From contig MU053881.1 in assembly GCA_013239625.1 (NCBI GenBank), positions 12,662,879 to 12,726,878 of the forward strand: a DNA stretch of 64,000 bases, written 5' to 3'. Made by a program: the position numbers and the translations under genes. Within the stretch, counting starts at the first letter, position 1. Each line of letters opens with the position of its first letter. This document shows positions 1 through 64,000 of this stretch, piece after piece. The notes beneath the pieces were generated by a model, which was not told the DNA's origin, made no database searches, and worked only from the letters and a program-made list of their open reading frames with translations. Source of the stretch: Lama guanicoe. Lineage: Eukaryota.

Positions 1-1064
1 TGGAAAGATACCCATTTTACTTTCTAAAGTCCTATTAAATATGAGAGAAAAGAATAGCTTAAAAAGAAGAGAATGGCAGAGTGTTGTTTTAATTTTGGTT
101 TAGCTGTTACTTTTATTAACTCAGAACTACCCAAAGAGTGGCCCATCTTTGTAATTTCTACATTGGGAATGACAGTGATCTTTGAACACTTGAAACACTT
201 TAAAGATAATTTTTGCCTTACAAATTTCAGCATGCAGACTGTCCAGTTTCAGATTCTAAGCCAGTTCCCCCATAGGTCTTCTAATTGTTTGATGTTGTTT
301 TAGACTGTCATTCTCAAAAACTGTTCAACAGGTTGAGTTTGCATCCCCAGAATCACTGCTCCTTGGGGTCTTCCATGTCACATGAAGGATGTCTTTACCA
401 CCACCACACCCCTCTTTCCTTTGCACATTTTTATTTATCTTACATGTGGATCTATGCCAAAGCCTCTTGTGAGTCTTAGTGGAGTGCCTCTTAGTCTCTG
501 AATTCTCTTTATCTGTCACAAATGCCTATTCTTTGAAAGGACTCCAGGAGGGCAGTTATAATGAGTGATCCTCTCATTTTTCTCATTCTTTCTTTGAGAC
601 CTGCCAGAGAAGCTGCATATTTCACAGAAGGATGGTACTGGCTGAGGGATGCTTTCTTGAAATGGAGAGATTACTGCCTTCAACAGGTTCCCTTGAAGAT
701 GTATTTTTATTTGCATCTTAAATCTTAGAGCTAAGAGAGCACTAGGATGAAATACTGAGGATAGTAACTCTGAAACTTTATCTGCATTGTTTCTATTTGC
801 ATTCCTTATAGTGTGTTACATAGGACTATATCAACAAAAATAAAATATGTACTTCGGGTTATAAATGAGATCTGACTTCATCTGGTGAAAGCTAAACCTC
901 TCCTTTTGATAAGCAATAAATAAAAAATAAATAGATTGGTGACGTCGAGTGTTGGGGAAAGTGTGAGGAAGCAGTTGCAATCATTCCTACACGGTGCAGA
1001 ATAGTGGTGATTGCTGCGACGTTTTGGGAAGATCATCTGGCAGCACTGAGCAGAATTTCCTTTA

Positions 1065-1490
1065 TTAATTCTCTTAATGAAAATCTGTTGAGCACAGATG
1101 ATGGAGGAGCCCCCATTCTAGTTATACTGGGAACATGGCAGTGACAAAATAAAACCCCTAACCTCACTGATCATACTTTTATTTGGAGCAGAATGGAGAC
1201 AGAAAATAAATAAGTCAACAGATGAGGGCTAAAGCTGGACAAACTAAAGCAGGGTGAGGGGGTAAGAAGATCCGCTTCCTTTGAGGAGGTGTGTCATTTA
1301 TTTCATGTGAAGTGGTCATGAAAGTCCCCTCTGAGAAGGTGGCAGTCGAATGGAAACCTGAAGGAAGTGAGAGAAACAGGGACATCTGGAGACCCAAGCA
1401 AGCGAGTTCCTAGTAGGAGGAATAGCAAATGCAAGGGACTCTACTAGGATGCAGGCTTCTTAGTGGATTAAGAGACTAGTACTGAGGCCA
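1065..1490 (-). mobile_element. L2 LINE 3' fragment
   Basis: Degenerate match to the reverse complement of the L2 3' end (..tgttgagcac..attctagttatactgggaacatggcagtgacaaaataaaacccc..); boundaries approximate. Confidence 0.7.
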
Positions 1491-1698
1491 GTGTACATTT
1501 TTAAACATTGATAATATTATTTTATTATTCGAATTCCTAAAATGTTTATGTTTTTAAATCTTTCAGCCTCTTTCTTTACAGTTTTCAACTTTGAAAATAG
1601 TTTTTAGAATGACTTTCCATAAAAATTTTTTTCCATATTTTCTGTAAGTATGGAAAATGTTCCATATTTTCCATATTCCATATTTTCCATAAAAAATA

Positions 1699-2047
1699 CA
1701 GCTGGCCCTCTGTATCTGCAAGTTCTGCATCCACAGGTTCAACCAACTGTGGATTAAAAATATATTTTAAAAAATATTCCAGAAAGTTCCCAAAAAAACC
1801 CTTCAATTTGCAGCATGCTGGCAACTATTTACATACCATTTACATTGTATTTACAACTATTTACATAGAATTTACATTGTAATAGGTATTATAAGTAATC
1901 TAGAGATGGTTTAAAATATATGGGAGGATGCACGTAGGTTACATGCAAACGCCGTGCCGTTTTATGTGAGGGGCTTGTGCATCCTCCAATTTTGGTATCT
2001 GCGGGGGATCCTGGAACCAATCTCCCATGGATACTGAGGGACAACTG
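1699..2047. mobile_element. Non-autonomous TcMar-Tigger element (Tigger3a/MER2-like), complete
   Basis: 349 bp; imperfect TIRs CAGCTGGCCCTCTGTATC ... GATACTGAGGGACAACTG; TA on both sides (1697-1698, 2048-2049). Confidence 0.88.
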
Positions 2048-2184
2048 TAGTTTCTTTTTTTAAACTTGACTGATAAGTGTGTTCACACTTAGGACTTTTT
2101 GAAACTAGACATTGATTATGAAAATAATCATGTAGTGATTGGACATCACTGCAGTGTCTGTCCTAAGATCATCTATGTTTATGT

Positions 2185-2651
2185 TGATAGATTCTTGGCT
2201 ACCTTGACTATATGTTAGTTAGGCTCCCGAACCTTCTCCTGGGCCCACCTGTATACGTCTTTCTAAAACCCAGTTTTAGCAGGAACCCTGGCAAGTCAGT
2301 TTAGCAAGAGTCCCTGATCCTCAACATCTGATCTCCCTCTGCATCTGATCAGGTTCTTCATCCTCTATCATCTCCCACATAACGTCTGATCACCCTGGCC
2401 TGTCTTCAGTAAAAAATGCTGTTAGGTCAGTTTAGCTGAAATTCTCCTTAGCTTTGATGTTCCCCTTAGTAATTTTCCATTTACTACCTCTCCACCCCCC
2501 AGCCCCGCTCCCCCCACTTGGCTATAAATTCGCACTTCCCGTGTATTTGCACTTAAGCCTTGTTTGGGTCACTCTCCCCTTATTGCAATAGTCCTGAGTA
2601 AAATCTGTTGTATCTCTTTAACTACAGCCCAGCTCTGATTTTTATTTGAGA
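2185..2651 (+). mobile_element. Solo ERV1 LTR, MER31-like
   Basis: MER31-type motifs (ccagttttagcaggaaccctg, tctgatcaccctggcctg); TATA-like ctataaa about 2522; 4-bp TSD ATGT at 2181-2184 and 2652-2655. Confidence 0.8.
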
Positions 2652-2862
2652 ATGTTTAGTTTACAGTCGAGCAACTGAATCCCTCTAGATTTTTGTAAGT
2701 TTGTTAATATTAGGAAGATTATTAGCTATCATAAATTTAGAAATCTTTGTGAAAGTAGGTGATTATGTTGATATTCCTTCTTGCATTAGTATGAATAAGC
2801 ATTTCACTATAATAGCATATAACAATGTCTCTTTTTCTTTTTAAGAAAATATTAATCAGGTT

Positions 2863-3007
2863 GGGGAGGGTATAGCTCAGTGGTAGAGTGCCTGCTCAGC
2901 ATGCACGAGGTTCTAGGTTCATTCTCCAGTACCTCCATTAAATAAACTAACAAAGAAACCTAATTACCTCCCCCCATAAAAATAAAAAAAGAAAAGAAAA
3001 ATCTAGT
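2863..3007 (+). mobile_element. Vic-1-type camelid tRNA-derived SINE
   Basis: GGGGAGGGTATAGCTCAGTGGTAGAG head, B-box-like ggttcattctcc, cctaattacctcccc tail motif, A-rich end; flanking repeat TAAGAAAATATTA at 2842-2854 and 3007-3019. Confidence 0.9.
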
Positions 3008-4939
3008 AAGAAAATATTATTCATGAATTATGATGGTTCAGTGTTGCGTGATTTTTTTTCTGTGGCTACCTTAAATGTATATTATTAAATATGCCTGTCA
3101 ATTACAATGTAAAAGATCAAATTTGACTACACTGTGTTAGTGATGAGTGACAAATATGTTGAAAACAGGTTAAATCAGCAAGATTCTAGTTATTAAGACT
3201 TGCAAATACAACACTAGATTTTTTTTTTCCTGGCTTGGTCTAGATACACATGGAGTCCTCCTTTTGGAACATGTCTTATCTATGACTTGCTTTAAGGAAG
3301 AGATGCTCATTAATATTAAAATTTGTATATGAGCAGTTGAATGGTAGACTATTGATGGGTTAAATATATTATATTGTAACTAATTATATTGCCCTTACAA
3401 CCTTTTACAGGTCTGTTGATAACTTCCATTTCTAACAGGAATCATGTTCTTCATATACGGGAGATGCATTCAATGTTAGCATTGTGTGATCTCTGATACA
3501 TAATCATTAGAACACAGTATTTCTTCATATACTGCCTTAAACTGAATTCTGGGACCCTTTTATGTACACTGATCTAATTTCTCCAGTGATATTCATAAGC
3601 TCCTTGAGGGAATTACACCACATGGGAAAATATTATAATACAGTTTTAAAATGAAGTAAGGAGGTGAACATTGTAATTTTGACCCACAATTTTAGAGTAA
3701 AATATGACCATTATCAGAAACATAGCAATCATGTTTTTTTCAATTCTGGTTAATTCAGGTGTCTATTGTTTCTCTGAACTTTGCAGAAAATAGGTTCAAT
3801 AGTCTGTACATGAATTATTCCCTTGTCTGATATATATAAATATGCAATGGAAAATGCTAATTAAAACGAGTCTGGTTATTCCAACAATGCATTATTTAAG
3901 AAAGATCTCTAATATTTAATGTTAATTTTCTCTCTTGTATGTCAACAATCCCCATGACCTTTTGTTATTAAAATTAATAAGTGACTAGTTAAAAGCTCAA
4001 ATAAGCATAGGAGTCAAGATCTAATATCATCATTCATAAAAACACTTTAGTAGTGGTCCCTAAAATGTATCAAATATTTATGGTTTTATAAAACCTGGTG
4101 GTAACATTTTCTGTCTTACCTAAGGGAAGCAATTCTTCAGCTGAATGTTTTTATTATGACAGTGTTTTTATATCTTCTTGTGGTGTACATTAAAGTTAAA
4201 ATAACTTGTGTTCTTAAAGCAATTCCTTTAAAAGAAAATGTAGTGAGCTAGAAGTTCATCCTCATACCCAATGGCCAAGGGCAGCTCTTTAAAGTGATTT
4301 TAATGAATTATCAGTTTCATTCTGGTACACTGCAATGCCTATAAATACCTACACATTCTCTGCAAATACATGCATAAAACTATTCAAACATTGTCTTTTG
4401 TTAGAATGCAAAGCGTTAATGTCTGTCTTTAAAAACTATTTTCAAGTTCTTTTGGAGAAGACCAAGTTTTAATTAAATGAAAGTGTTAGAAGTAATGAAT
4501 AAAAATGGGAAAAGGGGAGAAAAATGCATCAACCTGGCAGACCTTGCTGATTTGGTGTTAAAGGAGTTGTGTTTAAGATCCAATGTTAACAACATTCTTC
4601 AATAGTGTGACACCGTAAAAGAACGTTCTTTACTGACTAGTTTCTTTCTAATTGCTAAACAATGCATTTCTAATTTGCTAAAAGAGCAGCCAGTGAAATG
4701 CAGAAACAATGCTGCTGTTTAATTTTAGAATAACTCAGAGTATTTTCATTAGCACTGACATTCTATAATATACGTCTCTATTTTCAGAGCTGCTACCAAG
4801 ATGTAGAAAACTTAAACATTTTTGAGTGTGCTTCTCACTAGTCTTTAAATCATTCAAGAATCCCATCAAGTTATAAAAAGGATGCTGTTATAATAGAAAT
4901 ACTGACCTACTTGAAAGAGGAAAAATTAAATGATGTCCA

Positions 4940-5200
4940 TTAGTGGGCATCATTTTCTGGCTACCCAGGACCTCTTTTTTCCCTTGTGTAACCATGCTTC
5001 TGATCATATCATCACTTTTTCACTTGCGGTCCACATGCCCCTAAGGTGTTGACGTGTCCAGGGATGGACATGAACCTCAGGTCTGTCCAGACATAACATT
5101 CCCTTGTCCACAGTGATTGGATCAGGGATGGCCCTTGTCCCCATTAGAACCGTAAGAAACTATGTAAGGAAACCACACACGGGAGCTGTAGGAGGACCTT
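4940..5200 (+). mobile_element. Old ERVL/MaLR LTR fragment (LTR16/MLT1-like)
   Basis: ccacagtgattggatcagggatgg motif typical of these LTRs; subfamily uncertain. Confidence 0.55.
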
Positions 5201-5400
5201 CCTTTTCTTCTTCTCCTCTTTGACCTCCTTCTCCTTCTTCCCTAAGAAAATACCTTTGACTAGGCCCAAGGATGACTTATGACAGTAATATTAAAAATAG
5301 GTCATCAAATTGTTAAATTGCACTGTATTATTGAAGTACAACCCGTATGTAAAATACAGCTTTTTCACTGAATACTTAAAATTCTTCAACTCATAGTCAT

Positions 5401-5930
5401 TGTGGTGGTTTTAGAATACACCCCCCAGATCTTTGACACTCCTTTCTACAAAAGGTAGAACCTAATTTTCCTCCTCTTGACTGTGGGCTGTGCTTCCTGC
5501 CTCTCCTCTAAGAAGTCAAATGTGGTGGAAGTGAGGGTGTGCCACTTCCAAGAGTGGTCTCAAAAGATATTGCAACTTCTTCCTTCCTTTCTTGTGAATC
5601 AGTTGCTTTGATGGAAGCTGGCTGCCTTGTTGTGAGGATACTCAAGCAGCCCGATGGTGAGGTCCCTGTGATGAGGAAATGAAGTCTTCTGCCAAGAAAC
5701 AGCACTGACTTGCTAGCTACTTGAATGAACCATCTTGGAAGGAAATCCTCCAGCCCTGTTCAGACCTTCAGAAAACTGAGCCGTGGCCAACATCATGGCT
5801 GCAGCCTCTTGTGACACTCCAAGCCAGGGTCACTGGGCTGAGTAGCTTTTAGATTTCAATCCATAGAAACTAGGAGGTAATACATACGTATTGCTGTTTT
5901 AAACCACTAATTTTAAGGTAATTTGTTAGG
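5401..5930 (+). mobile_element. MaLR LTR, MLT1F-like
   Basis: Starts TGTGGTGG; contains ggaagctggctgccttgttgtgaggatactcaagcagcc and ends ttgctgttttaaaccactaattttaaggtaatttgtta. Confidence 0.8.
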
Positions 5931-6089
5931 CTTGCCCCTTTAATACTTTGAAATAAGCATAATGGAGAAGTTGGGTTAACTAGAGTGTCTACAAAGCTAT
6001 ATTTATGATGTTTTTCTTCCAGTAGTTATAAATTATGCTCTAGAGTTACTTTTAGTAGTGACCTAAAAAACCTTTTATTAAAAAAAATC

Positions 6090-6227
6090 ATTTGTTTTTT
6101 GGGGGGGAGGTAATTAGTTTATTTATTTATTTATTTATTTATTTATTCTAATGGAGGTGCTCGGGATTGAACCCAGGACTCTGTGCATACTAAGCATGCA
6201 CTCTACCACTGAGCTATACCCTCCCCC
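6090..6227 (-). mobile_element. Vic-1-type SINE
   Basis: Reverse complement of the head (ctctaccactgagctataccctccccc), gattgaacccagg, (TTTA)n middle, ggaggtaattag. Confidence 0.9.
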
Positions 6228-6354
6228 ATTTAAAAACTTTCTGATTCTCTGTGCGATAGGTAATTAAAGGCAAGCAAAAGAAGATATTTTAAGGTTAACA
6301 AAAAAAAAAACCTTTGTGGTAGTATTTATTCTTGAAATTTTGATTTTTAAGTCT

Positions 6355-6412
6355 TAGATATTAACCTAGATGTAAACTAGATATTAACCTAGATGTAAAC
6401 TAGATGTTAACC
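6355..6412. repeat. 23-bp tandem repeat, about 2.5 copies
   Basis: TAGATATTAACCTAGATGTAAAC at 6355-6377 and 6378-6400, then TAGATGTTAACC. Confidence 0.9.
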
Positions 6413-6574
6413 AGGGTTTTATTGACCTATAAGATTTTGATAAGACGACTGGAATCTTTACTTCATACATAGCAGTATGGCCACCTCTCCAAGATTTGCA
6501 TAGTTCACAAGGGGCTCACTGTCTCAAAGTCACTCCTGCCTTTCAGATTCTTCATTAACTAATTAGTTAATTAG

Positions 6575-6680
6575 TACATTCATGCCTTCAACCAACACAT
6601 GTTTATTCAAGCACCTACTACATGCTGGGCACTGTTAAAGTCCTTAAGATGAGTGATGAAGAAGTCATTGTTTTCTGATG
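6575..6680 (-). mobile_element. L2 3' end fragment
   Basis: cattcatgccttcaac..tttattcaagcacctactacatgctgggcactgtt. Confidence 0.7.
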
Positions 6681-8439
6681 AATAAGGTCAGTTTTGGGAC
6701 TGTCTGTCCATTCTGCCTCTGTTTCTGTTTCAAACCACATGGACCCAGAAGCAGAATTTAGCCTTTCCCCTCGTTTTTCACCAAACCACTTTTTAAAGGG
6801 ATTTTGTGCCCACGTTTTCCTGAATTTTTGAGTGTGTGGAGAGTTTTGCCGTGAAGAAACACATATAACTTAAAATTCACTGTGAGATGTGCCTGTTTTA
6901 GAAGTCCTAGAGCTATTTCCAGAAGCTGAGCTCCAGGCGCCCTCATTGTGTTTCGTGGTCCTCCCTGTCCCCTCTTCTCTATTCTTTGTTCTCATACCTT
7001 CCCTGCTTTGATTCTCTGTATGTACAACACATAATTAAGGGCAAACAAAAGAGAATACTGTTTCTTTTTAGTGCAGAGAATTTTAATTATTTCTTCTGTT
7101 GTCTTTGCTTTTGCCAATCTATAACCACTTGAACTTTATCTAACTCACTTTCTTATCAATGCATTTTCCTACATCAGATTGGTTTCCTCCAAAAAAAGAA
7201 ATCTGTTGTTATCTGTTCAAGAAATAATTTTCTCACTGCCTCAAATATTTTTTTCCCTGAAGTGTAGGTGCTATGATACAGTGATGAATAATGGTAAAAG
7301 TAGTTCAAAGATTATTCACTGTGCAGCCGTATGTATACTCTGTAAATCTTTGTTTACCAGTGAGTTAGGGACACCTAATGACAATTACATAATCCAAGAA
7401 GGCTATTATTTCCAGAGAAATAAAGACTTTTTTTTTTCAATCTTTCATTTTTAATTCAAACACAAAAATTGGCTCTTTTCAAACTATTTTCTGTTGTTTG
7501 ACACAACAGTTTTATCCAGACCGTAGTTAACCCTAACATTAGAATTATTATTCCATCAAACGGCTAGGCTATAAATCATACATTTATGTTGGAAAAATAT
7601 CAGGGGGATAGTGAGACTGAGAAATGTATGTTTTGGGAAAAGTCGTTTTGAGATCTTCAGTCATTTTTCTTCTTACATTGGATTTGCACCGATTGTTTAC
7701 TTTTTAGAGGGTACAGTTATGGAATCTCTTTGAAAGCTATGAAAACACAATGCCTTAACTTGCAAGTTAGGCAGGTAGTTCATTATACTAATATTGTTAT
7801 CCCTAAACAAACAAACAAAAAATACTATCTACATTATTATGGCACTGCTTGCCACTTCTGGCAATGTTCTGCTATTGAAATTGCCAGAGACAGAATCAGA
7901 GAATACTATAATTTTTTTAAAATCTGAAAATCTTGAAGAAGAGTTGCCTTTGACAAAATACAAGGTCTAGTAATTATTTCTTTCTCTTCCTTTCTTTTCT
8001 TTTCCCATCCTCTTTCCCTGTTTCTTCTCCTTTCTCTTTTCATCTATTATAGGTAGATAAATATGGATTCCAGTTACAATTAACTTTTAAGTTTGATATT
8101 AAGCATGTTATTTATGCTATCCAGGAACTATTTTATTTATCTATCAAACATATGTATATATAGCATTAGCTGCTAAGACTTCCTCTAGTTTTTAAGCTTT
8201 GAGAGTCCATGATACTAAGTATCATTTTGTTTCATGTTAAAGAGTGACGTTGTTTAATGTAAAATTATCACTGAGCATGACTGGTGCAGTCCATGGCTAT
8301 CTCAACAGCACCTGGTAATAAATCTTACTGCTTGTATTACCCTTCAATTCTCCAAACAAAATTTCAAAACCAGTTTAGTGGACATTTCGTGTTTTCTTTG
8401 ATAACCCTCTCCTCAGTCCCTTTCCTGACAATTACCAGT

Positions 8440-8635
8440 GTCTAACTGTGGGTTGGTTATAACAGTTGATTCTGTGGCTGCCATCCCATTCTCATGTCAC
8501 CTTCAGTCCAATCAGAGGGAAATTCAGGGTTTTGCTAAGAATTCTGGAGTAAAGATGATCTCTTTTTCCTGCTATAGGTGGATAAGGAAGCACAGAATCC
8601 CAAGGTATTAGCAGCCATCTTGGGATCACAATATA
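8440..8635 (+). mobile_element. Old ERVL/MaLR LTR fragment
   Basis: ccaatcagagggaaattcaggg..gcagccatcttggg motifs. Confidence 0.45.
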
Positions 8636-9009
8636 AGTCAGTTTTAGGAATATGTAAACATCTTGGCATGCAGAGTGAGAGATGAAACACACACATATAC
8701 ACATACACGTGCACACACAACTTTGTGATACAATGGAGCCTAAATGTTTTATGTATTTCTTTAATTGTAACCACAGCCAATATTTAGCTTTTTAAATATG
8801 CTGGGTAAAGGAAGTTCATGAGATTAATCACAATTAAATCGTGGTCAAAGCAACTATATAATGGAACAAAATTTGGGGAGATCCTTGAATCACCATGAAG
8901 AATCCTCAGCTGGTTAAAGAGAAAGGTGATACAATGGAAAAAGCATGAGCTTTGGAGGAAGGTAAACTTTAAGTTTAAATCCTGACTCATTTACTTTGCA
9001 TACACATTA

Positions 9010-9200
9010 GCTAACATTTATCGACCACTTACTGTGTACCGAGTGCTTTAAGTTCTCATGTAATCCTTTTAATGATTGTGTATGACTGATACTATTTAGA
9101 ATCTTCATTTTACAAGTAAGAAAACTGATAATTAGAGAAGGTAAGGACGTAGTTGTTACGTGGCATAGTTTTCAAACCCAGGTGTGCACTATTCAGATTC
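9010..9200 (-). mobile_element. MIR SINE (a + strand MIR head fragment lies just upstream, about 8920-9000)
   Basis: agctaacatttat..cacttactgtgt; cattttacaagtaagaaaactga core. Confidence 0.75.
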
Positions 9201-9219
9201 TTCATTTTTACTTGAAAAG

Positions 9220-9945
9220 TGGTGGTTCCAAGGTGTATTTTACTTAGACTCTGTATTACGGTTTTTAATTGTTTGAGCTTGCATTTAAAAATTGTAGGAT
9301 TTCATGTAAAAATCCAGACTTGCATCTTCCCCTGAAAAATGTGTCTGTATTCCCAGGGGAACTGGAGAGTTACTATGTCTGCTCCATTTAGCCAAGACAT
9401 GCCTTCTACAGTTTGCCATAGTTTCTATCCTTCTGTATTGTTGCCCTGACTTCAAAGCTGTGACAATAAGCAGTGACCATTTCTTTCACATTGTTGCTGT
9501 TCTTAAAATTGAGAAATATTTATCTGAGCTTTAAAAATGCAGGATTGATCTGGAGGGTAAGGATTTTCAAGGAAAAGGAGATAGTGTACTTTTTCCTTCC
9601 AGACTTATTTGAGATATAATTGAGATATAATATTGTCAAAGTTTAAGATGTACAGTGTGTCGATTTGATAAACTTACATTCTAAAAAATGATTATCACCA
9701 TAGCCTTAGCTTACACCTCCTTCACATCACATAATTACCATTTTATTTTATTTTTTTTTTGTGGTGAGAACATTTGCGATTATAGTCAATACTGTATTAC
9801 ATACTTGCAAGTTGCTGGGAGAGAGTGTTCTCTTAACTGTAGAGGCAGAGAACATTTCTTGTCTAATATGCAAGTGCCACATCTAATTTATTCATTTATT
9901 TTACCAGCTTGGCTCCTGCGAGCATTTGAGTTTGGAAAACTTGCA
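9220..9945. mobile_element. hAT-Charlie element (MER102-like), split by an L1 fragment
   Basis: ggatttcatgtaaaaatccagac internal motif; terminus ttggctcctgcgagcatttgagtttgga. Confidence 0.5.
9590..9785 (-). mobile_element. L1MA-type 3' end fragment
   Basis: gagatataattg..aagtttaagatgtacagtgtg..cacatcacataattacc..gtggtgagaaca. Confidence 0.8.
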
Positions 9946-9979
9946 CTAAACAATACTTTTTTTGTTTTGTTTTGTTTGT

Positions 9980-10115
9980 TCTGTGTAATTTTGGCAGGTT
10001 CTTCTCCAAGCCTTCTTTTTCTCACTTTAAGATAGGAGATTTTATGATTGGATTAAATGAGGTAACCTGTTTAAACATCTTAGCTTAACACCTGGTACCT
10101 GGTAGTTGCTCAGAA
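9980..10115 (+). mobile_element. MIR SINE
   Basis: gattaaatgaggtaacctgtttaaa..acctggtacctggtagttgctca. Confidence 0.65.
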
Positions 10116-11129
10116 AAAGAAGCCTTCACTTCCCTAATCATTCTTTCCATGTATGACTCTGGCATTCATCACGGTAGTAAAGTTGTTAACACACTATGTT
10201 ATTCTTTTTGCATTAATGGCTTTGCTGTCTGTGTCATTTGCAAGCGATTAGCTACTTGGCTTTGCCTTCATGGGCCTGTGGGTAGTGCCCGTTTGAATCT
10301 GAGGGCTGTGAAGGGGAAACTAATTAGAGCCACGTGGGTGAGGTTTCAGGGGCTGAACTTCCCGTCGTAGGAGGGAAATCAAGCAGCGGAGTTCGTTTCC
10401 TCAAACTGCATTGAGGAGAGAAGATTTGTGACAGAAAGAGGCCAAATTACACATCTCGAATAAAATGGGCACTGGCTGTGAGGGAAAGGAGGCACTTTAA
10501 TTGGTGATGGTACTGTCACATTTGCCAGATGCTGTCACCATGGGAGTGATCCCTCCAGAGGAATGTTAGGTCAAATGAGGGAAGAAACACCCATCTTTCT
10601 CAGCGTGCTTTGCCCTTTTGGAGCCGTTCAACATGTCAGGTAAAATAAGTTTCATGATAGGAAAGTCAAGTCTCAATATCTATCTTTCTTTAACGTTGGA
10701 GAAAAATAAACTCTCCTTTTTAGGGTCTCTCTACACAAGGGATTTGTATTTGCACCTAGTCATTCATTATAGAATCATATAATTGCAGCATTAGATAAGG
10801 GATCTAGAAAAAACCACATGGATTAAGAAGCCAAGAAAAGAAAAATTTTATTTATAGCTATCAACATATCCTGGAATTTAGCTTATCATTGAAAGGATTG
10901 AATTATAAAATTTTAAAGCAAGAAAAAATAATAGCTATTTAATTTAACCCTTTTACTGTACAGTGATGTCTCTGAATTCTGGCTGGTTAACTAGAAACTG
11001 GAAATCAAGGTCTTTTAACTTTCAAAGTAGTGGCCTTTTCACTGTATTATGCCCTTCTATTGTAGTTCTTTTTTGAGCTGATGCTTGAAGATCAGACACT
11101 ATTAACATTTTAAAAAATATAGTGAGAAT

Positions 11130-11625
11130 GGATGCCTATCTGTGGTCTTCCCAGACCCCTTAACTTACAGAGGATTCCTTCCTTTAGGGGGTTAGGTCAT
11201 TGCTCTCTCTATGTACGTAGATCAGAGGGTATTGCTGTTGTACAGTATGACCCTCACACTGACGCTTGCTCTGTAAACACAACTGACTTGTTGAGTGGTG
11301 GGTATATAAACCAAAACAATCAAGTCAGTCCTCTCCACGAACATTTGGAATTGGGACTGAAAACATAAGATGAGCCTCTTTATGATTGGCTGAATATGTA
11401 ACAGATAAACTCAGTAACCTATGGCTGCCATATAAACTCAAAAACAGAGAAAACTAGTTGCAATGAAGAAGACATATTAATTGCAGAGGAAAACAGCAGT
11501 GAGAAAGGGACAAGGAGGATTCCCGGGCTCCCTACTTCCAGTCTTGTGTCTGTGAGATATACCACTATCATCTTCTAATGGAGTCCTTCTTTTGTTGAAA
11601 GTAGTTCAGGAGGGTTCTTTTTAAA
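11130..11625 (+). mobile_element. Old ERVL LTR (LTR16/LTR33-like)
   Basis: Degenerate LTR-type motifs (atttggaattgggactgaaa, ggctgccat, 3' end cttttgttgaaagtagttcaggagggttc). Confidence 0.45.
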
Positions 11626-11744
11626 GTCTTTCTTTCACTCTTCTGTAATGAGTACAAAATGTTTCATTTGATATTTCGTATCTTTATATTTGGGGTTTTC
11701 TGGATGGCAAGTTGCATGTTTCTTCTCATCAGTGGACCGTATAT

Positions 11745-11950
11745 AACGTTACATACCATTTACAGAGCACTTTCTGTGTGCCAGGCACCATGGTGGGCAT
11801 GTTACAAACATTATCCCTAAGACTTAGTCTGCAAATAAGGAAATAAATATTGACATTTTAGAAGGGCCCCTCAGAATGATTAAGTAACTTGTCCAAGATT
11901 CCTCACCTCATAAATGACAGAGCAAATTTTATACCAACTTCTGCATTGAT
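11745..11950 (-). mobile_element. MIR SINE
   Basis: catttacagagcactttctgtgtgccaggcacc..ttaagtaacttgtccaag. Confidence 0.75.
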
Positions 11951-11954
11951 TCCT

Positions 11955-12215
11955 TGAACAGCATTTCATTAAATGCCTACTGTCTTCCAAGTATTCCAAA
12001 GGCGGTGGGGAAGGGTATAACGATTACAACATGACATGGGGTAAGAAATGGGAGATTGGGGACTGTTTTATGTTACGGTGATCAGAGAAGTACCCTTTGA
12101 GTAAAGGACTAACTGGAGGGAAGATTAAGCTACGAAAAGACCCACCTGAGATACTTTCCAAGTAGAGGCAACGGCAGAGCAAAGAAGGTTTGCTGACAGA
12201 TAAACTAATCAATGG
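11955..12215 (-). mobile_element. L2 fragment
   Basis: aacagcatttcattaaatgcctactgt..; ccaagtagaggcaacggcagagcaaag. Confidence 0.5.
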
Positions 12216-12229
12216 AATATTGGAAATCT

Positions 12230-12632
12230 TAGGAATATATCCACATATCCAATTATTTCATATATACCTATGAAAACATTATATTACAGAAGTGTACAGA
12301 TAACTGGAAAAGCAGCAATAAAAAAGTTCTTGGACACACATTTGTTTACATAGAAAGATATGAAATTGAACCCCACTTCACCTCCACAGACCCACACACA
12401 AGTATCAGTTTCTGGTGACATTAAATAAAAAAGATGTAATTCTATATTTTCAGAGAAAAATAGTCTTTATTATGTTATTAAACATGGCATAACACCTCAA
12501 ATTATATAGGAGAAAATTAATAACTACATTAAAGGTAAGACCTTGTGTTTATCAAAAGACTTTAAATCATGAAAATGCAAACTAAAACTCTGATATGTTT
12601 GTAACACTTATGACTGTCATAGGATTAATAGC
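12230..12632 (+). mobile_element. Old L1 (L1M/L1ME) ORF2 3' fragment, left flank of Tigger2
   Basis: tgaaattgaaccccacttcac; aactacattaaaggtaagaccttgtgtttatcaaaagac. Confidence 0.6.
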
Positions 12633-13329
12633 CAGGTTGTCTTGCACGTGATGTTCTCATGATGAGTTCTTAGATGATGATGATGACCCTAAAACATCTC
12701 AAACATTTCTTGCCATACAGTTATTAGATTTTCACACTAAGACACATATATCCACAACAGATAAGTTTATTAACTGCATACCATAATGATTATTTACTAT
12801 ATTAAATGGAAATGGGTCATTATAAAGATCTTCATCCTTGTCATTCTCACATTGAGTAGGCTAAGGAGCAGGAGGAAGGGTTATTCTTGCTGACTCAGGG
12901 GTGGCAGAGGCTGAAGAGGTGGGAAGGTGGAAGAGGAGGCAAGAGAGGCAGGCACACTTGGTGAAATGTATGGAAATACATGGTAATTTCTGGCTGACTT
13001 TTTAATTTCTCTAAAAATGTTTTTATATGGTCCTGATCCTTCTTCCACCCTTCTACCATTTGCTTTAGTTTCACTGCCAGTATCATGTAAGGGTCCATGT
13101 CATAGAAGAAGTCATAAGCAATCTTGAATAATTAGAACCCTTCTGCCACATTGTGTAATGTCAATCTGTTTTTTGGCACTGCTTCTTCTTTATCTTCTTC
13201 CTCATCATTTGGTACCGGTTTGGAAGAGCTCATCTCCATCAAGTTGTCTTCCATTAATTCCCCTGGTGTGGTGTCTTTTAGATCTTGAATTTCTCCAAGA
13301 TCCTTATCTTGAAACCCTTCACCTCCACC

Positions 13330-13420
13330 TTTTTTTCCTTTTCTTCCTTCCTTCCTTCCTCTCTTCCTCTCTTTCTTTCTTTGTTTCTTTCTTTCCTTTC
13401 CTTTTCTTTCTTTCTTTTTT
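13330..13420. repeat. CT-rich microsatellite (CCTT/CTTT) inside the transposase
   Basis: Pyrimidine run flanked by T-runs at the MAKK/VG codons of the transposase. Confidence 0.85.
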
Positions 13421-14641
13421 TGCCATCTCCACAGTCTCTTTCATGATTTTCTTGATTGGCTCTGTCATAAATCCTGTGAAGTCATGCACAACATCTGGAC
13501 AGTTTTATCCAGCAGGAATTGATTGTCTTAGATTTCATGATTTTCATGGATTTTCTGTGGTAAGAATGATGGCATCTTCACTGATGTAATCCTTCCAGAC
13601 TTTAATGATGTTCTTTCTATGAAGGTTCTCTTCCATAGCATTGACAACCCTTTCCAATGAGTACTGTGTGTAATGAGCTTTATGACCCTCTGATCTAGAA
13701 GCTGAATTAGAGACATTTTGTTTGGGGACAAGAAGACCACTTTGACGTTTTCAGTATTGAACTTGTGGGAATTCTGGATGGCCAAGGACATTGTCCAGTC
13801 TCAAAGGAACATTAAAAAGCAGACTCTTACTGGCAAGGTAGTTCCTAACGTTAGGGACAAAGGATTGATGGAATCAATCCAGAAAAAGGGTTCTCATTGT
13901 CCAGCCCTTCTTTTTGTTCAACAAAAAGCCTGACAGCTAGTGTTTATCTTTTCCCTTCAAGGCTCAAGGGTTCGCAGCTTTATAGATAAGGTCAGTCCCG
14001 ATCATAAACCCAGCTGCATATGCACAAAACAGTAAGCCTATCCCTTCCTGCCTTAAATCCTGGTGCTCACTCTTCTTTCTTACTAATAAATGTCCTTTGT
14101 GGTGTTTGTTTTGTTTTCCAGAATAGGGTAATTTCCTCTGCATTCAAAACCTATTTAGGCTGATAGTCTTTCTCCTCAATGATTTCCTTAATGATGGCTG
14201 GGAACTCTGCTGCTGCCTCTTGGTCAGCAGAAGCTGCTTCTCCCATCATCTTGACATTTTAAAAGTCAAACCTCTTTCTAAAATTACCAAACCATCTTTT
14301 GCTGCCATTTAATTCTCCAGCTTTAGATCCTTCACCTTCCTTTTGTTTTAAGCTGTCATGTACTGACTTCACTTTTTCTCCAATATTCGAGTCTGTAGGT
14401 ATCCTTTCTTATAGCAATGCTGCACCCACATAAAAGCTGTATCTTCAATATGACTTCAAAAGTTCAAGGTTTTCATACCTGCTGGTGCAGCTGCAGGGAC
14501 AGCTTCATTAATTTCCTTTCCTTTTTTTCTTTTTAACAATAGTTTTTACACCAGATTCGCTTATCTTGAATTGGTGACAACTACGGGTGCAGACCTCACT
14601 GTATGGTACATACCAAGCAATTCAGCTTTTGCTTGTAGTGT

Positions 14642-15078
14642 TGTTACTGGAAAAGGGAAATAAGAATTACCTCAGTTCTTAATCATCTGAAAAAAAAAAA
14701 AAGTGAAAGATAGTACACTTCCGAGAATTGGGACCGGCCAATCCAAGAGAGAAAAAAATGGCGCCTTTCCTTTGTTTTTTTCCTGTTGTATCCTAGTTTC
14801 GCGATTGATTGATTGATGGACACCTCAGATTCCCTGCACTCTGGCACGCCCAGCCCCTTTTGGGCAGGTTCATTGGGTCAAGTTACACCAGGTCCCGCTC
14901 CCTTGCACAGCTGCAGCGCTTTGATTTTAACTGGCTTCTTTTACTGGCCCTCGTTTAGGGAAAGTAAAAATTTCGGGAGTCCCTTTTTCTGAATGCAGAC
15001 ACACTGCCATTTCTTGGGTTGTCCTTTTCTCCTTCCTCTCCCCTGCCCAGTGCTCATTTCTATCTGAACTACCTAACA
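14642..15078 (-). mobile_element. Solo LTR (ERV1-like) inserted into the Tigger2 transposase
   Basis: 437 bp, TGTTA...TAACA termini, 4-bp TSD GTGT (14638-14641)/TTGT (15079-15082); removing it rejoins KVLT-LQAKAE; orientation inferred from the TGTTAGGTAGTT start on the minus strand. Confidence 0.85.
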
Positions 15079-15099
15079 TTGTTAGGACTTTTCTCTGCT

Positions 15100-15520
15100 T
15101 CTTGGGCGCACTTCCAGAACCACTAGAGGCACGTTGTGTGGGTCCCCTGGGTTATTCAGGGTTTCCGGTATTTCGCTAAACACGAGGTGAGAACCGCGAG
15201 AGCCGCGAGAGCCGCGAGAGCCGCGAGAGCCGCGAGAGCCCAGAGAGCCCAGAGAGCCCAGAGAGCCCAGAGAGCCCAGAGAGCTCGCGTTACCGCGATA
15301 GGAGACTTACTGCTGCTCAGGCGGAAACGATTAGCATCACTGGCGTCTCAAGCGGATCCTCACAGCCCTGGAGCTTCTCGCGTAGCCTTAGGAGGTGGGC
15401 ACGAAATTACCACAGTGACTGCTGCACGGTATGTGCTACCGTTAATTTTATTCAGTTATGTCTTAATTCTGCATCTTTACGTTTGTTTTTGTTTCTCTCA
15501 ACTGCAAATGGCGCCGTGGG
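15100..15520. promoter_or_regulatory. Small CpG-island-like region in the Tigger2 5' end; candidate promoter
   Basis: About 28 CpG counted by eye in 15107-15441, against about 8 in the 1.6 kb of transposase at 13000-14600; + strand donor ACG|GTATGT at 15428/15429. Confidence 0.55.
15194..15283. repeat. Bipartite 9-bp tandem array (CCGCGAGAG)5(CCCAGAGAG)5
   Basis: Five perfect copies at 15194-15238 followed by five perfect variant copies at 15239-15283. Confidence 0.97.
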
Positions 15521-15792
15521 CAGTTTGTTGCATAAGTTTTGATAAATTTTAATGTTTTATAATAGATTTCTGTATATTGTGTGGTGGAAAATGATACAAT
15601 AGACTAGTATCTACGTGTAATTTATGCATTCAAGATACACCTAACATTTTCGTAATTTTTTTGGTATTTCTAGGCTACGTGGTTCGTCTATGAGTTTTTT
15701 CACACTTTTGGACAGCTCCAAAAGTTTTCCAGTATGTTTATTTCTAAAAAATCCCTGTATGAGTGAACCCATGTTGTTCAAAGGTCAATTAT

Positions 15793-16510
15793 ATAGTCAC
15801 TTGAGAAAACAAGTTAGTATTAGTTGGCAGATGCACATACCCTCAGAACCAGCAATTGTACACCCAGACATATACCTTGGATAAACTCTGACCTGTCTTA
15901 GTGATAAGTTATATATGTATATCTCACAGCTTTTTTTCTTTTTTTCTTTCTCCTGGGGGTAGGTAATTAGGTGTATTTATTATTACTATTATTTAGAGGA
16001 GGTACTGGGGATTGAACCCAGGACTTCATGAATACTAACCATACACTCTACCACTTGAGCTATACCCTCCTCCCCCTCAAGCTTTTTTTCTTAATAGAGG
16101 AAACAATCCAAATGTCTGTCATTAAAAACATTGGGTAACCAAATTCAGTTTGTGCACACAATTTAATAGTGAAATACAGATGGATTTTAAAAGCATAATG
16201 CTAATCAATCAATAGATAAAAGTTGTGGGAAAATCTACGTAAACCTTAAAAATACACATGAGCAAGCTTTTCAGCTAGGGATGTGTCTGTGGGACAAGTC
16301 TAAGGAAAGCCAATTGATGATTAAGAGAAACTTAGTACAGCTGTCACCTCTCAGGGGGTAGGGAGGGGCATCCAGGAATCTTCAAAACATCTGTAAAGCT
16401 CTCTTCCTTAAGCTGGGTTCTGGGTACTGAGTGTTTTATCATTATTTAAATCATACACCTAACAAACTTTAAACGTTGCTATGTATAAAATAGTTCACAA
16501 TTGAAAAGTG
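15793..16510 (+). mobile_element. Old L1 (L1ME-like) ORF2 end and 3' UTR, interrupted by a SINE
   Basis: gcacataccctcagaaccagcaattgtacaccc; aaacaatccaaatgtctgtca; cttaagctgggttctgggtac. Confidence 0.65.
15940..16075 (-). mobile_element. Vic-1-type SINE
   Basis: ggaggtactggggattgaacccagg..ctctaccacttgagctataccctcc; imperfect TSD ctca(c)agcttttttt on both sides. Confidence 0.9.
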
Positions 16511-17724
16511 AATAAAGCACGAATCTTGCTTATACCATGGTGCTGCACTTCCACAGTGCAAACAGAAAGCATTCACTTTCCCCTTGCTGGTACAATTCAA
16601 ATTGATTCTATCTCTTTATTTCTTCCTTTAAGCATCCGTAAAACCCTTTTACAGCAGAGCAGTTTATTTCGCATTTATCATTTTACGTCCTGTTTTAGGG
16701 CTTTAAAATTTGGTGAAAGAAATACTAGTTTCATGTTTGAATACAGGTAATTGTGCAGCTAAGTCAGTAAAATGTAAATCGTTATTGTCAAGATACCTTT
16801 ATGGACTTCTTTATTTACCAAAGAAAACCTTTTTTTGTCTTGTTACATGCTTTGAAAGCCCTTCAGAACATTGACAAGTGACAATCTATAAAGGGTATTT
16901 TGCGTTTCTAATTTATTCTTTTTTATGGAGATGAGCTAGAAAAAATTTTATTATAAGTGCATGAAATTGAAGGTTGGGAGAGGAAATGTGTAGTAAAGGA
17001 AAACAATAGAAATTTATGTGCATAACGTTCTATTTTTTCCTAAATATTCTTTTCTGTTCTCCATGGCTGTTTCCTTCTTATTCTTTGATAATGCCCAAGC
17101 ATTTTGTCCATTAAGTAAGAAAGAACTTCTATCCACCTATTTGAAGGGCATAACCTTCAACTAATGCCACTTCTAATTTCCCAAATAATTATAATTTAGA
17201 GCTGACAGCAGAAGAAGACCAAAGATAAGGGCCATTTAGGGAAAAGGCCTATTTTTCTGGCTGTCTGCAAAGTGCCATATATAATATAAAGAGTGGTAAA
17301 GATTGAAGCTAGTTGGAATCTAGAAACAAAGTTACTTCTACTGAGTATTTTTTCTCCCTCTTATTGTGGTTCAGATCAGGATATCTAATTCTTTCTAATA
17401 CTAAATCCTCTAGTTAAAAAATATTAAAAAATTATAGTTTAGAAAAAATGATGTATTGATTCAAATGTTTTAATTTCCTTCCTTACATGCATAAGACACC
17501 TTCTAGAGTTAAATCATGGCAAGACATGGGTGTGAAATGCAGAAGCTGAGTTAAAAGTCAAGCTTTTGGAGACAGGTAGCACTTTTTCTGCAGAGTTAAC
17601 CTACATTTTTGTTTCAAGAATTGGAGAGAACATCTCCCCCGCTTTGCTTTAGAAGCGCAGCTCTCAGGAATGTAAAGGGACTTTGGGTGCTTGTATTATT
17701 ATCATCTTTGGTCTTCACCCTTCC

Positions 17725-18141
17725 TATCAATTAAGGTTCTTAAGTTGCAAGCAAATAAGGTGAACTCTGATAAGCCTAAGCAAAGAAGATAATTGTTGGA
17801 AGGATATGGAGCAGTTCAGAGAATTGTTGAATAAGGGTATAAAGATGAAAACTTTAAAAATGACCGCGGTCATGCTGAAAATCCAGGGAGCAGACATGGA
17901 TGTTCTTTAGAGGCACGTCTGTTGGGTGAATGAACTTGAACTTCTTTTAATCTGGGGGTTTTTCTGCTGAAGATTCAAGTTCCTGGAAGAGAGAGCATCT
18001 GGCCTCTTGCCCACCCTTGGCCAGGAGATGATGGGGGGGGCCTTGCTCTGTTTTCCCACTAAATTTATATTCAAAGTAAAATCACGGTCCTGTGACAAAA
18101 AAAAAAATAGGAAACTGATGCTGGGATAGCACTAAACTACA
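17725..18141 (-). mobile_element. MaLR LTR (MLT1K/L-like)
   Basis: gttgcaagcaaataaggtgaactctgataagcctaagcaaag is the reverse complement of an MLT1 3' end. Confidence 0.6.
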
Positions 18142-19179
18142 GACAAACAAAGCAGATTGTGAAAATACGTTACCACAGCACTCGTGGCAGGGATGCGTTG
18201 CCTGGCTCCCCATTTAAAATGACATTACTTCTCTGGACAACTCATTTACAATATTAAAAATGGTGATGTTAGTAACTCTCCAACTAAACTAGTTTGCCCA
18301 GGGGGCAAAAGCAGAAGAACCGTGATCAGTCTGGAGAGCATTAGTGAATAGGGCACTTTGGGCTAGAGTGATTCGTAGGAGTTAAATGACTGAGTCTACA
18401 GTTTGTTCTTCATTAGATGGATGTTTATGCCAAGGGAATGGTTGATTCACCGTGTTTTATTACACTCTTAATGGTCCCTCAAATTAACAAGAAGTTCCCT
18501 TGCCTCTGTTGACCAGAAAACACAAACACGATTTGGTGGGCCTAGGTAAAGAATACGCCCCCGGGTCCAGTGAGGTGAAATGAAGAGCAAATTAGGGGAA
18601 TGAAGTATCCGTGCTGTTGTATAAATGAAAGATCTTCCTTAGGTTTCTTGTCTGGTAGCGGAGAACTAAATGACATAGTTTCCAATAACAAGACAGTGTT
18701 ACCTCTGGCTGGGATTTGGGCTAATAAACCTTTTACCCTGGAGAAATTGGAAATACATATTGCTCATTTGTATTGCTCATAGTGGCTCTACTTTATGGTA
18801 CCATTATCTTCTAAAATATGGGCACTTTTATCATCAAATTACTCCTTAATGTTTATTGTCTAATCAAAGCTGGATGAAATTAAAATCAAATTGATTTTCA
18901 TTTTAATTTGTGGGAGGCCTTATCAAGATTTTTCTTGGGAAGTCTCTTAAAGAAACAGTAAGTTTCTCTAGAGTTTGAGGTTTAACTTTGCAGAGTCTCA
19001 AGAACCCACAGACCCTCGCGTATGGTGAAGATTGTAAATTGTCTGCTTCGTGTTTATCTTCTCTTTCTTCATCAGTAACATTCCCATGAATTGTGGAGAC
19101 AGGGAAGGGAAGCAGTGTGCCCTGCTCAAGAAACAAAACCATAATCAAACTCCTGCAATTTCCAGCCTCTCCTACAGAT

Positions 19180-19563
19180 AAAAATGACTGACATGTAAGC
19201 AGAAGTCATTTGGTAGAGATTCCAGGAAAAATCTGTAAAGGGATCACCTTGGTGGGGAGATGCACCCTGTCTATCTGTCCCCCTTTTCCCTTCTTCCCGC
19301 CTCCATGGGAACGTGATGGCTGCAGCTGGTCTGCTTTGTTTTCACTGAGACAACTTTGCGAATGAAAGCCACGTGTTAAAGACAACAGGACGGTGAGATG
19401 GTAGAGGCTTAGGACGATGAGAATATGATCCATCTTCCATATCAGTCCTGGTTGGCTTGCCTCTTCTAGGCTTCTATGCTAAGAGAGAATAAAACTTTAT
19501 CTTGCTCAAATAATGGTTATTTCAGGTTTAAGCAGCTGAATGCAATTCCAATTTCATGTGACA
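19180..19563 (+). mobile_element. MaLR LTR (MLT1J-like)
   Basis: atgtaagcagaagtc..tgatggctgcagct..agagagaataaaactttatcttg..gcagctgaatgcaattcc. Confidence 0.65.
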
Positions 19564-19798
19564 TTCTTAACAGTTTGTTGTGTGTTATTAGGCTGCTTTC
19601 CACTAAACCAGTGTAAGCTCGTGGGAAGATGGTGGGAAGGACAAACTACACACGGCAAAAATGAGAGAGTGGTATAGAACTAAAGGAGACAAAGAAATGC
19701 AGAGCAAGGGCAGAAATTATGAGAACAATTAAGCATTTTAAAAGTAGCCCCTGGGGGCTTCTACTTTCATTAATACAGTAACCCCGCGAGCAACCATG

Positions 19799-20290
19799 GT
19801 AGCAAATGCTAAATAATACAATGTAGCACAGTGAGCCATAGGTACTATGCTGTGTGAAGTAGACCTCCAGAATTTATCTCACAGGAATGAAACTTTGTAA
19901 GCTTTGAGCATCACCTCCTTTCCCCTCCCCTCAGCCCCTGGCAACCACCATTGTACTTTCTGCTTCTCAGAGTTTGACTGTTTTAGATTCCACATATAAG
20001 TAATGCTGTGTAGTAATTGTCTTTGTGTCTAACTCATTTCATTTAGCATCATGTCCTCCAGAACTATCCATGTAGATCTTATGTTAAGTGTTCTTACCAC
20101 ACACAGATAATAAACATAGTAACAATAGCAAAGGGAATGAAAGTTTGGGAGGTGATGGGTATGTCTGTGGCCTTGGTGGTGGTGATGATTTCATCTGTGT
20201 ATGCTTATCCCCAAACTCATAGGGTTGTATACAGTAAATATGTACATATTTTACATGTCAATCATATCTTAATACAGTGCCTAAAAAGAA
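19799..20290 (+). mobile_element. 5'-inverted L1 (L1MA10/L1MB-like) 3' end
   Basis: 19799-20073 is L1 in minus orientation; 20074-20290 is the adjoining L1 3' terminus in plus orientation. Confidence 0.8.
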
Positions 20291-20569
20291 TAAAGCAAAT
20301 AGGCTTCACTACTTAATACCTAGGTGGGAAAATGTGAAAATGTTAACTGTAGTGTGGAGATCTCCTCTCTTTCCGTCGTGCATGGATCTTTATTTATTTT
20401 ATTTTATTTTTTAATTAAAAAATTTTTTTTTGAATTTTTTGTGCATGGGTTTTTAAACAGCAGATGTTTGATCTTAAGTCCTTCTTGGAACAAGAATGGT
20501 ACCAATAAATAAATAAATATCTGAAAAGTAACTAAATGAACATGTATAAACTGTCTTGTAAAAGGCATT

Positions 20570-20940
20570 TCTTGTTTTTGCCAGGCCAGTATCTATTTTC
20601 CTATCTTTTGGTAGCTGCAGTCTGATTTTGAGGAGTAACCACCCCTCCCACGCTGTTAGGTTTGGAGGAGACTGGCCTCCTATGTTGGCACCATGGTGGG
20701 GCAAACAACTCAGGCCTGTCCATATTTCATCTCCTTCCACAAAGGCTGGTGCAGGAGTCAGCGATGTGTCACGAGGAAGGCCAGTAGGATGTAGTCTAGT
20801 TAAGGCTGGGACAGAGGAGCTCTTGTTTGCCACCTGTGAGGAGCAGGGAATCTTGGAGCTGCCTGTGACATCTCAGGAGAGAGCCTGCCTGAAGTTGGTG
20901 CCAACACAGGAAAGCAGACTTGAGAGACCGAGAGGAGCAG
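20570..20940 (+). mobile_element. Old ERVL LTR (LTR16-like)
   Basis: ggagagagcctgcctgaagttggtgccaacacaggaaagcagacttgagaga motif. Confidence 0.55.
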
Positions 20941-21165
20941 GTTTCTGACTGCAGCACTCCAAACACAGGCTCTAAGTGGTTTTGTGCAGGTGGTACAAGG
21001 CTCCACTGTGGAAAACATTGTTTTGTACTTCAGGCTACGTAGAGAAATCGCCTGAAAGAATCAGAGACCTGTTTTAGTCACATCCCCTGTTACTTGCTAG
21101 TTTCTGGTGTACATTAAACTCATGTTGCCACTGCTTGAAATGTATTGCACTTGCACTCTTCCACT

Positions 21166-21505
21166 TTTTTTTTAGTTAAAGTACAGTTGATATACAATAT
21201 TGTTAGTTTCAAATCTTTAGGATAGTGATTCAGTATTTTTGTAGATTAAACTCCATTGTAGGTTATTATAAGATAATGGCTATAATTCCCTGTGCTGTCC
21301 AGTAGGTACTTGTTGCTTGTCTATTTTCTATGTAGTAATATGTATCTATTAATATTTCACCCTTAATTTGTCCCTCCCCCTGTTCCTCTCTCCTTTAGTA
21401 ATGACACATTTGTTTCATGTGTCTGTGAGTTTGTTTCTGTTTTGCATATACATTCATTTGTCTTAGTATTTTAGATTCCACATACAAATATCATACAGCA
21501 TTTGT
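21166..21505 (-). mobile_element. Artiodactyl-type L1 3' end
   Basis: Poly-T then aagtacagttgatatacaatattg..ttccctgtgctg..ttagattccacata. Confidence 0.8.
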
Positions 21506-22689
21506 CATTATACCTGTGGGGAAAGGGGCAAAGCTGATGAGACTGGGAACGGGGAGTTTGTGACTGGGTGAAAAAAGACTGAGGGTTCACCTTTTCTTAA
21601 CGTCTGTCATCCTGGTTACTACACTTTAAAGTAGGTATTTGCTCCTAGAAAACATAACAGAAAATTTTGCCACATTCATGGAAGCCCCCAAATTCCAAAA
21701 CACCATCCAGCAATCCCCCAAAGTACTATATTCTGTGTTCAACTAACATGCGGAACTGTCTCTTTTTTCCCTAGCTGAACATTCTGCAGCAGTATTTTCT
21801 CAAAAACTGTACCTTGGTGGGCCATTCTGCTCTGCCACGTTAGCTACTGAGCCTACAATGTGGCTTTGCTGGCAGCAAAATATGTCTTCGTATCATAATC
21901 ACTGCTGTAATAAATGGGATAACAGAGAGTGTCTATTGAGTGAGGCTTTGATGGGCCCACAGGAGTTGTGTATCATATAAAAAACAAAAATGAGTTCAAG
22001 GCTACAAACCATAAAGTTCCCTTTCACAGCGGCAGGATGACAACCTGTGTGATACAATCATTGGTGTTTTCCGCAATCAGAAGTCTGCTGCCGATCCCTG
22101 TCAGTATTCCAGCTTCCTAAACAGGTTCTGTTTAGGCTGATTCCAAAGATAACCTTTTCTGCTAGAGAAAAATATCACAATCCTTTCTGTAGAAGAGTGT
22201 AAAACTTGTATCCTGTTTTTTTGTTTTTTGTTTTTTTTTTTTTTGGCTCCTATTTTAGGTGCATATATAATTTCTGTTAAAGTACTCTGAGTTTTTAAGA
22301 CTATAGATTGTGCTCATTTAGTAGTATTCTGGGTGAGTAGGCTAGTAAAATATTGGGGGCCAGAAATTTACAGATATAAGTTTATAAAAGTTAAGAAATT
22401 GAATTGTCATTTGTTTTAAATGTACCTAGCTGAGAAAATAGCAGTATTTGCTATTATATAGGGCAAAATAATCTTTCAGTCTAAATTCAGTATTTCTACA
22501 TAAAATCATTTGAAGATGTTAGAATGTGTTCTGTGAGGAAAAGTGACATGGTAAGTTATGTGGGTGGGTAAATCCCCATGCAGGTATTTTTCTCCTTTCT
22601 GCCTTGTTTTTCTTTTATTTATTTAGTTTTTTTTTGTTTTTTTGTTTTTCTTTTAGTTCAAGAAAAATGCCCAGAGTACAGGACAACTC

Positions 22690-23007
22690 CCAAAGCCCTG
22701 CCTGTCTCCACTTGCCTTCTGTTTATTCAGTCAGTCATTTGGTTACATAGCAAGTAATTGCGGGTCGGCTTGTTAAACAACGTGCTAAATGTGAAATGTC
22801 AACCCTTGCTCTAGACTTTCCTGTTCAGGGCATCACGTGAAGACTTCATTGGGCTTTACAGTGGCTTTCTGATTTTGGTAGTCCATTGGAAAGAGGAGTT
22901 TGAAATTTGTTGTGTACTGTTAATGATTATCTGCCCATGTCCTGTCTGAAATACCAGGATTGTTTATGAAAAGTATCTTTAATAAAGCGGGATACAGTTT
23001 GGCTTGG
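22690..23007 (+). pseudogene. HMGN2: 5'-truncated processed pseudogene, distal 3' UTR only, probably HMGN2 (HMG-17)
   Basis: Closely resembles the mRNA end I recall for HMGN2 (gaagacttcattggg..tctgcccatgtcctg.ctgaaatacca..aagtatctttAATAAAgc.ggatacagtttggcttgg); AATAAA at 22981-22986; parent assigned from memory only. Confidence 0.65.
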
Positions 23008-23024
23008 GGGAAAGAAGATCTATT

Positions 23025-23061
23025 TCCCCTTCCTTCCTCCCTCCCTTCCTTCCTTCCTTCC
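23025..23061. repeat. (CCTT)n microsatellite
   Basis: ccttccttcctccctcccttccttccttccttcc. Confidence 0.85.
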
Positions 23062-25187
23062 ACTAACCAGCAATTTTGTTGAATTGTTGAATCCCCACCC
23101 CCGTTCCACCCCCAGGTAGGGGCTTGTGTTTCACTGGGGCTTTGCCTCCCTGCCTTCTCAGAGAGAAGCTGATCCAGTTCAGCTGCTTGTCACATAGATT
23201 GATGTTATGTAACTCCCCCTGTGTGATACCAGATTTACTTTCAGATCATCAGTGAGTTAACTGAACAAATGGCAGAGATCGTGCCAAAATCTGAGGACTT
23301 GTCCTCTGACCTTGCAAGTTAGTTTTAAGTGTAATTTCATTTAAATGGTGCAAAAGCTTTTAAATAAATAGAATTTGGCAGATAAATGGTATTTGGGGAG
23401 GATAAGAAAGGAAACTATGAACGAGCCAGGTGAAGTGAATAATTGTTGTTTTCCTTGTAGAAGTAGGTCATATTAATTTGTATTTTTCAAAGATTTTACT
23501 GTCTGTAGTGGTATTTACTTGTCTATTAAGATACTTATGTTTTTCCAACACGTCTTCCTTAAGGTTTATTGATCCTAGATGTATGTGAAACTTAACAGTG
23601 ATGTGACATGTAAGCAGAGGGGCCGTGGATGTGGTCACATGGGATAATAACATATTCCTCCTACAGATGACATTTCAGTTGTTAATTGCCGAGTGCATTG
23701 GAATGTTTTTGTGAACCTCATACTTAAGAGGTTCTTGTTTTATACCCTTGAAGTTTTTCAGTTCAGAAAAAGGTTAAAGATGTATTCCCTGACAAAAGAG
23801 ATTGAGCTATCTTCAGGTTTGCTCTGTACTGTGCACTAAATTTAAATACTCCTATTATAATAAGTTAGTTGGGAAGAGCCCTGCTCTCTTAAATCTCTGA
23901 TGCCAAGACTTAAGTCTGTTTTTGAGAATGTTGTCTGCTTCCCGCATGTCAATTGTTGCTAATCTTACTCAGCATCCCACATAAGCAGGCTTTCTACAAA
24001 TTCTAACTGTTCAATCATCTCTTCCCTCCTTTATAAAATGTGCTAACAGACCATGAAATGGAGGTGGGCTCCATGTGCTCTTGCTTTGACTGTAAAGGAA
24101 GTTAAATATAAAAACCCAGGAAGTGTCTGAATACACCCTCCCTTCAGTGTGACCCTCCCTTAGTATATTTCCCTTGAGGTTGGCAGAGAAATGTGAATAC
24201 ACTATTTTTTTTAACTAATCCAATTTCAAGTTAAAATTTCAAGTCTTAAAATGTTCCTCTACCCATCTACCGGGTGCCCTAGATTATAGAGGAATGCAGA
24301 GAGAGGGAAAAAAATCTTGACGGAATCATTTGCTATCTTGTGATATTTTGTGTCATATTGCTGCTAGTCTTACCAGAAATGAACATATGTTAATTCACAT
24401 ATCTAGATCTAAGAAGAGGGTATGAAATGGGACCAGCTAAACTAGGCTGAATTCATCTACAGATAACGTTGAACTTTGAAAAACATCTGGATTTTGAAAT
24501 ACTGGTGCAAATATGTGCTTTCCGAGGGTCTCTCATTAGGTATGAAGAAAAAAGTTGTACTTTAAAAAAAATATATTATTTTCTGATTCTACCAGAGAGT
24601 AGAATTCATTCTCCTAGTCTAACTCAAATTTGGGAATTTGGCCCTAAAATGTAGCCCAGTTTGTGAACTTGAGCTTTCCTGGCTTTTTGAAATACAGATA
24701 AATAGAGACACTTGAATTTGTGAACTCCTGACTGTATGCTATGCCTCCTCTCTTTTCTTCACATTTGAGAATTTGGTGTAATCAGTTGAGACACTGGTTC
24801 CATAAAGCCTCTGTTAAAGTGAACATTATTTTGCACGGAGGCCTGAAACACTGACATCTGGCAGTCCTTTATACTTGTAGGAGAAACCTGGTTTTAATGG
24901 AGTACTGAGAAAAGTCTCAACATTTGGGAACTTTCAGAAAAGGAAGGAAAACTGCTGGCTGTCCAGGGCAGGGTGGTGGCCTGGGTACCTTCGGCACAGG
25001 CAGAGGGAAGGCATCCAGCTCAGAGAGAGGAGAGCTGCCCCAGATGCCGCTTATTTTAGTTCTTCCAAGGGCTGCCCACACAGAGTTTTCAGTCAGTGAC
25101 TCACCAAATTTCATTCTCCTAAACGGATGCTGTTTTCTCTGTCTTAAGAAGGTCAACAGTATTTTCCACCAGAGAATATATTTCTGG

Positions 25188-25692
25188 TCAGTAGACATTC
25201 TTAAGCATTTTTTGGGCCATGGACCTTCTGTGGCACATGGTAAAAACCTTTGGACCCCTTTTTTGAGTGATATTTTTAAAGGTATAAAATCAAATACCAA
25301 AGATTAAGCGGAAACTATCATGTTTCTCAAAATATAAAAACAAACTTGTGACATAGTAATAGACATACTTGTTGAACACGTTTGGCAATAGGATCTGTTA
25401 TTATCCAGTTGTTACCAGAATTTTGACGTCATGGTGAACACAAATGCTATTTTGAACTATTTGCAACGATGGTAATGTAATAGGAAAATATCTTGATTTC
25501 TCCTGATAGAGCAGCAGATTCTACTAACAGTACTGCAGTTTGTTGCCTACATTCATAACTGAAGGAAAAGCTAAATGAGGTGCAGGTTGGTGGGAAACAA
25601 AGCATATAATTTTATTCATCTGTGTTTGTGGGCCTCCTGAGTTTAACCCGTGGTCTCCTTCACGGCCTGTGTTCTCCAGGTTAGACATTCTT
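25188..25692. mobile_element. hAT-Charlie element, MER119-like
   Basis: gccatggacc..ggacccctt; gtttgttgcctacattcataactgaaggaaaagctaaat; end ccaggttagacattcttg. Confidence 0.75.
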
Positions 25693-25715
25693 GCTACATA
25701 GATTAAGACAAGATA

Positions 25716-25799
25716 GTATAACTGAAAAATTGTGCTCTACACTGGAATTTGACACAACATTGTAAAATGACTGTAATTCAATAAAAAATGTTGAAAAAA
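25716..25799 (+). mobile_element. Extremely truncated young camelid L1 3' tip
   Basis: ctggaatttgacacaacattgtaaaatgactgtaattcaataaaaaatg; perfect 11-bp TSD AAGACAAGATA at 25705-25715 and 25800-25810. Confidence 0.85.
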
Positions 25800-26630
25800 A
25801 AGACAAGATAAATCAGATTTCTTTGTACATGAAGATTGTTGTTGATTCATTTCTCATGGCATAAGTTATGACAACTGAAAATTTATCCTTGAAATGATAT
25901 TTTTTATAGGGATATTGGGACTAAATTTTATTCTTTTTGCTTTTTTTTATTATTATTAAACAAAGTGTTCCCTTGGCACACTCATCTCCATTAAATGTGC
26001 GTGATAAAATCCTTATGGTGTTTGTATGCTCTGACATTGCTGGGGAAGGGTGTCTATAAAAATAATGTTGTTAGACTAAAAAGCCAAATAAAAGGATCTG
26101 GAAAATCAGAAATAACAGATTTCCATGGGAATGGGGCTTTTTTTTTTTTTAAGAATAGATTAATCAATAGCATTTTACCTTAGGATATTGTTAATCTCTC
26201 TCTGTCAGGACCAAAACAGCAAGCACTTTCAAATTGATCATAGGGTGGAAATTGGCACCAAGCTCCTTGGTGTCTTTCTGAGCATGCTACACAACTCATT
26301 TCATGAGTAATGAAAATAATGATGGTAATGACAACCGTGAGCTGCCATTCCAGTGCAGGGGAGAAGAAACCAAAGCGGAGAAAACAATCCTTGTATCTAG
26401 TACTATGTTAAAGTTCTTGGAATTTGAGTTTCTATAGTTAAGTAAAGCTATCTTCAGTAGCAAACCAGGTATAACATTCTTGGTTTCCAAGTCATGTTTT
26501 GTTTCTGTTTTCTGAAAACTTGCATTTCCAAGGAACACAGTGAGAAGAAGCCAAAGGAAGTTATAATGAAATAGTTAAATGTATTGCCTATGAAGTTAAA
26601 AATTCTGTTGAATAGGGTTCCTTTCTTTTT

Positions 26631-27890
26631 TTTTTAATTGAAGTACAGTCAGTTACAATGTGTCAATTTCTGGTGAACAGTACAATGTCCCAGCCATGCA
26701 TATACATACATATATTCATTTTCATATTTTTTTCATTAAAGGTTATTGCAAGATATTGAACATAGTTCCCTGTGCTATACAGAAGAAACTTTTTAAAAAA
26801 TCTTTTATGTATAGTGGCTAACATTTGTAAATCTCAAACTCTCAAATTTATCCCTTCCCACCCCCTTTCCCTAGTAACCATAAGATTGTTTACTATGTCT
26901 GCAAGTCTGTTTCTGTTTTGTAGATGAGTTCATAGTGTCCTTTTTTTTCTTTTCTGTTTTAGATTCCACATATGAGTGATATCATATGGTATTTTTCTTT
27001 CCCTTTATGGCTTACTTCACTTAGAATGGCAATCGCTAGGTCCATCCATGTTCCTGCAGGTGGCATTATTTTCTTCCTTTTTATGGCTAAGTAGTATTCC
27101 ATTGTATAAATATACTTCAACTTCTTTATCCAGTTATCTGTTGATGGACATTTAGGTTGTTTCCATATCTTGGCTGTGGTAAGTAGTGCTTCTATGAACA
27201 GAGGGGTGTGTGTATCTTTTCAAATTAGAGCTCCCCTCTAATATATAACCAGAAGTGGGATTGCTAGATCGTATGATAAATGTATTTTCAGTCTTCTGAG
27301 GAATCTACATATTGTTTTCCATAATGGCTGCACCAAACTTCATTCCCACTAGCAGTGGAGGAGGGTTTCCTTTTCTCCACATCCTCTCCAGCATTTATTG
27401 CTTGTGGACTTTTGAATGATGGCCATTCTGACTGGTGGTGATACCTCATTGTAGTTTTTTTTTACTTTTATTTATTTATTTATTTTACATTTTTTAATTG
27501 AGTTATAGTCATTTTACAATGTTGTGTCAAATTCCAGTGTAGAGCACAATTTTTCAGTTATACATGAACATACATGCATTCATTGTCACATTCTCTTTCA
27601 CTGTGAGCTACCACAAGATCCTGTATATATTTCCCTGTGCTACACAGTACAGTCTTGTTTATCTATTCTACATTTTGAAATCCCAGTCCCTTCCCACCCA
27701 CCCACCCCCACTGTAGTTTTGATTTAGTGATATTGAGCATTTTTTCATTTGCCTATTGGTCATTTGTATGTCTGAATTGGAGAATTGCTTGTTTAGGTCT
27801 TCTGCCCATTTTTGGAATGGGTTGTTTCTTTTTTTGTTATTAATTTGTATGATCTGTTTATATAGTCCAGAAATTAAGCCTTTGTCAGTT
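26631..27890 (-). mobile_element. Camelid L1, 5'-truncated (ORF2 C-terminus + 3' UTR)
   Basis: ORF2 peptide [16 protein letters not shown]; 15-bp TSD GGTTCCTT(T/G)CTTTTT at 26616-26630 and 27891-27905. Confidence 0.92.
27459..27708 (-). mobile_element. Younger L1 3' end nested in the previous L1
   Basis: Same 3' tip as 25716-25799 in reverse; TSD CA(T/C)TGTAGTTTT at 27447-27458 and 27709-27720. Confidence 0.88.
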
Positions 27891-28111
27891 GGTTCCTTGC
27901 TTTTTATCACAGATTTGTTACGTTCCTTGAGATTATGCATTTAACATCTTCATTTTTGGTCGTCATCTTTAATATGCAATGCCTAAGTGTTTAGTAGTAT
28001 TCAGAATTTTTAAGAATGCTTACCTGATAAGAAAGAGCATTCTGATCCCTAATCAGCTGGCTTTTCTCAAATGCTTAGCTCAAAGCAGTAGTGAAAAATT
28101 AAGTGCTAGAA

Positions 28112-28238
28112 TAGGGCTGGCCATGAGAAATATAGCAGCCATTTGTAGAGTTTTATATTTCCTAGTAGACACATTAAATGAGCAAAAAAAGTGAAATTAA
28201 TCTTATGCTATATTTTATTTCATCCTATATATCCTAAG
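28112..28238. mobile_element. MER33-like hAT-Charlie fragment
   Basis: agaaatatagcagcca..ttcctagtagacacattaaa..gtgaaattaa. Confidence 0.65.
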
Positions 28239-28244
28239 AAACCA

Positions 28245-28830
28245 GAGTAGCAACCTTTCACACAAACCTGTTCATGTCTCCTTGCTTCTTGTAACCCACC
28301 CATGCCTTTCTAGTGCTCCCAGGTTAATTAAAATTCTTACCATGGTTTATCCAGCCTTCCATGCTCACTCTCTCTGTCTCCCTCTCCGCTTTCTTCCCAC
28401 GGCCAGGCCTAAGCTGCTTTCTTTCATGTCCTCCAATGCTCCGGCATCCTCTTACTTAGCCCAGGGACCTGTGTGCTGCTTCCTTCCGCTGGAGCCCTGT
28501 TCTCTTTTTGCCTAGTTAATTCCTATTAATCCTGCAGATCTCAGCACAAGACTATCATTTCCTTGTGGAATATTTCCTTGATTCCCAAATGTAGGTCAGT
28601 CATTTTTCATTGTAAGCACTCAGAGCATTTTCTTTACTTTGGATAAGTTATCTGAATTTAGAATGCTGTGTTCATTAGCATGATCATTTCATTCACATCT
28701 CTGTGCCCTGGTGGACTCTAAGGTCCATGATTGCAGGCTTCATGTCTGATAGTGTGCAGTACTGTGTCCCCAGGGAATAGTCCTTGACACATAGTAGGTA
28801 CACAATCAATATTAATTTAATGAAGGAACA
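28245..28830 (+). mobile_element. L2 3' region
   Basis: ccagggacctgtgtgctgct..cagatctcagc..gacacatagtaggtacacaatcaatatt. Confidence 0.8.
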
Positions 28831-29733
28831 AGCAAATGCATATATCAGCAAATTTAACTAATAGACATTCTTAGACATGTTTGTAATGCTCCATTTAAAA
28901 TAGGACTCTTGATATATAATTTTAAGAAGTCCCTTGACATTTTGCTAGCTATTTTATCGTCCCTATTTGTTTTCCACAGTATTTCAGTTTCACTATCATA
29001 GCGTCTCTTAGGATATTTGAACATTGTCAATAATATTGCCTAACATAGAGCATCATTAGTTACTTGGTTCACAGAACATCCCTAAGAAGGAGACATTGAT
29101 ATTTCTACTTTTGGGAAGAAAAGTTAAATTATTGGAAAGGTAGATGACTGCTCAGACTTAACGGGACAATAATAAGTATGGAAATAGATTTGGAAATGGT
29201 CGGGGGGGTGTGTATGTAGAGAGAGAGAGAAATTGAGAGTAATCAATCAAGGCTACATTTTGAAATATTGCCATTTCTGATGTCAGTTTTCAGATGTGTG
29301 GGATTTTAATGCCTTTTCAATGCTACGGTTGCCTTTAAAAATATAGACAATATAATCTTAACTAATTCTCAATTATAGCAGAATGTTTTTACCCTAGAGA
29401 AAGGAGGAAACTCATAGGAAAACCATCTAAGGGTAATTTTAACTGTGATTACCAAGGATACCTTTCAGAGACATTATATCCTGGGGTCACAATAGCATAT
29501 ATGCTGATCATCAATTCTTTTCTAAAATTCTGACCAGTGAAAACTAATGTCCAAATGGTGCCTTAATCCAGAGAAATCCTTTATTAGAGAAATAATAAAT
29601 CATGTCTGGTAAGCATTGTGAAGTAAGAATTAAGACCTCTCCCTTTTAGAAGAATTTTCATCAGAAAGTTAAAAGTGTTTAAAACTGTTCATGGTAAGTT
29701 TTATAGTTAGTAGTAAAATATACTTACCTAGGC

Positions 29734-29922
29734 CCATGATTTTCAGTGTGATACCTGACCAGGAACGTAGCCATCAGTCTGGGACTTCTTAGAAATGCTA
29801 ATTCTTCAGCCACAACCCAAATCCACAGAATCAGAAATTCTCAGGGTAAGGCTCAGGAATTTGTGTTTTAATAAGTTTCCTATTATGTGATTCTGATGCA
29901 CTTTAATATTTAAGAACAGCTG
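29734..29922. mobile_element. MER5A hAT-Charlie element
   Basis: ttagaaatgctaattctt..gaatcagaaattctcagggtaaggctcaggaatttgtgttttaataag..gtgattctgatgcac. Confidence 0.85.
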
Positions 29923-30174
29923 AACTAGACGATTATATTTAAGGTAAATGCTTAGTGAGTGCCGAAACGTCATTGAATCACGCTATAACAAAGAGAAAGC
30001 TGTAAATATTAGAAGACTTCTGTTCTTTAAAAGACAAAAGTATACCGAATTTATTTCAAAATTCCTCTCTAAAATTTCTATTTCAGGTGCCGAGTTCTCA
30101 AACTTTTTTTTTTTTAACAAGAGTAAGCGTTTTTTACTGTAGGAAATATTTGGAACATGCATAATTAGTGATAG

Positions 30175-30335
30175 CAAATTGGCAAATTTGTTGGCAGATA
30201 AATTCTCTGCAAAGAGATGCCCACATTTGTAGCATTTCCTAATTTCTGTGGTGTATATTCTCCCAGCATGACCAGTTTCTAGCTTCTAACATAATGTAAC
30301 TGAAAATAGAGTTGGGGAGAAACACTCAGAATAGG
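30175..30335. mobile_element. MER63-like hAT-Blackjack fragment
   Basis: atttgtagcatttcctaatttctgtggtgtatattctcccagcatgacc..gagttgggg. Confidence 0.7.
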
Positions 30336-31190
30336 TGTTCTATTTTTTTGGACAGAGGAGGAGACTCTTTAGAAAGGTCTGTCGTTCCCAATCCTCACTT
30401 TTTAGAACGTTTCTTTTCACTTCATATTCTTTTCTGCCTTGTTAAAAAGAAGTCACACAGATACTTAGATTCTTCGCATTAAGAATTCTTATATAAGAAT
30501 AACGTCTTGGTTTTTTTAAATGGGCTACCAGGCACTTGATTACAGTATCCTTTATCATAAGTGACGTGCTGAATTCTCAATGATATATGCATGCAGAAAT
30601 GTCCTTTGCAGTGGGAAGCATTTGGAACATACATAATCTAGGTCAGATTTTAGTTGGATAGCCCAGTTAATTCTATTTTACCGAAGGACTCTTTGGTAAA
30701 CAGAGTTAAGTCCTCAATAATTTCATATTATAACAAAACCAAAAACTTTTGGGTAATTAAGAATCATCATTTCAATTATTTAAGATATTATTGCACATAC
30801 TTATAATTGAAAATGGTGCCAGTGAGTGAAAACAAACATTGAAAGTGAAGGCATTTTTTTTAAGAGCTGGCAAGAAACTAATCTGGCGTGTTGCTTTTGG
30901 TGATGAGGACTCATTAAACAAATCTGGCTGGTTATTATTTCTAGTGTCTGTTTCTGTCCTTGATTTCAAAATATTTCAATTTCCCTTTGAGTCTTTCTGC
31001 TCTTTTTCTCTTTTTAAATTCTATACTCCTGCCAGATTAATGTTAGTAAAAGTCTGTTTTGAATCTGTTGCTCCTGTGTGCAGAAAGTTTCATTTAAATC
31101 CCCCGCTGCCTGCAATATAAAGCCTAATCCTTTAGCTTAGTACTCAAACTGACTATTTGGCCCCTTCCTAACTTTTCATCTTAGTTTTCT

Positions 31191-32223
31191 TTTTTTTTTT
31201 TAATTGAAATGTAGTCAGTTACAGTGTGTCAATTTCTGATGTACAGCATATACATGCATATGTTCATTTTCATTAAAGGTTATTACAAGATATTGAATAT
31301 AGTTCCCTGAGCTATATAGAAGAAACTTGTTTTTTTAAAAATCTATATTTACATATAGTGGTTAATATTTGTGAATCTCAAACTTGCAAATTTATCCCTT
31401 CCCACCCCCTCCCCCCCAGTAACCATAAGATTGTTTCCTCTGTCTGCAAGTCTGTTTCTGGTTTTTAGATGAGTTCATTAGTGTCCTCTTTTTTTCTTTC
31501 TTTTAGATTCCACATATGAGTGATATCATATGGTATTTGTCTTTCTATTTCTGGATTCTTCATTTAGAATGTTGATCTCTAGGTCCATCCATTGTTGCTG
31601 CAGATGGCATTATTTTCTTCTTTTTTATGGCTGAGTAGTATTCCATTGTGTAAATATACCACAACTTAATTATCCAGTCATCTGTTGATGGACATTTAGG
31701 TTGTTTCCATGTCTTGGCTATTGTATATAGTGCTTCTGTGAACATTGGGGTGCATGTATCTTTTTGAATTAGAGTTCCCTCTGGATATATGCCCATGAGT
31801 GGGATTGCTGGATCATATGGTAAGTCTATTTTTAGTCTTTTGAGGAATCTCCATACTGTTTTCCATAATGGCTATACCAAACTACATTCCCACCAGCAGT
31901 GTAGGAGGGTTCCCTTTTCTCCACATCCTCTCCAGCATTTATCATTTGTAAACAATGTCCATTCTGACTCATTGTAGTTTTGATTTACATTTCTCTGAGA
32001 ATTAGTGATATTGAGCATTTTTTCATGTGCCTGTTGGCCATTTGTAAGTCTTCATTGGAGAATTGCTTGTTTAGGTCTTCTGCCCATTTTTGGATTGGAT
32101 TATTTGGTTTTTTTGTTATTAAGTTGTATGAGCTGTTTATATATTCTGGAAATTAAACCTTTGTCAGTCACATCATTTGCAAATATTTTCTCTCATTCCA
32201 TAGGCTGTCGGTTTGTTTTGCTC
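31191..32223 (-). mobile_element. Camelid L1, 5'-truncated, inserted into an L2 remnant
   Basis: ORF2 C-terminal peptide [58 protein letters not shown]; perfect 14-bp TSD CATCTTAGTTTTCT at 31177-31190 and 32224-32237. Confidence 0.95.
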
Positions 32224-32429
32224 CATCTTAGTTTTCTAATACTGCTTTACATGCACTCAGGCACTTTACCATCTCTGCAATATCACATTCTTGCTGACAC
32301 TTTCAGTATGTTCTCTCTGCCTGTGATATTCCTCCTCTTTCTCATAACTGGAAATACTATGTATACTTTTTGACCTAGTGCACATCTCCTATTCTCTCCA
32401 AAATTTTGTCATCCTTCCCACTGTTACGG

Positions 32430-32640
32430 GCGAGCAGTGGGATGTAGTTGTTGGAGTCACCGCCTGAGTCTGAACATTTAGCAGCTACATTACCTTGTGC
32501 ATATCACCCCACAGCTCTCAGCATGTCCCTATCTGTACAGTGGGTTTGATAGGAACTGTTTTATGGAATTGCCTGTCAAGGCTTAAATGAGAGAAGACCT
32601 GTGAAGCATTTAGCAAAGTACCTGGAAAGAAATATTAACT
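32430..32640 (+). mobile_element. MIR SINE
   Basis: tatctgtacagtggg..ttaaatgagagaagacctgtgaagcatttagcaaagtacctgg. Confidence 0.7.
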
Positions 32641-32679
32641 GAGACTTATTTTCTTTTCTGAACTCAAAAAGCTGTATCT

Positions 32680-32855
32680 GAGCACTTGTCTGGTCCTTAT
32701 GTGCTTTCTTGTATTGCAGCTTTTCTGTACATACTACTGTATTCCCAATATATTTTAAGAACCTCGGCCATGGCGGCCAGGTCCTCTTCCATCTCTGTAG
32801 GATGTAACATATGCCTTGCATATAGTAGGTGCTGACAAGATAACCAATGAATCAG
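32680..32855 (+). mobile_element. L2 3' end
   Basis: tgccttgcatatagtaggtgctgacaagata..atgaat. Confidence 0.55.
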
Positions 32856-33449
32856 TAAAAAGGAAGAGGGTAAGAAAACTCAGTTAGGTACTAGGAAAAT
32901 AGGGTCCTGGTCTCAGCTCTGCTTACATCTTGTAATATTATATTAGCTAATTAATTTTTGAGCTTCTATGTCTTCATTCCAAACAGAGGTAGAACTACTA
33001 GATAATCTCCATGGCTCTTTTCAGCACCAGTGTGTAATTAACTGGGATATGGTTTAAGCCCACGAATGTAAATATAGACCATTTTTAATGACTATTTTTT
33101 AATCCCTCTATTGGAAACGTTGTTTTATTCTATTTTGTTTTTAAGCCCCCAGATGCTTAGAATTGAGATCATCAGGCTTCTCAGTCCATGACACATAGTT
33201 ATCCTCAGTCTGTCGGAAAATCTTTTTAGAAATTGTATTATATGACTCACCCTTCAATTTATAAACTCTTTGTGGATTAAAGATTTAAACATAAAAATAA
33301 AATTGTAAAACGAACAGAAGAAAACATAAGGGAACTTTGTGACCTTGGGTGGAATATATTTTTGACACACAAAGGAAAAATCCTAAAGGGAAAAATGTTG
33401 GATTTAACTGTATCACTACTCTATATATTACTTTTCCCCCCAGGCGACG

Positions 33450-33690
33450 CGAAAGTATTTAGACTTAACATGCCCCAAACTACCCTGAATTCTACCCAGT
33501 TGTTCATACAAACAAAACAATGACAAAACAAAAACAAGTTGTCCTTGTTATTTGTTTCATTTTCACCCTCAATATCCAATCATTCAAAAGGTCCTGTTTC
33601 TGCAGTCAGAAGTGTCTCCTGCGTCTTTCCATTTCTAACCATCTCTGCGGATACACTAGTCGAGGCTACCATCATCTCTCTTTTGTATTA
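33450..33690 (+). mobile_element. L2 fragment (preceded by an old L1 fragment at about 33240-33410)
   Basis: agacttaacatgccccaaact..atccaatcattc..ggctaccatcatctct. Confidence 0.6.
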
Positions 33691-34949
33691 TATTTTAATT
33701 TTTTTCTTTCAACTGTTTCTGAGTTTTGATTTAGTCTTACCCCTTTTGAGCTTATTTATTTACTTAGCTTAAGCTAGTCTGACATGTGTTTTGCTACTTG
33801 CAATCAGAATAGTTCCTAAAAGAATCAGACTTTTGAAAAGTAGCATCTACATTTTTAACAGCTGGAATGAATTTTAGAGTGGATTTCTGATCCAACCCAC
33901 TCACTTCATGGAAAATTTCTTAGTAGCTCTGATGGCTTTGGGACTTGCTTAAAAAAACAGTCACATAAAATGTAGATTTCCTCAAAGTAAGTGCTTTATT
34001 TTTCTCTCTCAACAACAGCCTATCAGGTTTTTTTTTCCCTTTCTTTCTCAGCAAGGACCAGTATTATCCAATGTACAAATTTTTGTAGTATCAGTCCAGT
34101 TTTTATAATTTTAATAGTTTTAGTGGACTGTGAGCCAAAAGCAGGAAAATGCTCTCCATATGCTCTATAAGAAATGAGCTAGTGATTTCATTTCCTCATT
34201 GTATCAAATTAATTAGACTATCTAATGAAACTTAATTTTTTCTGATCCATGTTTTAAAAGAATTATTCTTTCATTAAATGTTAACATTAAGAAGAAAACT
34301 AAGGAGTGTAGACCTATAATAGTTGAACTGCTTTCAAAATATGGAATATCTGCACATTTGGAAATGTCTAGGAGATTCAACTTCGTTTCCACTTCATTGT
34401 GTACAGCCCGAAATATTAATTCACCCTACATTGCTCCAAAGCATCATCAAAAATAAAAAAACAAAACACACAATATTTCTGTAGAATTGCCATCTACGTG
34501 GAAATTTTTGAATGGTATTTTAAATGTCTACAGCTATTGGAAGATGCCATTTCTGCCTCATCTGGTGTACATTATTTTTAGTTTATTTAGTCATAGAGAA
34601 GATTTTTTTTTCCTTTATGAAAGAAAGCAGCTGGGAAACCGTTTTTGTGCAAAATTCTGAGATACTTGAACTTCTCAAAAGATTATTTAGAAAAATTCTT
34701 GAAATTGTTTAGATTTCTCTAATTATTAGTGTTTTTTAAAAAGAAAGCCATCCAGGGTCCAACATTACTTTCATCATTCACTTTATAGTACACATTATTC
34801 AGTGTAGGTCACTTATTTAATGTGGATCACTCCTCTTGCCTCCTTAATATGGTGCTTAACTTTTTCCACATCTGTTTGCATTTTATTTTCAATTAATCAT
34901 ATATTCTTAAAGTAAGGAATCATTGTTGATAATGCTTCCAGAAAAACAC

Positions 34950-35135
34950 TCTGCACCTGTAGTCAGAAATCCCAGGTCAAGTCCCAATTCTGTCATTTTC
35001 TACAGGAACTTGGGCAAGTAACAACCTCCCTTGGGTCTGTTTTCCAGAGAGGTTCTTTACCATATTATTATGCAGGTTAAATGAAATGTAGTGAAAGATG
35101 CTTTACAAGGCACAGAGAACTGTAGAGATGTAAAT
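34950..35135 (+). mobile_element. MIR SINE
   Basis: agtcagaaatcccaggtcaagtccc..cttgggcaagtaacaacctc. Confidence 0.65.
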
Positions 35136-37093
35136 TGTGCTTATTTTTTTGCAAATGCCTCAACATAGTGCAAAAAATAGAAAAAGAGATCAGCTGTTTA
35201 TTAAGGAAACACAATATTTTTCAAAGATTTATGAAAGTGAGAAAGAATTGACTCTATTCTAAAGGATTCATGGAGTTCCTGAAGTACTCAGACATTATTT
35301 AAATTAATTCATTTCCCCTATCAAGTGGTCATAGAGCATGGACAAGAAGAACAGAATGTGGCTAAGTTTGGAAATACCAGATTATCTTCAGAGGATTCCA
35401 ACATCTGTTCCCAAACTCTGTGTTATTGTAAAGACTTTATTGAAATACTGGGTAACTGTCACTTCTTTCTCTTTATACAGGAATGTGATTTTAATGGGAC
35501 ATATCTGTGATCTAAACAGCCATAACACAATGTATATACAATGTCCTAAGTTTCATACATATAAAAAAATAGCTGTTTCTTCTGAGAAAGGGAATTAATT
35601 AGAAGGCAATAATTTTCTCAGGACATTTACTCAAAGGCACGAGTCATATCTATTTAAACACTTATTTATCTTCTTGATTTAAGGAACTCAGTCAAAATAA
35701 TTTCCCTCCAGATCTCAAAAGGATGTTGGCTAACTGAATTCAGAGCTCTATAATAAGGAAGTAGTTAAGTAACTAAAAGTAGTTAAGTAACAACTAAAAA
35801 AAAAAAGAAGCTAAGATTATTATTCTACTATAGTGAATAATAGTCATGTTAACCAATGAAAATAATTGGAAATTATTTCAACTTCAGAAACCAACTCATT
35901 TTAGAACCTAGATAAGGCACATAGAAATAATACACTTAGCAAATCTGGCTTCCTGTCCTGTTCCCATAATGCATTTATAATCTATACCTCCCACTTGTTA
36001 GGTAATGTTACCACTTTGCTTTGAGACTTTTTATAAACTAAACCATACTATCCCAGGGAGAAGTGTGAAAAGAATTCACCACATTACTTCTATGTACAAC
36101 CAAATTTATTAAAAGAAAAACACATAGGAGGATAGCATATATTTCCTAATATAGAGATGAAATATTTTCTTGTAATCTAAACAGATTCAAATTATGTAAA
36201 ACAATCAAAATTACTTATTAATGTCATATTATGGAACAATCTAAACACTGCATGCAAAATACAACCTTCTCTAGTGTATGACTCACTAATACTTGAGAGC
36301 TTAGTCAGTCAAAACTTGATTTGATTCTATGCTGGTTGCAGAACCTGAAAGTAAATAATTAGATGTGCCTTATCTCACTAAGCCAGTGGGAGAGGTTCAT
36401 TATGAATCCAGGAACAAATTAATGGTCCTGTGGTCATGCATCAAAAAGAAGAGCTGAGATTGTATTCAGACCCTCAGAAAATTTAGTCATCCATCTTTGG
36501 AATTTCAGCAGTGGTGAGTGAAAGGGCTGAAAATTCATTTAGAGCTATAATTATTTTTAAAGAAATTCTTTTTCTGTATTATCAAGCTAATTTACTGCAG
36601 GGTGAGTGAAAATGTATGAAAATCTATCAGATTAGATATTCAAGCTTGCTTTAAGATCTTGACACTGATGTAGATTTCATTGTGGGCAACTTTTTTACTT
36701 AGTAGTCAAAGAATTTGCCGTATACATTGTCCAACTCTTTTCCCCTCTTCCAATTTCTAATGGCTTCTGCTAATTTTCTGTTTGTTGGAATGTGTAATGT
36801 TGAGCAAAAGAAGGATAAAAATGGTCTACTTTACTGATAGCCATGGGTAAAAAGTCTGCTAGTAAATGTGTAAGTTATTGATATAAATGAGTGTTCAACC
36901 ATGTATTATTTGCTTTGATTTCTTTCTATTCATCATACATTGAGAGACAGCACTTCTATTGAAACCATGTTTCTCAGATCAATACAAGTTATTGTCAGTT
37001 ATTCAGTTGGTCATTCATTCATTCAGCAAATATTTATTGGGTCTAAATTCTGCACTATATTCTCTTCTGTTTATTGGAGTTAAAAGAGAGAAA

Positions 37094-37722
37094 GGCTACT
37101 CAGCCATAAAAAAGAATAAAATAATGCCATTTGCGGCAACATGGATGGACCTGGAGATCGTCATTCTATGTGAAGCAAGCCAGAAAGGGAAAGAAAAATA
37201 TCATATGACATCACTTATATGCGAACGCTAAAAAAAGAAAAAGACACAAATGAACTTATTTACAAAACAGAAACAGATTCACAGACATAGAAAACAAACT
37301 TGTGGTTGCCAGTGGGGAAAAGGGGTGGGAAGGGATAAATTGGGAGTTCAAGATTTGCAGACTCTAACTACTATATATAAAATAGATAAACAACAAGTTT
37401 CTTTGTATAGCACAGGGAACTATATTCAATACCTTGTAATGGCCTATAGTGAAAAAGAGTTATATATATATATATCTCACACACACACATATACACATAC
37501 ATATATAAATGAATCATTATGCTGTACACCAGAAATTAACACATTGTATATTGACAATACTTCAATAAAAGTAAATACATTGTTGTAATCTATTAGTATG
37601 TCATAGTAACCTATAATGAAAAAGAATATGAAAAGGAATATATGTATGACTGAAACATTGTGCTGCACACCAGAAATTGGCATAGCATTGTAAACTGACT
37701 AAAACTTCAACTAAAAAAAAAC
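37094..37722 (+). mobile_element. Camelid L1 3' end carrying two tandem 3' termini
   Basis: YSAIKKNKIMPFAATWMDLEIVIL; first terminus ends cttcaataaaag about 37571, second ends cttcaactaaaaaaaaa about 37721; AAAAGAGA flanks both ends. Confidence 0.9.
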
Positions 37723-37986
37723 AAAAGAGATAAGTAACTGATGCAATCTCTGCAACTTAAAATTCCCCATGAAGGTCTATATTTATGGGATTCTAATGGT
37801 TCTCAATTTCAGTTCCCAAAATTTCATGGAGTGGAGGAGAGAAATCTTCCAAAAGGAAGAGATGAACAATGGATAAAATAACACGTATCCTCTCTAGTCA
37901 TATAATTAAAATAAAATTACTCTGCTTCTAGTGTAATTTTCCAACTGTCAACTACTGTTTCTCTTATTTCAAACTATAGTTAAACT

Positions 37987-38011
37987 GTGCTCACTTTGAC
38001 AGCACATATAC
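37987..38011 (+). pseudogene. RNU6: 3'-truncated U6 snRNA retrocopy (first 25 nt)
   Basis: GTGCTCACTTTGACAGCACATATAC versus U6 GTGCTCGCTTCGGCAGCACATATAC (22/25; two differences are CpG transitions); flanking direct repeat TA(T/C)AGTTAAAC. Confidence 0.85.
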
Positions 38012-39329
38012 AGTTAAACAAGTATCTAAAGTAATTTCCTGAAGTAAATTCCCACATAATGAGATAATTTAAATGTCTCTTGGAGATATTTGGATAGAGG
38101 TTGAAAGTTTGTGGGATAAATTGTTTTAAACTCTCCGTATTCTCGTTCTAGGAAATGAGTAAATTTAAATGTTGATACTTTGATTTCATTTAGTAATATT
38201 AAATGCAGTTAACACTGTTGGTTATCTATTATATTCTAGGCCCTTTGTTAGAGTTACTTCCCATGTCTACCTTACTCCTGTTTTTGCTGCTCTTTAATTT
38301 TTGATGGGAACCTATGGAGAATTTCATGCTTTCCAAGATATCACATAAAGCACAGCTTTTTAAAAGCACATGAGTTTTTGTTTATTGACAAGGAATATTG
38401 CAGCCTAAAAGGTGTATTGGACAAACTTTATCACAAAGCTTCTTTTTTTTCCCTTTATACCTTCTATCTAGTTAATTAGTATCCAGGAGGGCCAAAATCC
38501 TAGGCCAAAATCGTATCTCTAATATTAAGATTATGACGTATAACAGATTGGGCATAAAAAGTGTAAATCATTTGAAGGCTATAGATGTAGCTACTCAGGA
38601 AAATTAATTATGTGTGTATCTTGGGCCACTGGTGTGTAAGTGGACAAAGTGTGAAGTTGGTTTCAAGCTGGAAGGGTTATGAGTCAAATGCTATTAATGC
38701 TATAGCATGGGTAGACACCTTGGGATAAATATCTTGGGATTATCTAGTATGTAGGATGTTCTCTACTATACTAGATAGGTGTGTGCCTTAAGAAATTTTC
38801 ATTGAGAAGTTGGAATTCATTGTTATCCCCCTGTAAAACATATATGGCTAACATTAAATTGACAATTACGTAAATTTTTGTTTTGTTTTAGTATGTTTTG
38901 TTTAAATGCATAAATTTGTGATTTCCAACGAAACTATTTCACTTTCCATGTTTTTATTATCTCATATTTTTATTTATTTCTTTAGGTGAGATTTTTAATT
39001 AGTTAAATTGGTCATCCAACAATTGAAGTTCTATAATAATAAAACTATGGAAACCTTGTGTAACCATTGTTCTGTTATTTTGTGACAGAATTTTCACTTC
39101 ATATCAACATTAACAAATTACTCTGATTTAGAATCATCATGAAGTAATACATAAACTTTTCCCTGTCTTTCAGAATCTTAGTGGTTTAAATTGACATCTT
39201 ACTGAAAGTCAAAACTTCCAGAAGAAGAGATACTTTAAATATAGGAAGTTTTCAGAATTCTCTTCTGTCAATCGAGTTTCATCCTGTGACACTTACCTAG
39301 GTTAGTTTGGAACATGTCACTATTACCCA

Positions 39330-39520
39330 CATTTGCTGAGTGCTGAGCTGCTAATGTCCTAAATATTTTGATATGCATCACATAATTTAGCTTTCACAAT
39401 AACCCCCTGAGAAAAGTACAGTCATTATTTTCAGGTGAGGTATATGAGTCTGGATTCTACAACAGAATGGTTTGTTAAAATGGAGCTGGGATTCGAAATT
39501 TGTTTTGTTTGGCTGGACTT
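39330..39520 (-). mobile_element. MIR SINE
   Basis: catttgctgagtgct..tcacaataacccc..attttcaggtgagg..ggagctgggattcgaa. Confidence 0.65.
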
Positions 39521-39969
39521 CACTTTCTTAATATTAAATTACAAATCAGAGAACAAGTCATCTTAGGTGGCCCCAAGCTGCTTCTAGATATTACATTGGC
39601 TTTTTATTGAAATTTTGTTAAATTGTTAATTTTTTCCCTACGTTGCCAAGTACACAAAATGCCCCATAATGTGCTGTATAGCAACATTGCTTGTCACTCT
39701 GTGTTTAGATAAAACTCTCAAAGCCTGCCTTAGGTACTTCCAGGATGTCCATGTAGATTTAGAATTATACTGGAAAGATTGAATGAAGAAGTTTCCTTAA
39801 GTAGCCCTTATGCAGTACATCCCTGGGATAAAGAGCTTAATTAGGCATCTGAGAAATGGGAAGATTCCAAAGTTTTTGTCAGTTTTCTAATTCACTGATG
39901 TTTTTGGAGATTGTCATGAAAGCTGAGTATTTTTTTGGTGAATTTAAGATGATTCTTTTTGTTTTATGT

Positions 39970-40175
39970 CAGGATTTCTCCACCTCAGCACTTTGGAGAG
40001 ACAGTTCTTTATTGTGGGAGGCTGTCCTCTGCATTGTAGGATGTGTCACAGCATCCCTGGCCTCTGTCCATTAGACGTCAGTAGCATCCCCCTCTTGTGA
40101 CAAACAGCAGTGTCTCTAGGCATTACCAAATGTCCTGTGAGGGAGGGCAAAATTGCCCCTAGTTGATAACCTCTG
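39970..40175. mobile_element. MER20 hAT-Charlie element
   Basis: ggctgtcctctgcattgtaggatgt..agcatccctggcctct..ccaaatgtcc..gggcaaaattgcccctagttgataacctctg. Confidence 0.9.
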
Positions 40176-41739
40176 AGCTATAGGAATATACTTTGCAGAG
40201 ATGCAAAATTTCCTTATTTTTTGGAATGCAAACAAATGCCAGTCTTTTTAATTTTTTTTAAGTGATAAGTATCCTAATTTCATTGTTTGTAAGGGGAACT
40301 CCTAAGTGATCACTATTTTGTGCCTTTTAATTACTGTTAGAAACATGAATTGCCCTCCCCTTTCAAGCCAATTGTTATCATTTAAAATCCTCAGAAAGGT
40401 CTTTGCTACATGAGTGTTCAGAGATCCCGTATGAGATGAAATAGCAAATCTTTTTTATCTGAGAGCTCAATAAAGGAAGTATTTCAGAGGCAGTAGCAAC
40501 TATATAAGCTACTGCTTCCTGTTGTACCTGCCCTCCCCTGCAATCTCATGGACTCTTGTGTTGAGACAGGCTAGCCAGCTTATTTTAGTAGCCTCATTTT
40601 TCAAAGAAATTTTATTTTCTTGTCTTACCTTTGGGTTTTGGTTGAAGCTATTCTGGACCACTCCTCTAATTTCCTAACTTCAGATCTCAGTGATAAGGAT
40701 TTCCTTTCCCTCCTTGGGGTTCTAGCTTCCTCAGGCATAATGGTCTATATTCGTTCTGAGAAACCGACATGGAGTGTCAAGGAATGATTTGCTAAGGCCC
40801 TCGAGACCATAACGTCTGGCTCCCACTTCTTACATTGGCATAGCTAAGTCATTCCAATGACTGTTGGAAGAACCGAAGTTATTTTCAAGGTGACTTTGAA
40901 TCCATTTCCTTGTTGTAAAATAGATGTCACCTTCTCTCTCCAAAAGACAAGTGATCTCTTAAGCTGAATGGTAAGGAGTTTTAGGTATCAGTTTTTATAC
41001 CACCCAGTCATGCAATGTCCTTGCAAAAAGCAATCTGCTTTTTTGATCAGTTGTAAAAGTTCAGTGGCCACAAATCAGGGACAGAGCAGGGAAGAAAATC
41101 CCCACAGGCATAGTTGTCCTTGTTTGAGCGTGTGTTTAAGAAGCCTATTCTGTTTGTGGCCAGATACTTCCTGGCTACCTTTGTGGAAGGCCAATCCACT
41201 CATCTGTGTTTGGTGATACAAAGAGCTATTTTTGTTGTTGAGTGAGGTTGCCTCCATTTAGAAGTACTTAAAATGAGCACACACTCCTTCTGCAAAGTTA
41301 TTCCGTTTTCATTTTATTGAATGATTTGTTGGATGGTTCCCAAAATGATTACCTAGAAATGTCAGGTAAAGGTTAATTCAATCCCACGGCGCAGAGTGGT
41401 GTAAGACTTGTGTGGCATGAGGCTGATAATACCATTTGCTTTAGGAAAGAAAAAGGAATAATTCAGCATAACATCATGGGTACCTGGCATCATTTTTCAA
41501 TGTATCTGTGATAAAGAAATACATTTTTGAGCGTCCTTTCCATTTCATAAAAAGTGGGAATGTTTTGAAAGTATGGTCACATTGCTATTTGAAAATAAGT
41601 GCTAGAATAACTTAGGAATATTTTCCTTTCTGCAGAAACACTGTCTCCAAATGAGGTCATGCTATGGAAGAAGGAAGTTTGATATGCAGAGAGAGGTGAA
41701 GTAAATTTTTGCAGACATATTATTACATAGTATTTCAAG

Positions 41740-41865
41740 CATGTAGAAGCTCTGAGTCACAAAATGTGGGCTTCATTCCTGGCTCCAGCATCAAGTTACT
41801 GAAAATGAGGTTGGGAAAATTACTCAGCTTATTAAGCTTTTAGTTTCTTCATCTACAGCGTGAGT
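41740..41865 (+). mobile_element. MIR SINE
   Basis: tctgagtcac..ttcattcctggctcc..agtttcttcatcta. Confidence 0.55.
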
Positions 41866-41969
41866 AACGCAGACCACAGTTCTTCGCACAAAAAGAATGG
41901 TTCCTTTATTTTACCTGTTCCCTTCTTCAAGAGATTTTTTATGGAGCACCAAGTGTGTGCTAGGAATGT

Positions 41970-44900
41970 CTTTTTTTCCCCTCAAACTTCACTGAGACAT
42001 AATTGACATATAACATTGTGTAAGTTTAAGGTGTACAACCTGATGATTTGATACACTTATATATTGCAAAATGATCACTACAGTAAAATCAGTTAACATC
42101 TCCATCACTTCACATAACTACCAGTTCATTTTTTGTGGTGAGAAAATTTAGATCTACTTCCTTCATAAATTTCAAATATATAATACAGTATTATTAACTA
42201 TAATTACCACATTGCATATTAAATTTTCAGAAATTATTCATCTTAGAACTGAAAGTTTGTGCCTTTTGACCAACATCTTCCATTTCTTCTAATTCCCCAG
42301 TGAGAACCATTCTACCCTCTGTTTTTGTGAGTTTAGCTTTTTTTAGATTCCACATAAAAGTGATATCTTCCAGTATTTGTTTTTCTCTCTCTGACTTATT
42401 TCACTAAGCATAACACCATCAAATTCCACTCAAGTTGCAGCAAATGGCATAATTTCCTTCCTCATGGCAGAATAGTATTCCATTATATATATTTATATTA
42501 TAAATGTATATATGTATGTATGTGTGCATATATATATATATACTGCCTCTTCTTCATCCATTCATCCTTAAATGGACACTTAGGTTGTTTCCATATCTTG
42601 GCTACGTGGTAATGCTGCAGTGAATGTAGGAGTTCAGACATGTCTTCTAGAGAGTGATTTCCTCTTCTTTCAGTATGTACCCAGAAGTGGAATGACTGGA
42701 TCATATGGTAGTTCTATTTTAAATTTTGAGGAACTTCCAAACTGTTTTTCTTGTGGCTGTGCCAATTTATATTTCCACCAGTAGTGCATGGAAGGAAGTT
42801 CCCTTCTCCACATCCCACGGTTATTACTTGTCTTTTTGATAATAGCCATTCTTACAGGTGTAATATACTTGATTAAATTTACTACTAAGTATTTTATTCT
42901 TTTTGATGCTATTGTGACTGGGACTGTTTCTTTTCATTCTTTTTTTTTTTCACATATCTTGTGGTTAATTCATGAAAACACAACTAATTTCTGTCTGCGG
43001 GATTTCTATCCTGCAACTCTTTTGAATTATTTATTTGTTTTAACAGGTTTTTAGTGCAATCTTTAAGATTTTTATATACTATGTTATATATCATATCATC
43101 AGCAACCAAAGACATTTTATTTCTTTCTCTCTGTTTGGATGCCTTTTATTTCCCTCTCTTGCACAGTTTCCTTGGTGAAGACTTTAATACTGTGTTGAAT
43201 AAGAGGGGTGAGAGTGGGCATCCTTGTCTTTTTCCTGATCTGAGAGTAAAAACTTTCAACCTTTTATTTTTAAGTATGATACCAGCTCTAAGTTTGTCAT
43301 GTATGCCCTTTATTATGTTGAGGGGTATAAAATATATTTCTTTTATACACACTTTGTTGAGGGCTTTCATCATGAAAGAATGTTGAATTTTGTCAAATGC
43401 TTTTTCTGCTTCTATTGAGATGAGCATATGATTTTTGTTTTTGTTTCTTTTAATAGGGGATATCATATTTATTGATTTGCATATGTTGAACCATCCTTGC
43501 ATCCCTGGACTCAATCCCACTTTATCATGGTGTATGATCTAGTTTGTGAATTCAGTTTGCTAATATTTTTCTGAGAATTTTTGCACCTATATTCGTCAGG
43601 GATATCGACCTGTAGTTTTTTGGGTTTTTTTTTTTTCCCCTTTGTGTAGCACCCTTATCTGGCTTTGATGTTAAGTAATGCTAGCCTAATAAATTGAGAT
43701 TGAAAATGTTGCCTCCTCTTTAATGTTTTGGAAGAGTTTGAGAAGCATTCATGTTAATTCTTATTTAAATGTTTGGTAGAACTTACTGAGGAAACCATCT
43801 GTTCCTGGAATTTTCTTTTTGGCAGATTTTGATTTAATCTCCTTACTCATTATTTGCTGTTTGTATTTTCTATTTCTTCATGACTTATTTATGATCAGTT
43901 GTATGACTCTAGGAATTTATCCATTTCTTCTAGGTTGCCAAATATGTTGGTGTGTAATTGTTTATAGTATAATCTCATGATTCTTCATATTTCTGTGGTA
44001 GCAGTTGTAATGTCTCTTCTTTCATTTCTGATTCTATTTATTTGAGTCCTCTAATTTTTCTTTCTTGGTAAATCTAGCTAAAGGTTTGTCAATTTTATTT
44101 GTTTCAGAAAACCATCTATTAGTTTCACTGATCTTTTCTATTTTTTTTTAGTCTCTGCTTCATTTCTTTCTGCTCTGATTTTTATTCCCTTCCTTCTACT
44201 AACTTCATGCTTCATTTTTTTCTTTTTCTAATTCATTGAGGTGTGAAGTTAATTTGAAATCTGTCTTGCCTCTTAATATAGGTGTTCATAACTATAAACT
44301 TCTCTCTTAGCAATGCTTTTGCAGCATTCCATATATTTTAGTATGTTTTGTTTCCATTTTCCTTTGTTTCAGTATTTTTTATTTCCTTTTTGATGTATTC
44401 TTTGATGCATTGGTTGTTGAGGGTGTTGTTTAATTTCCACATATTTGTGAATTTTTAAACTTTCCTCTTCTTACTGATTTCTAGTTTTATACTATTATGG
44501 TTGGAAAAGGTACTTAGTATTATTTCAGTCTTAAGTTTGCTAAGACCTGTTTTGTTACCTATCATATAATGTATCCTGCAGAATGTTCCATGTGTGCTTG
44601 AGAAGAATGTGTACTCTGCTGCTGTTGGATTCAGTGTTCTTTATATACCTGTTAGGTCAATTTGGTCTAAAGTATAGTTCAAGTCCAGAGTTTCCCTTTG
44701 ATTTTCAGTTCCTATCCATTTTTGAAAGCGGGGTATTGATGTCTACTATTACTATATTGTTGTCTATTTCTCCCTTCAGATCTGCTAGTGTTTGTTTTAT
44801 ATATTTAGGTGTTTGGATATTGGGTACATACATTGTTTATGATTGTTATATCCTTTTGATGAATTTACTTGTTTATCATTTCATAATGACCTTCTTTGTC

Positions 44901-45135
44901 TCTTGTTATGGTTGTTGGTTTAAAATCTACTTTATCTGATACATGTATAGCTCTCCCTACTCTCTTGCTTTCCACTTGCATAGAATATTTTTTTTTCTAT
45001 CCCTTCACTTTGCAACTAAGTGTGTTCTTTTTTTTTTTTTTTTCTTTTTTTTTTTTGGTTTTTTTTTTTTTTTTAAACCAATTAGCCACTATGCCTTTGT
45101 TTGGAGAATTTAATCCATTTTCAGTAATATTAAGA
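41970..45135 (-). mobile_element. L1MA-type LINE-1, decayed ORF2 (EN + RT) and 3' UTR, with an internal deletion at about 42860
   Basis: RT peptide [55 protein letters not shown] at 43146-43520; EN-region sequence about 44300-44950; L1MA 3' UTR at 41970-42450. Confidence 0.93.
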
Positions 45136-45249
45136 TAAATTATAGGCTTGGTGTAATATGACTAACGACTTCCTTAGTTGTCACAGAGAGTCTGTGAAAT
45201 AGTTTGCCTACTTCTATTCTAGATTGTTTGGAGGTGAAGAGATTTTAAA

Positions 45250-45400
45250 CATTAGCTAATCTAATTCTCTTTGAAAGAGGAAAAATACTGGCACAGAGAC
45301 ATTAAATGACTTGGACAGTGTCATAAAACCAGTTAACAGCATATTTGATTCCAACACCCGCATATACACAGTGGATTACAGTATTTCCCTTCTGCCCATC
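45250..45400 (-). mobile_element. MIR SINE
   Basis: gaggaaaaatactggcacagagacattaaatgacttgg. Confidence 0.55.
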
Positions 45401-47384
45401 TTCCTGCAGCCTGGACTAAGTGTCCCTTTTCACTCCTTCCCCTCCCTCCCCTTTGAGCACACAACCTTGAAGAACTTGATAATGAAACAGACATCAAGAT
45501 AGAACCATGGTGGGAGTGTTGCTCAAACTTTACTAACTCACATACAACTGCCTGACTTTTATCTTATCTGTATGCTATACTTCTTCAGACTTAGACCAGA
45601 CTCGTGACCTAAACATAACCCATAGATACATTTTGTTTGTGTTAGCATGATATTTTAGAAACACTTCCAAAAACATAAAAAGTCGAAGGATCGGGCAGTT
45701 CTGGACCTAAATTCTCAAAGGCAGTAATAAGAGCGGACTGACAAATAACTGACACCATTGGTGAGATGTGGGGTCTTCACTTTGCCAAAGCCCAAATAAT
45801 TCCCTCTTGTCTCTGACACCAGTGTTGAACATCATTTGCAATTCATCATCATACTTCTGTAGTATATAAATTTTTATCCTCACTGTATCTCTATCAAAAG
45901 GTTGATGACAGAAAAAAGGAGACCAAGATGGCCATGTGATTTTTCGCCAGCTGGGTTCACTTTACTCCTTGACTTTACGTGTCTAGACCCTGAAAAACAT
46001 TTGTGTTTATAATGCTTGGACAACCTATACTATACCCGTGTGGCTGCAGCATATATTAGGAATTAGATTTAAAAGCATAGGACCACACAATCTTTCTTAA
46101 ATTACCAATATTGAAGTAAATAGGAAATAACAAAATTGGTTAGACATTTTCTTCACTCCTATTTTTGCTGTCAGGTACATAATTATTTTCTGTATACCAT
46201 TTGTACACCTAAGAAATGAATAAAAATACCTTTCCTTTTGAAGTTCAGTATTTATCGTAAAATTGGCAATCTTCATAACGCTGCTAAATGTCAAAAGATT
46301 TAGAAACACATGGCAAAGTAGTTTCTCAGCAGCAGACGAATTCTACAGCCCAAAGATTAGAACAGCAATTAAGCCTGTGACGATTGGTGATGGAGTTTTT
46401 TCGGCAATACAAGAAATACTTGGCTAAATCATTCTGCCCTTCACAGAATGACCTGGTGGGCTGTACTGGGGACGCCAGATATTTCCTCTTTCCTCAACTG
46501 ATATTCATTATGAACATTTTCATATGAATTCTAGACAACCTTGGCAAGTGGTGGATTGATACCCCAACTACGGCCTAATAAAACCACAGAGAAGCATATT
46601 GTTCTTTTTATTACCTGACTTTTATGTCACTTTAGTATTGATTTACAAGGCATCTCATTTATTTCCAAGGAAATAATCTAATTAATTGATTCTTTTGTAT
46701 TTTAAGGCCCAAAGATTATACCTTTACTTCCAAATATGAAGAAATGTAATTACAAAAATGATCAGCATCTTTCTTCACCTCTTTTTAAATAAACGATAGT
46801 GTAGCTTATTTTCATATCTAATCATCCAGCTTTCACTGTGACATATTTTGCCTTTTGTCTAAGTTTTTCTCTGGCAAAGATTTCTGTTATGAACCTCATT
46901 AAAAAAATAACAATGCTGTAATTCCATCAAAAAAGACAGACCCAGAGCTGTTTTGGAAGTATGAGCATGCTGTCAATGGAAGTATGAATGCATCCTCCCC
47001 TTCCCCCATTTGGAGCAAGTCTTCCCTGTTTTCTTCTTGCAGCATCTTTTTTTTCCTACTTAGGAAGTGAGAGATAAAGCAGGAAGGATCAGACATTTTT
47101 GCAGTATCGCTTTGGATTCTGTTGTCAGCTGTCCTTGGCAGGTTATAGGACATTCTTATTAACAGGTACCCTCCAAAAGATATTCTCCTGTTTCCTGTAC
47201 AGGATGAAATGCCAAGTAGAATTCTATAGAGGCATACTATTGGGGGTGGGGTTTTATATCTATTATGGCCACTACCTTTTCTTTCTGTGTGCCACTTTTA
47301 CTCTTTTTTCCTCGTTTTGTCCCTTATTCCATAGTCTTTTGTTGTTTGCAGTCTAGCTATCTCCGTTGGTCCTTGAGGAATTAC

Positions 47385-47500
47385 CACGTAACTGTGGGTT
47401 TGAATCTCAGCCCTTCTGGTTATAGCTGTGTGACCTATTGTAAGTTGTTTACTTTCTGTGAGTTTATGATTTCTCACTTGCAAATGGGACGGATAATTGT
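47385..47500 (+). mobile_element. MIR SINE
   Basis: gggtttgaatctcagcccttc..tagctgtgtgacct..tttctcacttgcaaatggg. Confidence 0.7.
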
Positions 47501-48654
47501 TCTTTCTTCATGCCATTATTCATTTTAGTCTAATATCTGACATATAATAATTAATTAATATATTATGTGATTGAAAAAGAGTCTTTTGTGAATTACCTGG
47601 AGTTAAGAAATTGGGGGAAATGCTAACTACTGAAGAAATACTTTCACTCCTATGAGAATTATACCTGAAAGGAAAGAGTACTTTCTTTAGTTTCACTTCT
47701 GAAAGGGCTTTTGGTCAGCTGATACATAGTTCTCTAACCTTCTGCTCAGCTCAGATCCACCTTTAATCAGAAATCTGGTCAACATGGTGTTTCCAGAGCT
47801 AGAAGAAAATAAAATAGGCTGACCCAAGGACATGAAATAATGCCATGGGGACATGCAGTACTCTTCTCTGACTTCCTGTATTTCTGAATCTCTTGTCCTT
47901 TAGAGACATTTTTTCCACCAAAAAAAGACCTGAATTTTACACGAAACACTGAAAGAGATTAAAAATGAGAATAGACAAGAACTAAAGTGTCACAGTGATT
48001 AAGTATGGCCTCTACTTAACCTTTTATTTTATTTGTAGGTCTTAATATTTTTGAGCCAACACTTAAAAATCAGTATGCTTTACATAAATAGAACATTTGG
48101 GTTTTTGCTTCGTCTTCAAAATCAGATCTGTTTTACCTTCTGAGACTGATATGTATTGATTTCCAAATTCTAACATAAAGGCTGGCACTGTCGTAGGTGC
48201 TCAATAGGTATTTGTTCAACACATTAAGGAATTATTATACTGAACAAAGACTATGGAGTGATTGTGACTGAGTGAGAATTGCCAGTGGACCTTTAGGCTG
48301 CCAACAGAGGATCCAAGAGAGAAAGCCAGTGGAATGAGATCATTTCTTTCTGTCTTGAAATAGCTTTGAAAAAAGATTCACGTACTCTAATCTTTAAGAA
48401 ATGCCTAATGGACATCCTGGATGAATTTTTTTCCCCAAAAAATGTTATGTGGGAATAATGTAAGCTCCTGCAGTCCATCATGTTAAACTTCCCTTGCTCT
48501 TCCCAAATTGCATTCTTGTGATTTGAAGTAGCACTCAGCTAGTCAAATCCAGAGACATTGTCTCACCTGTTATGCTCTTTCCCTTTCCGTCATGTTTGAT
48601 ACCTTTTGTCCCCCTGTTCTTAGATTCTCCTCCCCACTGGAGTTTTGCTAATGT

Positions 48655-48850
48655 CCATTGAGAATTTACTTTGTTCCAGGCACTACTGTAGCCTTGGATA
48701 ACGTATTTACTCTTCCTGAAAGCCTCATGTAAGTATTTATTATTTCCACTTTAAAGATGTGGAAATTTGCCCATGGTCACTCAGAACGTGGGAGAAAGAA
48801 TCTGATTCTAGGCTCTAAGCCCAGAGCACATGAGCTTACCTCCATTACAA
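48655..48850 (-). mobile_element. MIR SINE
   Basis: ccaggcact..ttatttccactttaaagatgtggaaa..tgcccatggtcac. Confidence 0.65.
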
Positions 48851-49099
48851 CAGGACAACATAATGACCAGGGTCTTCCCCGACCACTTCTCTGCTTCCTC
48901 TTGTTGGCTCGCTGACTGGTTCTGCTTTCACCATCTGCCCTTCTTTTTAAAAATGATGATAACAATTACAAAACAAAACAGTGATTGATCTCATTCTGTT
49001 TTATCCTTTCAGATGGGTGCCCTTTGATCATAGCTCGTGAATTGTGAAACAACGGATTATTCTTAGTGATTTTTCTTTTTTCCAGCAATTGAGATTTTT

Positions 49100-49640
49100 A
49101 TTTCCTTTTTGCTTCAGAGTTTAGGAGAGTGTTTTTAAATATCTGAGGGGCTGGATATAGTTTTCACTTTTGATTCTGTTTTCTTTTAAAATTAGATTGT
49201 TGTCATTGAATGTGATTTGTATGCTTTTCATTTTAAATAATTTATTTTTTCTTTGTGGCCAAATATGTGATCAAAATTTAATGAATGTTTCATGGATATT
49301 TGAGAAGGAAATGTGCCTTTTTTTTTCCCCCTGAGTACTGGGTTCAACTTCAGTTCTTATTAATTTTTCTTTGTTTGGCTCTCTTATGCCACTTTTGATT
49401 ATTTTATTCACATAAAGGATGAGAGCTGTGTTAAAACACTTGTACCTATCCATCCCAGCAGACCCAGATGTTTTGACACTATATACATATTAGTATACTA
49501 TGTTAACTATAGTAGTTTGCCCATTGATAGACTATCGCTGTATCTTCACTGTATGTTGTATTCTTCACCCTTATGAGGATATGTTCTGCTTCATGCTTAA
49601 TATTAACATTCTTATTTTAACTTTGAAACAGTATAGCAAC
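49100..49640 (-). mobile_element. Very old L1 ORF2 fragments
   Basis: ttctttgtggccaaatatgtgatcaaattttaatgaatgtttcatggatatttgagaaggaaatgtg. Confidence 0.55.
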
Positions 49641-51074
49641 TCCTGCATATTTAACCATGTGTCATGTATTATTTAATACCAGCAGGACACATAGTTGCCT
49701 GATACATAGTTGGTACTCTATTAGTTGCTGTGTAAATAAATGAGTATAATTTAGTTTACTGAGAGACACACACAGTTCCTTCAGTCTCTTGTTTCACCCA
49801 CGGACAGACACAAGGGCAAAATCATAGAAATATGTCTCTCTGAAATTAACTTTTAGAAAACCATGTCTAAGATAGCCTACAGTTTGTCACTAGAAGATTA
49901 TCTAAACTTTTCAAAAATCAATGTTTTGGGTCAATATTTCTCCTATTTTCACAAATGATTTTTGTTTGCAGTATAATTTATTTCATCTCCCTGAATTTGA
50001 CAAGCTTAAGGTATTAAAATAATCAGTCTTGGTTTATAATCAGTGTTCAAAACTGTCCATTATAGCAGTGTTGTCTCAAGTGGGAGGCAACGTCAATATT
50101 TGTGCTGAACTTTACTTCTTTACATTTCCAGTGTTTTACTTTTTAAAAAATTTCTTCAATCAGTGTTGCTCTTATATGTAACATTATTTGCCTAAGCACC
50201 TATGTTACAGCATTCTATCGAATATGCCTCTTTCCATAAACCTGGGAATATTCCTTATTGCTGAGCTTGATTGGGGTATATTGATGTCTCTGGATATTGC
50301 TGTCAAATGATGAGGTAAAACTTTGAGGAAAAAAGACTCCTTTTACCTTATTTCAAAAGAAAATGAAAAATCGCTTTGGATACCTTCCCTTTCGGGTTTT
50401 AGATATCTCGATACTGTTTTTCTTATACATTTTTTGAAATAAGATATTAACATAATTGGATATAAACAGCTTTGATTTAAAATATAATTATAAAATAATT
50501 TTCTGATAGATTTGAATATATGTTAAAACAAAAATCACTCCCCCCAATACTTACGATGGAACAATTCACCACACCTGTAATTACTTTTATACGTAGAGTT
50601 ATTTTTAGTTTAAAACTATTCCATTTAATCCAGAGATTGATGCAGCAAATTTTCCTGCCAAGATCAGAGTGATCATACCAGACTCATGGAGGTTATGAAT
50701 ACTAGTGAGAGTTTCAGTAGGTGTGAGACTTGAATGGGTTTCTGCTTTACTTCAAACACCTGTGAGAGACAGTCATTCCTTCCTATTTCAAGAACTTCCT
50801 AAATCTCACAAGCCTCCAGCACTTGAATGAGTTCCAATTTATTTCTAGTCATTTCCTCTCAAATTGATATGTGTTCAAATTGTTTTGTTTTTAAATAGTG
50901 GAATATGAAGAAATATTTAAATAGTTCTTTCAAATAATTGTGGATTTTCTTCCTTTACACTGTAGCAAAATTCAGCATGTGATGGTCTCTTAGCTTAGTT
51001 GCAATAGGGAATTTGAAGTCACACTGTGAGCTTTTTATGCAGTTTTATACTGATCTACCTTATAATTTTTCCCT

Positions 51075-51395
51075 CATGATTTGATATATGTATATATTAT
51101 GAAATGATTAAGTTTATGTTTATGTAAGTTTAGTTAACATCCGTCACCTCACATAGCTACATATTTTTTTTTTCTTGTGATGAGATCTTTTAAGATCTGC
51201 TCTCTTAGCAACTTTCCAACATACAGTGCAGTATCGTTCATTACAGTCACCATGCTGGACGTGTCACCCCCAACTCCGTTGCCAATGGCAGCCGCCAATC
51301 TGTTCTCGGTTTCTATGCATTTGGTTTGTTTAGATTTTACATATAAGTGAGACCGTACGGTATTTGTCTTTCTCTGTCTAACTTACTTCACTTCA
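51075..51395 (-). mobile_element. L1MA-type 3' end
   Basis: agttaacatccgtcacctcacatagc..tttaagatctgctctcttagcaacttt..tagattttacatataagtgagacc. Confidence 0.8.
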
Positions 51396-51979
51396 AATTG
51401 CTTTTAAGTGTCATTATACAGCCTTACTTAGGGAATTTTGTTATAACTTGGGCCTGGTTTATTTTGCTTAAACAGGAAGCCTCTAGTTAGTCTGGTTCCC
51501 TGTAGCCCCATTTCTGTGTGTGTGTACATTCATTAGTGATTAAGAACTACAGTGTTTGATGTTACAGAGACGTCTCCACACCCTCCTCCTTACTGCCCTT
51601 CTATTGGCACAAAATCTAAATTTTATTCTTATATTTGTAGAAGCATATAACATCTTTACATTTCCTGCAGACATAGTTAATACTTTTTTCTTGATAAAGT
51701 GTGCTCAGGATGGACTCAAAGTTGAGGTGGTGATCCAGTGCTGACAATCCATACTTTTTTCAAAAGGACCAAATTCATTTGACAAAAGAGGATAATCATA
51801 TTTAGGCCAAATATAATAGTTCAAATGCAATTTTAATGAAAGGGAACTGTGGCCCAGTTTCTTTTCCCCTGACTCAAGTGGTTGAACTATGGGATGAGTT
51901 TAAAGATTTACAAAACCTTTTCTGTCTATTTGCCTCTCTCTCTCTGTCTCCCCACCCCCTTTTTTTCAGTCCCTTCCTA

Positions 51980-52146
51980 TCTCTGTATATGTACATATAC
52001 ACATTAATATATGCATATCTGTTCATATACTGCTATATAAATAATGCATGTATTTGTATGTATGTACATAAACTTATCTCTCTATATATGTAGATATATA
52101 AACTTATTTAACATCAAATATTTTACACATATATATATATATATGT
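51980..52146. repeat. Degenerate (TA/TG/CA) low-complexity tract
   Basis: tatatgtacatatacac..catatatatatatatatg. Confidence 0.7.
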
Positions 52147-54864
52147 AAATTTTGATGACATTCAGAGTGTTAACCTTGACATGACAGTTTGGTTAAGAAA
52201 CTAGCAAGTGAAGTCTGAGTTTGGAGTGTTGCAGAGTTGAGCAATGCATTTTGCACCGGTGACTTTTTTATTTTTGGGTTCTTGTATCACTTATATTTAT
52301 TCTTTTCCATCCTTGTAAAAGGAACATTTTAAAATCTGCCTTGCTTTTGTTTCATTTTGGCACGCAGAGGTTAGAATCATGCTTATAGCAAATGCTCAAT
52401 AAATGTGGCCACTACTGTTATTCACAGTTTCCTGATGTTCTGGAATGTACCTACAACATATAGAGCATAAATTTGAACTCTTCCTCTCTTCCTTTCACTT
52501 TTCTGCTTCTTTGAGCCAGTCTCACCTCAAAACACTCTGGCTTTTGTCACTCTGACAGCTGAACCAAAGATGATTTACTCATTGTAAAATAGAGGTAAAG
52601 TGTCATGTTTTCTCTTTTCCACTTTTAATTTCGCCCAAGTTTATAGCTGAGAGTGGAGTCGTGTTTCTAGGGTGATGTTCTCAGTTTGTAGTCAGCAAAG
52701 CAGAATATTCAAACATGCACATTTGTTCTGGTTGGCCCTTCTCTTGAGTTCAGAGTCATCATTTTTGTATACAGAATCATCAAACTTGGCTTTGCTTGAC
52801 CTCTTACCGTAGCTCATTGGAAATTACTGGCTAGTAGTCTGTTCTGTCCACAGTGAAGAAGGGAATGAAATGAAACTGGCTTGGAAGAACTAATCATCAG
52901 GAATCCCTCTGACATCGTCTCAGAGCTGTTCAGCCCACACCCACAGGGGGAAGGGAGTTCAGGTCTGGTTTCAGTGCCTTGAAGTGACACTAACCTATTG
53001 AGAGACCCACAGGGCAGACACCCACAGTTTGTTTTTCCTTGTAGATTTTAGAATGCTAAGCTTAGACAAATATTGTCTGTAAGACTGTTGGATCAGAGGA
53101 GGGTGCCACAAAACCTATTTGAGCCAGTGTTTCAGAAATAAGCTGACATTTTAGGTAACCCTTTACCATTTATAACATATGGTACAAAAATGCATTCCAA
53201 TTTTTAACAATTTGTTATGGCTAACATCTGAATGCTGCATAATATATTAAACTTATAGCCATGGATGCCGAGTTAACATGCCTTTGTAACAGAACACACA
53301 GAATCCACAGCACCATTCTCACTGAATTTGGGGCAGTAAAGAAACTTGCATCTCACCGTGTTTGCTTGTTGTAGCCAAAGTCAGAACTGTCTCTTGAGTG
53401 ATATGCTCAGTTGGTTAAGCTAGAGCCATCTTTAGGTCTGTATTACACAGAACCTAGAAAGAAATTAAGTATGATTCTCAAATGTAAGTATAAAAACTTA
53501 CATTTTAAGCTCTATAAGGGAATTCAGCTTTGTATTCATTTCTAGTAGGGTCCTTGGCACACACTCAATTATATAGAGATCTTAAAAGCAATGTGGCACC
53601 TCAGTTTTTAGATATTTCTATTTTAAATAGGCCATCAGCATGTTCCATACATTGAACATAGAAAGGCCCTTTAACAATTTATTTTGGGAAAGATATTCAA
53701 ACCCAGTCTGTCCTTTCTCTATGATAAAGTGTTCTTTTAAATTCAATTAGCAAGACCTAAATAGCCCTTAAATGACTGACATGAGAATTATTAACCACTT
53801 TAATAGCTAAAGGCATCATAGATTTTTAGATAGGAACGTTTTTAAAGCTGTTATTCAATGCTTGGTGCTCACATCATTACACATCACCTTTTTGGGGGGT
53901 TATATTAACAATTTTATTCTGTGTAGGAGGAAATTTGCTGTGGTTCACTTATAATGGATCAAGAAACATCTGCAATATGGTACAGCTAGATTAGTCAACC
54001 TGTAATTTAGGACTGAAAATATCGATTGCATTTTTCTCCTCTTGCACTTTCTGCTTTCCTTTTCCAGTAGTTTCTTACCCATTATATTTAATTTAGGCAA
54101 GGTTACTGAAGGGTGGAGTAAATGGCTATCTTCAGAGACAGCATTCCAGGGTGAACTCATTTCCCTATCCACTGCAATTATTTACCTTTAAACAATATTT
54201 TGTCCTCCGGAAAGATTTCAAATTCATGCAAAGATAATTAGGAGTTATATTCTGTTTTCTCAGTAAACTTTATCGTTCAGAGATTTATACTAAACCGTTT
54301 TTAATTGCTTTGGGGTAGAACACAGCTTTTAAATGCAGCCAAACCACCCAGAGATTATATTTTAAAGATCTTTTAGCTTGAAGTAGCAAAACATAAACGA
54401 GAAACATTACTCTGTATGATAAGGAGTGTGTCTGATTAAAAGATGGGAAACAGACGGAAAGGGAAATAAACATGATAAAGAGAGAAGAATTCAATGGTTG
54501 AATAAAGTAATTTATACAAACATAAAACATGATTTAGCTGGAAATCAGGAGACTTAAAATAGCAGCCTTACACTGGTGAATTTTTCCTCTCTTGGTCTCG
54601 ATTTCCTCATGTGTAAAAGCCCAGATTAAGCAGTTTTGTTGATGACTTGTAGTTTCATTTCTGTGATAGCAAAAGATCACCTGTGCTGGAAGGGGTGGGT
54701 GCCCTGAAGTGTTGTTTTTGTTCTTAGGGGGAAAAAAAAAAAGAGCTGTTGAGCAAAGACATTTTTAAAGGAAACAATATACAGACCATGAACCTTTCCG
54801 CTTTTGTATGTAATTTTAATGTAGCATCCAAAAGGAGAGTTTTCATATGCGCTGAAATCTAAAA

Positions 54865-56967
54865 CAGTGGTTCTCAAAGTCGAATCCGAGGAGGCAGAAA
54901 GTCAGTAAGGACAGAGTTGAACTTAACAACACTGTGAATCAGCTGGATACAGTTGACATCTGCAGACTACTTTATCCATCAGCAGCAGAGCACACATGCT
55001 ACTTAAGCTCATTTGCAGTATTCATCAGGATAGATGACAGTCTGGGCCATAAAACACACTTTGATAAATTTAACAGATTATAAACCATACAGGATCTGCT
55101 TCCAAATCATAATGAAGCTAAATGTGTAATCAATGACTAAAATAACTGGAAATTTCTAAAATACATGGACATTTAAACACCACACTTCTAAATAACATAT
55201 GGATCTCAAAGAAGAAATATCAAGAAACGTAAAAATATTTTGAACCAAAATGAAAATGAAAACACACCTAATCAAAATTTGTGGGAATGCAATGAAAACA
55301 GTGCTGAGAGGGAAACTGATAACACTGAATACATATGTTAGAAGAGGAGAAAAAAATCTAGAATCAGTAGTCTAAATTTCTACCCAGGAAACTAGAAATA
55401 GAAGAGCAAATTAAATTCAAAATAAGGAGAAGTAAAGAAATAAGTATTAGAACAGAAATGAATGAAACTGAAAACATAAAACCAACAGAGAAAGTAAATG
55501 AAACCAAAAGCTGGTTCTTTGCAAAGAGCTGTAACATTGATAAGACTCTAGCCAAGCTAATTAAGAAAAAAGAGAGAGGACACAAATGACTAAAACAGAA
55601 ATGAAAGAGGGAACATCACTACAGATCTTATGAACATGAAAAGGATAATGAAAGAGTACTATGAATAACTCTTGGCTCACATTTTGATGGCCTAGATAAA
55701 ATAGGCCAATTCTAGAAAAACACAATTTGCCAAAACTCACACAAGATAAAATAGCCAAACTAAGTAAATCTATATCTATTAAAGAAATTAAATGAATTAT
55801 TAATAACCTTCCAAAACAGTATTGAGCCTAGGTGGTTTTACAAGTGAATTCTATCAAACATTTAAGGAAAAAATGATACCAGTTCCCTACAGTGTCTTTC
55901 AGAGGATAGAAGCAGATGGTATATATACTCCCTAACTCATTCAATGAGGGCCGTATTGCCCTAATGCCAAAACCAGACAAAAACTTTACGAGGAAATTAC
56001 AGACAAGTATCTCTCATGAACATAGTTGAAAAACTATGGAGATAGTGAAAAGATCAGTGGTTTCCAGGGGCTGAGTATGGGGGGAGAGATTAGCAGACAG
56101 GACACAGGTTGTTGAGAGCTGTGAAAATACTCTGAGTGATAATGTAGTGATGGATACATGTCATTATATACTGTCACAAACTCACAGAATGTGTTAATAC
56201 CAAGAGTAAACCCTTTATCATGATGTACCAATGTAGGTTCATTGATGGTAATAAATATGCCATTCTGGTAGAGGCTGTTGATAATGGGGTGGGGGTTAGG
56301 GAGCCCTGGGCATGTGTAAGGGCAGAGAGTATATGGGAAATCTCATCACCTTCCTTTTAGTTTTGCTATGAACCTAAAACTGCTTTAAACAAATAATAAA
56401 TTCTTAAGAAACAAGGCTGAGTTCACATCCATAAGGGACCATAAAAATAATTTTAATAAATGTCAACCTTTGAGAACACATCTTTTTAACATTCTGTGTG
56501 ACCCATTAGGATGTACACATAAAACACTTCTGCTGCCTGCTTAAGTGTGGTGGTTGCTTGAGTTGCAAGCTGCACTAGCTGTTTTTCACATGAAGTACCA
56601 TTTTTCCAACTCCCTTATCTGTGTGAGGCTGAATTTCCTACACATACTCGAACCACCACAACAAATCACAGCAAGGAAACAGAACTCTGCTGTCTTCTGC
56701 AAAACCAGGCATTAAAGAGTTTTGCAAAACTGGGAAATAATGCTGTAGTTTCTATTAAATTATTTTAAAATTACTTTAAATTATGTATTATATAAATAGC
56801 TTTGTCACTTATTTAAATAAAATAAATGAGCAAATATTTTAAAATTTCTCAGTTTTTGTTTTGAAATCTGCTAACTCTAGATAAGACCCATATAAATAAA
56901 GGCTTTTAGGGGTCTTCAATAATTTTTAAGGGTGTAGGATTATCAGACCAAGCATTTTGAGAATAGG
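54865..56967 (+). mobile_element. Charlie1-type hAT element, interrupted by L1MC
   Basis: 5' end CAGTGGTTCTCAAAGT at 54865; transposase remnant cataaaacacttctgctgc..gagttgcaagctgcactagc about 56510-56600; 3' end ggggtcttcaataatttttaag..tttgagaat. Confidence 0.75.
54890..56410 (+). mobile_element. L1MC-type LINE-1 (ORF2 EN to start of RT joined directly to the 3' UTR)
   Basis: ORF2 motifs (aatgaaaccaaaagctggttcttt, caaaaccagacaaa..aattacagac..atctctcatgaacatag) followed directly by L1MC 3' UTR (aaaactatggagatagtgaaaagatcagtgg..gaacctaaaactgct). Confidence 0.88.
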
Positions 56968-58369
56968 TCTTCTGTGTGGTCTCCTGAAAATTAATAGCAC
57001 ATCTGATTGCATCTTTTTTCTGGAGATGCCTTTTCTGAAATAGAAGTTTACCAACATGTCTTTTTCTCAGGATAGAATGTGAGAAAGAACCATCTTTTGG
57101 AAGAGCCATGCCTTAACTTCTGTCAGAGTCCTGGAGCTGCACAGAGGCCAACATTTTAGGTTTGAGGAGAAGGGGAGATGCTAGGATTATGTTACTAACT
57201 TTGGAACAAATTTTGGAGGCACCCAAAATCTCATTTTGCTTTTGGTTTTATTTTAATTTTTTCAGCTTGCTTTAAAATCCTGAAAACACCTGGCAGATTT
57301 TACTGTGTATGGTGAAATGGTTACTGCAAGGAGCAGGTTGGGGGGTAAGGATTATTTCCTTTAGTCCAAGGGACATTCAAGGAGGCATGCACAGGAAGTA
57401 TATGAGCCATTGAATGGGATTGCTAAGGCATCAGTTCATCTTAGGTCCTGAAATAACATTGAAACAATAATAAGAGGTAAAGTTTACTAGTGGAAATAAG
57501 TGTAACAGATTGTGTAAATGAAGCATAACATATGCGTTATTATAGCTGACTACATGTGAAATGCACTTAAGCCAGACCTTATTGCTGATTTACCAAATTA
57601 TACTGGAAAGCTGAATGAAAGCGGGTAGGTTATCAGACTGCTCCGAGCTGGGCAGGACACAGTGAGTGAATGGTACTTTACTGGTCTCCATGCCATTATT
57701 CTGGTTGGGAGCACATCACAAATTATAAGCTTGTCCTCTCTGCAGCCAAAGCCTCATTTGTTAGTTTCTCTCTTTCTCTTTTGTTTTTGCAGAGTACTTT
57801 ATGATACACTAAATTAAACTGCAATGGCTGCTCCCTTGATGGAGGTAGAACAATCCCTCACTAATGCTCTCAGTGTAACTGTGGAACTAGATACAAGGTC
57901 AGTTTGCATTGTGCATGGAGTTCTTCTGAATGGCAGGCTCTGAGCTGGGCTCTGGGGGGGAGACTGCAAGAAGCCAGAAGAGACTGGTTTTTCCCCACCA
58001 GGGCTTGCAGCGCATTAGGACACCAATGACGCTCAAAACATTAGAAAGTGTAGAATTTATAAATTCTTCTAAAGCAGAGTACGTAATTATCAGAGGGGAA
58101 GTCAGAGTAATAATTGGTAGCCTGAGTATAACACAAAGGCTAGAATGACATGTTTTAAAAAAGCCTTTTAAAAAGCTATGAAACATTTAAAATACGTTGC
58201 TCAAACAATAATATGAGAGTCTTCTCGGTTATCACTGTGCACATTTAACAAATGTTAATATTAAGCTTTATTTCCTTCAAAAGCTTGTCCTTCTCTGAAC
58301 ATGTGCTCTTGGTTCTTTTGTAAAAATAGGACCCTGTGGTATGTGATGACCTACAGATGTGATGAGATG

Positions 58370-59345
58370 GTATCATCTCTCAACCCCAAGCCTGCTCCTC
58401 TTCAGCTCTTTCCCATCTGTGCGAATGCAACGCCTTCATCTAGTAGGTTCTAGTTATACAAGCAGTCATTTTTAACATCATTCTCCTCTCTCTTCATATC
58501 CAGTCCACCCCAATCCTGGTGATTTTACTGAGAAAATATCTCCCAGATCCAGAGAGTTATTTTTAGCCATAGTCCAGCTGTGTCTATCTGTGGTCAACTT
58601 ACCATCCAATTTCACCTGGACCACTACAGCAACCTTCCAGTTGGTCTAATTCCCATCCACACTTCTCCCTCCAACCTGTTTTCCATCACTGTATTGATCT
58701 TTGTGAACTGCACATTTGATCCTTAAACCATTCACTGGCTTCCTGTTACACTTTAGATAAAGAAAAAGCTTTCTATTATAGAATTTAAGACTCTGCAACA
58801 TCTCTTACCCTTTTTTTTTTTTTTAGCATCCTCTTGTGTCATGCAAGCCTGGGCTGCCAAGTGTAGTTGTGAATGTTGCGTACTGTACAACTCTAGGAAG
58901 CACTTACACATTTTAGTCTGTGTGGAGAAGGCCCCTAGCTTATGTAATATCATAGTTTACACATCCGCATGAGGCGACACCACTCTCCACACTCCTTTTG
59001 CTCTCCAACTCTTCTGGCCCTCTTTTGTGTTCTCCAATGTGTCCTTCCCTTCCTGCCATAAGGTCTTTTACTTCTGTTCTTTTTTCTTCCTGAAATGTTC
59101 TTCCATTCCCTCTTTACCAAGCTAACCTCAAGCCATCCTTCATATCTCTGCTTAGTCTTTGGACCTTCAGTTGGGTCAAGTATCCTTATTACACTTAGTC
59201 CTTTATAGCATGTAATTATCTGGCCAATATTTGTCATTCTCACCAGACTGTGAAAGGTAGGCAGTGTGTGCAATTCACTCATCACTGTATGACAAGTGGG
59301 TGGCATTTAGAGGGAGCCTGTTAACTAGTGTCAGTAAATGAATTT
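58370..59345 (+). mobile_element. L2 3' region
   Basis: ccaagcctgctcctctt..cacctggaccactacagcaacct..caccagactgtgaa..taaatgaat. Confidence 0.8.
58850..58980. mobile_element. MER91-like hAT-Tip100 element nested in L2
   Basis: gggctgccaagtgtagttgtgaatgttgcgtactgtacaactctagg..gcccctagcttatgt; degenerate palindromic body. Confidence 0.6.
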
Positions 59346-60394
59346 ATGACGTTTGCACCTCTCTTTTTTTACATATTAATTTATTGTGTGTACTTTTCTG
59401 TAGTAGGCCTTTGCTGCTTGCATGTTACTTCAAAATATATATATTCCATAGCTAGCTAATCTCATATGTTGGACATATTCGTATTTTCAGTATTCCAGTA
59501 TTGTTCACATTCCTTTATTTTATCTCATTAGTCATCAGTTGGATTGGGAGAGAGGAATATATCCTGGACTTATGCAAAGATAAGAGAATGTTTTCTAGTT
59601 GGAAAGAAAAGTGTGTTAAATGACACAGGAGGTAGTAAGAATTAGAAGAGAGGTGGGCTTGGTAGACTCAGAAATAGCTTTGAAATGTAATAACAAGTAA
59701 GTTTCTTATGAAGAGGAAATAAAGAGAAAAATTACTTTTAGTGGAAAGCTTTGAAGTTTGGAGTGAAGTGTTTGGCTTCTGCCACATTGGTAAGTTTGAC
59801 TAAATTGCTTAGTTTGCGATGAATATAGTGAGTGCAGAACCTCCTTAATAAATAATTAAAAAAGAACAATATTTTTAATTTCTTTTCACTTTTTTTGACC
59901 TAGTTATGTAATGCCATCTTGCCCTTTCACCTCTGATTTCCTATCATGTCCAATTTAGGGCCACTGAGACATACTGAGAGCATCAAAGAAGCAACTGTAG
60001 CATTTATAGCCAATATACAAATAAAATTTGAGATACTGCTAGTCAACATCAGATACCAACACTATCCTTGGTGAGTAAAGTAGTATTAATGCGGTAAAGA
60101 TCAGAGTTGTATCAGCTGGTCAAAGAGAATTCAAAGTATTGGGATTTAAGGACCATCTACAAACACTGGATTGATGAGAACAGAGAAGCAAGACTCCTTG
60201 GTGTTTGATGGGAAAGTATCAAAGATTCATGCCTCCACGAAGTGAAAGTTAATGGTGAAAGTTACAGAGGACAGCTCGGGTTAGGGACGTAGTTCTGTTG
60301 CCACCAGTTGTTTCGTTCTTTTGAACTTATCTTTTATCATAGTAAAGAGTGTGTTGGATACATGGTAATTAAAAGAATAATCTTTTGTAGGGAT

Positions 60395-60830
60395 GTCTGA
60401 AGAAATTTGGCTGCATATTCAAAAAACTCAACTACCACTGCTTTAAACAATATGAAAATTTCTTATCTGTCATAACTGGAAGTCCTGAGGTAGGAGTAGT
60501 TAGTCTGCAGGGGATGTTTGTTCAGTGTCTCAGTGTGTTCAGTGTCTCAGTGGTATCATACAGGATCCTTTTCTTTGCATCCCTCTGTTCTACCATTCCC
60601 ACTGCAAAATGGTGGCAGCAATTCCAGGCCTCACATCTGGACAAGGTAAGAAGAGACAATGTGTCTTCCTACAGCAGTCAATAAATACAGAGGAGGTATT
60701 TCCTAGAGTCCCGGCCAACAGGCTCCTACTCACGTATGAAGAGCATTTATGACAAGTCTGTTCTTGAGCCAATTATTGGAAGAGGGATGGGCTTACCATG
60801 ATTAGCTTGGAGGAATCATTAGGACTGGAG
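60395..60830 (-). mobile_element. MaLR LTR (MLT1J/K-like)
   Basis: ctttaaacaata..ggaagtcctgaggtagg..tgcaaaatggtggcagcaattccaggcctcacatc. Confidence 0.7.
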
Positions 60831-61127
60831 TCAACGTGGGGTAGTCAAACATAATAAGCAGTATTGCAAATAACATACATTATTAAAGTGATACAAAGAT
60901 GTTAAAGTATTTGAATTCTGATTAATGAAGACAGTTTATGTTAGGGTTGATAAGAATTAATTTGTATATGTAGATTTCTTTGTTGAAAGAGATGTGGCTT
61001 AAATTTTTATGACTTTTTATAATATAGATATTTTGGCAATGTCCTTAGAATTATTTCCAAGCTTTCTTCCTCATCATGTGTTTCTTCAAATACAATCTAC
61101 TATTAAATCACTGAGAAAAGAGCTTCT

Positions 61128-61290
61128 CAGTCATTCATTTACTCATTCATTCATCCGTTTATTTATTCCTTCTAGGTTCTGGAGATAGAATACTTTATAA
61201 GACAGAGAAAATACTGTCTCCATGGAGTTTAGACTTAGTGGCAAGAGGTGGAAAATTAAAAAGTGAAAAAATAATCAAAAATATAATTTC
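61128..61290 (-). mobile_element. L2 3' end
   Basis: tcattcatttactcattcattc..ttctaggttctggagata..ctgtctccatggagttt. Confidence 0.7.
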
Positions 61291-61390
61291 ATATATTGAT
61301 CATTTCCTTTAAAAAATGAAAAGTCTCATCACAGAAGACACACAAGTAACTCCTTGTGGCAGACATTTCAGTAAAAGTACATATGAACTG

Positions 61391-61562
61391 TTTTTTTAAA
61401 AAATATTTTTAATTTATTATTGTATTATCTACTTATTTTATTTTGGCAGTGGGGGTGGGTGGGTAATTAGGTTTATTTATTTTTAGAGGAGGTACTGGGG
61501 ATTGAACCCAGGACCTCGTGTATGCTAAGCATGCACTCTACCACTTGACCTATACCTTCCCC
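61391..61562 (-). mobile_element. Vic-1-type SINE
   Basis: ggtaattaggtttattta..ggaggtactggggattgaacccaggacctcgtgtatgctaagcatgcactctaccacttgacctataccttcccc. Confidence 0.9.
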
Positions 61563-61659
61563 ACTATATGAGCTATAATTAAATTACAACCTTGATTGGC
61601 ATTGGACTGTGAAGAACCTGTGGCCCCCCAGCGTGCTGTGACAACATAGATTGAGAACC

Positions 61660-61865
61660 ACTAGCTGGATGACCTTGGGCCAATTATTTCACCTTTCTCT
61701 ATGGTCCAGTTTCCCTGTCTTTAAGGTAGGATCGTACTCCTTCCTTTAAGGCATTTCTCTGATAACTAAATGAGATGACACCTGTAAGACGTTTACAGCA
61801 GGGCCTGGCACATGTAAGTGGAGTGTGTGTATAAAGTAAATAAAATAAAATGTAATGGAATGAGT
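61660..61865 (+). mobile_element. MIR SINE
   Basis: tagctggatgaccttgggccaattatttcacctttct..cctggcacatgtaagtg. Confidence 0.75.
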
Positions 61866-63124
61866 GCATCTTGAGAACCAATAGGTGAAATGGGCCTCTG
61901 CCTTAATTCTTTTCCAAGAAAGGGACTTTGGAGTGTATTTAGTTCAGTGTTCTCATGTTAAATGGAAAGAGAGGAAGCTGAGAAAATGGGCAGTATTTCA
62001 GTCAGCATTAGACCTGAAGTCTTTCTCATGTCTCTCCACTGCTCTTTCTAGCGTTTTTATTCTGTCATGATTTCCACTCGCACGTGTTTCAGGTACATAC
62101 ATCCCTGGGAATACAGCAGCCTGCCTCTGTCTGAGGGTCTCTTCCTAAAGAGCTGTAAACCCCTCGTTCCTGGAACTGTAGTCACTTTCACTGTTGCCCT
62201 GGGGTCTGGATATGGGGTTCACTTGGGGAAAAGTGGGTGTTTTCAAAGCCAAAATGATGTGATTGCCTCAGTGAGCAGTTCACGTAGTGGTGTTTTTGTT
62301 TAAAGTCCTAATTAGCCTTCTGTAGCTAATGAGTTAGAGGGTCATAAATCTAATCATTATTATAAATGATAGGGCCAATGCTTAAAATTTGCCAGTTTTG
62401 CACTATGACATAATTATTTATGAAAAGGCCTTGCCCCAGAAATGGAAATCATAATAATTAGATACAATCTTTCTGTGGCTTATGTATTTTTTTCCTCCCA
62501 GGGAAACAGATGTCTAGAGGGTACTAATTACTAGTAGTGGATAATTTCTTACTCAGACAAGTCAGAAAGTCTGGAGGCTACACTCTGGAACTTTCAGTCA
62601 CCACTTAACCACATGCCTTTAGAAAAAAAGCACCAGCAAGAGGCTTTCTGTCTGTGAAGGGCAGGTTTGTGCTACATAGTGTCACCAGCTGAAGATCCTT
62701 AGAGCTGAGTATCTTCAGAAAACAGCAGATTTTTTTAAAGATGCTTTTCATAAGCAGTAAAATGGATATAACAAACATGTTTCTAAGAGTTTATTCACTT
62801 GGTTAAAACTGGACCATGAATGATGCTTTATCAGGAAGAGAATGTACTAATGACTCCTTTTTTTGGTCAAGACCCTGAGATTTACAGTCAAGCATAAACT
62901 GGCCCAAGAGCTGTACATCTAGTGACATGTCACAGTCCAAAACACAGGTACTCATTTCCTCTGTCAAAACGGTATCTATTCCGGTTTCTTGAGTCAAGCA
63001 GTGTAACCTGCATTCCTTAAATTAAATGAAAACTTTAATTAAGAAACCCTATTGCTAAGATTAGAAGATATACTGATGATCTTCATGGCTGAAGATGACA
63101 TTTCTGGGTTTTAATACACTAAAA

Positions 63125-63320
63125 TTAGAACCGAGGTGATCTTTAGAGACTCTCAGTCTAAATCAGTTTGGGCTAACACGACACCCAACCTCATTGTAGA
63201 TGAGGACATTAAGGTAGTGTGACAGGTTATGTGTGGAGAAATGTGGGACCCCTTGTTAGTGACAGAGCTGAAACCCGTGCACAGGTCTCCTGGCTTCTAG
63301 TTCAGTGGCTTCCAGCTACA
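63125..63320 (-). mobile_element. MIR SINE
   Basis: ctcattgtagatgaggac..gttagtgacagagctgaaacc..caggtctcctggcttctag. Confidence 0.65.
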
Positions 63321-63567
63321 CCTTAAAGCCATCAGATTGTCTTTAGCTAGTCAGCGTGTACAGCAATCCCCCACAAACCCTTGCCTCACAAATTCTATGT
63401 TCACTCTGACCCGGCTTTCTCCCTGTCCAGCCCAGCTGAGGAAGGACACCCTTGCAATTTTATAGAAACAGTTTCAAGTATTAATATTGCCCCCCAAAAG
63501 AGAGATGTGCAATACAGAGCTAGGCCTGCTTTTTAATTACACTCCATTGTTTGATCCTTGTTATCCT

Positions 63568-63822
63568 AGCTTAGTGGGTGTGAATATGGACTCTGAAGGC
63601 TGATTGCTTTGGTTCAAATCCCACTGCCCTCATTTATAATCTACATAACCTTGAGTGAGCAGCCCTCTGCTTCAGTGTTCTCATCTGAAAAACAAAAACA
63701 AAACAGGTTATTAATAGTAAATACCTCACAGATTTTTGTGGCTGTTAAATAAACTGATATTCATAGAGCATTTAAGAAAGTGCCTGGTACACAGTATGTA
63801 TTTAGTAAATGGTGGCTATTAT
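63568..63822 (+). mobile_element. MIR SINE, near full length
   Basis: agcttagtgg..ggactctgaaggc..ggttcaaatccc..cagtgttctcatctg..agtgcctggtacacagta. Confidence 0.85.
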
Positions 63823-63874
63823 TTTTTATATTGTTAGGCAGAAACAAATCAGTGTATAAAATAATATGGATTAT

Positions 63875-64000
63875 AAATGTATTAAGCTTCCAAGTGCCAT
63901 AATAAATAAGCCCTTATTTTAATTAGAGTCATCACAGCAACCCCAAATTGGATATTAGTCCAATTTTATAGACAGTAGCACTGAGACCCAGAGTGATTAC
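63875..64000 (-). mobile_element. MIR SINE, runs off the window end
   Basis: tcatcacagcaacccc..ccaattttatagacagtagcactgagacccagag. Confidence 0.7.

Follow-up and report, generated by a model that had tools for sequence, protein, structure and literature searches.

A candidate CpG island in the 5' region of a decayed Tigger2 transposon of Lama guanicoe

Structure of the Tigger2 copy and its solo LTR

The window, i.e., the whole stretch of 64,000 nucleotides of Lama guanicoe DNA analyzed here, is mammalian and AT-rich (ca. 36% GC), and its SINEs are presumably camelid. It contains a DNA transposon of the Tigger2/Tigger2f type, broken by a solo LTR (Table 1). In the supplement of PMC9219625, the trimmed protein rows for the TIGGER2 and Tigger2f transposases match the frames of this copy, which show the MYH variant as in Tigger2f, and 12 of the 17 candidate proteins are relatives at 66 to 78% identity. 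Against Pfam, the transposase body gives a weak DDE_1 match (E = 0.045, below the cut-off). We take the sequence at the right (TA at 15792-15793) to be the terminal end of the copy, while its 3' terminal repeat was not located within the window. A domesticated transposase was considered and ruled out, as the frame is broken by stops, frameshifts, the microsatellite, and the LTR. A second element with terminal repeats, at 1699-2049, which we also assume to be of Tigger type, contains five CpG (observed/expected ratio [o/e], 0.38) and has a TpG+CpA o/e of 1.27. Classification is treated in PMC5753468, and camelid transposable element (TE) counts are given in PMC8605555.

A preceding sequence-only reading had described the LTR and the Tigger2 5' end as nested elements, and this anatomy is borne out by the LTR ends, by the target duplication (14638-14641 and 15079-15082, with three of four letters equal), and by transposase frames that go on at both sides. 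The insertion point falls after approximately codon 23, and the frame resumes at 14641 as TLQAKAELLGMYH, in agreement with the Tigger2/Tigger2f rows of PMC9219625. The 4-bp length of the duplication suggests an LTR of the ERV1 class. Its minus orientation is assumed from a presumed likeness to bovine ERV1 LTRs. As it interrupts the transposase, the LTR must be younger than the Tigger copy, and it parts the 5' region from the gene. Within the LTR there is a run of 15 A at 14690-14704, with no AATAAA nearby on the minus strand, and the polyadenylation signal may have been lost.

Table 1 Features of the Tigger2 copy, its solo LTR, and the CpG-rich patch (positions within the window; a dot means no strand)
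Feature	Position	Strand	Description
Tigger2/Tigger2f-type DNA transposon	12790..15791	-	5' terminal repeat at right end; left boundary approximate
Decayed transposase body	12790..14637	-	Stops, frameshifts; CpG o/e 0.05-0.15
TTTC microsatellite	13340..13421	.	Inside transposase
Solo LTR, 437 bp	14642..15078	-	TGTTA..TAACA ends; 4-bp target duplication
ETS-like, CCAAT, YY1-like motifs	14717..14763	+	Inside LTR
Candidate non-coding exon or first-exon 3' end	15051..15186	+	Predicted; acceptor in LTR, donor in Tigger 5' region
Transposase N-terminal codons (…APKKQRKVLT)	15083..15151	-	Frame 15151-14930; severed from remainder by LTR
CpG-rich core	15107..15441	.	Tigger2 5' region, upstream of and overlapping transposase start
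9-bp tandem array, 11 units	15189..15289	.	5 CGCG-core units (across junction), 5 CpG-free, 1 variant
Best CGCG (BANP-type) element match	15291..15300	.	TACCGCGATA, incomplete element
Second candidate splice donor (15428)	15426..15434	+	ACG/GTATGT
YY1-like motif	15505..15515	+	Tigger 5' region
Tigger terminal end	15690..15791	-	0 CpG, TpG+CpA o/e 1.42; internal control suggesting local protection

CpG content and island tests

The CpG-rich core contains 28 CpG, with a GC content of 0.60 and an o/e of 0.93, compared with 10 CpG (o/e 0.45) in the LTR region (14642-15100) and eight (o/e 0.13) in the transposase (13000-14641), and these counts reproduce the earlier tallies. The patch had also been called the only CpG-dense one in the 64 kb, which holds, as no other 335-bp window exceeds nine CpG (mean, 2.05, in a scan outside 14.3-15.8 kb). 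When the array duplicates are left out, 22 CpG are still found in 15084-15520 versus 4.9 expected from the background o/e of the whole window (0.21), with a Poisson P of about 1e-8. A loose island test (200 bp, GC 0.5, o/e 0.6) is passed at 15006-15485 and 14719-14921, also after collapse of the array. The strict test (500 bp, GC 0.55, o/e 0.65) is passed at 14824-15445 as assembled and fails with the tandem array collapsed. On either side of the patch CpG declines gradually, fading to the right over approximately 250 bp, where an AT-rich shore (15442-15690) has a CpG o/e of 1.20 before the CpG-free terminal stretch.

A weaker CpG and GC bump is present on the plus strand at 10261-10484 (seven CpG, GC 0.50, o/e 0.54), which passes the loose 200-bp scan and is followed at approximately 10630-10645 by an ATG and a donor-like CAG/GTAAAA. 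Together they may form a further alternative first exon, or else an enhancer.

Retention or gain of CpG and probable germline protection

Methylated CpG decays to TpG and CpA, and the patch shows little of these products. Its TpG+CpA o/e is 0.90, or 0.99 without the array, versus 1.16 to 1.29 in the transposase, 1.18 to 1.20 in the remaining window, and 1.42 in the terminal 100 bp of the Tigger copy, where no CpG is left. The comparison of CpG retention with the remainder of the copy, which the sequence-only reading had proposed, contrasts the o/e of the patch with values of only 0.05 to 0.15 in the transposase and zero CpG at the terminal end. As all parts of the copy share one age, the protection would be local. 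Most likely the patch was kept unmethylated in the germline, as had been suggested; the part of that suggestion that concerns local protection stands, but eight of the CpG come from duplication and not from retention. Protection from methylation need not imply a promoter.

The transposase is an unfair control, because the 5' region, going by the Dfam consensus, was presumably CpG-rich from the start. On that assumed consensus, approximately half of the ancestral CpG would have been kept and about ten would be new, although the subfamily found here may differ. The Tigger2 5' region might then have enough CpG, or be left unmethylated often enough, to give most full-length copies the same appearance, and the patch does coincide with the natural 5' region of the element. 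We consider such a family-wide trait quite unlikely. Every CpG has been lost from the terminal 100 bp of this copy, and at background survival 22 CpG in 355 bp would require an implausibly dense ancestor. In addition, P0017, one of two collected protein fragments that extend into the patch, shows Tyr at the position of the CpG-bearing Arg codon present here at 15166, which, in this single sequence, points to retention.

Searches for other Tigger2 5' copies gave 0 of 4, 0 of 15, and 0 of 15 pattern matches that aligned outside the pattern itself. The 5' region had no match among plasmids or phages and no relative among viral contigs, Tigger2 DNA was absent from the supplements of PMC7386202, and a motif search of published texts returned only unrelated bacterial or parasite matches. 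More than 100 short translated mammalian Tigger2 fragments, in several frames, were present among the collected proteins (P0001-P0130); they are apparently gene calls on host DNA and can be used as proxies for ancestral states. As a stand-in for the DNA of other copies, we polarized amino acid differences against 127 proteins, leaving in three of the 117 matches of one search that were long, seemingly unrelated proteins. Columns were supplied by 126 proteins, and 213 of 502 columns satisfied the depth and majority rule: 171 unchanged, 14 A/T-to-G/C, 8 G/C-to-A/T, 10 ambiguous, 6 neutral, and 4 multistep. As protein searches with the downstream transposase frames found no matches, the test is limited to approximately 14000-14600, beside the patch.

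These changes bear on a rival explanation, in which the patch is the fossil of a transient recombination hotspot, produced by a burst of A/T-to-G/C conversion and VNTR slippage in methylated DNA, with no promoter role and now decaying. The GC content outside the array is indeed raised (0.51 versus 0.40 in the transposase), the changes lean toward A/T-to-G/C (14:8 here and 211:245 in the other copies), and P0053, the other fragment and again a single sequence, has Leu where the codon of this copy bears the CpG at 15107, which points to gain. However, the skew is not significant (P = 0.13), changes lying in two frames are counted twice, and the region lies outside the patch. Some of the A/T-to-G/C differences are common to other copies and may be subfamily states, and the TpG/CpA excess that renewed decay would leave is absent from the patch. 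A hotspot without protection seems rather unlikely, and what the substitutions give is a hint of GC-biased gene conversion near the patch. As to whether the CpG were wholly retained or partly gained, some gain by duplication is observed, and GC-biased conversion perhaps added more. In many mammals, hypomethylated promoter-like sites have been described to act as hotspots that are independent of PRDM9 and show GC-biased conversion (PMC11161765, the main text of which names no camelids), and ancestral conversion has been found just downstream of human transcription start sites (TSSs) (PMC13712754).

Tandem array and CGCG sites

Along the array, five CpG-bearing units are followed by five CpG-free ones. 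The five CGCG units carry two CpG each, so that duplication gives 8 of the 28 CpG. The two types of unit differ at two adjacent letters, for which simple deamination is not sufficient. The array is probably length-polymorphic.

Of the 13 CGCG tetramers in the window, nine fall in 14800-15382; each of these agrees with TCTCGCGAGA at 7 of 10 positions, with neither the full palindrome nor the tolerated single-flank variant among them. A canonical BANP/CGCG promoter was ruled out by these scores. The flanks of the CGCG element matter, as changes in them lower activity, and activity scales with copy number (PMC6192621). The locus resembles the bidirectional CpG-island promoters described there in its cluster of CGCG cores, some of them in tandem, and differs from them in that the full element is lacking and the array units have one correct flank.

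Promoter motifs and predicted splice sites

The sequence-only reading had listed seven promoter motifs, all of which are present where it placed them. Against 1,000 dinucleotide shuffles, however, five of seven motif classes compared, picked post hoc, are at chance level (P of 0.11 to 0.47), namely, ETS (P = 0.11), CCAAT (P = 0.20), TTCCGG, TCGCGA, and the GC-box. The pair of YY1-like motifs (14756 and 15506) was matched in none of the 1,000 shuffles, and the six TCTCGCG/CGCGAGA sites exceed all of them, five of the six being array units.

Some of these motifs lie in the LTR, and, following the suggestion in the sequence-only reading of a lineage-specific promoter assembled from two nested TEs, a two-part promoter can be imagined in which the LTR provides ETS, CCAAT, YY1, and the initiation site, the Tigger end provides the island and a splice donor, and the insertion of the LTR switched protection on. 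The LTR adjoins the patch and has the three motifs in that order within 50 bp, its left half has a CpG o/e of 0.65 with no TpG/CpA excess, and, among LTRs, those of ERV1 give rise to most TE-derived TSSs, with testis as the richest tissue (PMC12963367). On the other hand, the motifs may have belonged to the LTR family from the start, the CpG peak is entirely in the Tigger part, and the right half of the LTR, beside the patch, has an o/e of only 0.33. The LTR does contain the 10 CpG with which it had been credited (4.5 expected; o/e, 0.47), but the enrichment is borderline (P = 0.017), and an insertion younger than the Tigger copy would be expected to show it. We regard the two-part promoter as improbable, and it is just as doubtful that the LTR was necessary for the island.

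On the plus strand there is a strong predicted donor at 15186 (GAG/GTGAGA), which makes an alternative first exon plausible. According to the same crude splice matrix, 15051-15186 is the best of the 16 plus-strand acceptor-donor pairs in the window, and it has no ATG; on the minus strand, a donor is predicted at 14671. The interval could instead be a cassette exon in the non-coding leader of the host gene, the G and C downstream of the donor resulting from splicing-related selection or conversion. The rank of the pair and the lack of ATG fit such an exonization, but the ranking depends on that crude matrix, and most CpG are found on the downstream side of the donor, as is usual for first exons, internal exons being normally methylated. 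We consider exonization very unlikely. Two plus-strand open reading frames over the patch (141 and 120 amino acids) were rejected as genes, as they are opened by the array, have no Pfam match, and are not in the protein collection.

Four RNA runs from two studies (three of the runs labeled as reproductive system) and one possible RNA run contained only 0.05 to 0.15 of the sampled words, which is no evidence of expression or of tissue. Six runs of organism B (two studies), perhaps not independent of the assembly, contained 0.57 to 0.60.

Genomic setting

The plus strand has more T than A, by 0.05 to 0.08, in all five segments, upstream and downstream of the patch, and five of the six matched L1 pieces are on the minus strand. 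From this skew and the L1 orientation, the patch would be intronic, in a plus-strand gene whose start lies upstream of the window. The Tigger copy would then be antisense, and the action of SAFB on sense-strand Tigger insertions (PMC10901741) would not apply to it.

No coding exon was recognized in the 64 kb (27 of 118 open reading frames compared with Pfam; three matches, below the cut-off). A strong plus-strand acceptor-donor pair is present at 57793-57897, where the 24 codons between an ATG at 57824 and the donor form an open frame; this frame was matched neither in PDB nor in the protein collection. The pair may delimit the start-codon exon of the host gene, or a non-coding exon.

A proposed small orphan island of transposon origin

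The explanation that we somewhat favor is that the patch is a small orphan CpG island made from the 5' region of the dead transposon itself and protected in the germline. A Tigger2-type transposon would have inserted, probably antisense in the intron of a plus-strand gene, bringing along a CpG-rich 5' region, and a solo LTR would later have separated this region from the transposase. A segment of approximately 400 bp would have escaped germline methylation, most likely that of the sperm line, for much of its history, so that its CpG did not decay like those of the remaining copy. The array would have grown by slippage from a single 9-bp unit with a CGCG core, G and C may also have been contributed by GC-biased conversion at this open site, and the outcome would be a small promoter-like island.

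The main evidence for an orphan island is that the CpG excess survives removal of the array and that the decay products are low in the patch and high elsewhere in an insertion of the same age. The strong plus-strand predicted donor and the CGCG cluster also agree with it. By analogy, so do the graded flanks, which resemble the sloping shores of hypomethylated islands (PMC4509998), and the behavior of promoter-like hypomethylated sites as PRDM9-independent hotspots (PMC11161765). Against it, CpG can be maintained and newly formed by GC-biased conversion alone, with no need of hypomethylation, and there are also the failure of the strict scan without the array, the incomplete CGCG elements, the chance-level motif classes, and the lack of a recognized host-gene coding exon in the window. 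Moreover, CpG islands are on the whole underrepresented at human TE-derived TSSs, and promoter strength is lower in old elements (PMC12963367).

That the island is also a used alternative promoter, spliced from the predicted donor at 15186, is possible but on balance doubtful; this proposal and the one that gives the LTR a role both overlap with the orphan island. A more speculative extension, which we hold to be unlikely, is an island that builds itself: the CGCG half-sites amplified in the VNTR would hold the promoter region of the dead transposon open, openness would draw PRDM9-independent recombination, and GC-biased conversion would add CpG, in a lineage-specific process that drives an alternative first exon.

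Comparison with known systems

TE-derived promoters are well known as a kind. Domesticated Tigger genes borrow a host CpG-island promoter, as in TIGD1-EIF4E2, which is similar to our locus in that the 5' end of a Tigger lies under a CpG island. In that pair, however, an intact transposase is combined with an island of the host, whereas here the transposase is dead and the island consists of transposon sequence. In humans, 26,056 TE-derived TSSs have been mapped in a RAMPAGE atlas, mostly in SINEs, LINEs, and LTRs; they are TATA-rich, and few come from DNA transposons, with Tigger absent from the main text (PMC12963367). In the pig, TE promoters include the MLT1F1-SRPK2 testis promoter (PMC10839656). 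Our case shares with these systems a TE that is probably intronic, a candidate donor to a host gene, an LTR of ERV1 type, and an expected germline bias. It differs from the human atlas in that the island is in a DNA transposon and in that the atlas consists of mapped TSSs, while our site is read from sequence.

Repeat-associated CpG islands (PMC4509998) offer a second parallel, an island carried in by a mobile element and with graded flanks. They are mostly retrotransposon-derived, unlike the long-dead DNA transposon found here, the other parts of which have decayed. As in PRDM9-independent hotspots (PMC11161765), the patch is promoter-like and locally raised in GC, and a hotspot of this type would explain retention and gain of CpG together, but our conversion signal is not significant and the site is predicted from its bases alone.

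No Tigger2-derived CpG-island promoter was found in the literature searched (titles and abstract openings, with few subscription journals covered). A promoter in actual use here would be one of the rare ones supplied by a DNA transposon; otherwise, the patch would be a local compositional oddity. How CpG islands newly come into being where the DNA is AT-rich and methylated is still an unsettled question. When the island lies in an old transposon, the ancestral sequence is known and the element itself offers internal controls of equal age, so that CpG that were retained can be told apart from those gained through conversion and those gained through slippage. If the island did build itself, the birth of a CpG-island promoter would be readable base by base, with the consensus as the ancestor and the LTR dating a step.
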